A stretch of 63,632 nt of DNA, counting the filler, from Stramenopiles sp. TOSAG23-3 (Eukaryota): the NCBI GenBank assembly GCA_900128585.1. It is 14 parts of 14 records of this genome, joined end to end, with 100 filler letters (N's around TTAATTAATTAA, not from the genome) between each part and the next. Parts side by side here need not be neighbours in the genome. Positions count along the whole stretch, not along the records: positions 29,728 to 35,552 come from LT643427.1; 13 more parts are not named here. One strand, written 5' to 3'. The translations under genes were made by a program, and so were the position numbers. The notes beneath the pieces were generated by a model. It was not told the DNA's origin. It saw only the letters and a program-made list of their open reading frames with translations, and made no database searches. The stretch's first letter is position 1. Every line of letters starts with the position of its first letter. Positions 1-63,632 of the stretch are shown here, piece by piece.

Positions 1-1677
1 CTCTCCGGGTACAAAGAGCACGGGAAACCATATCGCTTACTAGGGTCGCAGTACAAGGGAACGGCCGACGAAAGACTGGTATTCATCAGAGACTTGTTCA
101 ACCATGAAGATAAGGGAAACAAAGGCTACTTGGAACCGGAAGAGTTTGGGCAACTTTCTTTGCAGCTCGGGGTACGGCTTGGCCCGCAGGAATTGGAAAA
201 GGCAGTCGCCGACATCGACGAGGACGGAAACGGGCAAATTGAAGTCGACGAGTACCTGGATTGGTGGGGAGACGATGAGTTGATCCATTTGTATGAAATG
301 CAATGCGATGCCCTGGAAGCTGGAAAGCCGTATAAAATGATGGGCGACACCTTGCGAGACGGCGATGTGGCGCAGCGCTTTGCTGTAATCAACCATTTAT
401 TCGAATTGAACGACGAGGGAAACAAGGAATATCTAGAACCCAGGGAATTCGGCATCGTTTCGAAAACGCTTGGGGTCAATTTATCGCCTTACGAGCTAAT
501 GAAAGCGATAGAAGAAATCGACGAAGATGGCAATGGTCAGATCGAGGTTGACGAATATCTAGATTGGTGGGCTGACCCTGAATTAGTTGAGTATTTCGAA
601 GAGTACGAAGAATCTGGCAAGCTTCCACAAAATGCCATAGACTTTGCTCGAAAGTGGTTTGACGACCGGGAGCAAGAGAAGCTAGACCAGGCAGAGAGAA
701 AAAAAGAGGAAGAATTAATGGCGAAAGGCATCGTTAAGAAAACGATTGCACCTGGGCAGAAGAAAGTAGAGGGCGAGAAAACAAGGCTGAACCGCGTGGA
801 TTTCATTGTCGCCTCGCATTGCCGCGTAGTTGACATGCATAATTTTTTCCGCTTTTGGGAATGGTTGAGTAAATCGGAACAGTTGGAACTTATGAAGCGT
901 TTGGGGTGGTTGAATACGTTTGACCCGTGCATGCCTGAGAGAAGGCATTACCTGGATCTGACCAACAGGGAAGAAAGGGTAATAACCATGATGTTAGTTC
1001 GATTGGCGATGGTGGAGCCTGGAGAAAATTGGCTTCATGAGCACTACTTCAATCCCAACTTTCGGCCTGGGTGGGAATTGCCTATGTCTTGGACACAGGC
1101 TATACCTGCTGAGGGACACCTGGTACTGACGTACGCATCATCGTTAAAGGGTTGCGAGGCGGTGTGGCCTGAGCGCATAAAGTTAAGAAAATTTACTTGC
1201 ATCCCGAAAGCCGCCCCGCTTCCCCCAGAAGCGGGCGTTGACCATGGGCTGCATACTCTGGGCTTTCCCATTTCGTACACTGCATTTATCCGTCTCGTGT
1301 CATCCGAAGCACCATTGGAAGAAACCTTTGGGAAGGCCATACATCAAGCAGAAGATGTTTTTGCCGCCCTAAAAGAGAAAGAAAATTTTTCCCCTGATTC
1401 AGATGCGGAAAGCGAGTACACCGATTCCGACGAGTACGAGGAAGCAGCTGAACGATGGTGCCCTACAAAGAAATGCGAGAAGAGCTTTTTTGATCTCATC
1501 AAACATCACGAACGTGAAATGGCAAAGGCGCAGAGAGAGAAACTAGACCTAGAGCAAGTACTGCAGGTGGAGTGGAAACGGTTTTTGAAGGCATTTGAAA
1601 AGTTGGTGGAGCAGCATCCAAATGTAGCCGTCATAGGAAAACGATTTGATGCGCTATTCGAACATTTGGATTGGTAA
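1..1677 (+). CDS. EF-hand calcium-binding protein, 5'-partial, with two repeated EF-hand modules and an uncharacterised C-terminal domain
   Basis: Frame is open from base 1. Two near-identical modules each contain a canonical EF loop DEDGNGQIEVDE and a degenerate loop (D.GNK.YLEP.EF). Bases 1-24 are copied from 5114-5137 (see findings). Confidence 0.85.
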   Translation, partial: LSGYKEHGKPYRLLGSQYKGTADERLVFIRDLFNHEDKGNKGYLEPEEFGQLSLQLGVRLGPQELEKAVADIDEDGNGQIEVDEYLDWWGDDELIHLYEMQCDALEAGKPYKMMGDTLRDGDVAQRFAVINHLFELNDEGNKEYLEPREFGIVSKTLGVNLSPYELMKAIEEIDEDGNGQIEVDEYLDWWADPELVEYFEEYEESGKLPQNAIDFARKWFDDREQEKLDQAERKKEEELMAKGIVKKTIAPGQKKVEGEKTRLNRVDFIVASHCRVVDMHNFFRFWEWLSKSEQLELMKRLGWLNTFDPCMPERRHYLDLTNREERVITMMLVRLAMVEPGENWLHEHYFNPNFRPGWELPMSWTQAIPAEGHLVLTYASSLKGCEAVWPERIKLRKFTCIPKAAPLPPEAGVDHGLHTLGFPISYTAFIRLVSSEAPLEETFGKAIHQAEDVFAALKEKENFSPDSDAESEYTDSDEYEEAAERWCPTKKCEKSFFDLIKHHEREMAKAQREKLDLEQVLQVEWKRFLKAFEKLVEQHPNVAVIGKRFDALFEHLDW

Positions 1678-1776
1678 CTTTCTTTTTTACCAGGGGAGGG
1701 CAATAATAATCTAAGACACGTGAGAGATTTTAAAGATATCTCTAGTTGTAATTTTTTCCGAGAATTGTTTTTTTAT

Positions 1777-1798
1777 TAAAACAAGAAAATTGGCTGTT
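1777..1798 (+). promoter_or_regulatory. Recurrent 3'-flanking element, copy 1 (TAAAACAAGAAAATTGGCTGTT)
   Basis: About 100 nt after the stop at 1677. Identical (22/22) to the reverse complement of 59769-59790. Function unknown. Confidence 0.6.
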
Positions 1799-1807
1799 GT
1801 TACGAAT

Positions 1808-1943
1808 AGAAGAAGAAGAAGAAGAAGAAGAAAGAAGAAAGAAGAACAAGGGAGAAGAAGAACAAGGGAGAAGAAGAACAAGAAGAACAAGAAGAACAAG
1901 AAAGAACAAGAAGAAGAACAAGAAAGAAGAAGAAGATCGAAGA
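1808..1943. repeat. (GAA)n / purine-rich low-complexity tract
   Basis: Direct inspection. Confidence 0.95.
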
Positions 1944-1944
1944 A

Positions 1945-2145
1945 GTGGTGGCCTTCCCGAAACACGATATGGAGGATGACGACGAGGACGATTCGTTCCT
2001 TATTGACGCAAACACGTCCGGGGGGGGATTTTCTCAAGCTTACAAGGACGCACTGGGCCGTGGCCTGGAACAAGAGAAGCAGAAACTCCACCAAACTTAC
2101 GATGAAGTGGTTGTATTAGAAGCTGAGATTAAATTTTTGCGGTAG
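1945..2145 (+). CDS. Short ORF or orphan 3' gene fragment (acidic stretch plus short coiled coil)
   Basis: Coding-like composition after the GAA tract. First ATG at 1969. Followed by AT-rich DNA and a copy of the 3' element. Confidence 0.4.
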   Translation: MVAFPKHDMEDDDEDDSFLIDANTSGGGFSQAYKDALGRGLEQEKQKLHQTYDEVVVLEAEIKFLR

Positions 2146-2217
2146 TATTAATGAGTCTTAAAACATACTATATATTTTGTTTTTTTAATGAAGAGAACCA
2201 CAAAGTGTATTTATAAT

Positions 2218-2239
2218 TAAAAACAAAAAATTGGCTGTT
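2218..2239 (+). promoter_or_regulatory. Recurrent 3'-flanking element, copy 2 (TAAAAACAAAAAATTGGCTGTT)
   Basis: About 70 nt after the stop at 2145, between convergent ORFs. Preceded by AAGTGTATTTATAA, similar to the sequence preceding copy 3. Confidence 0.55.
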
Positions 2240-2312
2240 TTTCAAGTATCATAAATTAAAAAATTCAAATTCACTTTAGTTTTTAAAAAGAGATTGGTAA
2301 GAACCTTTTTGT

Positions 2313-2900
2313 TCAATGAAACATGAGTGCACCAGCGATTGCCATCGCAATTATATTGCACGCAAAACTGATCGTCTTTTCAGTGGACGCTTTTCCACAG
2401 TCTAATTCATCGTAAAAGTCTACTTCGGTGGATTGCCCAGTACCGCACCCATCGCAAAAGTGATCCCTGTGAGCCTTTATTCCTTCAGTGGAGAGTTCTC
2501 TGCATTCGTACATGTACTTACATAGCCAAAACATGGGTGTGTCCTCGCACGTTTTCAGGTCCTCGCAGGTACACTCGGACAACGTCCTTCCTGTTTCTTG
2601 CATGGAGTCCCATTCTAAACATTGAGTATTGCATGCTACCGTCCATCGCTTGTATAGTGTAGGTGGACCAAACATTTGTCTAGTCAAATCATCTAATTGT
2701 TTACGGCATGTGCTCTCCAGCTTATCTAGTTTTTCTTGGTTTGTGTCTCCATCCTCAGTTGCCCGCAGTTGTAGCCATTCGTTGTACTTGTTTGCTTTGC
2801 AGTCTGTTTCAATAAGGGACGAAGGCGCAGGGGCAAGCTGAGATTGCACTCCCATAACGAAGACGCCCACAAAGAGAACAAGACATCCCGTCGCGTACAT
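2313..2900 (-). CDS. Cys-rich secreted protein with a possible GPI-anchor or C-terminal TM signal
   Basis: Signal-peptide-like N-terminus (MYATGCLVLFVGVFVMGVQS), many Cys, hydrophobic C-terminus. Confidence 0.75.
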   Translation of the reverse strand: MYATGCLVLFVGVFVMGVQSQLAPAPSSLIETDCKANKYNEWLQLRATEDGDTNQEKLDKLESTCRKQLDDLTRQMFGPPTLYKRWTVACNTQCLEWDSMQETGRTLSECTCEDLKTCEDTPMFWLCKYMYECRELSTEGIKAHRDHFCDGCGTGQSTEVDFYDELDCGKASTEKTISFACNIIAMAIAGALMFH

Positions 2901-4132
2901 ATTTTTTTCCACTCTATTTTAATAAACCGATTCGCCGGTCACAGTTTATGCCGTATAACTTTAACCCAAATTGTCGTTGCGTTTTAATGTTTGTACGGCG
3001 TACCGGGAAATCAAATTCGTTTTCAAAACTGAAATTAATTCCACTAAATAGAAAGAGAATGTCCATTTTCTTTGCGTTTGTATCGTGATAGATATATAAA
3101 TGTTCCTTTTGTTGTATAAAATCTACGTCTTCTTTCTATTTGTAGTATATTTCAATGTTTTGTAGTATTTAATATTACACTTACTTGTATATATAATAAT
3201 ATAGCTAACAAATATTTCATATAATAAATATAATAATAAAACAAAAAGAAAAAAAAAAGAATAAATATTCCTCCTTGTAATTTGATGTTAAGAAATTGAA
3301 AAATGATGTTTTTTGGTTACTGAAAATTCACATAGGAAAACAAATCAAGCAATTACTATAAACATTTCGTAATGTTTTTACACAGTTCAATGCTGTGTGG
3401 ATGTATATATTGTACATAATATTATAATATCTACTCATTTTCAGTTTGAAATCAGAGTAGGGCTGGACCAGATGAACCACAATTAAGGATATGTGTTTAG
3501 AGGATAACGGTGGGAGACACTTTGTTATGATAAAGGGATGTGTCTGTAGGGATTTAAATGAAATCACTTATTGATATTAATAATAACCAAATAGAATTAA
3601 AAACTATAATTCGCGAAGCAACAAAGTATACCTCCAGAATGGACACAGCATATATAATACCGGAGGAACCTATCCTTAAATTGTGGATTATTTTTGTCCA
3701 GCTCTAAATCTAAAATCAGAGAGAATAGATAAAATGCTTTCTTTGCTTTGCTTTGCCTTGATTGGTAGAATAAACCCTATATCTAACATTAATAGTATTA
3801 AGATAGTGTTAATATTAGGGTTTAAAAAAGAAGGAAACCGACAAAGAACAACAAGAAAGGGGGGAGGAGTTTGAACAGCGATGCTGATGCCAATGTGCTG
3901 TTTCATTTATATTCTAATTAAAAATGTTTCTTCCCTATGATCTGCTTATTAAGAAATGGATGTATTAAAACTCCAAACCGTCGTTCCTGGGATAGACGTA
4001 TTCCTCCATTCCCCATTCTTGCAAAAATCTGGCAACATTAAATAATCCGGAAGAGAAAGTTGTCCCCAGCTTCACAGAAATTCTTCAGATCGTAGATATA
4101 TATATACACGCACGTTCTGTCTTTTTTCTAGT

Positions 4133-5338
4133 ATGCGCTCGTTAGTTCTTTGCTGCGGGATGACCTTGCTGCTGGTGGCGAACGCGGCTGGACTCAGCCT
4201 TCGCTCCTCGCTGAAGAATGATGCTTGTTTTATGACCCATCTAGATAACTGTAACGATTGCATTACGGATGGATCGCACAAGTGCGGGTTCTGCTGGGAT
4301 GGACAGCGGCCTAAATGCGCATCGATTGTCGGCGATGCTGACATGCCTTACTTCCATTGCAAGCAGTGGGTGAAACCTAACTTACTTGGGCGCCCCACAG
4401 TTTGCAATCGAAAGCCCCATGCTACTGTCAACAGACTAGCTCCAGAGGAAAAGAAGGTCTCGAAAATAGAAAGCGAACCAATTCAGAAAAGCGATACGGT
4501 ACCAGTCGTGACCCCCCCGAAGAAGGTAGAGGAGCCACCCGTGCATAAGAAATTAGAACGAAACATCGAAACGTCGGAGCAAAACCAAACTGTAAAAACA
4601 AAGAAGCCGTCTGCGAAGCAGGGGGAAACGCCCGTAGCGCCTAAAGCTGCCACCAAGAAAAAAGCGGAGAAGGTAATGTCAGATCCTGTGATGCGTCAAT
4701 ACCTACGAGAGGTCTCGAATGACGTAAAGGTCGACGTCGGTGGCATGCACCAGGATAAAATCGAATACGATAGAATGATCGCGGGGCGCCAAGCCAAGCA
4801 GTATAAAGGCGAGCCGGATTGGAGGGTACCGATAGGGGAAAGGGAACGCAGGCATATAGAAGCTTACAAACCAGAGCAGATTAGAGTCCACTACGAGCAT
4901 AAAGAACAGGTTCAAGCGAGAAAGGATGAAATCATGAAGCAAAGTAAATTAGACAAAAGGGAAAAGTGGGAAATTCAAAACCGCCAAATCGGCATCTCCG
5001 AAACCGGCGCGGCTGGTTCGGCAATCAACGCTGGAAAAATTCTAGCGACCGAGAGGCCAGACCACACGCAATTTAACGCCTACCTGAAGGAGGAGGACAA
5101 ACATTATGCCCACCTCTCCGGGTACAAAGAGCACGGGGTACGAATGGAGCATGAGCATTCCCGTCATCCAAGTAGGGAAACCGAGGAGGACAACGTCGAA
5201 CAGCTGGCTGCAACACCGGATGAACTAACGCGTTTGACCGCAAACTACAACATGAACCAAGGTCTTGAATCGAGTGCTGCTTATAAACATAGTCTGCAGG
5301 ATCGAAGACAGGTGAAGCATGGTTATTGGAGAAGATGA
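4133..5338 (+). CDS. Secreted protein with an N-terminal PSI-like Cys module and a charged C-terminal region
   Basis: Signal peptide. CNDC...CGFC...C pattern typical of PSI domains. 401-aa ORF. Confidence 0.75.
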   Translation: MRSLVLCCGMTLLLVANAAGLSLRSSLKNDACFMTHLDNCNDCITDGSHKCGFCWDGQRPKCASIVGDADMPYFHCKQWVKPNLLGRPTVCNRKPHATVNRLAPEEKKVSKIESEPIQKSDTVPVVTPPKKVEEPPVHKKLERNIETSEQNQTVKTKKPSAKQGETPVAPKAATKKKAEKVMSDPVMRQYLREVSNDVKVDVGGMHQDKIEYDRMIAGRQAKQYKGEPDWRVPIGERERRHIEAYKPEQIRVHYEHKEQVQARKDEIMKQSKLDKREKWEIQNRQIGISETGAAGSAINAGKILATERPDHTQFNAYLKEEDKHYAHLSGYKEHGVRMEHEHSRHPSRETEEDNVEQLAATPDELTRLTANYNMNQGLESSAAYKHSLQDRRQVKHGYWRR

Positions 5339-5642
5339 CTTTTTTTTGTTTATATAGGAAAATAATATATTTTTATGGAAAAATTAGAAGTACAAACATT
5401 GTATTTATCGCACTATATTACATAGGAAAATATACAGAACAAATTCCAAAAAAGACCTGCCGAGAATCCAAGAATACAAAGACCATATAGCACTGTAACT
5501 ACTCCTTCTTACTTATACAGGAACACAGTATTTGAACAGACCTTTCTCCATCACACCACTATTAAATATATTAAGCACCACAGTAGAGCTAACAACAGAG
5601 TATCGGAAATTTGCAGACCTTCTAATTAGCTTTAAAATATTA

Positions 5643-5865
5643 GAAGAAGAAGAAAGAAGAAGAAGAAGAAGAAGAAGAAAAAGAAGAAGAAAAGAAGAAG
5701 AAGAAGAAGAAGAAGAAGAAGAAGAAGAAAAGAAGAAGAAGAAGAAGAAGAAGAAAGAAGAAGAAGAAGAAAGAAGAAGAAGAAGAAGAAGAAGAAAGAA
5801 GAAGAAGAAAGAAGAAGAAGAAGAAGAAGAAGAAAGAAGAAGAAGAAAGAAGAAGAAGAAAGAAG
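5643..5865. repeat. (GAA)n microsatellite at contig end
   Basis: Direct inspection. Confidence 0.97.
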
Positions 5866-5965
5866 NNNNNNNNNNNNNNNNNNNNNNNNNNNNNNNNNNN
5901 NNNNNNNNNTTAATTAATTAANNNNNNNNNNNNNNNNNNNNNNNNNNNNNNNNNNNNNNNNNNNN
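5866..5965. other. Artificial contig spacer N44-TTAATTAATTAA-N44
   Basis: Identical 100-nt unit occurs 13 times and places stops in all six frames. Confidence 0.99.
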
Positions 5966-7853
5966 CAATAGCTTTTTCACCTTTGGCTATATTCCAGGGC
6001 TCTTGGTCAACTTCTTTTTTGCTCATTGAATCACTCGAACGACCTTGCATCAATCGTTCAGACGCACGATTTTGTTTTTTCTCGTTTTCGTGGGGTTGTT
6101 TCAACTTCATTTTTTCTTTGTTTGCGATACTTTGTATGTACTGAGCTCCTAATTTCTTTATGTCTCTCCTCGACATTACATCTTCTTCGTAGTCTGCGTC
6201 AATAGTAGTCTCGTGCTCTACATGTTTCGCATGAGCGGGGCCTTCAATTTTGCTCTTGAAGTTTAAAGAGGAGCTTGTATTCTTATCATCCTCATCTACA
6301 ACGATATTTCTACTCTCTTTGTTAGACTTTTCTTTTGGGTTGGGGTGTGTAGGCGTGGGGGAACGCCCATCAATAGCAACACGTATATTACGAGGAGAGA
6401 TGTCGGGTTCTACGGCCATAATGGAATTAAAAAGCACGTCTGACACTTGCTTCGATCCAATACTAGCCTGCTTCTGTTGTCCCCCAGCCCTATTTTTCGA
6501 TAAAGTCCCCGCACCCGCTATACTTTGGTTAACAGAGCTGGTGGAGTCGTCAAGCTCTCGGGAGCTGGTGGAACGAATTTTTCCACTACCAGATTGCTGT
6601 AATCCACTTTGTCCATCTAAATTTAGCGAGCGGGATAGTTCCTCAAGCATCAGTGCCACCTGCTTTTCAATTTTTTTAATCATTGAAGGCAGTTTGCTTG
6701 GACTTGGAATGTTCAAATTTGTCCGCGAAGAGACGTTGCCATTGTTTGCTGCAGGCACTTTTGACGTTAGCGAATCGTTCAACTTTCCGATGCACTGCCT
6801 AATGTTCTGTAACGTCATGCGTGATTTGTGAGCTTTGTTTTTATGGTCATTGCAGATTTTTCGTGCCTCTTTGACTTTCGCGTCTTTATCGTCGATGTCT
6901 TTGTACAGGTTTCGCTTTCCTTGGCCAGACAGGTCTTCTAGTTGCAGACTTGACAGCTTTCTGCTCAACTGTTCGTTTTTAGAGGTGGCCTCTTCAATGG
7001 CCTGCTCCATTTCAGCTGAGGCCTTTTCTAACGCGGCATAGGTTTTGTCTCGGGTTAAAAACTTTTCCACAATCTCATTCAAATCTGCAAACCCCGTTGC
7101 CGATTTAATCTGGTCAAAGCCTTTTTGCAATGCATTTGTGTGGGCGGCGTTTTTCTCCATTTTCCTATTCAACGCGCCGCTGTACATTTTTTTCTCGGCG
7201 TAAAGCTTCTTCAGTCGTTTTTCTTCCTCCACACCCAAGTCACCGGCAACTTCTAGTGCAATCTGTCGGCGTCGCTTTTCACGGGACTCTTTTCTGTCTT
7301 GCATTCTAAGCTGCTCTGTTAAACCGCTTTTTGCTGACGTCAACTGCTTCATTCTTCGCTCTCGATTTTCTTCCAGTTTAAATTCCAAGCTTCGACGTTT
7401 CCTTTCTAACAAATTTCGCAGCTGCTTCTGCTTTATCGTCATTTTTTGAACGTTTCCGCACTCTCGTTCTGCTTCTTGAGAAATCACTTTCATCTCCTCA
7501 ATCCGCTTGTCCATTCTGATCTTGTCGTTTACCAATCGGTTCTTGACGTGATTGTACGATTGGCAGCGAAACGTCCAGGTGTCAATGTCTGTCTTCGTTT
7601 CGGCAATTTGCTCATTCAGAGTCTTAACCTTCTCCTCGAAGCCGACCTTTTGGCCTTTGTTTGCGTAAGTCAAGTTTTCCAAATGGCGACACTCTTTTTC
7701 GATCTCAGATAACATCTTTTTTTTCGCCTCGTACACGTGTCGCAACTCGTCGTACTGCATGCGCTGGTGCCCTAGAAACTCAGACAATTCCCTAAATTCT
7801 TCCCCGTCGCCCCCATCACCAGATCCTTTTGCGCCGTTGTCAGGTGAAGCCAT
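5966..7853 (-). CDS. Outer dynein arm docking-complex-like coiled-coil protein (CCDC151/CCDC114/ODA-DC family), 3'-partial
   Basis: Long coiled coil containing GFDQIKSATGFADLNEIVEKFL, which resembles the family motif F.kIk.aTG..d..e.v.kF. Runs off the contig. Confidence 0.7.
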
Positions 7854-9065
7854 GTTTCTATACCAATTCTTCACTGCAGAACAAGTAAAGATACGTACCC
7901 AGAAGCTTCGATCCTTTTCAAATGTTCGCCCTAAACATAAACGGTTTTCCCTCAGAGAATCTTGTCAAGGAATCAAAAGCTTGTTACATTTCATATTAAA
8001 ATTCCAATCTCCCGGAGCTCTCGCACGGTGATGAAAAAAATAATTTTTTATAATTATAAATAATAATAATTGCTGTTGTTGAATACACGTTTTTAAGAAG
8101 TATTATGGTGTGTAAATATAGTACAGTACAGTAGTAAAATATGAAGTAAAATTTGTAAAGAATTTAATAATAATATAATAAATTTATACTAGATTTATCT
8201 GGATGCTCTGTTCATATTTTTGAGTGTAACGTTTGGATCAGTTTAAGTCAGTTTAACGTTCTTCCATATATAATAATTAAATATAAGAAAAAAATAATTA
8301 TAAAATATTTATATTTTTAACATAGAGAGAGAAAGGGGATTGAATATATTCACCTCCACGGTGCTTGCTTGCTTCTTCAGCTCTAACCTAAAATTAAAAA
8401 TGTGACGACCATTAAAATTACTGCTGTACCATATTTATAATTAATTAAGGTATATTATTTAGATATACCATTATTTTATCCCTTCTTCTTAATACAATAT
8501 ATATATATATAATAGTTGAAAATAATATTCGCGAAACTAAAAATATGTGATAATTATCATATTCCTTATGTTTAGAAGCAACATTTCTACAGAAGAATCA
8601 ATCATCCTCCTTCTTTTTTCTTCTTCTTTTTCATTTCACATCTCATCATATCACAATCAATCCCCATCATCGATCGATCGATCGATCGAGATGATCGATC
8701 AGCAAAAAAAAAAAAAAAAAAAAAGATTTTTTTTTTTTTATAGATTTTTTTTTTTTGTCTGCTGTAGTACTGAATATTAATATTATAGTCGTCTAATAAA
8801 TCTTTCATCATCATCGATCGTGTCATTCGTCATAGATAATAAATAATAAATCTCAATGAGATGTTTAATCAAAAAAAATAAATATAAGCTATAGACTTTG
8901 TTGCACGGAAAACTCTTGTACGAGGGGCATATACAACAGCTCGTTTGTACCTTTTTCATAAATTTGGTAGTCAAACGTTGTACCCTTGTCGTATTCGTTG
9001 CTCGTATTGATCGATAGCTCTCCCTGTGGTAATTTCGGTGCACTGTAAACTCGTCCCTTTCTTTT

Positions 9066-11736
9066 ATGTTGGAGGGAGAAGAACCGGCGGAAGAACATAT
9101 CGGCTCCGAAGATACATTGGTTGGGGACAATAACGTGGGCGTTTCTGGCCACACTTTTTTGTTTCGTATGCAGGAACTGAACCAAAGAGTGTGGAGCTTG
9201 ATGGCCTTGAAATGGCCATATAGGACGGTTTCGTCGATAGCATGGTCACCTTTTGCAGCTATCATACGCAGCCCTTTAAACACTGCAAAAAGTTTTTTTC
9301 CTGTAGCGGGTGTCATAACGCTTGTTGGCGGAGCGCTGTCTCTGCTGTCGTTTCTCGTAACGCCCTACGGCGTATTTTTTTTCATGTTATGGAGTCTGCA
9401 CCGTTTAGCTGTTGCGTTTGCACGTATGATGGCTTTTCCCGGACATTTGTCAACTGTCGCACGACAAATAGAAACAGGGACTATGGGACAATACGAAGCA
9501 GTTGAGAAACGGGCGCTGGCCACTGTCGGGCGGCTTGAAAGCGCACTGGGGGAAGAACTAAAGAACTACTCGAGGCTTGTTAAACAGGACAGCAATGCGA
9601 GTGAACGATACTCGTACCAACTGGACAAGAGAGTATTTGCGCCCTTGTGGCGGGAGGTCGACGAAGTAGTTCGTACAAGACTTCAAGAGACTCTGGAAAC
9701 CCTTAATTTACAGGAGTCTAACGAGTCGCTTTGCCCCGCAGCAGCACAGTACAAAATAGCTCTGCAAAACTTAATCGATACGTTGAAAGGGTTGGATCGT
9801 ACGAACATAAACTTTGTGAATGGTTGCGACCGCGATGTTTTGAATTTTATTGATACGTTCCGTAAGGTCAGCGCATTGGAAGACACTTTGGCGAAAGAGC
9901 CGAAGTCTGCAGCTGGGGGAAAGGACGACGCCATAAACAGCGTAGAAGACCCACCCGAAGGGGAAGGCGACGACTGCGAAGATTCAGACGCCCACTGGAC
10001 GGTTTCTATCTCGCGATCACTGCGTTCCTGGTATAAATCGTACCAGAGCAGCAAAACGCCGATGAATACCGTTTTCAACGTAAGCTTTTTTCGCGTAAAC
10101 GCTTTGAGGCAGTACAATGGGGAACTTTTGAAGTTAACTGGGGACGATGGCGTTGAATTTGAAGCGGTCTACTTCTGTCCTAAAGATTTTGCATCCACAA
10201 CGGAGCTGGATGGACCGAGGGGAGTGTTGTTTTGCAACCCAAACGGTGGTATGCTCGAGTACGTTTCCCATTGGGTAGGGTACTATCACCAAAGGGGCCT
10301 TGCCGTGATGCTGTTTAATTATCGTGGATACGGGCGATCAAAGGGGTACCCGGTCCCAACTTTGTTGAAGAAGGATGGCGTAGTTGCGCTGAGGGCTCTG
10401 GGACAGAAAATGCTACTGAGCTGCAACCGCGGTGTTCCGGGCGTGCAAGCAAAAATTATAGTTCACGGTGAATCGATGGGCGGGATGGTAGCATGTTACG
10501 TCGCAAATCAGTGTAAAAACATTGTCGAATTGCTAATTGTGGATCGCACCTTCAGGAATCTTGGATCAGAACAGGGTGGAAAACTGGAACGGTGGATGAT
10601 TACTTGCAAGTGTCTTGTCCAAAGGTTTTGACCTGTGACCCGGAAGACAAAATGATTCACAACCTGTCGTCGTTGAAATCAGGTGTCGTTGAAAGAATTA
10701 TTTTGGAAGAAATCAGTGCCGGGAAGGGATGGACCAAAAATTTGCCTCAGGAAAGTGGGGCAGCGGCAGACGCAGAAGGGAGTTTGGGCACGGCTCTTGC
10801 GGGGTTTGGGGATTTGGGTGCAAAAGACGGTTTCGTGCCTATATGGAAGTCGTCCGGTCTGAGCGGCAAATCAGGCCGAGGCAGAAAGCCCCGAAATGGT
10901 ATTAATGTATTTCGTGAGGCTGTGGTATCGTTTTTTGATAAAGTCCGCGGTGCTAGTCGGCATCCGCACGTTGATCCAGCAATGGATGTTACAACAATGA
11001 GACAAGTAGCTCACGCATTGAGCAATTTGCATAACAGTAAGTTCGGGCCAGCGGCCACTGCATTATTGCATACCTGCACACCTATGCTAACATCTTGTTT
11101 ACAACGTCCATATTTCTCTCACTTTTTATAGATTGCAATGGCACGATGACAAATGCAGTCAAAGACGGCCCCGAAGCTATCGTGTCTTGGGCCCAAACAT
11201 TACTAGTCTACGGCCCTGTTTCGATGGCACCACCGTATGAAACGCTCGTCAACGAGAAAGAAAAACTTGTCAAAGAGTTTGCACGTCGGCAGTATAGTCG
11301 CGGTGGTCAGCGCCAAAGCATGTTAGATGCAGACTTGTCTGCGCTGTTTCGTATGGTCTCGTTGAAGGAATGTGTTACGGTTCTTGCGGAAAGCATGGAT
11401 GAAAACGTAGTGGGTGAGGCCATTAGGGAAGTGGAGATCATTTGGAGAAGTTTGCACGACTTGCAACGTCGATACGAGAAACGTGTAGTCGAAAATGGTA
11501 TGGAAAGCTACTGCACCGGCACAGACTTTCAACCCGTTTACTTTACGGCTGCCGATGAAGCCATTAGTCGACAAGCCCAAGCTTCAAGAGTAAGAGAAGG
11601 AAAAGAAAAGAAGGCGATGGCTTTAAATTCTCGCACGGGTCTTCTGCTGCCGTTGCGGTGCGGCCACAATGCTGCTTTGAAACCCGACGAAGCTGCCCAA
11701 TTAGACGGCGTCTTGTCTGACATGGGGTGGTGTTGA
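9066..11736 (+). CDS. Alpha/beta-hydrolase (ABHD-like) with N-terminal TM segments, one intron (11037-11131) and a frame break near 10570
   Basis: NYRGYGRS, nucleophile motif HGESMGG, DRTF, candidate acid residue in DPED, C-terminal CGHN. Three ORFs join into one gene. Confidence 0.8.
11037..11131 (+). other. Spliceosomal GT-AG intron (95 nt)
   Basis: GTAAGT donor, TGCTAAC branch site at 11085-11091, pyrimidine tract, TAG acceptor. Splicing joins the 10592 and 11095 ORFs in frame (A|AT = Asn). Confidence 0.9.
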
Positions 11737-11779
11737 CCAAACTCTCTTAAGAACAAAACCAAGTGTTTTTATAAGTTCT

Positions 11780-11801
11780 TAAAAACAAAAAAATGGCTGT
11801 T
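11780..11801 (+). promoter_or_regulatory. Recurrent 3'-flanking element, copy 3 (TAAAAACAAAAAAATGGCTGTT)
   Basis: About 45 nt after the stop at 11736. Preceded by AAGTGTTTTTATAA. Confidence 0.55.
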
Positions 11802-11811
11802 ACACAAGTGT

Positions 11812-11911
11812 NNNNNNNNNNNNNNNNNNNNNNNNNNNNNNNNNNNNNNNNNNNNTTAATTAATTAANNNNNNNNNNNNNNNNNNNNNNNNNNNNNNNNN
11901 NNNNNNNNNNN
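11812..11911. other. Artificial contig spacer
   Basis: N44-TTAATTAATTAA-N44. Confidence 0.99.
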
Positions 11912-11990
11912 CTATATTGTTTCGCTCTTGATCGGGCCGGTATAGAATACCTGGGGTATCTATCACTTGAATTGCGCCCGTTTCCTCAAT
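11912..11990. repeat. 79-bp inverted repeat with 17675-17753 (both ends of the contig)
   Basis: Exact reverse-complement match. This arm is GTPase coding sequence. Confidence 0.95.
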
Positions 11991-12827
11991 CCCAGTGGCG
12001 GCGTCCGTGGCCTCGATGGAGTCTGCACCAACCCTACTCAACTCCTGAGAATCGGTGAGATGGCCGATCAAAATACCGCGCGTAGTGAACGGGTAATGGT
12101 TCACCTCTGGCTTTCCCGAAGACAATGCCCGAACAAGGCTGGATTTCCCAACGTTGGGGGCACCGACCAGCGAAATGGTGGGAACATCAAGCTCAAAAAC
12201 TGGCAAGCCCCGCAGCAGGATAGCCATAGTGCACAATTCATCCCAGACGTTCCCACCGTCACCCCTGGCCTGAAACTCAGGGGTGGTTTCTCCGCCGAGT
12301 GATTGCCCCCTTGGAGCAAACAGCAACCGCCGAAGCTCGTCCTTCCCGTCTTGAAACAGCAGGTTTGCTTCGTGCGGGGTTCCCGCAACCTTGATTTCAT
12401 TGTCGATTTTAAATTTGATGATGTCGTCAACTTTCGGGATCAATTTTCTTGCGTTTTTGATCCTTTCTATGTATGAGCTATTGTTTTTCTCGTCGAAATC
12501 GGTCAAATCTATAATGTCTCTGTCCAGGGGATGGAAGGCAGAAGGCGACGGAAACGCGTTTAAATTTTCAAGTAGCTTGTCCTTCAGTTGCGACCCGACC
12601 CACCGCAGGCTGTCCTCGGCGTGAATCTTTTCCTTCGTGAGTACCTGCGAACTGCCCAGCCTATGTTTCTGCGACGATTTCATCCCCATTCGTTTCATTT
12701 TATTAATCTTGCTCTTCTTCTTGTTCCTGCCCGCAACAATATAGTTCGGTACCCGCTTCCAGAAACGCGCATTTAAAATGTCTTGAGTGTTATGTACAAA
12801 CGGTATGTCCCGTAGTCGTTTGGACAT
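11912..12827 (-). CDS. NOG1-like OBG-family GTPase, 3'-partial
   Basis: G1 GAPNVGKSS, G2 YPFTT, G3 DTPG. FHP motif in the helical N-terminal domain. Confidence 0.85.
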
Positions 12828-13523
12828 TTCCCCTTACCCTTCTCGTGGGCATAGACAGTTGCGTTGAAAGGGCCGGCCGTGATGTTCGTACTCGGGTAGT
12901 GACAAAACCCTTCTTTTCTGTGGGAGAGACGCTCAATTTTTGTTCAATCGATTGGCGTATTACCAATGATACTAAATCCAAATCAGAGTTATTAGAAAAT
13001 AATTTAAAGGACGTCTACCGCGGCCGACGTACTTGGAAAATATTAATCATCATCATCAAGCAAGCAAAAAAAGCCGGGAGATCCACAACAACAACAAAAT
13101 CGATCCATACTATTCTTCTTCGGAATTGGTTCCTTGTCGTCTTCTTCTTTGGTAAAAAATAAAAAGTTGTTGTTGTGTCCTACCTAAAAGTGTGGAGAAG
13201 GAGGAAGTGGCACCAAGAAGAAGAAGTCACGAGAAGAGGAAAGAGGAGGAGGAAGACCAACAATACAGAACAGCAAATGATGAGTAAATACACTACAGTA
13301 TTTCATACTATATGTAAACGATTGTACTATGTAATAGGTATACGGTATTGTATTCTAATCAAATTTGATGGGATTTTGACACTATGAAAAAGTACACCAT
13401 ACTATAGACTTCGGTACATTTATGAATTTTTTACGGGCAGCGCATTCACGGACAGCGCATTTTATCGTTCTCTAGTTAAATTAAGTATCAACATTGTTAA
13501 AAAAACAACAAGTCAACAAACAT

Positions 13524-13850
13524 CTACAGTCCTACAGTTCCAGCTGGTTTTTGAGATACAAGCCCTGGGAATTGCCCGACAACGTTTACCATGCATGAAA
13601 AAGAATACCCACAGTCTCCATCTTCTTTCTTTGCGCAGGGGTACTCCGCTTCGAGCTTGCAGGGAATGCATTTGTTAACGGGGTGACAAAAATTGGAAGC
13701 ATGGCATGCTCCAATTGCGGATACCTCATCCTTTACAGGAATGCCATGGTGGCCAGGGCAAATTCCATTTTGAACGGCAACTACATTCAATACTGACATG
13801 GCAACCAGACCAACGACCAGTAAGATCGTATTGACGCCGCGAAGTGACAT
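13524..13850 (-). CDS. Small secreted Cys-rich protein (108 aa)
   Basis: Signal peptide MSLRGVNTILLVVGLVAMSVLNVVA and 8 Cys in the mature part. Confidence 0.7.
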   Translation of the reverse strand: MSLRGVNTILLVVGLVAMSVLNVVAVQNGICPGHHGIPVKDEVSAIGACHASNFCHPVNKCIPCKLEAEYPCAKKEDGDCGYSFSCMVNVVGQFPGLVSQKPAGTVGL

Positions 13851-14755
13851 GGTGACGTACTTTCTAACTAATAAGAACAATATAATAAACAAGGCGAAAC
13901 AAATCTGTTCGAAAATACTTCCTCCTTACCTTTATCTTACTTTCAGTAAATTTTTGGAACGCTAGATAAAGGGAACGAAAGCATCTTCATGTTGGACAGT
14001 TAAACGAGCAGGAAGAAACCAATGCGTTCGATGCAAATAAAAAATTACTATACTATAATAATAAAAAAACAAATGATGATGATTTATTCTTCCTCCGCCG
14101 TTGTGTTTTCTTCTTCTTCTTTCTTTTCTCTTTTTTTCTTTGCAAGAAGAAAGAAGAAGAACGATCACCGAAAACAAACAGGCGAATGCCGCCCCCCTTT
14201 TTTTTAGTTTTATACTTATAACCCTCACTCTAACCCGACACGAATATAAAAGAAAATAGGGTTCTTCGGTTTGCCACCCTATTTAATGTACTAAATAAGT
14301 ACATAGAAGTACGAGGAGTCTACGTGCTTGTCAGTTGTTTATTTGAATTTTTTTATTTCCTCCATAGTACCAGTAGTTGAGTTTGAATTCACAATGCTAT
14401 TTGCATTGTAATACCTGTGTTGTAAAAGAAAAAAAATAATAATAGAAAGAAAAAAAAAGCAAAGAAAAGAAGAAGATACGCAACAACAAGAGAATACCAA
14501 GGAAGGACAACAAGGCAAAAAAAAAAAAGAAGAACTAACTAACAACCACACTACTTCACACTTTGAAACTATTGCTTCAACAGATTCAGTTGTTCTTTGC
14601 GATTTGTTCTACTTGAAAGTGGGGAAAGAAGCAGACAACGTTGATCTTGATTGTCAAAACGATGCGAAGCGAAGAGCGAAGGAGAGAAGTTAGTCGGAAA
14701 GAAGAGGCGGTTGCAGGTTTTTGTGTGTGTGGCTTCGTAGCAGCCATATAGTAGT

Positions 14756-16573
14756 ATGAATAGTACTTCCGGGACGGGAGTCTTACCAGCCGACGGTGCC
14801 TCCAAACATTTCCCGTTTACCAAGAGGGATTTTGTCAATGTGCAATCGAGGACATGGCCTGGGATCAACAAGCCGGGCGGGGTAGGCCGGGTAACAAAGG
14901 TTAATGTAGAAACGGGGACGGTTAATGTGAAATATGTGTTAGGGGGTTCGGAAAAAAATGTAGAGCTCAAGTATTGCAGCCCGATGGTAACGGCCTCAAG
15001 TCGGACTCCGCGCAAGCGCAAAGCTTCCTCGTTGAGCCCAGGCGCGTCCAAAATTATGAAAATGACTTCAAGGACGGCAAGATTGGACAAGCCCCCCCTA
15101 AACAACACCACATCAGAGGCGACCGCCGACCTTACGAGCAGCACAACCACAGTGCCCACTTCGCCGACCCTCGAGGAGCCGACGATCGACGAGGCGTTGC
15201 AGCCGGGAAGCCCTCACCAACCCAGCCCGGCGCCCCAAATGAAGTCGCCTCCTGCAACCCAACCTTCCATTTTGACGAACGCATCGCAGGCCGTGACCCC
15301 AGGAAGGGCAGGGTATAGTACAGCTAATACTAACGCGGGAACCAAAGGGTCCCAGGTGCCTGTGACGACGGCCGGGGGGGCAGAGAGAAAAGAGGCCCGG
15401 GCGTTTCCATTTTCTGTTCGCGAATTTGTTAACGTTCAATCGAGGACATGGCCAGGGATCAACAAGCCCGGCGGGGTGGGGCGGATCACCAGGATCAATG
15501 TAGATACAGACACGGTGAACATCAAATATGTTTTGGGAGGCTCAGAAAAGAATGTCCCAGTTAAATATGTAAAACACAGAATCATTGCCAATCAGCTAGA
15601 AGAGAAACGGGACAGGATTTCTACAGATTTTTTTCACAACAACAGGTATTCTCCGAAGAATACGCGTGGGAACAGCCGAAGCGGTGAAACTGAAAAGGCG
15701 AGCAAACCCTCGCAGCTGTCCGTGGGGGGAGGGGAGGGGGCACCAAGTAGTCAACGCGTATCCCCTGGACCGGCTGAAGCAGTTCTTGAGCCTGCGAAGG
15801 CCTCCGACAAAGCGAAAGTTTCTGAGACGGCAACAATCGCAACAAAGAAGAAGAAAAAGAAGGCGGCGAACAAAAAGAGAACGTTGCTGCCAACTCGTGC
15901 TGCCGCGAGCGCCAGTCGCCCCACCAACCCATCGGTGCAAAGTAGTCAAGTTCGCCCCGCCCTTGCTACACAGACCAAAAAGAAGCAAAAAAAGAAGGGG
16001 ATTCGCAGAAAGAATCCACAGGCGCCAGCCTGCACTGCTGGAAGCACCCTTGCAGCAAGCGTAACCACTAGCGCAAGTCGCTCCCCCGCCAAACGGCACA
16101 GCAAGACAAACAGCCCGAACAAAGATGACCCCATCATTTTGCCCCCCAAAAAAAACCGACGTATTTTTTCAGGGCTAGACCATTTGTCAAGAACAGCCAG
16201 TTCACCGCTAGGCAAGTATGTGACGGAGCGAGTCTGTCAAGATCACGTAGCTGGTGTCCCATCGTCATTTCTGTTCTCCCCAGGCGGTGGTGCTTCATCG
16301 TCGTCTCCTCCGGGAGATGAAGACACTAAATTAAAAGTGCTTGCAAAATTGCACTGCATGAGGATAAAATTGGTAAAAGATAAGATTGTGGACATATTTT
16401 CGAAGTTGCGAACCGACGTTTTAAGTTTTTGCACGCTCGAGTCAGAGCTGAGCGATGTTGTGGAGCGCGAATTTACGAAGGAGGAGTTGTCCAGCATTTT
16501 AGTGACCTTAGAATGCGAGAACCGGATCATGTTTGTTAAAGAAGAAAACGGCGGTTCGATTTACCAGATTTGA
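14756..16573 (+). CDS. Probable nuclear protein: two tandem Tudor/SH3-like domains, a basic linker and a C-terminal winged-helix-like domain
   Basis: Two copies of FVNVQSRTWPGINKPGGVGR.T..NV.T.TVN.KYVLGGSEKNV. NLS-like Lys runs. C-terminal EELSSILVTLECENRIMF. Confidence 0.8.
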   Translation: MNSTSGTGVLPADGASKHFPFTKRDFVNVQSRTWPGINKPGGVGRVTKVNVETGTVNVKYVLGGSEKNVELKYCSPMVTASSRTPRKRKASSLSPGASKIMKMTSRTARLDKPPLNNTTSEATADLTSSTTTVPTSPTLEEPTIDEALQPGSPHQPSPAPQMKSPPATQPSILTNASQAVTPGRAGYSTANTNAGTKGSQVPVTTAGGAERKEARAFPFSVREFVNVQSRTWPGINKPGGVGRITRINVDTDTVNIKYVLGGSEKNVPVKYVKHRIIANQLEEKRDRISTDFFHNNRYSPKNTRGNSRSGETEKASKPSQLSVGGGEGAPSSQRVSPGPAEAVLEPAKASDKAKVSETATIATKKKKKKAANKKRTLLPTRAAASASRPTNPSVQSSQVRPALATQTKKKQKKKGIRRKNPQAPACTAGSTLAASVTTSASRSPAKRHSKTNSPNKDDPIILPPKKNRRIFSGLDHLSRTASSPLGKYVTERVCQDHVAGVPSSFLFSPGGGASSSSPPGDEDTKLKVLAKLHCMRIKLVKDKIVDIFSKLRTDVLSFCTLESELSDVVEREFTKEELSSILVTLECENRIMFVKEENGGSIYQI

Positions 16574-16896
16574 CTGGGGGCCTGGAGTCTGACCAAAATT
16601 TGCCTAGAGATCACTATTTAAGTTATACGAGATTACGAAGAAGATTACGGAGTAAGATTTAGTAAATGCCTGGAATCTCGTATAACATAATGTAACAGAA
16701 ACTACCACAGTAATTCTTATCTTCTTTAGTGTCTTTAAGCACGACAAAAGAGCGTTCAAAATTTTCTTTTTGTGGTGTCAAGAGTTTTGGACCTCCACCA
16801 TGGTGAATCCGTTACAGCAGCCCAAGGCTCTCTCCAGGGCTTCCCATAAATAATTCCACGGTGCAGAAGTTACGCCAACGCAATTGTGAACACAAT

Positions 16897-17268
16897 TTAC
16901 TCTGTTCGGAATATAATGTGGAGGCCAGAATCAGTGTCGACGATCTCAGACATTTCTCCAACATTCAACCCAAAAGTTGCATCTTCAAACGGCTTTTGCA
17001 TCATTCCGCGAGTGAAACTTCCTAGATCACCCCCCTCTCGGAACGACCCACAGTCGGACCGGCCCTTCGCTATCTTGCAAAAATTATCGTACAGGCTTTG
17101 TTGCCCTTGGCTGCTCCCGATTTCCTGCAGCTTCAAACGAATGCCTGACAGTTCCTTCTCCGCATCCTGCTTCGAAAGAACAATTTTCGCCCCCGTTCGA
17201 CGGCTAACTGGATTCCTGCTTTCGGTGTGCTTTGTTAGAATGTGACAAGCACGGACGCTTTCGCTCAT
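16897..17268 (-). CDS. PIN1: Pin1-type parvulin PPIase lacking a WW domain
   Basis: VRACHILTKH..SRNP.S, SDCGS, GGDLG.F.RG.MQKPFE, TDSGLHII. Confidence 0.92.
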   Translation of the reverse strand: MSESVRACHILTKHTESRNPVSRRTGAKIVLSKQDAEKELSGIRLKLQEIGSSQGQQSLYDNFCKIAKGRSDCGSFREGGDLGSFTRGMMQKPFEDATFGLNVGEMSEIVDTDSGLHIIFRTE

Positions 17269-17674
17269 GGTGTTGATACAAAGTGTTTCGTAAATTCTGG
17301 GTAGAGACGAATTTCTCGTTTTTTCTGCAAGACAAGGCGATGTTGCACGAACCGAGTGGAGGTTCTTTAAATTGAATTTGCCACCAAACAAGTATTATTA
17401 TGGAGATAAAGAAAAAGTAAAAAATGTCTCTTTGTTCTGTTGAATTATTGTTGAATTCAACAACTACTCTGCTGATTTTGTTGTTGTTGTCGTCGTTGTT
17501 GTACAGTAGTAGTATGATAACTGATAACTGATAATAATACATTTCATCTACTAATATTAACACTACCAAAGATGATAGGACAGAATGTAGCATCATTTTT
17601 AGATATAATTTTTTCAATTTTTTTTAATTGTTGGGTGGTATAGATTAAATCACCCATTTAACTATTCCAATGGT

Positions 17675-17753
17675 ATTGAGGAAACGGGCGCAATTCAAGT
17701 GATAGATACCCCAGGTATTCTATACCGGCCCGATCAAGAGCGAAACAATATAG
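17675..17753. repeat. Right arm of the 79-bp inverted repeat (copy of GTPase coding sequence)
   Basis: Reverse complement of 11912-11990. Confidence 0.95.
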
Positions 17754-17853
17754 NNNNNNNNNNNNNNNNNNNNNNNNNNNNNNNNNNNNNNNNNNNNTTA
17801 ATTAATTAANNNNNNNNNNNNNNNNNNNNNNNNNNNNNNNNNNNNNNNNNNNN
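17754..17853. other. Artificial contig spacer
   Basis: N44-TTAATTAATTAA-N44. Confidence 0.99.
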
Positions 17854-18429
17854 CTCTTGATTATATAGTCTATATACTGTACCTTTATATCTTCTTTTAT
17901 TTTCCTATATAAACATTTCTCTTGTTTTAAATTGAATACCTTCCTACCTACCAACTACGGTAACTAAAACAGTACCAACCAATTAAACCCAACAACCAGC
18001 ACAAGACTGTAGGCGGATGCCCTAACCAATTTTTAGGGGAAAACGTGAGAAAACCATTATATAGGTAATGCGTATTTGTATTATTTATTACGATATAAAG
18101 AAAGTGACGTTTTTACGGGAAACACTTTGATATAGTAGTATTGTATAGTATTTACAAGTACTTATATCAGATAGGTAATTCAACTCGAAAAAGAAAAACA
18201 CAAAGATGCACAAGGTAATAGCATCTAAACTAACAAAAAAATAAAAGAAAAACAAAATATTGAGTTTTCTTTTCTTTTTCTTCTTCTTCACTGTTGTTCG
18301 GTACCGGTACGGTACAATGTAAGAAGCTTCTTCTTGTTGTGTCCGATTTAAATGACTTCTACTTTCTATATACGTACTGTACGAGAGGATACGTACTCAA
18401 ATAATAATAATATAATAATAATTTAAAAT

Positions 18430-18463
<34 letters not shown>

Positions 18464-18667
18464 GAAGTAGTAGTAGTAGTCGTTGGTTGAAGTAATATCG
18501 ACGCGAATACAAATATTAGAAACCGTTTGATAATGAAAAGAAAGGAGTAGAGTGTAGAGTTTTCATGGTTTTAACTCACGAGTGAACGAATATTCAAATT
18601 TGAAAGAGCATAGCATATTGAATTTTTTGTTAAATTTGGAAATTGGACAAAGTGAGGTACAGCCACC

Positions 18668-19156
18668 ATGATCAAAGCGATTATCATAGTGAATAACAAC
18701 GGGGAGCCGCGAGTGATCAAATTTTACGAGCCCATGGCGGACGCTGAGGGGCAGAAGATCATTAGGGAATGCTTCCTTTCCGTGTCGAAACGGTCCGATG
18801 GGGTCTGTAATTTTCTGGAAGGGAACGATATTCCGTACTGGAAAGAAAAGACGGGCGAAGATGTGAAACTCGTGTACCGACACTATGCAACTTTGTATTT
18901 TATTTTCGTGGTGGACTCGTCGGAGAGTGAACTTGGGATCCTAGACTTAATTCAGGTCTTTGTCGAGACCCTTGACAAGTGCTTCGAAAACGTATGCGAA
19001 TTGGACCTCATTTTTCACTCCGACAAAGTCCATTACATTTTAGATGAAATTGTTATGGCTGGCATGGTGCTGGAGACGAACATCACTAAGATTATCGAAG
19101 CCATCACAGAAATGAACAAGTTAGAAAAGCTCGACGACGGGAGTGGGAAACGATAA
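18668..19156 (+). CDS. AP3S1: AP-3 adaptor complex subunit sigma
   Basis: YRHYATLYF, SESELGILDLIQVFVETLDKCFENVCELDLIFH, GMVLETN. Confidence 0.95.
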   Translation: MIKAIIIVNNNGEPRVIKFYEPMADAEGQKIIRECFLSVSKRSDGVCNFLEGNDIPYWKEKTGEDVKLVYRHYATLYFIFVVDSSESELGILDLIQVFVETLDKCFENVCELDLIFHSDKVHYILDEIVMAGMVLETNITKIIEAITEMNKLEKLDDGSGKR

Positions 19157-19392
19157 AAGTTACCTGAGCTGTACGAAAGAGAGGGGGTGTTTTTTGGTGA
19201 AATAAAAACACTTGGAACTTTCGTACACGCAAAAGACGTTTTTATAAATTTAGATACGATCTTACTGCTTTATTTTGTATAGTTTTGCGCCACTTTACTT
19301 TACGCATCTTACAACAGTAATGCAACCGGGTTTACCCGCGCGGTAAATATTTCTCTTGTTCGTGTGTTGTCTGCGTGCTTAAACCCTGTTGA

Positions 19393-20611
19393 TCACGGAT
19401 CGTCTTCAACTAATTTGGGCATTTTCTGGAAATCGCAGATGCCCGGACGGGCGGCGAAATAGTCGTGGCGCAAAGCTTCTGCTGCACTCATTCGGGTCGC
19501 AGAGTTGTACCGCAACAGCTTCTGAATAAAATCGAACCCAGGCGGCGTTATGTCAACTAGAGGGAAAACTTGGGACAGCAGGCTGGGGTTGCCCTGCAGA
19601 CGCAAGTTTTTGCTGCCTGGCAACGCCGTGATCTGGGGCCAACTCTCCAGAGTCGGGGAGCCGAGAACACCAAATATCTTTCCCATCTGGTCGATTTCGC
19701 TGCTTCCCGGGAAAGTCACCCTATTGCGCACTAATTCCCCGAACAGGCAACCAAGGGACCACATGTCAATTTCCGGTCCATAATGTGTCGCTCCCAAGAG
19801 CAATTCTGGCGCACGGTAATACCTCGTCGTTGTTCCTGGTGTCATGGGCCGCGAAGAACTTGACGGCGACGCACCACCGAAAGAGAAGGAGGGTGGGAGC
19901 TCCTTCGCGAGCCCAAAATCACACAAGCGGACGCGGCCAGCCCCATCGTACAGAATGTTGGATGGCTTTACATCTCGGTGAATGACCCGTTTTCCATGAA
20001 GGAATGCCAAGGCTTCCACTACTTGGTGGGTTATGCACTTAATCTCTCCGCACTGCAACGACCCGCCTGCAGCCTCCATCAGGACGGTCAAATCAAACGG
20101 CACGAATTCCATCACTATGCACATTCTCCGCGCTTGTTGAAATTCCTGAAATTCGATTACGCGCACAACGTTCGGGTGTGGGCAGTCGAGAAGTTTCAGG
20201 TCGGACATAATAGTCACTTCGTTCAGAGCTTCTGCGGAATCCTTCAGGCACTTAATGGCCACAAATGGCCCACCAAAGATCCGTTCCGAACCCATCGGAA
20301 CTTTGCACTTTAACACTTCGCCAAACGTTCCTTCCCCAACCCTCGAGATAACTTCATATTTTTCAAAAACGTCCCGTTTCGCAACACTACCTGCCTCTTG
20401 ACCTTCCACACGCCGTACTTTTGCACTCGTCCCCTTCCCAAACTTTGTGCCATCATCATCGCTATCTTCCGAATCAGATTCCCAACGGCTTCGTTTTTTT
20501 TTTCTGTAAATCTTCTGCCCCAATCGCTTCCAACAGCTTCCTCACTTCTATACGCCGCCTCTCCAGTTCACCCCTCGTGTACCCAACGAGGTGGGCACCA
20601 TCACCATCCAT
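19393..20611 (-). CDS. Cyclin-dependent kinase, CDK10/11-like, with an apparent +1 frameshift in an A10 run (20494-20503)
   Basis: GEGTFG, HRDVKPSN, DFGLA, MTP...RYYRAPELLLG, EIDMWSLGC. An upstream ATG at 20611 joins the kinase frame if one A is removed. Confidence 0.85.
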
Positions 20612-30187: not shown

Positions 30188-33100
30188 ATGGCCGAGGATG
30201 GAGAGAAGAAGCCCAGTGGGGGCTGCAAAGGGTTTTGCCGACGGCAGTGCAGAAAACGATTAGGGTGCCCCCCCACAAAAACCTCAAAATGGTGGTTGAT
30301 CCCGCACATGATGGGTTTCTTTTCGTTTCTTTTGCTGACCTACCGGACGTACGAATTGGGCACCGTCAACGAAGGCCTGACCGTAGCGCTGGGAAAGATA
30401 AACACTGCACCTAGTACGGCTTGGACTACCTTTGACGAAGTAACGAGTCACTTAACGCTTATAAAGTTCCTGAGAACAAACTTGTTGAAAAATGTCGATG
30501 CCGCGGAGGATAGCGATTTCAATTCTTACCAAGACGACAAAAGCAACGGCCACAAACTGCACCTTAGCGCACGCTCACTGCCCGTCACCTTTCTGCCCAT
30601 TACCTTGGAGCAGACGCGCCACGAACACGCTCCGCTATGCAACCATTACAAGGAAAACAAAAAGTTTGTCATCGCAGTCGAGGGAAACTGCGAAAAAGAG
30701 TACCTTGACTTGCACAAATATGGCGACCAACTCGTCCAGGACGCGGAAACGTCAAAAGTGACGGGGGTATTTTGCCCCGCGTTTGACGGAATTGACTTCC
30801 CAAAGAACATGTCGTACAACCCGTTCGAGAAAGTTAAATCGACGCTGGTGCTCCCAGAATGTATGCTCGGAACGAAGAATGTTGGCTGCGGCGCCCGAAA
30901 AGAAGTTTACCAGGTCCGAAACCTGTCCCCAAAACCGGAGGACCAAGGAGGAAAGTCTATGACCCAAATGCTCGATATCTTGAACGGCTGCCGCTGGATA
31001 GATCTTCAGACCAAAGAAGTTCTCATCTCTGTGCCGTTTCTGGTAAAGGCAAGCGGGGTCCAAGGCGAGATACGGTACACCGTTCAATTTTCGACATCCG
31101 GGGAAGCTTCCACGACGTATAAAGTCAGTTATGCAAAGCACATTCAGACATCGGGGGAATACTACGCCCAGCTGAGCCACTCCGACCCGAACATTAGCTC
31201 CATGGCGATGGGGAGTCTTGTCTGTAGGATATACATGACAGTTTACTTGATCGCAGAAATTTACATGCGCAATCAGGTACAATTTAAAGCTGCCTTAAAA
31301 ATGGACCTCGGGGCCGACAAAGAGGGAGAAGCGCCGACTCCAATGTGGAAGAAGAAAGGGAAAAAATGCATGTACGTGACAAAAACACTATTTCCAGGCG
31401 CCACCGAATTTCTTGGTTTTGGACTCTTGGTCTCGTCACTCATCATACCACTCTTTTACGACGCCATCAACACGGAAATGAAATTTAACGAAGAAACTCT
31501 CACGAGCATTGGTTCTGGAAAGTTGCTTTGGAACACCCCCACAGAGGATGGCACCGTCACCTCTACGTTCCTGGATCACATGATGTACGCGCAGCAAAAC
31601 ATGTTTCGGACTAATTCCATAATCGTTATTGTCTGTTCTATGTGGCTCTTGAAATTGATGATACTGTTCAGCGTGACCGACGATGTGAACGTCGTGCCGC
31701 ACACGCTGATAAAATCATTGCCTCCCATCTTTAACTTGATGATCGTGATCAGCACAATGGTCACTACCTTCGCGGCAATGGCCATGGTGTGCTACGGCCA
31801 TGTGCTATCTAGGTGGACAAAACCCGCACTGATGATGCTTGAAGTGTACCGGATGATGCTCGGGGACTACGGCGACCAGTACATCGAAATGTACAACGAG
31901 GACAAAACCATTGCGATAATCCTGTTCTTGTTTTTTAGTGTAGTATTAATGATGACGGTCGTGAACATATTTATGTCTGTCGTGCTCGATACGTACGCCG
32001 AAGTCAACAAGGACGAATACAAGGAAACGGTACGCAGAAAGGCCGAGGCGGCCCTTGCTGCAAGAGAAAGCGTCTCAATTGCACCACCGCAGCAACAAAA
32101 CACAAAGAAGGCAAACTTGTGCAGAAAATGTTTTAGAATGTGCACGTGTTGCTGTCGCAAACTGCCAAAAAAAGGTTCAAAGTGGTTGCTCATCCCGCAC
32201 TTATTGGGATTCTTCGCGTTCATGTTGGTAATTTTTAACACCTACAAGCTCTCTGAAGTCAACGAAGGACTCTCCACCGCAAAGGGATATATTTCGACAA
32301 CGGAAATGAATGGTGTTAAAACCTTTGAAAAGATTTCGAGTGTGGAAGACGTGTACACGTTTTTAACCATGAATGTGATCCCTAATATGCACGAAGGATG
32401 GAACTCGGATTATATGGGCCGAAACTATCTTCCTCTTGATTCGGATTTGTATACTCCACAAAACTTTATACCAATTTTGTTCTTACCCTTCTCGATCGAA
32501 CAGACGCGGCGACTGTCGCCTGGGGTGTGCAAGGACTACAAAGACTCTACGAGCGAAGAAGACCAGAACTTTATGAAAGGGTTTGGAGCGGACTGCAAAG
32601 TCATAACAGGTCGAAAGTTCGGGGAATTACCCATACCCGACAAAAACTATACTACGGTGGCATCCTGCCCATTTTTTAAGGAGAAGAAAGGTACCGACCA
32701 TGAAATCAAACCGGACCCTTTCACACTTACAGAGTCCTTCTTGGAATTGCCAGAACAAGTATACATGATCGAAAACGTTGCGTATTACTCCAAACCATAC
32801 AACGATGGATTTCCCACCGATCACTCGCAGGGAACAATCACGGCAACAATGGTAGTTAACGCACTGAAGAAGTGCTATTGGATCGACTTACAAACGAAAC
32901 AAATTTTTATAAATATTCCATTCGCGGTCAAGGGATCGATGGTCTTTGGAAGTTTGCAATACAGGATTGATTTTACCGAGTCTGGAAAGCCGACTTTGGG
33001 GTCAACGATGTATTACGCCCGTACTATCGATACGGCGACCGGCGCAATCTCATCACTTTGCAGCGCATACATACTGATTTACCTGTGTGTAGAGCTGGTG

Positions 33101-34120
33101 TTGCGAAACTTTATCAGAATCAGCACCGCTTTTAAGGCAAAAAAGCCCTGTTGCAAAAAGTTGAAAGGAATAATTCTTTCTTTCTTTCCAGGGGTACCAG
33201 AGTATTTGTCCATGACTTTGTTGGCATCCCAGAGTGGTTTCCCCATTATCATTGGCATGGTGAACACACGCGTCGCAGAGATCGTGTCCCAATTTGACAA
33301 AGTTGCAGATGGAGTAGGGAATCCTGGAGACCCCGCTTTCATGAAGGCTTTCAATGGGTACGTGAAGGCCGCATTGCACGAGCAGCAAGGTTTGAACGGG
33401 TACACCATGTTCATCATGGTTCTGTTCTTGGTGAAAATGCTGTACGTGTTCTACGATACGGATGGTGTGAGCGTTGTCCCGAGAACGTTGGTGAGGTCCC
33501 TGTTTCCAATATTCAACCTGTTGATCGTCATCATTGCGATGGTAGCAAGTTTTGCCGGCATGGCCATGGTGTGCTACGGTCACTCGTTTGCCCGTTGGAC
33601 CAACCCGTTCTTGATGCTTTTGGAAGTTTACCAAATGATGCTTGGGGATTGGGGAGAGCAGTACAATGAGATGTACAACCAGGACAGGCTGTTGGCAATA
33701 ATTTTATTTTTGTTCTTCAGCATTGTTCTGATGATGACAATGATCAACATATTCCTGTCTGTCGTGCTGGACACGTACGCTGCAATAAACGAGGAAGAGG
33801 CGAAAAAAGCAAAGGAAAACGGTCCCGAACAGAGTGGTCCGAGTGTGAGTGTCAAAGTAGCGCCCGCACCCACGCCCGCGCCGTCCCAACCGGTCGTCCC
33901 GGAGAAAAGCGTTGATTTGGATGACCCCCTTGGGAACGTGGGCGACCGTTTGCGGATTACGAGGCAGCAGTACGGGGCAGGCTCGGACGAGTACAAATCG
34001 GTAATGGAGGAGGCATCCAACCTGAAAAATGACCAACTTCGGCAGGAAGAGGATGCCGGGAAAGGAGGAGAAGGCGGAGACCCCAAACCGAACGAAGAGA
34101 AAGGTGATTCCCCCGTTTAA
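30188..34120 (+). CDS. Polycystin-2/TRPP-like cation channel with two complete tandem channel units
   Basis: Each half has S1, a large extracellular loop with WIDLQTK (cf. the PKD2 WID..T motif), S2-S4, S5 ending AMVCYGH, pore MMLGD[Y/W], and S6 NIF.SVVLDTY. Confidence 0.85.
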   Translation: MAEDGEKKPSGGCKGFCRRQCRKRLGCPPTKTSKWWLIPHMMGFFSFLLLTYRTYELGTVNEGLTVALGKINTAPSTAWTTFDEVTSHLTLIKFLRTNLLKNVDAAEDSDFNSYQDDKSNGHKLHLSARSLPVTFLPITLEQTRHEHAPLCNHYKENKKFVIAVEGNCEKEYLDLHKYGDQLVQDAETSKVTGVFCPAFDGIDFPKNMSYNPFEKVKSTLVLPECMLGTKNVGCGARKEVYQVRNLSPKPEDQGGKSMTQMLDILNGCRWIDLQTKEVLISVPFLVKASGVQGEIRYTVQFSTSGEASTTYKVSYAKHIQTSGEYYAQLSHSDPNISSMAMGSLVCRIYMTVYLIAEIYMRNQVQFKAALKMDLGADKEGEAPTPMWKKKGKKCMYVTKTLFPGATEFLGFGLLVSSLIIPLFYDAINTEMKFNEETLTSIGSGKLLWNTPTEDGTVTSTFLDHMMYAQQNMFRTNSIIVIVCSMWLLKLMILFSVTDDVNVVPHTLIKSLPPIFNLMIVISTMVTTFAAMAMVCYGHVLSRWTKPALMMLEVYRMMLGDYGDQYIEMYNEDKTIAIILFLFFSVVLMMTVVNIFMSVVLDTYAEVNKDEYKETVRRKAEAALAARESVSIAPPQQQNTKKANLCRKCFRMCTCCCRKLPKKGSKWLLIPHLLGFFAFMLVIFNTYKLSEVNEGLSTAKGYISTTEMNGVKTFEKISSVEDVYTFLTMNVIPNMHEGWNSDYMGRNYLPLDSDLYTPQNFIPILFLPFSIEQTRRLSPGVCKDYKDSTSEEDQNFMKGFGADCKVITGRKFGELPIPDKNYTTVASCPFFKEKKGTDHEIKPDPFTLTESFLELPEQVYMIENVAYYSKPYNDGFPTDHSQGTITATMVVNALKKCYWIDLQTKQIFINIPFAVKGSMVFGSLQYRIDFTESGKPTLGSTMYYARTIDTATGAISSLCSAYILIYLCVELVLRNFIRISTAFKAKKPCCKKLKGIILSFFPGVPEYLSMTLLASQSGFPIIIGMVNTRVAEIVSQFDKVADGVGNPGDPAFMKAFNGYVKAALHEQQGLNGYTMFIMVLFLVKMLYVFYDTDGVSVVPRTLVRSLFPIFNLLIVIIAMVASFAGMAMVCYGHSFARWTNPFLMLLEVYQMMLGDWGEQYNEMYNQDRLLAIILFLFFSIVLMMTMINIFLSVVLDTYAAINEEEAKKAKENGPEQSGPSVSVKVAPAPTPAPSQPVVPEKSVDLDDPLGNVGDRLRITRQQYGAGSDEYKSVMEEASNLKNDQLRQEEDAGKGGEGGDPKPNEEKGDSPV

Positions 34121-34532
34121 GAGCTGTTTTGATCTAAAGGTGAAAAACAGAAAAAATCTCTAAGTTTCTGAAATCCATTAAAAAAAAATGTTTCACTCTT
34201 AATATTTAAGGATAAGTATTCAAATTGAGTTTGATTTACATATCATAGTATTATTAGTATACTAGTATTGCCTTATTCGAAGAACTTGATGATGATGACG
34301 TTTGTAGACAAAAATGATGGTATTATTTTTATAATAGACGACTACTTCATATTATTATTTATTACCGAGAGTCGTAAATTACTTCGATCAATAACATAAA
34401 CTTGCTTTAAAAATTAACAACCTGGAGCATTCCCCGAACGCCCGGGGTGGCCGAGGCCGAGCCTGAGCCCGAGCCTCCCCTTTCGTCCCTTCCACCCAAC
34501 ACCTTCCACCGCCCCCTCTCTACTAGTTACTC

Positions 34533-35420
34533 TTACATCTCGTACGCAGCTGCCGCCTCGTCGAAGGAGTTGGCCGCATCTTCCCACTGTTTTACTGTAG
34601 CGTTGTCTGGGTCCAGTTTCTTAATTCTGTCGACAAACTCCTGGATAACTTCTTCTGGCCTGTTCAAGTAGCGCGCGGCGACGATGGAGTTGACCAAAGC
34701 CCCCGTGTGCCCTGGGTTCTCTTCGAGCGCGGAACTAAGGAGCTCCTCCGCTTCTGGAAACTGCTCCATCTTGATTTTGCAGACGGCGAGCGAGTTCAAC
34801 AAGTTCGGAGTCGGGTCAAATTTGTCGATCAATTCCTGAAAAATGTAGGAAGCTTCCTCACATTTCGCACCGCCCATGGAACTGTACACCCATGCCTGGG
34901 CAAGCTGCGTGATCACCGCATCGTCGTCGCCAGAATTTGTCAGCTCGGCAAGCTCCTTCTGGGCAACGTCCAGGCGGTTCATTTTCAGCAGCACGTTTAT
35001 GCGCAGGGCCACGTGCTCCGGGGTGTCCGCACCGGGGCCGTGCAAGACGGTCAAGGCGTCCGTGTACTCTTCCCGCTCTGCGTGCAGGATTCCTGCGACA
35101 AGGCGGAGCGTCGGGTTCCCTGACGTCATTTCGTCTTCCAAACTTTGCGACACTTTCTTCATCACTCCGTCCCGTTCTTTCGGCCGGGACATAAACGTTG
35201 CCAGGTACTTGACCGCTTCTAACGCCATAGGGGCTTGGTTGATCTCGTCGATGACTTCGTCCGTTTCGCCTAGTTCCAAACGGGACCGGTACACAAAGAC
35301 CTTGCACTCGATCTCTTTTTGCTGCGAAAGAGGAGGGGTGGCGGCACCTTCCTCGACGGCAGTGGCAAAACTCCCGACAAAAAAGTTGTTCCTAACGGCA
35401 TACAACTCGTCGACGTCCAT
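34533..35420 (-). CDS. COPE: Coatomer subunit epsilon
   Basis: DELYAVRNNFFVG, DDAVITQLAQAW, A.YIFQEL, TPR-like helices. Confidence 0.93.
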   Translation of the reverse strand: MDVDELYAVRNNFFVGSFATAVEEGAATPPLSQQKEIECKVFVYRSRLELGETDEVIDEINQAPMALEAVKYLATFMSRPKERDGVMKKVSQSLEDEMTSGNPTLRLVAGILHAEREEYTDALTVLHGPGADTPEHVALRINVLLKMNRLDVAQKELAELTNSGDDDAVITQLAQAWVYSSMGGAKCEEASYIFQELIDKFDPTPNLLNSLAVCKIKMEQFPEAEELLSSALEENPGHTGALVNSIVAARYLNRPEEVIQEFVDRIKKLDPDNATVKQWEDAANSFDEAAAAYEM

Positions 35421-35552
35421 TTTTGTTTGTTTGTTTGCTTGTTACAACAACGTTTTTGTTTTCTGTGTGCGACGGTGGTGCTGGATATTCGAGTATAATA
35501 CCCCTTGCGAACGGACGAAAAATAAATAGATAGGTAGAACGATTGGAAGAAC

Positions 35553-35652
35553 NNNNNNNNNNNNNNNNNNNNNNNNNNNNNNNNNNNNNNNNNNNNTTAA
35601 TTAATTAANNNNNNNNNNNNNNNNNNNNNNNNNNNNNNNNNNNNNNNNNNNN
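35553..35652. other. Artificial contig spacer
   Basis: N44-TTAATTAATTAA-N44. Confidence 0.99.
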
Positions 35653-37317
35653 ATTGAATTCGGCGATCCTACTTTGGGTGATGATCTTAGCAAATCTCTG
35701 AATTTTGCCACGCTGCGCAAGAAAGGAATTACGATCGGAAACAGCGGTGAACAACAATATACATGGCGACCATGTTGTTCAGAACAATACAGATGGCGAC
35801 CATGCTGTTCAAAATGCAGTTCGAAAGTTCAAGCTACCATCAAGCGACCATGCTGTTCAAAATACAGTTCGAAAGTTCAAGCTGCAGATCCCCCTGCAAC
35901 CGCCGATGAGCCTCAAGAGTCGTCCGAAACAAGAAAAACTTGTAAAAACTGGATTAAATTATTCTTTGCAAGCGTACATGTGGAATTTTGGGTCATTTAT
36001 CAGAACATTATTTTGCTAGGTGGTGTCCAGTTGGTCGTATCAGTTGCAACCCGCTTGTATTCTCCCAAGAAAGGAACGGAATCAGGGGGGGAACACTCGT
36101 TTAAAAGAACGGGGACAGACATACAAAAAAAATGTAGTGTGGCAAATAATTTAAAGAGCGGAACGGAAGATTCAACTGTGGTGACTATTTCCGAGTCAAG
36201 CGAAAAAGAGTCTGAACGCAGACAAGAACAAGCGACTGATAAAAATACTGGTTCTCCTTTTAAACGTCTTCAAAGAAGAGCATCACTCACCATTAGCAAA
36301 CTGATCAATCATACTGATGCAGATGCTGAAGAAAAAAGTGCACATGCCGAAGAAAAAATTGCACACCCTGAAGAAAAAAGTGCAAATCCTGAAGTAAAAA
36401 GTGCCACTAGTAGTGTAATTGGTCCTAATAATACTTATGATGGCAAGGCGTTTCGTTTATGGCGCCAATCGATGTATCGAAATGATTATTTTCAAGAATG
36501 GTGGAATTTTTACGAGTGGATGTTAATTTTGTTATTTGCCGCATACTTTTTTGGAGAACAGACGCGAGACTCATTCAACCGCGAAACCCGTCTGAAAATT
36601 GTGTCGGTGTTGGAAAGCATGAGCAACGAGTTTGTGCCTTTGGACAATCTTTCTTTCTATGTCACGCAAACGCAAGACATTGTGGCCATCGTGTTTATTT
36701 TTGTTTGCATTCATTTCCTTCGAATCATGCAAGAAGTCCCTTACGGTATCGGGGCAAGGGTCATGGCAATATTAAAGGTCATACCCCACAAAGACGTGTT
36801 TCCTTTCTACGTCACACTCATCATTATGATTCTCTCGTTCGCGATCGGAATACATTTTGCATACGCGAACGAAATAGTGGAGTACCGACAATTGGCATCG
36901 AGTTTTCTAAACGTATTCTTTGCATCCTTTGGTGATTTTGGCATCGGCGTAGAAGATATGATGGACTCTGCAGAGACTATCACGTATTTATTTGTTTTGC
37001 TATTGATTTTGCTCGTTTCGCTCATTATGATGAACATTTTCATTGGCGTTGTGGGAAGTGTTTATGAAAAAACGGAGGAACAATCTTTAGAGCAGTTTGA
37101 AACGGATCTGGACAAGTATTATATTGCAAACTTGGATGAAGACTTTCGTAAAAAGGCGGATGACTGTTTGATGGAGAACTTTGAAAGAAATGTGCTTGAA
37201 GGAAATCACCAGGATGATGATATTGGCAACTCTGACGAGTTTAAAAAATGGATATTGGCAACTCTGACGAGTTTAAAAAATGGTAACACAGGGCACAAAC
37301 GGTTGGGAATCAGTTGA
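35653..37317 (+). CDS. TRP/polycystin-like ion channel, 5'-partial
   Basis: WNFYEW in S3, FLR in S4, S5 ending FAYA, pore FASFGDF, S6 MMNIFIGVVGSVY. Frame is open from the contig edge. Confidence 0.82.
   Translation: MEFGDPTLGDDLSKSLNFATLRKKGITIGNSGEQQYTWRPCCSEQYRWRPCCSKCSSKVQATIKRPCCSKYSSKVQAADPPATADEPQESSETRKTCKNWIKLFFASVHVEFWVIYQNIILLGGVQLVVSVATRLYSPKKGTESGGEHSFKRTGTDIQKKCSVANNLKSGTEDSTVVTISESSEKESERRQEQATDKNTGSPFKRLQRRASLTISKLINHTDADAEEKSAHAEEKIAHPEEKSANPEVKSATSSVIGPNNTYDGKAFRLWRQSMYRNDYFQEWWNFYEWMLILLFAAYFFGEQTRDSFNRETRLKIVSVLESMSNEFVPLDNLSFYVTQTQDIVAIVFIFVCIHFLRIMQEVPYGIGARVMAILKVIPHKDVFPFYVTLIIMILSFAIGIHFAYANEIVEYRQLASSFLNVFFASFGDFGIGVEDMMDSAETITYLFVLLLILLVSLIMMNIFIGVVGSVYEKTEEQSLEQFETDLDKYYIANLDEDFRKKADDCLMENFERNVLEGNHQDDDIGNSDEFKKWILATLTSLKNGNTGHKRLGIS
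35763..35883 (+). repeat. In-frame coding repeats (RPCCS x3, SSKVQA x2)
   Basis: GCGACCATG(T/C)TGTTCA recurs at 30- and 48-nt spacing. Confidence 0.85.
36325..36405 (+). repeat. 21-nt coding minisatellite, about 4 copies ([A/P]EEKSAH)
   Basis: Direct inspection. Confidence 0.85.
37219..37282 (+). repeat. Perfect 32-bp tandem duplication inside the CDS
   Basis: GATATTGGCAACTCTGACGAGTTTAAAAAATG x2. Confidence 0.95.
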
Positions 37318-38123
37318 AACTACCCGTACCGTACTGCTACAGTTTTTAATGACCTAATCGGTTTTTTATTTAAATTGTTGTTGGGGGTTAAGTATTCGGT
37401 ATATTTCTATAAACTAATTCGTCGTATTTCATAGTCTAGTCTATTTTGTTTGTTACTAACAAGTTTAAACGACCACCCATTACTTTCGCTATTAGTCACT
37501 AATTAGTGAACAATTCCTTTGTAAAAGCAAAATATTTAAAAAAACTACGACATTGTCGCTGTTCCCGTACCTGTACCCGTACTATTACAAGTCTTCGTTA
37601 ACCTGGGTATGTACATGTACAGCTACTATACCCCGTAACATTACCAAAGTGAACCGAAGCACCGTGGACCGTGGGCTGCATTACTTTTTTTCTTCATAAT
37701 TTTCTGAAATAACAATTTAAAAATAATAATAATATAATAACGTTGATCATCAGCTTTTCTTCTTCTTCACCAGCAGTTCAACTTAGAAAAATCCCTCCTT
37801 CTTTCTGATGGTATTACGCTGTATGCTACGAAGTATTATCGTCGATCTCCTCCTCAACAAATACCCTTCTTGGTAATAATATGGTATAATACCCCTGGTA
37901 CGTACCAAAAAAAGGTACTACCGAATGATAAAAACAATAATAAATAGCAGGAGGAAAACAAGATTTTTTTGCGACTTACCTTGGTAAACAAAACCTGTTC
38001 TCGTTCGTAAAACATCCCCGAGACTCTTGGACAAAGTGAATAACCCATGATTGATTAAAATAATCGCAGTTGTCTTAACGAGTTTTACTGGTCGTCTCTC
38101 TGAACTCTTCTTTGTCGAGCGTT

Positions 38124-38780
38124 ATGAACAAACCTGCCCCGTACTTCGGGCTGTCTAATATTGCCCTTTATCGGCACCGTGCACACCACGAGCACCGTCT
38201 CTCGAACGTCGTCAGCTCTGTAGATAATAAAGTCCCAATTCTTCCAAAAAATGCACCCCTTTATCGCCGTAAAAAGAGCACACCACAAAAAAGGCGAAGG
38301 CCAAAAAGTGCAGGCCGCAAGCGGTCAAATTACCCTCTTGTAAAATCCTTCTCCACAAGTGCAATAAAAGCGGCAACGACCGACAATCTGTGTTTCAAAA
38401 ATGGGTCATACGTTGCGGGAACGGATCAAAAGATAGCAACCACGCCACACGTTTCAGATTTGAAAACTAGTGATCTTTTGCCCAAAAGCCAGTTAAAAAT
38501 CCGTCATAGTGTCCTAAGTCATGGTAGAAAGAGAAATCCTATCCCCGTTTTGAAACCTAGAAACTTAGGGCTAGAAAGAAGAAGACAGAAAAATATAGCG
38601 AGAAAAGAAGCATTTAACGAATTGGGGGTCAACTTGACAAAAAAGCAGTTTGGCACTTATTTGCGTTTTTTAAAAGTGTTGTATTCCCTTCCTGATGAAG
38701 CCCGGCATATTTTGGTTCAAGTTGCTATTGCGGAATCAGAGGAATTTGACAGTGAACGAATGCAAGAACGGTCCGATTGA
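38124..38780 (+). CDS. Basic protein with a CFAP97/KIAA1430-like N-terminal motif
   Basis: HEHRLSNVVSSVDNKVP resembles the family motif H..rl......vDn..P. Confidence 0.6.
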   Translation: MNKPAPYFGLSNIALYRHRAHHEHRLSNVVSSVDNKVPILPKNAPLYRRKKSTPQKRRRPKSAGRKRSNYPLVKSFSTSAIKAATTDNLCFKNGSYVAGTDQKIATTPHVSDLKTSDLLPKSQLKIRHSVLSHGRKRNPIPVLKPRNLGLERRRQKNIARKEAFNELGVNLTKKQFGTYLRFLKVLYSLPDEARHILVQVAIAESEEFDSERMQERSD

Positions 38781-39152
38781 TTGTGCAGGGGATTTTAGAA
38801 GCATTTGCTTGACACTCATGCAGGGGACGCCAACACGTCTCACGTGCCAAAAACATTTTTCCGAGCGTCCCGTCGTAAACTTTTCCCAAAATTTGTGTTC
38901 ATAAATTGCGAAGAAAAGGCAAAGCGTGTAAGCAGTTATTAATGATTACACGATTTTAATTTTTATAAAATTAATCATAAGCCTGCTTTTCGTAACAAAG
39001 AATTAATTTTAAACTCTTATTGGGACTGGCTGATTTATTAACACGCATATATATAAATATTTCCAAAAAACATGCCCCTCCCGTCCACATTCTCTATTTC
39101 TATAGGTGTAATCTATCCGTGTCGGGGGGCCAGCGTACAACAGATGCACTGG

Positions 39153-39764
39153 CTAGTCTTGGTTCATATGACTGCCATTGATAAAGTGATAACGAGAATG
39201 AAAAAACCCTTGTGCTACACACAAATACCCTGCGAGTAAAATGCACCATATATCTATACCAATTGCAAAATAGTCCCGGTATTTCAGCATAACCATATTT
39301 TCTCGCGTGTACAGTGGGTTACACTCATTCCCATCGCAAGAGAGCCACTGGGTCGTCCTCCACGCAGAGTAGGTGTCAGCTATTACAAATACTGAGCTGC
39401 CAATGCCAAATATCCAACGGAACATTACATGAGAATGTGAAAATATTCCAAAGAGGCCCAGCATTGAGCCCAAAAATGGTCGGGCAACACCGTAATACGG
39501 TGGGATAAGAGGTTCACTGCTCATCCAGTACAAATAAACCAAAATGGTCTGACTGATAACGGAACCAGTCACTGCCAATCTCACCCAACGCATGGCGTAA
39601 ATAATTCTCCTCTGCTCTCCGCCTCTTCCAGCAACGGCCGCGATAAGGGCAAATATGACGACCCAGGACAAAACCCCGCCACAATACAGCAACAAAACCT
39701 CTTCATAAGAGTAATCCCATTCGGCGGTATGTATAACTTTGTTCACCTCTACTGACGAGGACAT
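39153..39764 (-). CDS. Multi-pass membrane protein of unknown function
   Basis: 203-aa ORF with about 4-5 hydrophobic helices. Confidence 0.75.
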   Translation of the reverse strand: MSSSVEVNKVIHTAEWDYSYEEVLLLYCGGVLSWVVIFALIAAVAGRGGEQRRIIYAMRWVRLAVTGSVISQTILVYLYWMSSEPLIPPYYGVARPFLGSMLGLFGIFSHSHVMFRWIFGIGSSVFVIADTYSAWRTTQWLSCDGNECNPLYTRENMVMLKYRDYFAIGIDIWCILLAGYLCVAQGFFHSRYHFINGSHMNQD

Positions 39765-40134
39765 TTCTCTATTATTGTACTACGCGACGAAATTTATTTC
39801 CTGTTTCTATGCAAGCATTTCTGTGAACAAACGAATGCAAAACGAAAGAGTACCAATAAAACGAATGTCAATTGTCCGTATATTGAACAATAAGTACAAC
39901 GATTTACAATTTCAAGCATGGACAGTAAATATGTAACTCATGACAAAACTCACATACAAAAAAACATAAAATTGAATAATTAATAATAATAAAACACCGG
40001 AAGAACAAAACAACACACAATTAAAAAATCGAAGATTTATAACGCAGGTTTTATTCATATGGTGTCTACTTATTATATTAGACCTACTATAAATAAAATA
40101 CAATTATTTGATAGGAATTATACGTGAAGATGCC

Positions 40135-41476
40135 TCATACTTTCGAGCTAATTTTATAGAGTAGCTGTCGAAGTATGTGCTGAGGTTCTACCCCGTCCTC
40201 AACATCCCCATCATTATAGTTCACTAAAAACGTTTTTCCATCGTCCGATATGCCTTGGATAACTCCAATGTAGTAACGATTCCCCTGATTTCCTTGCCAA
40301 CGTGCAAAAACGCTTTGTCCTTCTTGAAGGTTGGCGTCTGGCAGCGCATCGTCGTTTCGGTCTAAACGGACCCATGCCACATTCTTTTCCAATGGCCCAG
40401 GGCCGACGGGGATAAGGTCCTCTGGTCGGACGCTTAGGATAGTCTCTGAAGGGTAATGCGGTCCTCTCTTTCGTGGGTGCCCAAAGAAGGCAAACGTCCA
40501 CTCTTCCAAACCGTAAAATTCAACCTGAAACGAACCGTCCTGCATTATTCCAGTAATGTGGCAGGGATAATAAATATTACTTTCGTCGTATTTTCCAACA
40601 CAGTCGCTGCCGATGCCGAGTGCAGCCACGAGCAGTTGATCCTGCGGAATGTCCGCGACAACATCAGTGGTCACATTTTTTATTCGCCCCGCACCGTCTA
40701 CGTCAAAATCGATTGAACTTTGCGCCACTCTTAAGATTTCTTCAAGCGCCGGGTTGTCTGCGAAGCTCTCCACATCCATATGTTGATCGCCAACGCCGGG
40801 AAACGGGACTTCCAGCCGAATTTCAGGAACGCCCGGGGAGCGGATGGCGACATGAATGATGGTGTTGTTTTTCTGATCTTGCCCTATAAAATTTTGCACT
40901 TCCGGGTACTGTGCCCCCCCGTACTGCTCACTGAATTCTTCGATGACCTGGGAGAGGCGCTCCAGCGACACGCCGGCAAAATCGCCACCAATTTCTCCTA
41001 GTATTTCCTTCAAATCAATGATGTTGAATTTTTCGGTGCCCCCAAGCCCTAACTTCCTGTTCAGGGCATCCAACAAGATTTGCCACTTTGTGGCTACATC
41101 CATAATTGCACTTTCATCAACCACACTGTCCTGCCCAGCGTCGCCGCGAGTACCGATGAGTTTAAGCATATCAGCAACATCGTTCATTCGAAGCGTTTCG
41201 CCCCCCGTCAACCCCAGCACTGTGTTGAAGGAACCCAGGACGCTCTCATCGAAGCCATTCAAAATATCAAAAACTTGCCGTTCTCCACCGGAAGCAGCCA
41301 GCGCATTGACGCCATCGAGAACGCCTGGACTGATGGCGGGCACCGTTTCGCCCAACGGCGATTCCCTGGCAGCTGGTGCGATAGTGCAAGTCTCTAGCAC
41401 TTCGGGTTCGGTACTTTTCAGGGACGTGGAGAATTCCTGAGAGCGCCTTTCCTCCCGAAGTTCGATCGCTTTCGAC
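40135..41476 (-). CDS. Protein with two C-terminal Tudor-like domains, 5'-partial
   Basis: GSDCVGKY....YYPC.I and GQSVFARW...YY.GVI...VNYNDGDVE. Frame is open to the contig edge. Confidence 0.78.
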
Positions 41477-41576
41477 NNNNNNNNNNNNNNNNNNNNNNNN
41501 NNNNNNNNNNNNNNNNNNNNTTAATTAATTAANNNNNNNNNNNNNNNNNNNNNNNNNNNNNNNNNNNNNNNNNNNN
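41477..41576. other. Artificial contig spacer
   Basis: N44-TTAATTAATTAA-N44. Confidence 0.99.
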
Positions 41577-41577
41577 C

Positions 41578-41844
41578 CTCGCGAGCTTTATCGACAAGAA
41601 GGGGGGGAACTACGCCGCGTTCTACCGGGAATGCCGGGAGAAGCAGGGCGAGGGAACGCCTGAGGAGAAGCACTTTCTCAAGCTGCTTCTGGCAAGCGCC
41701 GATTACCAGGACTTTTCGCGCATCATGGTCCGGGAGGCTCGCTATTATTACTCCACTGGGATCAGCCACTTTGGCTACGTCCCGCCCGAAGCGGTCGAAA
41801 TGGACGACAAGTACCAGGACCCCCGGTTCGCGAAGGGAAAGTAA
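41578..41844 (+). CDS. BART (ARL2/ARL3-binding) domain protein, C-terminal fragment (absent from the ORF track)
   Basis: Manual translation LASFIDKKGGNYAAFYRECRE...FLKLLLASADYQDFSRIM...KGK*. LL...DY..F..IM is BART-like. Confidence 0.7.
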   Translation, partial: LASFIDKKGGNYAAFYRECREKQGEGTPEEKHFLKLLLASADYQDFSRIMVREARYYYSTGISHFGYVPPEAVEMDDKYQDPRFAKGK

Positions 41845-42362
41845 ATGGGTGTGGGCGGCCGATCCCGAAGGGGAACCCCCGCCGTCGACCAAGACGCCCC
41901 GGGGCGTTTCCCTTCTATTATTAGTTCAAGTCCGGCTGCGGTTGTTCGATTAAGAACCAAACCATATGTTATGCCAGCAGCCCACGTGTCAAGAGATTCT
42001 TTTTTTCTGATGTCAAAATAATATGCCATACTTAATTGTTATTTTTATAATCATTTAAAATTCATCGTAAAAACTCCGTGCTGTACTCGGGGGTAACGTG
42101 GCAGGCACAGGTTCGTATTTCTTTTCGGTTTCGCTCACACGCGCCTCGGGCGTTCGTGCGCTGTGTATTTGTTTAGTCACAATAAAACTATTTAGTTCGT
42201 ATTTAATTTACCTGTTATGTATCATGGACAGCCTGTGCGCGCGCGGGCCCGGGGGCGCTGGTGGGGCGCTGCCACCGGTGGCGTTCCGTTCCCTCCTTCC
42301 CGTCCGCCACACACAGAGCCACTCCATGGGGGTCTGTTTGTTGTTGTTGTTGCTAATCATGT

Positions 42363-43007
42363 CTATACGTTCTCGCTAAGAAGACCGTGCATTTTCTGGA
42401 TTTTATTTGCAATGGAAAGGTCCATGAAGCGGTCGCCGATTTGAACGGTCAGCCCACCCAAAATATCAGCATTTACACGTGTTTCCAAAATCAACGTTTG
42501 TCCTTTTTCCAAGAACGACCCTAGGGACTTGTTCAAGGTCTTCAATTGGGCGTTGCTCAACGGCTCCGCGGACGTGACGACGGCCTGGACCTCGCCCCGC
42601 GAAGCTTGCATGAGCTCCGTGAACTTTTCTCCGATCTTGCCGGCCATCGATAGGCGGCCGTTCTCTGCAAGGGTACCGAAAAACGCAACCGTCGTGGGGG
42701 AGAACTTTCCTTTCGCCATGATGGCTTCAATGTCGGCCTTCTTGGCCTTTCGTGGGATGGTCGGGTTGTTGATGAAGGAGCGGAAGGCCGTGTTCTCGTT
42801 GATATGCCCGGTGAAGTTCGCGAACTCCTTTTCCACCTTGTTCAACGACTTGTTCGCGCTGGCGGCCTTGAAAAGCGCGGTGGCGTAGGTTCCCTGCACA
42901 CCGAACAACTGCTTCGGTACTTGGACCTCCGCGGCCGCGGTGAACGCCCGGACCGCCGTGGCGGCAGGGACCCGTTGACTAAAGGTACGTGATACACGAG
43001 AAAACAT
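42363..43007 (-). CDS. ATP5PO: Mitochondrial ATP synthase OSCP subunit
   Basis: Presequence-like N-terminus, G.YATALF.AA, LAENGRL, VTSAEPL, ILGGL.V.IGD...DLSI. Confidence 0.95.
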   Translation of the reverse strand: MFSRVSRTFSQRVPAATAVRAFTAAAEVQVPKQLFGVQGTYATALFKAASANKSLNKVEKEFANFTGHINENTAFRSFINNPTIPRKAKKADIEAIMAKGKFSPTTVAFFGTLAENGRLSMAGKIGEKFTELMQASRGEVQAVVTSAEPLSNAQLKTLNKSLGSFLEKGQTLILETRVNADILGGLTVQIGDRFMDLSIANKIQKMHGLLSENV

Positions 43008-44665
43008 GGTCTGTGGTGTTTGTATAGATAGATAGATAGATAGGTATTATACAAGCAATTCAAGCAAAACTAAATCGAATAACAACCGTTATCGTCCTAC
43101 CTTCCTTTCTCCAGAAGACCCAAACTATTATTTCAAAGGAAGAGAGGACAACTCATAAACATCCTCACAGGAATTATTGTATAACCATTTTCTTTCCTTT
43201 CTTCCTTTTAATTTGTTGCTTCTTCTAAAAGAATCGATCCTTCCTTCCTTCTTCTTCTTGAGATTTTAATCAGTATTGTAGAATAAGTATAAATATATTG
43301 TAGTGTAATAATATATTATATAGGATGGATACGATTAAAGTGATCAATTATGTGGAGGAGAACTGTTGAGAAGAAAGTCTAAGATTTAACATGGAAAGAG
43401 CATAGAGGGAGAAAGAAAGAAATGGCAAAAAAACTGTATTTACAGCGGAATAGAATGGAGTTGGATCGAAGAGGAAGAAGAAATATATTCTGATAGAAGA
43501 TAATATATATTAAGTACATATTCATGGTATTCTATAAATAACTATAATCGATACAATTGTACTTTTAATAGTAACTGTAATAGTCTAATAATAGAACAAA
43601 GTACAATGCATTCTAGAATGTGCCGCATCTTCAGTTTCATCCGGTGTTTCTTTAAGGCATTTCAATTTTCAGTATTTAACCATTTTAATTTAATATATCA
43701 ATACAATTACATACAACAATGCTTTTGAGAACATAATTTAAACTTTAAACTTTAAATTCCTTATTTAATTAATCCATTCAGGTTCGAATGATTCCCTTTG
43801 CTGTGTTTATATAGTTAATAATCCATACTATTCATATGTTGTAATGATTTGGGTGAATTCATATTCATCCAACCAAATGATTAGAGCGCAACACAATTTC
43901 ATAGCGGAAGGCGTATTGTTACACTTAGATAAGAATAATGAATAACAATGAACACTTCAAGTATATGTTGATAGGTATTATAGAAATGGAAATATTAGAA
44001 TACACTATTGTATATTCTTTAGTAAATTAAACAACCTATTACTTTGTCAAATACAACATAGTATACTTGTATTTAATCACATAGGCACCAACCCAACAAT
44101 TCCAACGAAATAGAGAGATCACAACGCTCAATACAAAACAAACTCTTTATTCCTTAGTATACAAATTAACTACGACAAACGATTCCTGTCCAGTCATCAG
44201 ACTTTTCCTGTTTCTTCCATAACGTTAATTATTGATTAAAGGCGATACGATTCCAACCTAATTAAATATTACGTAACATCTAAACAATTGAATCCATTAA
44301 TAGAATTATCTAAGCATTTAAATTGTTTCTAGATTCGGCGTACTTTTCTCTTTCAAGGCGGGTGGTTAACAAGGCATCTTATGAAATTGTACTTAATGCT
44401 GTATACTATTCATAGGAGATCAAGTAGAACAACGAAGAAAGATGATGAAGAAGAAAAAAAATGAAGTACATTCCATTGAATATTGCGTGAACGGAACGGT
44501 CGATTGTACGTGTCCATCGACTGATGGCACGACTGGGTGAAAAGATGATGGGGTCGTTTTAAAGTACGCTTCAACGCGAAAGAAGAGCATCAAACAACAG
44601 TGTATACATATTTATTTTTGCCTTTCGAATAACAAACACAAACACACACAAACGTTTCAGTAACC

Positions 44666-45064
44666 ATGTCCTCTGCCCTTACCTGGATGCTTGTCAAAGA
44701 CAATAGTTGCTTTTTAAAGAAACAACGTCACTCTGGTGGTGCTCTTTTTTCCACGGAGCCATTCAACGTGGACAACAGAAACTCCTACAAAAGTAGTGGA
44801 TTAGCCAACGGTAACGCGATCAGTGTATCCCTCGATGGTGGTCTTAAATCCAAAGACGGAAAAGTAAACGTTGCACTAAACTCCTTTAAATCCAAGAAAA
44901 TGAACTCCGCCATCAAGAGCGCCACCGGCACCTACCGCAGAGACTTGCAAAGCAAAGCCATGGCACGATTCAGTGCGTTGAAGAAAGCGACCCACGTCAA
45001 GAAAGGTAGCCGCGCCAAGAAGGTAAAACGCGTAAGGACTGTATCCAAGTTCTCCCGCAAGTAA
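44666..45064 (+). CDS. RPL28: 60S ribosomal protein eL28
   Basis: L.W.LV..NSCFL.K, FSTEP.N..N.NSYK.SGLAN, YRRDL...A.AR.SAL. Confidence 0.95.
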   Translation: MSSALTWMLVKDNSCFLKKQRHSGGALFSTEPFNVDNRNSYKSSGLANGNAISVSLDGGLKSKDGKVNVALNSFKSKKMNSAIKSATGTYRRDLQSKAMARFSALKKATHVKKGSRAKKVKRVRTVSKFSRK

Positions 45065-45361
45065 TTCCTGCGACCCATTGCTTACGTATATATTATAAAT
45101 AGTTAATGTTAATTGCATTTTGAATAAAAAAACGAAATGGCTTTTTTTACGCCCGGTCAAAACGGTTACGGGCCCCCGACGATGTCCCTCCTGCCATACA
45201 CACACGCACCCACGCCCAGCTATTCCACCACGACCACCGCACTCCCATTTTCACATCAACCCTTTTGAGTTCTCTTTCAAACTTTCAACGCATTACCCCC
45301 CGTCTGCTATATTTCGTCCCGTTCGTCCCCCCGAATCAGTTTGAAGCAAAAAAACAAGAAG

Positions 45362-45558
45362 AGTATACACACAGCATCTAATATACAGCACACAGCATAT
45401 CATTCGGTTGAAAGAGGGTTGAATGATACAACACATACACAGCATACAATATACACTGCACAGCACTGTATTCAGAATATAAACCGGGTTGAATGAAATA
45501 ACATACACACAGCATTGTATATCCATCGCACAGCATTCTATACAAATACGGGTCAATG
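45362..45558. repeat. Degenerate ~65-70-bp intergenic tandem repeat rich in ACAGCA
   Basis: GGGTTGAATGA at 45416 and 45486, GGGTCAATG at 45550, seven ACAGCA copies. Confidence 0.65.
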
Positions 45559-45867
45559 TACTTGTAATGGGCGTTACGTATTGTATACTTCCCAAACCTT
45601 CTATCAATCAAGGTCGCAGAACGTTCTTTCTTTCACAACAATTTATTTGTTGTTTGAAGTTTGAAAAAATTTATTATCACATCAGAAAAAGTTCAATTTA
45701 GTTTTCAAGAAGAAGTGGGTATGTAATTATGATGATTGTAGAACATTTTTACTGACGAATGTGTACGTATTTACAACGAATGGATACAACGGTTTAGATT
45801 TTGATAGTTGTGTCCTTTATTGAAGGAATTAAATTCTGAACTGGATCGAACCGAGGTCGTATACGGA

Positions 45868-47375
45868 ATGGACGCGTCCACTTGGACCACGGACGGAAGG
45901 GCGACTGGGGTGAACGAGGGGTCTGGGGCTGGGGCGACGAGTATTTCGTCCCCGACTGCATCGTCGGGTATTGAACCGGCAGGTCCGTCTCCCGAAGAGG
46001 AGTTTAGGTCCCGTGTAAATAGCTTTGTAGAGGACGTGGTAAAAGCAGGCAAAAAAAAGGAAACAAGTGTACAGCGTTACGAGTGCGACCGTTATCAGCA
46101 TTCGCGACGGGTTGGCCGAGGTGGCGAAACGGGTGGAGGACTGCACGACTATGAAGAGCAGCATTGTAAAAGAAATGAAAGCATTGGTGGATACAATAGA
46201 CGTTGGCGGGGCGAAGAAGCGGCACCGGAGCCTACACGGTTCGATAGCGAAAGTCGGAAAGTCCATAGACCGGAACTTTCCCCCCGACGAGAACCACCTC
46301 TGCTTTTCCCAAGAAGCTTCTCCCCCCCCCCGCGCGCCCGAACGACGGGGCGGTCCCCGCGGTGACCGTCGCGTTTGACACCCCAAACGCCCACTTGGAC
46401 CGTGCCGTGGCGATGCACATCGTGCGGGAGAGCGGTGGAAAGGTGGAGGGGAAAGGGTTGTCGGAGTTTGTCGCATCTGCGTGCGGGCCGGCCCAGAAGA
46501 CGTCGCCGGGGCGCAGCCGGCGAACCCCGAAGCGAGCGTGCGCCAAGGCGAAGGGCAAGCAAGGCCCCGAGGGGGGCGCGACCCCGGACAGCAACCGCTT
46601 GTTCCAAGACATGAGCAAAATATTGGACGATATGAAGCGCGGCGCGTTGGGGTCTTCCCTCGATTGGACCACTGCGAACGGGGGGTCCCTGCCGTTCCCG
46701 CAAGCCCAAGAGCTGGAGTTCAACCTACGGTCGCTCGAGTACACCCGGATGCTCAGCAAGAACCAGCTGGACGACGCCGTGAAATACTCGCAACTCCACT
46801 TTCCACGGTTCATTGATACCCACGGCGACGCGATTCAGATGCTGATGGGCTGCATCGTGTTCCCTGGTGCGTCGGGGCAGGAACGGTACGCGGCCCTCCA
46901 GTCCCCTGAAGCATGGGCGGCCGCCGCTCACGTTTTCAAAGCAGCGTACTGCGCCGTCAACAACCTGCCGCTCCAAAGCCCCCTCGCCGCAGTCGTGAAC
47001 GTCGCCGCCGTCGCGCTGCCCCAGTTCCGGCAGATGGGACACGCCCTTGCGGTGTCGGGAAAGGGGAAGCCGGTCGAACCGGGGCCCGGGGGAAGTGGCG
47101 ACCCGCCCGCCCGCCCAGAGAAATGGTGGGATTTGAAAGAACTCCCGGTCGAGATCGACGTCGGCCCTACGAACGATTCCAACTACCACTCCCTCTTCAC
47201 TTGCCCAGTTTCGAGAGAGCAGGCAACGCCGGAGAATCCACCGGTCTTGCTGACGTGCGGGCACGCAATCTGCAAGGACAGCATGCGGCGAATAGCGGGG
47301 ACACGGGTCACCTTCAAATGCCCTTACTGCCCGGTAGAAATGCACCTGTCTCATACCGTGGAAATGTTCATTTGA
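45868..47375 (+). CDS. RMND5: RMND5/GID2 CTLH-complex E3 ligase subunit with two apparent +1 frameshifts (A8 at 46051-46058, C10 at 46322-46331)
   Basis: LH.SI.K.GK.IDR, LEF.L..LEY, ELPVEI, YHS.F.CPVSRE, CGH.IC, FKCPYCP. Three overlapping ORFs join if one base is removed from each run. Confidence 0.88.
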
Positions 47376-47390
47376 AGGTAGACGGGGGAT

Positions 47391-47490
47391 NNNNNNNNNN
47401 NNNNNNNNNNNNNNNNNNNNNNNNNNNNNNNNNNTTAATTAATTAANNNNNNNNNNNNNNNNNNNNNNNNNNNNNNNNNNNNNNNNNNNN
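47391..47490. other. Artificial contig spacer
   Basis: N44-TTAATTAATTAA-N44. Confidence 0.99.
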
Positions 47491-47492
47491 CC

Positions 47493-48395
47493 CGTTTGAA
47501 GGGCATCGCCCGCGGGACATGGGACGTTGCGGAGCTCGAAACGACGAAGCGCTTGCCGCCCACCAGTGCAGAGAGGGAGGCGAACGCCCCTGACGTCGCC
47601 GCGTTTGCGATCGAGCGGACCCAGAGAACGTTGCTTGCAAAGAAGCGATTGATCGAGGGGAGCCCTGTGCAAGCGTTCGGGGAACTTGGTCGTTTGGTTT
47701 TGGACAATGCGTTGCACGTGTGCCTCACGGCGGACCGAGAATTTTTGAAGTTTGCGCACAAGAAGATGAAATTGGACGAGATGGCGGAGCGAAAGGGGGA
47801 GAACAACCCAATCCCAGTCAAGCACTGGCCGGAGAAGCTGTTTAGCGACAAGGTTGCCCGAATCTTGAACGACAAGCGCGGTGCGTTGCGCGAGGAGATC
47901 CAGCGCGTGTCGCGGGAGGCGGGCGAGAAACTGAAGCCGGGCGAGGTGAACACGGACGGAAAGATTCAGCGGCACTATTTGGACATGTTTGTGGCCATCT
48001 TTGACACTCTGGTCCCGGCCAAGGGGCAAGCGGCATTTTACCGCGCGTTTTCGAAACGGTTCGACGTTCCCTCCGCTGAAACGCAGGAAGCGAAGCAGGC
48101 ATGGTTGGGCTTGAAGAAGCGGAAAGGCGAGGCTGGGAATGCAGTGCGCAAGGCAAAGGCACGGTACCAACGGCTCAGGCAGAAGGATCGGGCCGCGCGG
48201 CGAAAGGGAAAGGGCGCGGCCGGACCCCCGGATCGTGAAGTGGTCATCGAACGGCTACGAGCTCACCTGGAGCTGCCCCTGCCGTCTAATTTTCTACGAT
48301 CTCGTAACAAATATGGCGCAGGGAGAGCAAAGATAACCCGGAGCCGCCTGGTGGACATCTTTCTGGCGCCTACAACGGTCCCGTCCAAGTTGTGA
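47493..48395 (+). CDS. Hypothetical basic helical protein, 5'-partial
   Basis: 300-codon ORF with coding-like codon usage. No family recognised. Confidence 0.65.
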   Translation, partial: RLKGIARGTWDVAELETTKRLPPTSAEREANAPDVAAFAIERTQRTLLAKKRLIEGSPVQAFGELGRLVLDNALHVCLTADREFLKFAHKKMKLDEMAERKGENNPIPVKHWPEKLFSDKVARILNDKRGALREEIQRVSREAGEKLKPGEVNTDGKIQRHYLDMFVAIFDTLVPAKGQAAFYRAFSKRFDVPSAETQEAKQAWLGLKKRKGEAGNAVRKAKARYQRLRQKDRAARRKGKGAAGPPDREVVIERLRAHLELPLPSNFLRSRNKYGAGRAKITRSRLVDIFLAPTTVPSKL

Positions 48396-48463
48396 GTGGT
48401 GTGTCGAGCATTTGGAGAAGATGCGTGTGGGTTGTTGGTCATGGAAGGAATTGGCAAACGAGA

Positions 48464-48465
<2 letters not shown>

Positions 48466-48498
<33 letters not shown>
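48466..48498. repeat. (GA)n microsatellite
   Basis: Direct inspection. Confidence 0.9.
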
Positions 48499-48500
<2 letters not shown>

Positions 48501-48685
48501 TGTGCGAATGTGAATGCGTAGTGGCAGTGTGCTGGCACACAGTGCCTTTAGTTTGTACAGAATTTCAGGGTGTAAAAAGGAAGAAGTTCAAAGATGGACC
48601 AGCAGAGCAGATTCACTTTCGTGGTGGTATACACGAAGAAGATAAAATTTTTATGTTACGTAGAAATAGGATAACATATTAAAAT

Positions 48686-48708
48686 AACAGCCAAACGTTT
48701 TGTTTTTA
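48686..48708 (-). promoter_or_regulatory. Recurrent 3'-flanking element, copy 5 (TAAAAACAAAACGTTTGGCTGTT)
   Basis: About 50 nt after the minus-strand stop at 48759, between convergent genes. Preceded by GTATTTATA. Confidence 0.5.
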
Positions 48709-48758
48709 ATTTATTATCGATATAAATACGAGAGCTGATTTCGTAAAACTTTATTATC

Positions 48759-49835
48759 TTAGTGCATTTCGACATCGTCCGGCCCGTCCCATTCCAGCAG
48801 GTAGGTCCCCCCTTTGTCTCTGATGTCCCCGGGCTTTGGAAACTTCCCGGACAAGTAATGGTTCTTCCGCCCCAGGTTGATAATCGTCTTATCGTACGCT
48901 TTGTTCGCGTCGATCGAGGCGATTCGTCCCCGGCGTATCGAATCCGACAGCTGCCACTTCGGGTCCAGGCCGCCTTTCAAATGCAACCGGTCTGGGATCT
49001 CGCTGTCCTTCAAGTAATGGCAGTTGGGCTCGAGGGGTTTCGTCGATTCCCACGACACCACAAACGTAGAGCGGTGCTGCCCGGGCCCCAACGGCCTGGC
49101 GCTCAAACCCTGAATGGCCCCGTGGTTCAAATCCCCACGGTTAATCATGTGTTTGTTCTTTTCCGGGTAAACCAGGAACGTATTCGACGGCACGCTCGGC
49201 ACTTCCACGTTCCCATTCTTCGTCACGGTCTGGTTGAAGATGACCGTCGGGGCCCCCTCGTTGCTGAGGTAAGTCACGGTGGCGAACTGGGGGAAACGCA
49301 TGATCATTTGGTCGCTTGCCATCCCTTCGTCTTTGTCGTAATGGAACCCTACGTCTTCCGTTTTGCCCCGGTGCTGAACCCAATACTTTCCCCCCACAAT
49401 CGTCCGTCGGCGCTGTCTCATCTGAAGGTCGCTCTGGTCCTCGTACGTGTTCTCGTGCAACAGTTCGAACAGCAGGTTGACCGCGTGTTCAATGGCAAAC
49501 CGTGGTTTGGGCGCCCCCGCCCCCACCGGGAGCCAAAACGTCTGCCGTTTGCTGTTCTTCAACAGCCGTGACTTCCCGACAGAGTCCAAGAGCGGCGCTT
49601 CCTTCGTCAACTGTTCCAATAGGTCTGGCGAAAACACTTCGTGGTAGGTTCGTACTAACGCGTCGACGGTTCCCCTGCTGGCCCCAGGAAGGGGTTCGCG
49701 TGGGTTGGACGGCACATCGACGGCATGAACAGAACGAACACCACCGTCAAACAACCCCATCAACAATACAACGACAACAAAAATATACACCACAGAGTAA
49801 ACTAGGCAAGAACGACAAGGACCGACCAATGTCAT
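48759..49835 (-). CDS. Signal-anchored 2OG-Fe(II) oxygenase-like protein
   Basis: N-terminal TM helix, YWVQ...FHYDKDE (HxD), TVTYL, distal HG, R.TFVVSW. Confidence 0.7.
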   Translation of the reverse strand: MTLVGPCRSCLVYSVVYIFVVVVLLMGLFDGGVRSVHAVDVPSNPREPLPGASRGTVDALVRTYHEVFSPDLLEQLTKEAPLLDSVGKSRLLKNSKRQTFWLPVGAGAPKPRFAIEHAVNLLFELLHENTYEDQSDLQMRQRRRTIVGGKYWVQHRGKTEDVGFHYDKDEGMASDQMIMRFPQFATVTYLSNEGAPTVIFNQTVTKNGNVEVPSVPSNTFLVYPEKNKHMINRGDLNHGAIQGLSARPLGPGQHRSTFVVSWESTKPLEPNCHYLKDSEIPDRLHLKGGLDPKWQLSDSIRRGRIASIDANKAYDKTIINLGRKNHYLSGKFPKPGDIRDKGGTYLLEWDGPDDVEMH

Positions 49836-50480
49836 TTTTTGATAATTATAATAATGTCCAAGAAGAAGCAAAAGATAAAGAAACGAAACGAAACGAAACG
49901 AAACAAAAATAATAGGAAAAGAAACGAAAGAGAATAAAATGAAAACACAAATGGGGAAATTCAAAGAAAAACAGGAGAACCGTTTGTTCCGTAGAAAACG
50001 AACATGCAACTTTAAAAAAAAACGACGTCGAGCAAAGCAAAGCAGCAAAACACAAAGCGCAAACGCGCCTCTTCTCCTCCGTCCAACCAAGCGCCGCCGC
50101 CGCCGCCGCCGCCGCTTTCTTCTTCTGTATATTTTGAATAATAACGAACCCCCGAACCACCTACACAAACGATATTTGCACAGGCCATCGGCCAATCTGA
50201 AACCTTTCTCCCTTGTTCGTTTTGTCACTACCGCCGAAAAAAAGAAAAAGAAAGAAAGAAAGAAACCAAACAAATATAAAAGTTGAACTTTGTTCTTCAA
50301 CCGTCATCTCCATTTAATTAATTAAAGCTCACCACTCACCGACACACGGTCGAAGAACTAGGAGACCAATACTATATATTGAACGAGAGGAGAGGGTCTC
50401 GCTGTGAACCTTCGTGCAATTGACCAATACGAACCGCTCCGCGTTGTTTTCTTTTTCGTCTTCTTCTTCTTCTTCTTACC

Positions 50481-51452
50481 ATGCTTCAAGCATCGACGAC
50501 TATGGCAAAACGAGCGGCAAGCAGCAGTGGGGGCGGGTCTATCTTAAAAGTGGCGTGCATTCAATTCACTGCAACGGAGGACAGGGAGAGAAATTTTGCG
50601 ATATGCAAACGGTTGGTAACGGAAGCTGCGACGGACGGCGGCGCGAAGTTTTGCTGCCTTCCTGAATGCTTTCACTTTATTGGAAACTCAGAGGTAAAAT
50701 CAATAGACATTGCAGAGGCTCTGGACGAGTCGAACTCTTGCCCTACGATAGAACGGTACAAAGAGTTGGCGGGGACGTTGTCGGTTGGGCTTTCTTTGGG
50801 GGGGTTTCAAGAGTCGGATACGAACAGTCCAGGGAAAGTCTTCAACACTCATTTTATCATTTCCCCAGAGGGCGAAGTTTCGTCCGTGTACAGAAAGATG
50901 CACTTGTTCGATTACGAGAGTGGTGGGTTGATGGAGTCTAGTTTCACGTCCCCCGGGAATTCGTTGGTGGTGGACACGGGCGGGAGCCCAGTGGACGGTG
51001 TGAACTTTGGCGTAACGACGTGCTACGACCTTCGGTTTCCATGCATGTACGATTCGTTGTGTGCGACGCTCGGGGCGAACGTGTTGCTGGTCCCTGCCGC
51101 CTTTACGGTCCCTACTGGTCGCGCCCATTGGGAAATATTGCTGCGCGCTCGGGCAATAGAGACCCAATCGTACGTTCTTGCGGCCGCCCAAATAGGGCAG
51201 CACAATGCGAAGCGGGCAAGTTTTGGAATGTCGATGATCATCGACCCCTGGGGCAAGGTGATCGGCCAGTGCGACGCGCTGACCACGGACGACGCCGTGG
51301 AATCGATCCGGATGGGGGTTAACGAGAACGGCACGTACGTGATGGGCGAGGTCGACCTGGGACTGATCCGTGACAGGCGGGAAAAGATGCCCTTGGCGGA
51401 GCACAGCCGGTTCACGTCGTGCGAGAGGAAAGGGGAACACGTTCTCAGATAG
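50481..51452 (+). CDS. NIT1: Nitrilase-superfamily NIT1-type (deaminated glutathione amidase)
   Basis: Catalytic triad motifs LPECF, YRKMHLFD, CYDLRFP. PAAFTVPTG.AHWE.LLRARAIETQ. Confidence 0.9.
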   Translation: MLQASTTMAKRAASSSGGGSILKVACIQFTATEDRERNFAICKRLVTEAATDGGAKFCCLPECFHFIGNSEVKSIDIAEALDESNSCPTIERYKELAGTLSVGLSLGGFQESDTNSPGKVFNTHFIISPEGEVSSVYRKMHLFDYESGGLMESSFTSPGNSLVVDTGGSPVDGVNFGVTTCYDLRFPCMYDSLCATLGANVLLVPAAFTVPTGRAHWEILLRARAIETQSYVLAAAQIGQHNAKRASFGMSMIIDPWGKVIGQCDALTTDDAVESIRMGVNENGTYVMGEVDLGLIRDRREKMPLAEHSRFTSCERKGEHVLR

Positions 51453-51622
51453 AGACAACCTGTAAAAGCGTGCTGTGAAATTAATACAGGATATCATTTT
51501 ACACGGCCGCCTGGGTGTATGATAATACGATTGCATATATACCACACAAATTTTTGATTTTGATAAACTGGAATCAATGTTTTCGCACAGAGCATGTGTG
51601 TATATATTTATTTTTATTACGG

Positions 51623-52726
51623 TCAAACGACGCCGGCCTTTCCGGAGAGGACCCCCCCACGCTTTCGAGTCATGGACGATGTCCTGGATGCATTCTTGTT
51701 GTTCTTTCGACGTTTCAGACGGCGTTGTCGCATCTTTTTCTTCTTTATCATTTCGGCAAACTTTCGGGCTTGCCGGCACTTGACCATGTTCTGTATCTTC
51801 CTGGCCGCGGCGTCCCGGCGGGCCGCTTCGATCTCCCGAAGGAGGCGCCGGCGGGCCTTCTCCCGTTCGTCCCGCCGTCGGTGCAGCTCTTTCCTTGCGT
51901 TGGCCCGTTCCTGCCGTTTGCTCCAGGTGGCCTGTATCGTCTGCGCGGCCAGGGTGTCGACCTTGTGCTGGACGCGGTTCTGAACGTGGCGGTTGGTGAG
52001 GTACCGCCGCACGCACATTTGTATGATGATGGCGGCCCGATCGTGCTTGTTCTTGAACATGAGCTGGACCCTGCGCTTGGCCTGGGTCCGACGAACGTGG
52101 TTCTGGATGACGATGGTGGCCTTCTTCTGTTCCAGGTAGATCTCCTTCCGCCTCAGCCGTGCCTCCCTTCGCTGTCGAATCTTCTCCTCCTGCTCTTGAA
52201 TGACCCGTTCGTACTGCTGCTCTTTCTCGCACGCTTTCCTCGCCTTTTCCTCCATCTCCTTGGCCTTTCGGACCTTTTTCACCTGCAAGGACCCGATCGT
52301 GGTGTCCTCGAACATTCCGGAGCTGAAGGACTTGGTGAACATGCCTTTCTTCCCGTTCTTCGGCGCCCGGTAGAAGGCCCCATCGCCGCCGCCGCCCGCG
52401 GGCCCGCTGGCGTCCCAGCTGGGCCGCCCCTTGAGGGCGGGGCTGAGGAATTGAAAGGCCTCCATGGCGTTGGTCTGGTACATGGGGTGGTTCCGCCCAG
52501 CGTGGATCCCTTTGATGTGGGCGGCGGCCCGGAACGCGCTCCCTTGCGGCTGGAAGGACCCCAGCCCCATGCTGGCCGCCTGCGCGGTGACCCGTTCCCG
52601 TTCCTGGAAAACGCGCTGTCTATCGGCGGAGCTGTAGCTCTGCAAAATGTTGCTCACCCTAGAGGTGTTTGCATGTTTCCGGTAGTTGCTCGCCGCGGCA
52701 TAGGCCAGGGGAACTTTCATTGCCAT
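51623..52726 (-). CDS. IQ-motif (calmodulin-binding) coiled-coil protein
   Basis: Four IQ-like motifs (ATIVIQNHVR, AIIIQMCVR, AQTIQATW, ARKIQNMVK). GC3-rich codon usage on this strand. Confidence 0.78.
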   Translation of the reverse strand: MAMKVPLAYAAASNYRKHANTSRVSNILQSYSSADRQRVFQERERVTAQAASMGLGSFQPQGSAFRAAAHIKGIHAGRNHPMYQTNAMEAFQFLSPALKGRPSWDASGPAGGGGDGAFYRAPKNGKKGMFTKSFSSGMFEDTTIGSLQVKKVRKAKEMEEKARKACEKEQQYERVIQEQEEKIRQRREARLRRKEIYLEQKKATIVIQNHVRRTQAKRRVQLMFKNKHDRAAIIIQMCVRRYLTNRHVQNRVQHKVDTLAAQTIQATWSKRQERANARKELHRRRDEREKARRRLLREIEAARRDAAARKIQNMVKCRQARKFAEMIKKKKMRQRRLKRRKNNKNASRTSSMTRKRGGVLSGKAGVV

Positions 52727-53299
52727 GCGGGCGGGGACGGAAGTCCTTCGGTTCTATATATGTATGTATATGGGTATGGATGGATGGACGGGTCAATCCA
52801 CCAAATGTTATTATACTTCGTGCCCTGTACAACGTATGTGTGTATGTATGTATGTATGTATACCCCGTTCGCCGTTGCCTTCGCTTTTCACAGACGCACA
52901 AGCACCAACGTCTGTATATTCCTATACCAATCACTCAAAAAAGGAAAAACAGACAGGCAGACAGACGGAACGACCGAACGAACGGAACGGAACGGAACGA
53001 AAGAAAGGAACAGAAAGGCACAGAAGACGAAGACAAAATCTCAAAAAAAGAAATCCGTTTCAATTTCAAATCATCTGCTAATAACAATGAATAATTTAAA
53101 TATGGATGTATGGAATAGATTGATCTTCCTTCCCATTTCTCCACTTTTCCCATTCTTTTCCCATTCCCATTCCCATTTGTCCCTTTCTTTCTTTCTCCTT
53201 TCCCCTTTCCCATTTTTTTTTGATCCTTTCTTTCTTTCTTTCTTTCTTTCCTTTTTCTCATATTTTTCTTCGATCAATGAAACGGCTCTTTTTTATTAA

Positions 53300-53399
53300 N
53301 NNNNNNNNNNNNNNNNNNNNNNNNNNNNNNNNNNNNNNNNNNNTTAATTAATTAANNNNNNNNNNNNNNNNNNNNNNNNNNNNNNNNNNNNNNNNNNNN
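53300..53399. other. Artificial contig spacer
   Basis: N44-TTAATTAATTAA-N44. Confidence 0.99.
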
Positions 53400-53641
53400 A
53401 AGAAGAACAAAAAAAAATAATAGAGCTTAAAAAATGAAAGTATAAATATAAGTTATACGTGAAGAAATTTTATAGAAGAAAAGGATGATTCTATATTAAA
53501 CAATTGATGGCATTTAATCAACCTGACGTTTTAGTCCACAGCTTGCTCTTGGTAGTATTTTTAACTTCCCCGTTGAATCGAAAGGGCAAAGTTGAAAAAC
53601 TCTGGTGTTTCATTGATTTCCTCCATCAACGAAGACCATCA

Positions 53642-55639
53642 ATGGCGACTTTAAGCCAGCTCTGGTCGTCGCAGACGGGGGAAACGGACGAAGACGTGAG
53701 AAAACGAATGAATTGTATAAAGAACCATTGGGCTGGGTTTAAGCAGCGGCTAAAACGGCGTGAATTTCTCGAGCTGACGGCAGAGGTATGTAACATTTTT
53801 GAAGCACAGCGCGATAAGAGACGAAAAACTAAACTTGATCATTTTAACGAAACGGGGCAGCAGTTTTACCAAGTAGATGATCTGATTAGGGTTGAGCTGG
53901 ACGACAGTATGAAACTCCCCTTTGAAACGTCCAAACCGACCGTGTACATGCTTATTAAGCATGTGTGTAAGAACGACATACATCTACTTTGCCACCTCTG
54001 CATTCGGCCGTGCGAAACCATTTACTACGAAAACTCTGCCGCGAGGAACGAAGTGTTTCTTGTCACGAAACAGGGGAAGTACTTTCCCTTCCACATACGA
54101 CTTACCAGCATACAAGACCAGCACTACCCGCTGCCGTTTAAGAAGGTTGGGGAATGGACGCTTTCGACGGAGTACGACTTGGTCGGAGGAGCACTAACGG
54201 ATACAGCTGATGCGAGGCTTTGCTACGCCAAAGCGCCGTACAAGGGGGACGTCCCTTTGCTCGACCTTTTCTCTGGTTGTGGTGGGTTTTCACTAGGTTT
54301 CAGGGACGCTCGAGCAAGTGCGGTGCGGGAGGCCCCGGCGGTCCCGGCGCATCCATTGAAAAAGCGTCGGTATAACCCCATCCCTGACGTCAACAGCTGC
54401 TCTGCCAGCACGGAGGCTCGTTCAGCACCATCGTCGTCTGAGGGGCCCGACGCCGCACACGCCAGCGACGACAATGGCGTAAGAATCGTACCTGCTGTTC
54501 TCCTGGACTGCAACGCGGATGCCTGCTTAACGGCACGGACCAATTTCAAAGACGCGAACGTGGTGGAAAGTAGAATTCAAACAACGGGCAGGGAGGAGCA
54601 CATAGCGACAGCCGCGCCATTTTCAAAATTTGGCATCGTGATCGATGGATCTCCGTGTCAAGGGTTCTCCTCTGCAAACAGTTGGAACCGAGAGACTTGG
54701 GATGCAAGGAACGATCTGATCCTCGTGGCCGCAAAGACTGCAGTTAAATTGGAGGCGGGGTACTCTGTGAAGGAAAATAGCCCGCAAATTTTGAATATGA
54801 AGCGCCCCGGGGACGAGCTGCCAATTCTGTTCGAACTGGTACGATACTACCATGAAAACGAGTACCAGGTCGCGGTGCACGTACTTTGGGGCCCTTACGT
54901 TGGTGTTCCGCAAACGAGAACGCGCGTGTTCCTCGTTGCAGCGCAAAAGGGCCGCTCTCTCCCCAAGTTCATATTACCGACCCACCGTATCAAACTAGAT
55001 CGGAAAAAACGTATACCGGCTTTCGTTTCCGTTGACCCAGTGTTGAGGGCTTCGGTTGCAGGATTCAACGACTGGAAGGACGCTATCGGGTTCGAGGACA
55101 TGGGTGGCTTGAAACCACCCGTGACAGTAGGAGCAGCACTACGGCCGTGGGAGTACAGACCGCCGAATGACAAACAAACAGGGCACTTCGTGACCCAGTC
55201 TACGAAGGCGAAGACTAGAAATGCCCACGCAGACCGGCACGAGTTGGCATCGCAGAACGTTGTTAAAGAGAAGGACAACACGATCAAAAAGGAGGACTAT
55301 GCACCGACCATTTTGGCCAGTGGATGGAGCGGTGCAGGGAAAGGCGAAAGGGGCAGTATCATGTGGCATTACAGCCAATCGCGAACGCTGACCATCCGTG
55401 AAGCTGCATGTATCCAAGGCTTTCCAGAAACGTTTCAGTTCGCCACGAAAACCAGTGCAATAACGAAAGACAAATGGTTTGCCGACACTTGGCGACAGGT
55501 TGGGAATGCTGTCCCGCCGCCAATGGCGAACGCGGTTGCTGCTCACATTCTTGAGTCCGCAGAGAAGGACGCTAACATCGGGAAAGCATTGCAGCATTTT
55601 TTAGACGAGAACCAAGGGATCAGAGACGTTTGTTGTTAA
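53642..55639 (+). CDS. C5 cytosine DNA methyltransferase with an N-terminal BAH-like domain
   Basis: Motif I LDLFSGCGG, IV GSPCQGFS, VI KENS, VIII GVPQTRTRVF, IX RTLTIREAACIQGFP, X RQVGNAVPPP. BAH-like segment YQVDD.IRV...RP.ET...RNEVFL. Confidence 0.9.
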   Translation: MATLSQLWSSQTGETDEDVRKRMNCIKNHWAGFKQRLKRREFLELTAEVCNIFEAQRDKRRKTKLDHFNETGQQFYQVDDLIRVELDDSMKLPFETSKPTVYMLIKHVCKNDIHLLCHLCIRPCETIYYENSAARNEVFLVTKQGKYFPFHIRLTSIQDQHYPLPFKKVGEWTLSTEYDLVGGALTDTADARLCYAKAPYKGDVPLLDLFSGCGGFSLGFRDARASAVREAPAVPAHPLKKRRYNPIPDVNSCSASTEARSAPSSSEGPDAAHASDDNGVRIVPAVLLDCNADACLTARTNFKDANVVESRIQTTGREEHIATAAPFSKFGIVIDGSPCQGFSSANSWNRETWDARNDLILVAAKTAVKLEAGYSVKENSPQILNMKRPGDELPILFELVRYYHENEYQVAVHVLWGPYVGVPQTRTRVFLVAAQKGRSLPKFILPTHRIKLDRKKRIPAFVSVDPVLRASVAGFNDWKDAIGFEDMGGLKPPVTVGAALRPWEYRPPNDKQTGHFVTQSTKAKTRNAHADRHELASQNVVKEKDNTIKKEDYAPTILASGWSGAGKGERGSIMWHYSQSRTLTIREAACIQGFPETFQFATKTSAITKDKWFADTWRQVGNAVPPPMANAVAAHILESAEKDANIGKALQHFLDENQGIRDVCC

Positions 55640-55721
55640 TCGAAAACACGCCGTTCGATTTTCTGATTGTTTAAAAATGCACCCTGTTCTAAATTTAATA
55701 TGTGTACACAAGTTTATAAAA

Positions 55722-57266
55722 CTATCGTCTACCCCTGCCGTTTCCTCGCCTTCTCTGTTCATTCCCAGGTGCTCCTGGCGATTTATTACTCTGCCGCTGC
55801 GGTGGCTTTGATTTTCCTGTACTTCTATTCGTATTTTTGGCGACACTGGGAAGGGTGGCGTTCTTCTTCGTGGCCGCTGCTGCGCCCCGCCCCCTCCCGT
55901 TGGATTTTCGTTCGGGGGAAGGCGACTTCCGCTTCGATCTATTCCTGCCCTGTATAGGGCTCCTGTTCTTCAGCTTCGTTTTCCTTGGGCTCTTTTTGAT
56001 GGCCCATGGCTTATCGTAGTTTCTGCCCCTCGGCTTTTGCGGGACTCGCTCCCCTCCACCGCTTTGAACAAGACCGGTGCCGGGATCGTCCATGACCTCG
56101 GCCATCTCTGCGGGTTCCTTGGCTTGGCGCCGTCGTCTAATTGCTTTACCGTTGGTCCTAGGGGACCGCTTGGCTACGAGCTTGTTGGGGTGGGCTGGCA
56201 CGGCCCGCCCGTTTCGAACGCCCTGGCCGCGGACGACCTTCTTGCTGTCGGCATCTTTCCTCTTCTTCCTCTTTGGCTTTTGAAACTCTTTTGCATACGA
56301 GGTCGGTTCGACAACTTTAAACCCCGTCTTAAACCCTGCCTTTCGACTGGAGTTCAACGAATCTGTGCCGGTCGCTGGTTGAACGACGTAGGCCTGCTGC
56401 GGCGGTGACTGCATTTGTTGGGGGTATAGGGCCTGGGAGTAAATTTGTGACGACTGCGGCGGTCCAAACTGTGACGGGGAGTTCATCATTGCTGGGGCAT
56501 TGAACGACATTGGTAGGGGGGGGACCATCCCTGGGTTAAACCCGCTCGATGGGGGCGGTAGCATGGTCGAGGAGTGAACAATTTGGGGCGAGTTCTGCAG
56601 GGGGGCAATCATTTGTTGCTGTGGCGGCGGCATTTGGCCCTGCACGGCGCCGTAGAACGGTGGCTGTTGCCTTTGGGGCGGTTGCTGCTGCAGCTGCTGC
56701 TGCGGTGGCGCGTTGTATGCGTACGGCGTCATGCCGGGCTGGGGCGGATTAAAAATGGGAGGGGGCATCTGGCCTCCAGGGCCGGGATACGTCAAGTAGT
56801 GCGTCGTGTGCTGCTGGTGAACCACATGCATCGGGTAGGGCTGGGACTCTGCGGCAAGCGTGGCGACGGGTGCGTTGTTCAAGTCGACCCCGCCGTAAAA
56901 CGACTGGCCTTTCGCCCCACCGACCCAATCGTACTGCGACCGCAGGGGCTTCTTCCTTGCCTGCCTTCCTCGCTGGATTGCCTGTATCTTTTCGGCGGCC
57001 GCTTCCCGTTCCTGCCGTTTGCGCCGCTCTAATTGCGCCTGTTTTCGCGTTTGCCGCCCGCGTTGGATTGACTGTATTTTCGCCGCACTGGCGTTCTGCG
57101 CCTGCAAGCGCTCCCGGTCCTGCCTTCCCCGCTGAATGGCCTGTATTTTTTGGGCAGCAACGTCCTCCCTTCGGTCCTGCGCATGTTCAAACAAATCCAT
57201 CAACTCGTCGTCCGTTACATCCCCCCTGTAACCTGCTCGTTGCCCATACCGGCGTTTCGATGGCAT
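55722..57266 (-). CDS. IQ-motif protein with a Pro/Gln-rich low-complexity region and a basic tail
   Basis: Three A.KIQ.IQRGRQ.R motifs. Confidence 0.8.
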   Translation of the reverse strand: MPSKRRYGQRAGYRGDVTDDELMDLFEHAQDRREDVAAQKIQAIQRGRQDRERLQAQNASAAKIQSIQRGRQTRKQAQLERRKRQEREAAAEKIQAIQRGRQARKKPLRSQYDWVGGAKGQSFYGGVDLNNAPVATLAAESQPYPMHVVHQQHTTHYLTYPGPGGQMPPPIFNPPQPGMTPYAYNAPPQQQLQQQPPQRQQPPFYGAVQGQMPPPQQQMIAPLQNSPQIVHSSTMLPPPSSGFNPGMVPPLPMSFNAPAMMNSPSQFGPPQSSQIYSQALYPQQMQSPPQQAYVVQPATGTDSLNSSRKAGFKTGFKVVEPTSYAKEFQKPKRKKRKDADSKKVVRGQGVRNGRAVPAHPNKLVAKRSPRTNGKAIRRRRQAKEPAEMAEVMDDPGTGLVQSGGGERVPQKPRGRNYDKPWAIKKSPRKTKLKNRSPIQGRNRSKRKSPSPERKSNGRGRGAAAATKKNATLPSVAKNTNRSTGKSKPPQRQSNKSPGAPGNEQRRRGNGRGRR

Positions 57267-58185
57267 GGTCTCCTGAATGTCCAGGGTTGTACAGTACAAA
57301 CAAAAAGAAAACAACCAACCCGTCAAGTCCTTCTTTCGGTTTTGTTTCCAGTGTCATCTTCCTCTCCATTTCCGTTTGAAGAAGTGTTATAGAAATGTTA
57401 GATTTCTTCATTACTTAGAATTCCTTTCTTCAATAATATATAAAATTAATATAATAAATTACATACACACAGTATTAGGAATTTAAATTGACCTTCTTAT
57501 TTTTGTTGAAAACGGATTTATTAATTTTGTTTCAATTTCTTAATTTAGGAAACAAGTACATCGTTTGATAAGATAACATTTATCTCTTTATTGTACTTTT
57601 AATTGATTTAACAGATCATGAGTTATTGAAGTATTACTTTACCTTAACATAGACAATAATACCTTCGTTAGTAGTAAAGTAGGAAGGAAAAAGGAAGGAA
57701 AAGTATTTGTTCTATTTTTATACATTTCGGTTACAAATTTACAAGTTACAAATTTACAACAATTTACAATAATCAGAGCATGTGTTATTATAAGGGTTTG
57801 TAACTTAAGACTATCAATATGTTCCTATTTAATATAACCTTATCAATTACACAGTACTAACTTATATTGTACTTGTAGTGTGGTATTATTAACCCTATTA
57901 TAAACACTATGATTCTGTCCAACTCTTGGTTGAAATGAAAGTTCATTTCTTGAATTTTAGTAAACAATATGTGTTTTACGCTTTTGAATATGAACAGGGA
58001 AGAAAAGAGCGAGAAGTGCAACGGACAAGAACGATAGCGTATTAAACACTGTTTGTGTGTATCTGTTTCCCTTTCTTTTTTACTTTTTTGTTGTGTATTT
58101 TCTTTGTGGTAGATCCGAGGAGAGAGAGAGAGTGCGCGCGCGAGGTGAGGTAAGGTTGGTGATATAGTTGTTTTTCTTGAACTAC

Positions 58186-58431
58186 ATGGCTCAGTTTAGG
58201 AACAAGAATTTGATGGTTGCAGTGGGGCTGGTAGGATTTGGACTGTTAGGGGCAAGCTTTCCTTTGGTTTTGACAAAGACTAGGTCGCACAATACCGTTA
58301 GTACAGAGGGACCATTGAGTGGCCAGACCATTATGAGAGGACCGTACGTGAACACGGGCAGCCAAGACATTGGGCCAGACCCAGACTACGACGTGAAGAC
58401 GGGTACCTGGCACGGGCGAAGGAACAGCTAA
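58186..58431 (+). CDS. Small single-pass membrane protein (81 aa) of unknown function
   Basis: N-terminal TM helix and conserved-looking RGPYVNTGSQDIGPDPD. Confidence 0.75.
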   Translation: MAQFRNKNLMVAVGLVGFGLLGASFPLVLTKTRSHNTVSTEGPLSGQTIMRGPYVNTGSQDIGPDPDYDVKTGTWHGRRNS

Positions 58432-58533
58432 AAGCAAAATTTAAGAATTACGAGCATATAACTGTACTATGAAAGCATACTATGTAATATGTTTTTTTCG
58501 TTTTATGTAAAAAAAAAGACACACGGCTTGCTT

Positions 58534-59200
58534 TCACGTTTTCAACCACTTTGGTTTCTTCCCAGCCCTTGCCCGACCACCACCTTCGCCAGACTTGCTC
58601 TCCACCGCACCCTTGCCTGAATGCCCTGCTCGTCCTGGGACATGGACGCTGCTGGAGGTCGGCATCGCGGTGCCAGCCACGGCCTCGCCCCCCGCGGTCT
58701 TCTCCCCCATCTTCTGCACGCGAGGCAATAAACTGTTCGCCCCGTTGAAACCACTGGCGTTGCTGCCTACGTAGACCAAGGCAGCGGGCTGAAGCCCGGA
58801 CCTCGCCAGGGTCAGCGCCTCGTCCAGCACCTGCTTCGGGGGCGTCACGTACAAGTGCACCTTACCGCTCTCGTCGACCAACGCGAACCGTTCCAGGAAC
58901 GCGACGACCTCGGCGACGGTTTCCCCTGGGGAAAAGTTCGCCTGAATGATCCACCCGTCCGAGAACTGCAACCGAAGGATGACGGAACTGTACACTTTCA
59001 TGTTCTCAAGCTCGTCTACTTCCCGCATCGCTTTTGTGCGGAACAGTTCGCTCCGCTCTTGCGCCTCTCGCCGACGCTTCATCGTTTGCATAACCTTTTG
59101 CGTGTCCGTCAACCCCCCCGCCGCCCCCCCGTTTCTCTGTCCGCCACCGACTTTCTCGTTGTCCGACGACATGTCCCTCGCAAGCTTCGAAAGGCTGCCG
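58534..59200 (-). CDS. UBX-domain protein (ASPL/UBXN6-like), 5'-partial
   Basis: FRTKAMRE, LRLQFSDG..IQANF.P.E, LY.TPP, GL.PAALV, C-terminal KPKWLK. Confidence 0.85.
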
Positions 59201-59300
59201 NNNNNNNNNNNNNNNNNNNNNNNNNNNNNNNNNNNNNNNNNNNNTTAATTAATTAANNNNNNNNNNNNNNNNNNNNNNNNNNNNNNNNNNNNNNNNNNNN
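59201..59300. other. Artificial contig spacer
   Basis: N44-TTAATTAATTAA-N44. Confidence 0.99.
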
Positions 59301-59597
59301 CTCGTTATCGGCGGCTTTGCCGGGGGCATTGCAGCCTTGGTCACCAACCCTTTGGACACCATCACTGCCCGAGTTATCACCCAAGGGAAACGAGGGACGG
59401 CAGAGCACCAGTACAAAGGGGTGGTCGACTGTGCCAGGACAATGATCCGGGAAGAAGGCGCCACGTCGCTTTTCCAAGGATGGCAGCCCCGGACGATAAG
59501 GTTTTCCATGTTGGCCGGCGTTACCTTTATAGTGTACGAACGGGTAAAGAAGTTGCTCTATTGGGAAAGGAACGAAGGTGGCCACGACGGGGAATGA
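59301..59597 (+). CDS. Mitochondrial carrier (SLC25), last repeat only, 5'-partial
   Basis: GGFAGG...TNPLDT..AR..Q, YKG.VDC...IREEG..LFQG..PR. Confidence 0.9.
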   Translation, partial: LVIGGFAGGIAALVTNPLDTITARVITQGKRGTAEHQYKGVVDCARTMIREEGATSLFQGWQPRTIRFSMLAGVTFIVYERVKKLLYWERNEGGHDGE

Positions 59598-59768
59598 ATG
59601 AATTTTCACAAAAATCGCAAACAATAAACTAGTTAACAGAAGAAAAGAAGAATTGTTGATTGATAGGAGTGATATTATATTCGATCCAGAAGAAACATAT
59701 AATATTTCCTGGTAGTTTAAAGTATTTTTTTTTATGATTAAAAAAAAAACAGAGAAGAGTTAAATAAT

Positions 59769-59790
59769 AACAGCCAATTTTCTTGTTTTA
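59769..59790 (-). promoter_or_regulatory. Recurrent element, copy 6 (identical to copy 1)
   Basis: AACAGCCAATTTTCTTGTTTTA on the plus strand, about 170 nt past the carrier stop but antisense to it. Confidence 0.55.
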
Positions 59791-60098
59791 GAAGAGAAGA
59801 GAATAAAAATAATAGTCTATCATAATAATAATAAAATTTTTGTTATGTGAAGAAAGAAGAGAAGAAAGAAGAAGAAAAGAAGAAGAGCGAGATACGAGGA
59901 GGTGTATGACACAACAATCAATAATAAAAAATAAAAAATAAAAAATTAAAACTTCTTCGTAGTACAACTAACACAGCAAAGAACGGTAGAAGAGAGAAGA
60001 AGATGAAAAAATAATTATATGAATGGTGTTGTTGTGGCCTGCTTTCTCAACGCCAAAAGTTACAGCACCACGGCACCACGGCCACCACAAAAAAAAAT

Positions 60099-60300
60099 GA
60101 AAGAAGAAGAAGAAGAAGAAGAAAAGAAGAAGAAAAGAAGAAAGAAGAAGAAGAAGAAGAAAAGAAGAAAGAAAAGAAGAAGAAGAAGAAAAAAAAAGAA
60201 GAAGAAAAAAGAAGAAGAAAAAAGAAGAAGAAAGAAAAGAAGAAGATGAAGATTATATAAATAATAAAAGAAGAAGAAGAAAAAAAAAAGAAGAATGAAG
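60099..60300. repeat. (GAA)n low-complexity tract
   Basis: Direct inspection. Confidence 0.93.
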
Positions 60301-60308
60301 ATAAAAAA

Positions 60309-60408
60309 NNNNNNNNNNNNNNNNNNNNNNNNNNNNNNNNNNNNNNNNNNNNTTAATTAATTAANNNNNNNNNNNNNNNNNNNNNNNNNNNNNNNNNNNN
60401 NNNNNNNN
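60309..60408. other. Artificial contig spacer
   Basis: N44-TTAATTAATTAA-N44. Confidence 0.99.
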
Positions 60409-60707
60409 TATATAACAAGTTGATTTAAAATGCAGGTAGTAGTTTAAGTAGAACGAAGTAAAAACTAATCATCACGATGCTGCGTTCATGTTATTATTTA
60501 ATTAATAATTATCCAATAAATAACTCTTTTTTTTTAACGAACGACTCACTCTTCCCGTGTGAATGAATCAGACAATTTGTAACAAAAAAACTTAGTCCTT
60601 TTCCACGGTATGTAATTAAATCAGGATTTTCAACCGCTTTGGTTGTTGTGTAAAACATTAGAGAGGAAAACGTTGCTCTGTTAGAACGCATTATTGTGTA
60701 CATAACA

Positions 60708-61283
60708 ATGGCGAGGACGATCATCGTTTTGGCGTTGTTCATTGCGCTTGCGCTGTGCGCAAGTGCTCAAGAACCGGCCAAGTTAACCGATCAAAAGGTG
60801 CCCGAAAGACCCCTAGAAATTGCACCGTGTCGCGCGGGGGAAGGGGACGTTGGTGAGGTCGTCCACCAGTCGTTGTGTGAGGACGATAGCACCATTTACA
60901 CGCAACTGGAATGTGAATATTTTGCGAGAGCCTTAGGAGTAAAATACAAATGGGGTGGAACCTTCAATTCGAGATGGGAGCCGAGAGGGTGTTTTGTCTC
61001 CAGCACTAATTATCTGTTTATCAATTCGTTCAAAGAGAGGACAGGAAACCCCTGTGGATTCAGTAGTACCAGATGCCTGTGCAAGACAGGCTGCGAAGAG
61101 TGCAAGGAGAACACATTTTCCACGGATGACGACTTATTCTGCATACGCTGCGAAGACCAGAACAAAGAGAGGCCATCAACCATCGCCGTAAAAGGTGCGA
61201 TATCGAAAGATCAGTGCCACGAACGGTCGTGGAAGTCCAAAAGCTTGCGGGGATCTTTCCCAAAATGGAGAAGATTGATCTAA
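60708..61283 (+). CDS. Secreted Cys-rich protein
   Basis: Signal peptide MARTIIVLALFIALALCASA. EC...A..LG...P.GC...C..CLC module followed by a C..C...TFS...C..C repeat. Confidence 0.78.
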   Translation: MARTIIVLALFIALALCASAQEPAKLTDQKVPERPLEIAPCRAGEGDVGEVVHQSLCEDDSTIYTQLECEYFARALGVKYKWGGTFNSRWEPRGCFVSSTNYLFINSFKERTGNPCGFSSTRCLCKTGCEECKENTFSTDDDLFCIRCEDQNKERPSTIAVKGAISKDQCHERSWKSKSLRGSFPKWRRLI

Positions 61284-61416
61284 AAATCGTCCCTCTGTGT
61301 ATAAATCAAAACATAACATTTTGTGCAAAATATTAAACATGATGGTGTGACAAATATTCTTTCTTCTCATTCCCTGTGCCGTACGGAAAAATACTTTTAT
61401 AAATATTTAATATTAT

Positions 61417-61516
61417 NNNNNNNNNNNNNNNNNNNNNNNNNNNNNNNNNNNNNNNNNNNNTTAATTAATTAANNNNNNNNNNNNNNNNNNNNNNNNNNNN
61501 NNNNNNNNNNNNNNNN
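61417..61516. other. Artificial contig spacer
   Basis: N44-TTAATTAATTAA-N44. Confidence 0.99.
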
Positions 61517-61649
61517 TAATAATAGAAGAAGAAGAAAAAAAAAGAAAAGTCTGCGTGAGATATACAGATTCCGTTCTGTGACATTCCATTGATTGAAATG
61601 AAACCATAAGTTAAAAAGGACGAAAGAAAGAATAGGTTGGTCGAAAGAG

Positions 61650-61654
<5 letters not shown>

Positions 61655-61682
<28 letters not shown>
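61655..61682. repeat. (GA)n microsatellite
   Basis: Direct inspection. Confidence 0.9.
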
Positions 61683-61687
<5 letters not shown>

Positions 61688-61848
61688 CGATAGAGCGATC
61701 GATTGATTGTTTTTGTTGATAGCCTTTTACTCTGACCGTTTTAGGAGGCCAAGCCAGCGTTTCGTTAACTTTTCTATTTTCATCGTTACTGGATTGTCAC
61801 CGACCGACCAACCAGGAAGAAGAAGAAACATAATAATAAAAAACGACT

Positions 61849-62524
61849 ATGGCACGTGCACGTGATGTCCAAGCGGACTTTGCGCAGCTCCAGCGGGAGT
61901 ACCGCAACATGGAGCAGAACCGAAAGGCGTACACCGAGGAGAGCCAGAACATTATCAGGCGGCAGCAAAAGTCCGTCGACAAGCTCAGGAAAGAGAACGA
62001 GTCGTTGAAGAGCGAGCTTGCCATGGAAACCCGGCACGCCAGTGTCAAGGTCAGCACGGCCCACGCCTCGAGGCTATCCAGCCTTCAGGAGCAGGGCAAT
62101 TTGTACACAAGTAAGATCGCGATCCAGGAGAAGAACGTCGGGGAGATCAACAAGCAGATCAAACTCCTGCAGGAGAAGATTCTAATCCAGCGGAAGAAGA
62201 TGGGGGGCGTGAACGCCGCGCGGGAGAACCAGCTCATGGTGCAGAAGCAGATCCGTATTTTGGAGAACCGCCTGGACAAGGCCCTCGTGAAGTTCAACGA
62301 GGCCTTGGCCCACAACAAGAATCTGCGCGAAGAGATCGACAACCTGAGAAGGGAGCGCGTCGTGTTCGACAACATCTACCGGAAGCTCGAGAAGGAGCTC
62401 CACGAGAAGAAGAAGCAGATGGCGAACATAATCGAGATTTCCAACCAGGCCCTCTCCAAGATAGCTGAGCTAGAAAGCGCCGCGCTGGTGCTGTCCTCCG
62501 AGAATTCCCGGTTGCAAAAGGACA
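61849..62524 (+). CDS. CCDC114: Outer dynein arm docking complex subunit (ODA1/CCDC114-like), 3'-partial
   Basis: LQREYR.ME..RKAY.EESQ, MGGVNA, QIRILENRLDKALVKFN...N..LR.EID.LR.ER..F. Confidence 0.88.
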
Positions 62525-62624
62525 NNNNNNNNNNNNNNNNNNNNNNNNNNNNNNNNNNNNNNNNNNNNTTAATTAATTAANNNNNNNNNNNNNNNNNNNN
62601 NNNNNNNNNNNNNNNNNNNNNNNN
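62525..62624. other. Artificial contig spacer
   Basis: N44-TTAATTAATTAA-N44. Confidence 0.99.
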
Positions 62625-62625
62625 C

Positions 62626-63504
62626 CGCCATGTCCGTCAGCTCTGGGATCCGACGGCCGACTGTGTGCGAGGAGAACAAAAATTCGCGAGATGGCACGGG
62701 CCAGATTTGGACGCGTTCAAGGGTGACGTTTTCGCCGCTTTGTGGCGCGCGTTTATGGAGGATTCTCTTGAATGCCCACTGTGCCTAGACGTTATGGTAG
62801 GAGCTGTGTTTGCTAATTGGTACGTTTGGCATGTGGAGCTCCACGCCATATGGTGACTCGATCTAACGCGACTGCTCCAAAGTGGCCATTCGTTCTGTGC
62901 GCGCTGTATTCTCGATATTTGGGAGCACCAAACCCGAGAATGCAAGTCGTTCGGTGGAGACTCTACCAGCAGTACACGGAAGCCACCTGTTTTGTGCCCT
63001 ATAGACCGCAGAACTATCACAATGCTGATCCCCGCGTACAGTCTGCGATCTGCCGCCGCGGCGCTGCGTACCGACAGCAAGAGCGATGCTGAGATCAACG
63101 AGGCCGTGGATCCTGAACTTGATAAGCTGATCGCAGCGTACACTGATGCACATCGGCAAATATCTCGCACAGATCGCAAAGCGCTCGCTTCTGGGAGTGG
63201 TCCAGCAGGCGCCGCCGCATCCGGGCTGTACGAGGCAGCACTTGACGACGTGGCAATTCTTTCGTACGCACAGCGTACTGATCAGACGTATCGGTACCTT
63301 GTGCTTGCTACGGTACTGTTTCTTGGAAGCTATTTTATCTACCCATTCGATATACTTCCTGAGGCTAGTCTGGGCATGGTGGGCTATCTCGACGATGCAG
63401 GGGTTGTGCTCTTGGGCTGTTGGCTTTTGCACTCAATTGCTAAACATTTTGTTGAGCGTGCGCGTCGACGTTCCCGTGGTAGTAGAGATCCAAGGCGACA
63501 GTAG
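62626..63504 (+). CDS. RNF170: RNF170-like RING E3 ligase with one intron (62820-62882). Start is ATG 62755 or upstream of the contig edge
   Basis: After splicing: CPLC...NCGHSFCARC...CPIDRR.IT. C-terminal Y...PFDILPE...G.VGYLDD (DUF1232-like). Confidence 0.85.
62820..62882 (+). other. Spliceosomal GT-AG intron (63 nt, contains an in-frame TGA)
   Basis: GTACGT donor, TCTAAC branch site, AAG acceptor. Removal restores the RING motif NCGH. Confidence 0.88.
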
Positions 63505-63632
63505 TAGATATGTATATTGTAAAGAATATACTCTCATCTCTAGCTTTCATTTAAATTCTTTAACACAACAAAAGTGCTGGCGTAACACCGGACGATACCC
63601 GATCGGCTCACCGTTGACAGCATCGCCCTGCG

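Follow-up and report, generated by a model that had tools for sequence, protein, structure and literature searches.

The window, 63,632 nucleotides from Stramenopiles sp. TOSAG23-3, consists of separate contigs strung together with N spacers between them. The contig at 29728–35552 (G000:C3123) carries a single intact open reading frame on the plus strand, which requires no intron and encodes a protein of 1310 residues, denoted P0001; the open frame begins at 30062, with no methionine upstream of the start at 30188. A sequence-only reading had described this ORF as an intronless internal duplication, and this is confirmed: the frame is open throughout, it encodes two Pfam channel domains, and the halves align with each other. 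The motifs it had named (KW.LIPH..GFF, EQTR, WIDLQTK, RMMLGDY and QMMLGDW) are all present in the translation. The sequencing runs that contain the gene indicate that its host is an uncultured marine single-celled eukaryote; the genome assembly is fragmented (7088 contigs), and a search of it for 18S rRNA gave no match. A PKD-like ORF at 35605–37317 was considered as a neighbouring gene, but was dropped as it lies on a different contig.

Features of the two-repeat polycystin gene (coordinates are those of the window)
Feature	Position	Strand	Evidence
Two-repeat polycystin-2-like channel, P0001, 1310 aa	30188..34120	+	ORF, Pfam; no internal indel in 4 runs
Cys/basic cytosolic segment preceding unit A S1, aa 13–27; candidate lipid-attachment site	30224..30268	+	sequence; attachment putative
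Unit A S1, aa 36–55	30293..30352	+	helix in model; 56% identity with unit B S1
Unit A TOP (polycystin) domain, aa 56–337; beta-sheet, four Cys common to unit B	30353..31198	+	half alignment, model
Unit A S2–S4, aa 338–496; single S4 Lys, K489	31199..31675	+	alignments, hydropathy
Unit A S5, pore helix, filter LGDY (31859–31870), S6	31736..32008	+	Pfam, PKD2 and homologue alignments
Cytosolic inter-unit linker, including unit B Cys/basic segment aa 645–656	32009..32179	+	alignment, bridging contigs; low pLDDT
Unit B S1, aa 667–685	32186..32242	+	hydropathy, model
Unit B TOP domain, aa 686–953	32243..33046	+	alignment, model
Unit B S2–S4, aa 954–1089; single S4 Lys	33047..33454	+	hydropathy, alignment
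Unit B S5, pore helix, filter LGDW (33641–33652), S6	33518..33799	+	Pfam, hydropathy, alignment
Short C-terminal motif R..R..YGA.S.EY; candidate assembly element	33926..34012	+	conservation; role putative

Pfam identifies two PKD_channel (PF08016) and two Ion_trans domains above cut-off, one of each in either half, as had been predicted for PKD_channel; Polycystin_dom scores below threshold (16.8 bits, where 23.6 are required). Our own profile places unit A at residues 31–609 (30278–32014) and unit B at residues 661–1205 (32168–33802), near the limits first proposed (about 30220–32010 and 32117–33790). A hydropathy scan at a threshold of 1.3 gives 11 helices; the S1 of unit A lies below this threshold yet is helical in the structure model, as is that of unit B, so that the total comes to the 12 or so expected. 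The S1–S2 loops, put at some 270 residues in the initial reading, span about 280 residues in unit A and 270 in unit B, and each S4 contains one lysine and no arginine series. In the TOP domain of unit B, C781, C803, C827 and C896 are invariant across six aligned proteins.

Aligned with each other, the two halves are 36% identical across 621 columns (E 5e-120), with conservation distributed unevenly between modules: 56% in S1, 33% in the TOP domain, 28% in S2–S4, and 70% in the pore module. Synonymous sites are saturated throughout (pS 0.78–0.85), whilst pN in the pore module is 0.17 (dN 0.19, dS saturated), values which bear out the proposal that like pores and diverged loops reflect an old duplication kept under selection. 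At the DNA level the halves match only over 371 nt (70%) and 44 nt (77%), and no long near-identical repeat is present on the gene's contig. Given the saturated synonymous sites, the weak DNA match and the lack of such a repeat, the two-unit structure is an old duplication and not an assembly repeat. Population variants in the ORF (15 non-synonymous, 5 synonymous; some from low-depth contigs) are not distinct from neutral (p 0.79), and none falls within either pore module.

A profile of the close family has PKD2L1 and PKD2 as its top matches (E ~1e-27), well ahead of CaV/NaV, and neither a TPC nor a mucolipin is found among the best 60 of its 171 matches. The LGD filter, S4 and S6 are PKD2-like on alignment to PKD2. 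When a model of unit B (pLDDT 86) is searched against 48,161 chains, PKD2 ranks first (Z 21.0, rmsd 4.7, 422 of 463 PKD2 residues aligned), compared with Z 12.9 for TRPML1 and Z 13.4 for TPC3, the latter with merely 182 residues aligned at an rmsd of 12.7. In a model of both units, each half aligns on its own to the whole PKD2 chain (model residues 1–585 with PKD2 221–698), and a beta-sheet TOP domain is modelled in both. Residues 467–1163 of this model superpose on NaV1.7 (Z 20.0, rmsd 4.4, 319 residues), and the model suggests that the two pore modules are adjacent, like half of a four-repeat channel; since its pTM is 0.48 and its linker is unresolved, the packing of the units is a hint only.

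PKD2 has a C-terminal EF-hand. In P0001, Pfam detects neither an EF-hand family nor MCLN_ECD at E up to 0.1; nor is there a Pfam match to the GAIN/PLAT-type domains of polycystin-1-like (11-helix) proteins, in which such domains and five additional helices precede one channel unit. The N-terminal half of P0001 is itself a complete channel unit. Each unit matches the whole fold of polycystin-2 (PKD2/TRPP2) and PKD2L1 (PDB 6wb8, 5t4d, 6du8, 5z1w), including S1, the TOP domain, S2–S4, the LGD filter and the S6 motif. P0001 differs from both, however, in its two units per chain, in having one S4 lysine where they have two charges, in the absence of an EF-hand match and in its low structural identity (~15–17%); its pore is expected to be two-fold, where that of PKD2 is four-fold. 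As it has two units per chain, not one, it is a derived TRPP variant rather than a canonical TRPP.

TRP channels are tetramers of single six-helix subunits, with a pore that requires four S5–S6 modules; two chains of P0001 should therefore pair, and a two-fold symmetric pair would have the ring order A-B-A-B. We consider it probable that P0001 is a two-repeat (12-helix) channel, in which a polycystin-2-like subunit has been duplicated within the gene and two chains pair in this order. The duplication of the subunit gene would go back to the ancestor from which a small clade of protists descends. Most likely, the two chains form a nearly symmetric A-B-A-B cation pore, with the asymmetry residing in the TOP and S1–S4 modules. 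The pore itself would come close to four-fold symmetry, A and B differing in small, fixed ways: tyrosine or tryptophan after the filter, methionine or leucine in the S6 gate. A fixed asymmetry of both pore and sensors had been proposed; most of it would lie in the TOP and S2–S4 modules, the pore being nearly symmetric. The TOP domains and S1–S4 bundles of the two units have diverged and probably supply two types of sensor, or of surface for binding partners, at a constant 2:2 stoichiometry; animals reach this outcome by mixing separate polycystin subunits. With a single lysine in each S4 and a PKD2-like LGD filter in both units, the channel would conduct cations non-selectively, probably including Ca2+, and would respond little to voltage. 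To place it on the flagellum or at the cell surface would be a guess based on its family.

The polycystin-1/polycystin-2 and PKD1L3/PKD2L1 heteromers (PDB 6a70, 7d7e) likewise combine unlike TOP and pore modules in set proportions within one channel. They are 1:3 assemblies whose subunits are encoded by separate genes and whose pore is asymmetric (passages of PMC12799467), whereas P0001 is proposed to be 2:2, from one gene and with both filters intact. Were P0001 to act in the polycystin-1/polycystin-2 manner, one unit, or both at a low ratio, would join single-unit polycystins as a regulatory partner and the protein would not be self-sufficient. Possible partners exist in the host genome, where nearly all of the 45 PKD_channel matches lie within single-unit ORFs, and 1:3 heteromers are established in the same passages; nonetheless, we think such a role unlikely, since the two pore modules share 70% identity, are intact and are strongly constrained, as expected if both line the pore and pack together. 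The contrast is provided by a second group of two-unit polycystins, in which the unit A filters are degenerate.

Alternatively, the chain could be cleaved within the linker, as the precursor of two ordinary subunits of a heterotetramer, the fusion merely securing their 1:1 supply. The linker is basic, predicted to be disordered and variable in length (47–68 residues from the end of S6 to S1 in five proteins), and cleavage is reported for Toxoplasma TgTRPPL-2 (bands near 115 kDa and 150 kDa, including tag; PMC8216714) and for Chlamydomonas PKD2 (210 to 120 + 90 kD; PMC2064795). We nevertheless regard a precursor as improbable: a conserved cleavage motif is not visible in the five linkers, which appear long enough to connect neighbouring subunits uncut, and the pore would in any case stay 2A:2B.

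The fused two-unit gene assumed by the A-B-A-B reading is confirmed to be real and conserved. Across positions 32000–32200, where reads or transcripts had been proposed as a check, a DNA contig from an unrelated study, with its own alleles, forms a gap-free bridge (31374–32445), and short, unstranded RNA-library contigs continue through the linker (31881–32173 and 31887–32121), the longest stopping 5 nt inside unit B; no full-length transcript was seen among the RNA-library contigs examined. The junction lacks a stop or indel in all four runs examined, with no sign of two separate genes. Contig X1, the sole one spanning the whole ORF, was left out as possibly the source of the same DNA, and the RNA contigs of X17 and X18 leave parts of the flanks bare, which was not counted as evidence. 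P0002 is an independent copy, 99% identical to P0001, and P0003–P0006 (43–45% identical) all cross the junction in a single frame, A matching A and B matching B; two near-complete units are present only in P0001, P0002 and P0003, with P0004–P0006 being partial. Every aligned member of this family keeps its two filters and S6 motifs intact, the aspartate of the LGD filter being replaced by glutamate or asparagine in some homologues' units. That the ORF is an assembly chimera, or a tandem gene pair read as one, is very improbable and largely refuted by the open frame, the bridging contig and the homologues that cross the junction; in addition, a collapsed repeat would not leave halves as diverged as these. 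In favour of a chimera, the assembly is fragmented and the paralogue on contig C5251 seems to be interrupted by a sizeable internal gap.

All three trees separate the A units from the B units; in the best-model tree, support for the A clade is modest (84/71) and the root is placed among the B units. P0008, considered as a possible ancestor from before the duplication, branches outside the two halves as their sister in two quick trees, and on the A side in a careful one (80/89). Both halves lie on the polycystin side, split from TPC/CaV domains with support of 99, in a tree including three own-genome TPC-like proteins and one four-repeat channel; the trees contain no named TRPML sequence. Constraining the halves to group with the separate, true TPCs that the host genome carries is rejected (p-AU 0.002). 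A divergent TPC that gained large loops would have a like two-repeat layout, but there is next to no chance of this and we reject it, given these tree results, the close kinship of the halves with each other, unlike that of TPC domains I and II, the TOP domain, and the S4 without an arginine series. Pfam, fold and trees thus support two complete TRPP-like units with an origin independent of two-pore channels, as the sequence-only reading had held.

TPC1–3 (PDB 6c96, 5e1j, 6v1q) and diatom TPCL share with P0001 the two six-helix repeats per chain, and P0001 is expected to be dimeric likewise; unlike it, TPCs descend from voltage-gated channels, lack a TOP domain and have an arginine-rich S4 and short S1–S2 loops, and those of the host genome group apart. 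Published two-repeat Kv-like and CNBD channels made the same move, a repeated independent doubling of a six-helix subunit with separate repeat clades, as described in one paper; they are of other families, and 'TRP' is absent from its main text.

At least five unrelated two-unit polycystins occur among the 150 relatives listed, and tree tests reject a single shared origin for the two two-unit groups tested. The two-repeat polycystin design appears to have several separate origins among protists. The host genome has what may be a second two-unit paralogue (G000:C5251), the one apparently broken by a large gap. No longer form (1580–4510 aa) scored among 2951 candidates, which is weak evidence against four-unit versions; no homologous locus was confirmed among 265 + 22 metagenome-contig and 117 viral-contig pattern matches, and the seven ESM Atlas matches listed comprise only polycystin clusters of single-unit length.

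According to passages of PMC8216714, TgTRPPL-2 (2191 aa, 14 predicted helices) conducts Ca2+ without dependence on voltage; together with apicomplexan TrpP homologues (passages of PMC3194816) it represents long polycystin-like proteins with 12–19 predicted helices. Those passages describe no repeat. TgTRPPL-2 may be an unrecognised two-repeat example. The earlier remark that no characterised example was known, made without excluding one, is unsafe to read as absence, because this possibly two-unit protein has already been recorded electrically. The literature searched, which took in few subscription papers, yielded no description of a two-repeat TRP channel or of this architecture as a family. 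Such a channel is likewise absent from passages of PMC7312350, PMC7399828, 10.1101/2025.02.15.638427, 10.64898/2026.06.15.732245 and PMC11085791.

A broader proposal, which we find plausible while placing it somewhat short of an even chance, is an unrecognised protist class of TRP channels, the two-repeat polycystins, with at least three origins. Its members would include an alveolate-like group whose first filter is degenerate, perhaps TgTRPPL-2, and the P0001 clade, in which both filters are kept and a single pore carries two unlike extracellular sensors. If, in addition, P0001 pairs with the second two-unit paralogue of its genome, no two units of the pore would be alike, and the channel would offer an extant model of how two repeats became four. 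Taken singly, the components and the principle of the design are already known, which limits the surprise of a two-repeat polycystin. Nonetheless, a natural two-repeat TRP that is small, intron-free and easily expressed, with both pores intact, offers a direct test of what repeat fusion confers, be it fixed stoichiometry, split sensors or an asymmetric gate, and bears on the origin of voltage-gated channels with two or four repeats, as well as on the way in which a single pore is shared between unlike polycystin subunits. The long apicomplexan polycystins are worth re-reading as two-repeat channels.

The C-terminal motif of P0001 also occurs in P0003, P0004, P0005, P0007 and P0012.

The open reading frame at window positions 30188–34120 (plus strand), which encodes the protein denoted P0001, runs for 1310 residues without a stop and requires no intron. 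Pfam places two PKD_channel and two Ion_trans stretches in it, one of each in either half, and the halves (units A and B, tabulated below) are 36% identical over 621 alignment columns. Hydropathy gives 11 helices, with the weaker S1 of unit A supplied additionally by the structure model. Identity between the units is 56% in S1, 33% in the polycystin (TOP) domain of the S1–S2 extracellular loop, 28% in S2–S4 and 70% in the pore module; synonymous sites are saturated, with a pore dN of 0.19. The sequence-only reading, which had described an intronless frame of two TRPP units with similar pores and diverged loops, and had expected two PKD_channel matches and about 12 helices, is accurate as a description.

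Units of P0001 (residue numbering)
Feature	Position (aa)	Strand	Basis
Unit A	31–609	+	unit profile
Unit B	661–1205	+	unit profile

Both units retain an LGD-type filter, one S4 lysine and the PKD2 S6 motif. Across the aligned homologues the residue after the filter is fixed as Tyr in unit A and Trp in unit B, and an S6 residue is fixed as Met in A and Leu in B, at the position aligned with the lower gate of PKD2. A short conserved C-terminal motif (window 33926–34012), common to five homologues, has no Pfam match.

A profile built from the 24 closest sequences matched PKD2L1 and PKD2 at E values of about 1e-27, followed by PKD1L3 and CaV chains at 1e-10; neither a two-pore channel (TPC) nor a mucolipin was present among the best 60 of 171 matches. 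Modelled alone (pLDDT 86, pTM 0.80), unit B resembles PKD2 best among 48,161 chains (Z 21.0, rmsd 4.7, 422 residues aligned), compared with Z 13.4 for TPC3 (182 aligned, rmsd 12.7) and 12.9 for TRPML1 (381 aligned). The two-unit model (pLDDT 72, pTM 0.48) returned polycystins only among the Foldseek matches listed, and either half aligns to one whole PKD2 chain. Its residues 467–1163 align with NaV1.7 over 319 residues (rmsd 4.4), which suggests that the two pore modules are set side by side, a hint only at pTM 0.48.

It is established (PMC12799467) that four S5–S6 modules make up a TRPP pore, that coupling links the TOP domain to the S1–S4 bundle, and that channels of the PKD2 type pass cations, Ca2+ included, without selectivity. 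We consider it probable that two P0001 chains would pair to build the pore, the linker between A and B units (47–68 residues across five proteins) being able to join neighbouring units, and the two-fold symmetry of the pair giving an A-B-A-B ring. Since the pore modules have remained similar and TOP and S2–S4 have diverged, what is gained is probably a fixed ratio of two sorts of sensor or partner surface rather than a new selectivity. That P0001 instead acts as a partner of single-unit polycystins is unlikely. Cleavage of the chain into two subunits is similarly doubtful. In TgTRPPL-2 of Toxoplasma 14 helices are predicted; it is a cleaved, Ca2+-conducting protein, and the passages concerned mention no repeat (PMC8216714). 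TgTRPPL-2 may be an already characterised two-repeat polycystin; the literature searched yielded no account of a TRP channel with two repeats. Apicomplexan TrpP homologues are given 12–19 predicted helices, alongside shorter ones, in the part of PMC3194816 concerned, and the relevant part of PMC7576140 describes several independent origins for Kv-like as well as CNBD channels with two repeats.

P0001 is a real, conserved two-repeat polycystin-type channel, and an artefactual two-unit ORF is very improbable. A protein search (8000 candidates scored) returned five homologues, P0002 at 99% identity and P0003–P0006 at 43–45% when aligned. In all five a single frame runs through the junction. Both units are nearly complete in P0002 and P0003; the sequences of P0004 and P0005 open at S2 within unit A, and that of P0006 ends inside unit B. 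The junction region is present in 20 of the 24 sequencing runs listed (14 studies), two of these being possible sources of the window DNA. Contigs of four runs were compared with the window, and X1, though spanning everything, was excluded as a possible source. As had been sought across 32000–32200, another study's DNA contig bridges 31374–32445 gap-free with five substitutions, and RNA-library contigs from two further studies, unstranded and none a full-length transcript, cover 31881–32173 and 31887–32121. All four indels seen in the compared runs lie outside the ORF. Its 20 substitutions, several from contigs of depth <5, comprise 15 non-synonymous and 5 synonymous changes, matching neutral expectation (p 0.79), a ratio that we count as a point against the fusion. 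None of the 20 falls within the pore modules, and the TOP domains hold 10 of the 15 non-synonymous changes; diversifying selection on the outer surface is possible. Codon 728 (window 32369–32371, unit B TOP domain) encodes five residues in five sources: Met in the window, Lys in P0002, and Thr, Arg and Ser in runs X17, X18 and X8, the last combining two changes by hand.

That P0001 is itself a TPC can be dismissed almost entirely: in a tree of 68 S4–S6 pieces both halves lie with polycystins on one side of a split (support 99) that has the TPC and CaV domains on the other, and their grouping with TPC was rejected (p-AU 0.002), in a quick LG+G4 analysis of 167 columns with groups named after an earlier tree had been seen. 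The claimed independence from TPCs stands. The genome has two-pore channels of its own (L039 and L040), a TPC-like locus (L038) and 45 PKD_channel matches, P0001 being the only ORF with two of them.

When 1.84 billion representatives were searched with a profile, 396 matched; 150 of these were listed, among which the nearest full-length relatives outside the P0001 clade are single-unit proteins; one close relative, P0008, carries a C-terminal SH3 domain. Each of the three trees keeps A units apart from B units, with supports of 95 and 93 in one and 84 and 82 in another; in the third, the A clade has 84/71, the root lies among B units, and the entire P0001 clade is set off from nine relatives with one unit each (100/100). 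A single duplication therefore came before these lineages split; together with the saturated synonymous sites, this upholds the earlier view of an old duplication. A paralogue on contig C5251 (L006:1184–2934) has its N-terminal part placed with unit A (98/95) and its C-terminal part on the B side; the frame does not carry across the join between them near position 2015, and P0011 and P0017 match the two parts. This paralogue is probably a second two-unit gene with its middle missing, through an assembly gap or a real deletion.

Two pore modules occur in six of the 150 listed representatives, P0005 and the unrelated P0040, P0053, P0063, P0081 and P0095. P0095 has eight further relatives (P0156–P0163; 37–82% identity, seven of the eight two-pore), a family of about 1330 residues that with P0040, P0053 and P0063 makes up a second two-unit set, in which the LGD pattern is mostly lost in the first filter and kept in the second. 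P0081, one sequence only and conceivably a gene-model fusion, has halves that pair as sisters (100) and lie within a group of single-unit proteins. A single clade of the P0001 family with the P0095/P0040 group (p-AU 6e-15) or with P0081 (p-AU 8e-4) was rejected, and these tests of the P0001 family against each other group point to about three origins of the two-unit design. A viral scan with P0001-clade patterns confirmed no locus among 117 pattern matches.

The window strings contigs together with N spacers, and on the 5825-base contig of P0001 the only adjoining gene is coatomer-epsilon. The C-terminal part of another PKD_channel gene (35605–37317), truncated by its contig start, was rejected as a neighbour, since the adjacency comes only from the stringing. 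Other contigs carry a C-5 cytosine DNA methylase (53507–55639) and a fragment with a flagellar ODAD1 coiled coil (61849–62580). The genome's channel repertoire is large, with 128 Ion_trans matches besides those to PKD_channel; some of its polycystins carry ankyrin repeats, some EF-hands, and others WW or glutaredoxin domains; several of its channels have four repeats, and proteins on contigs C2695 and C2843 have two, with Ion_trans_2 matches.
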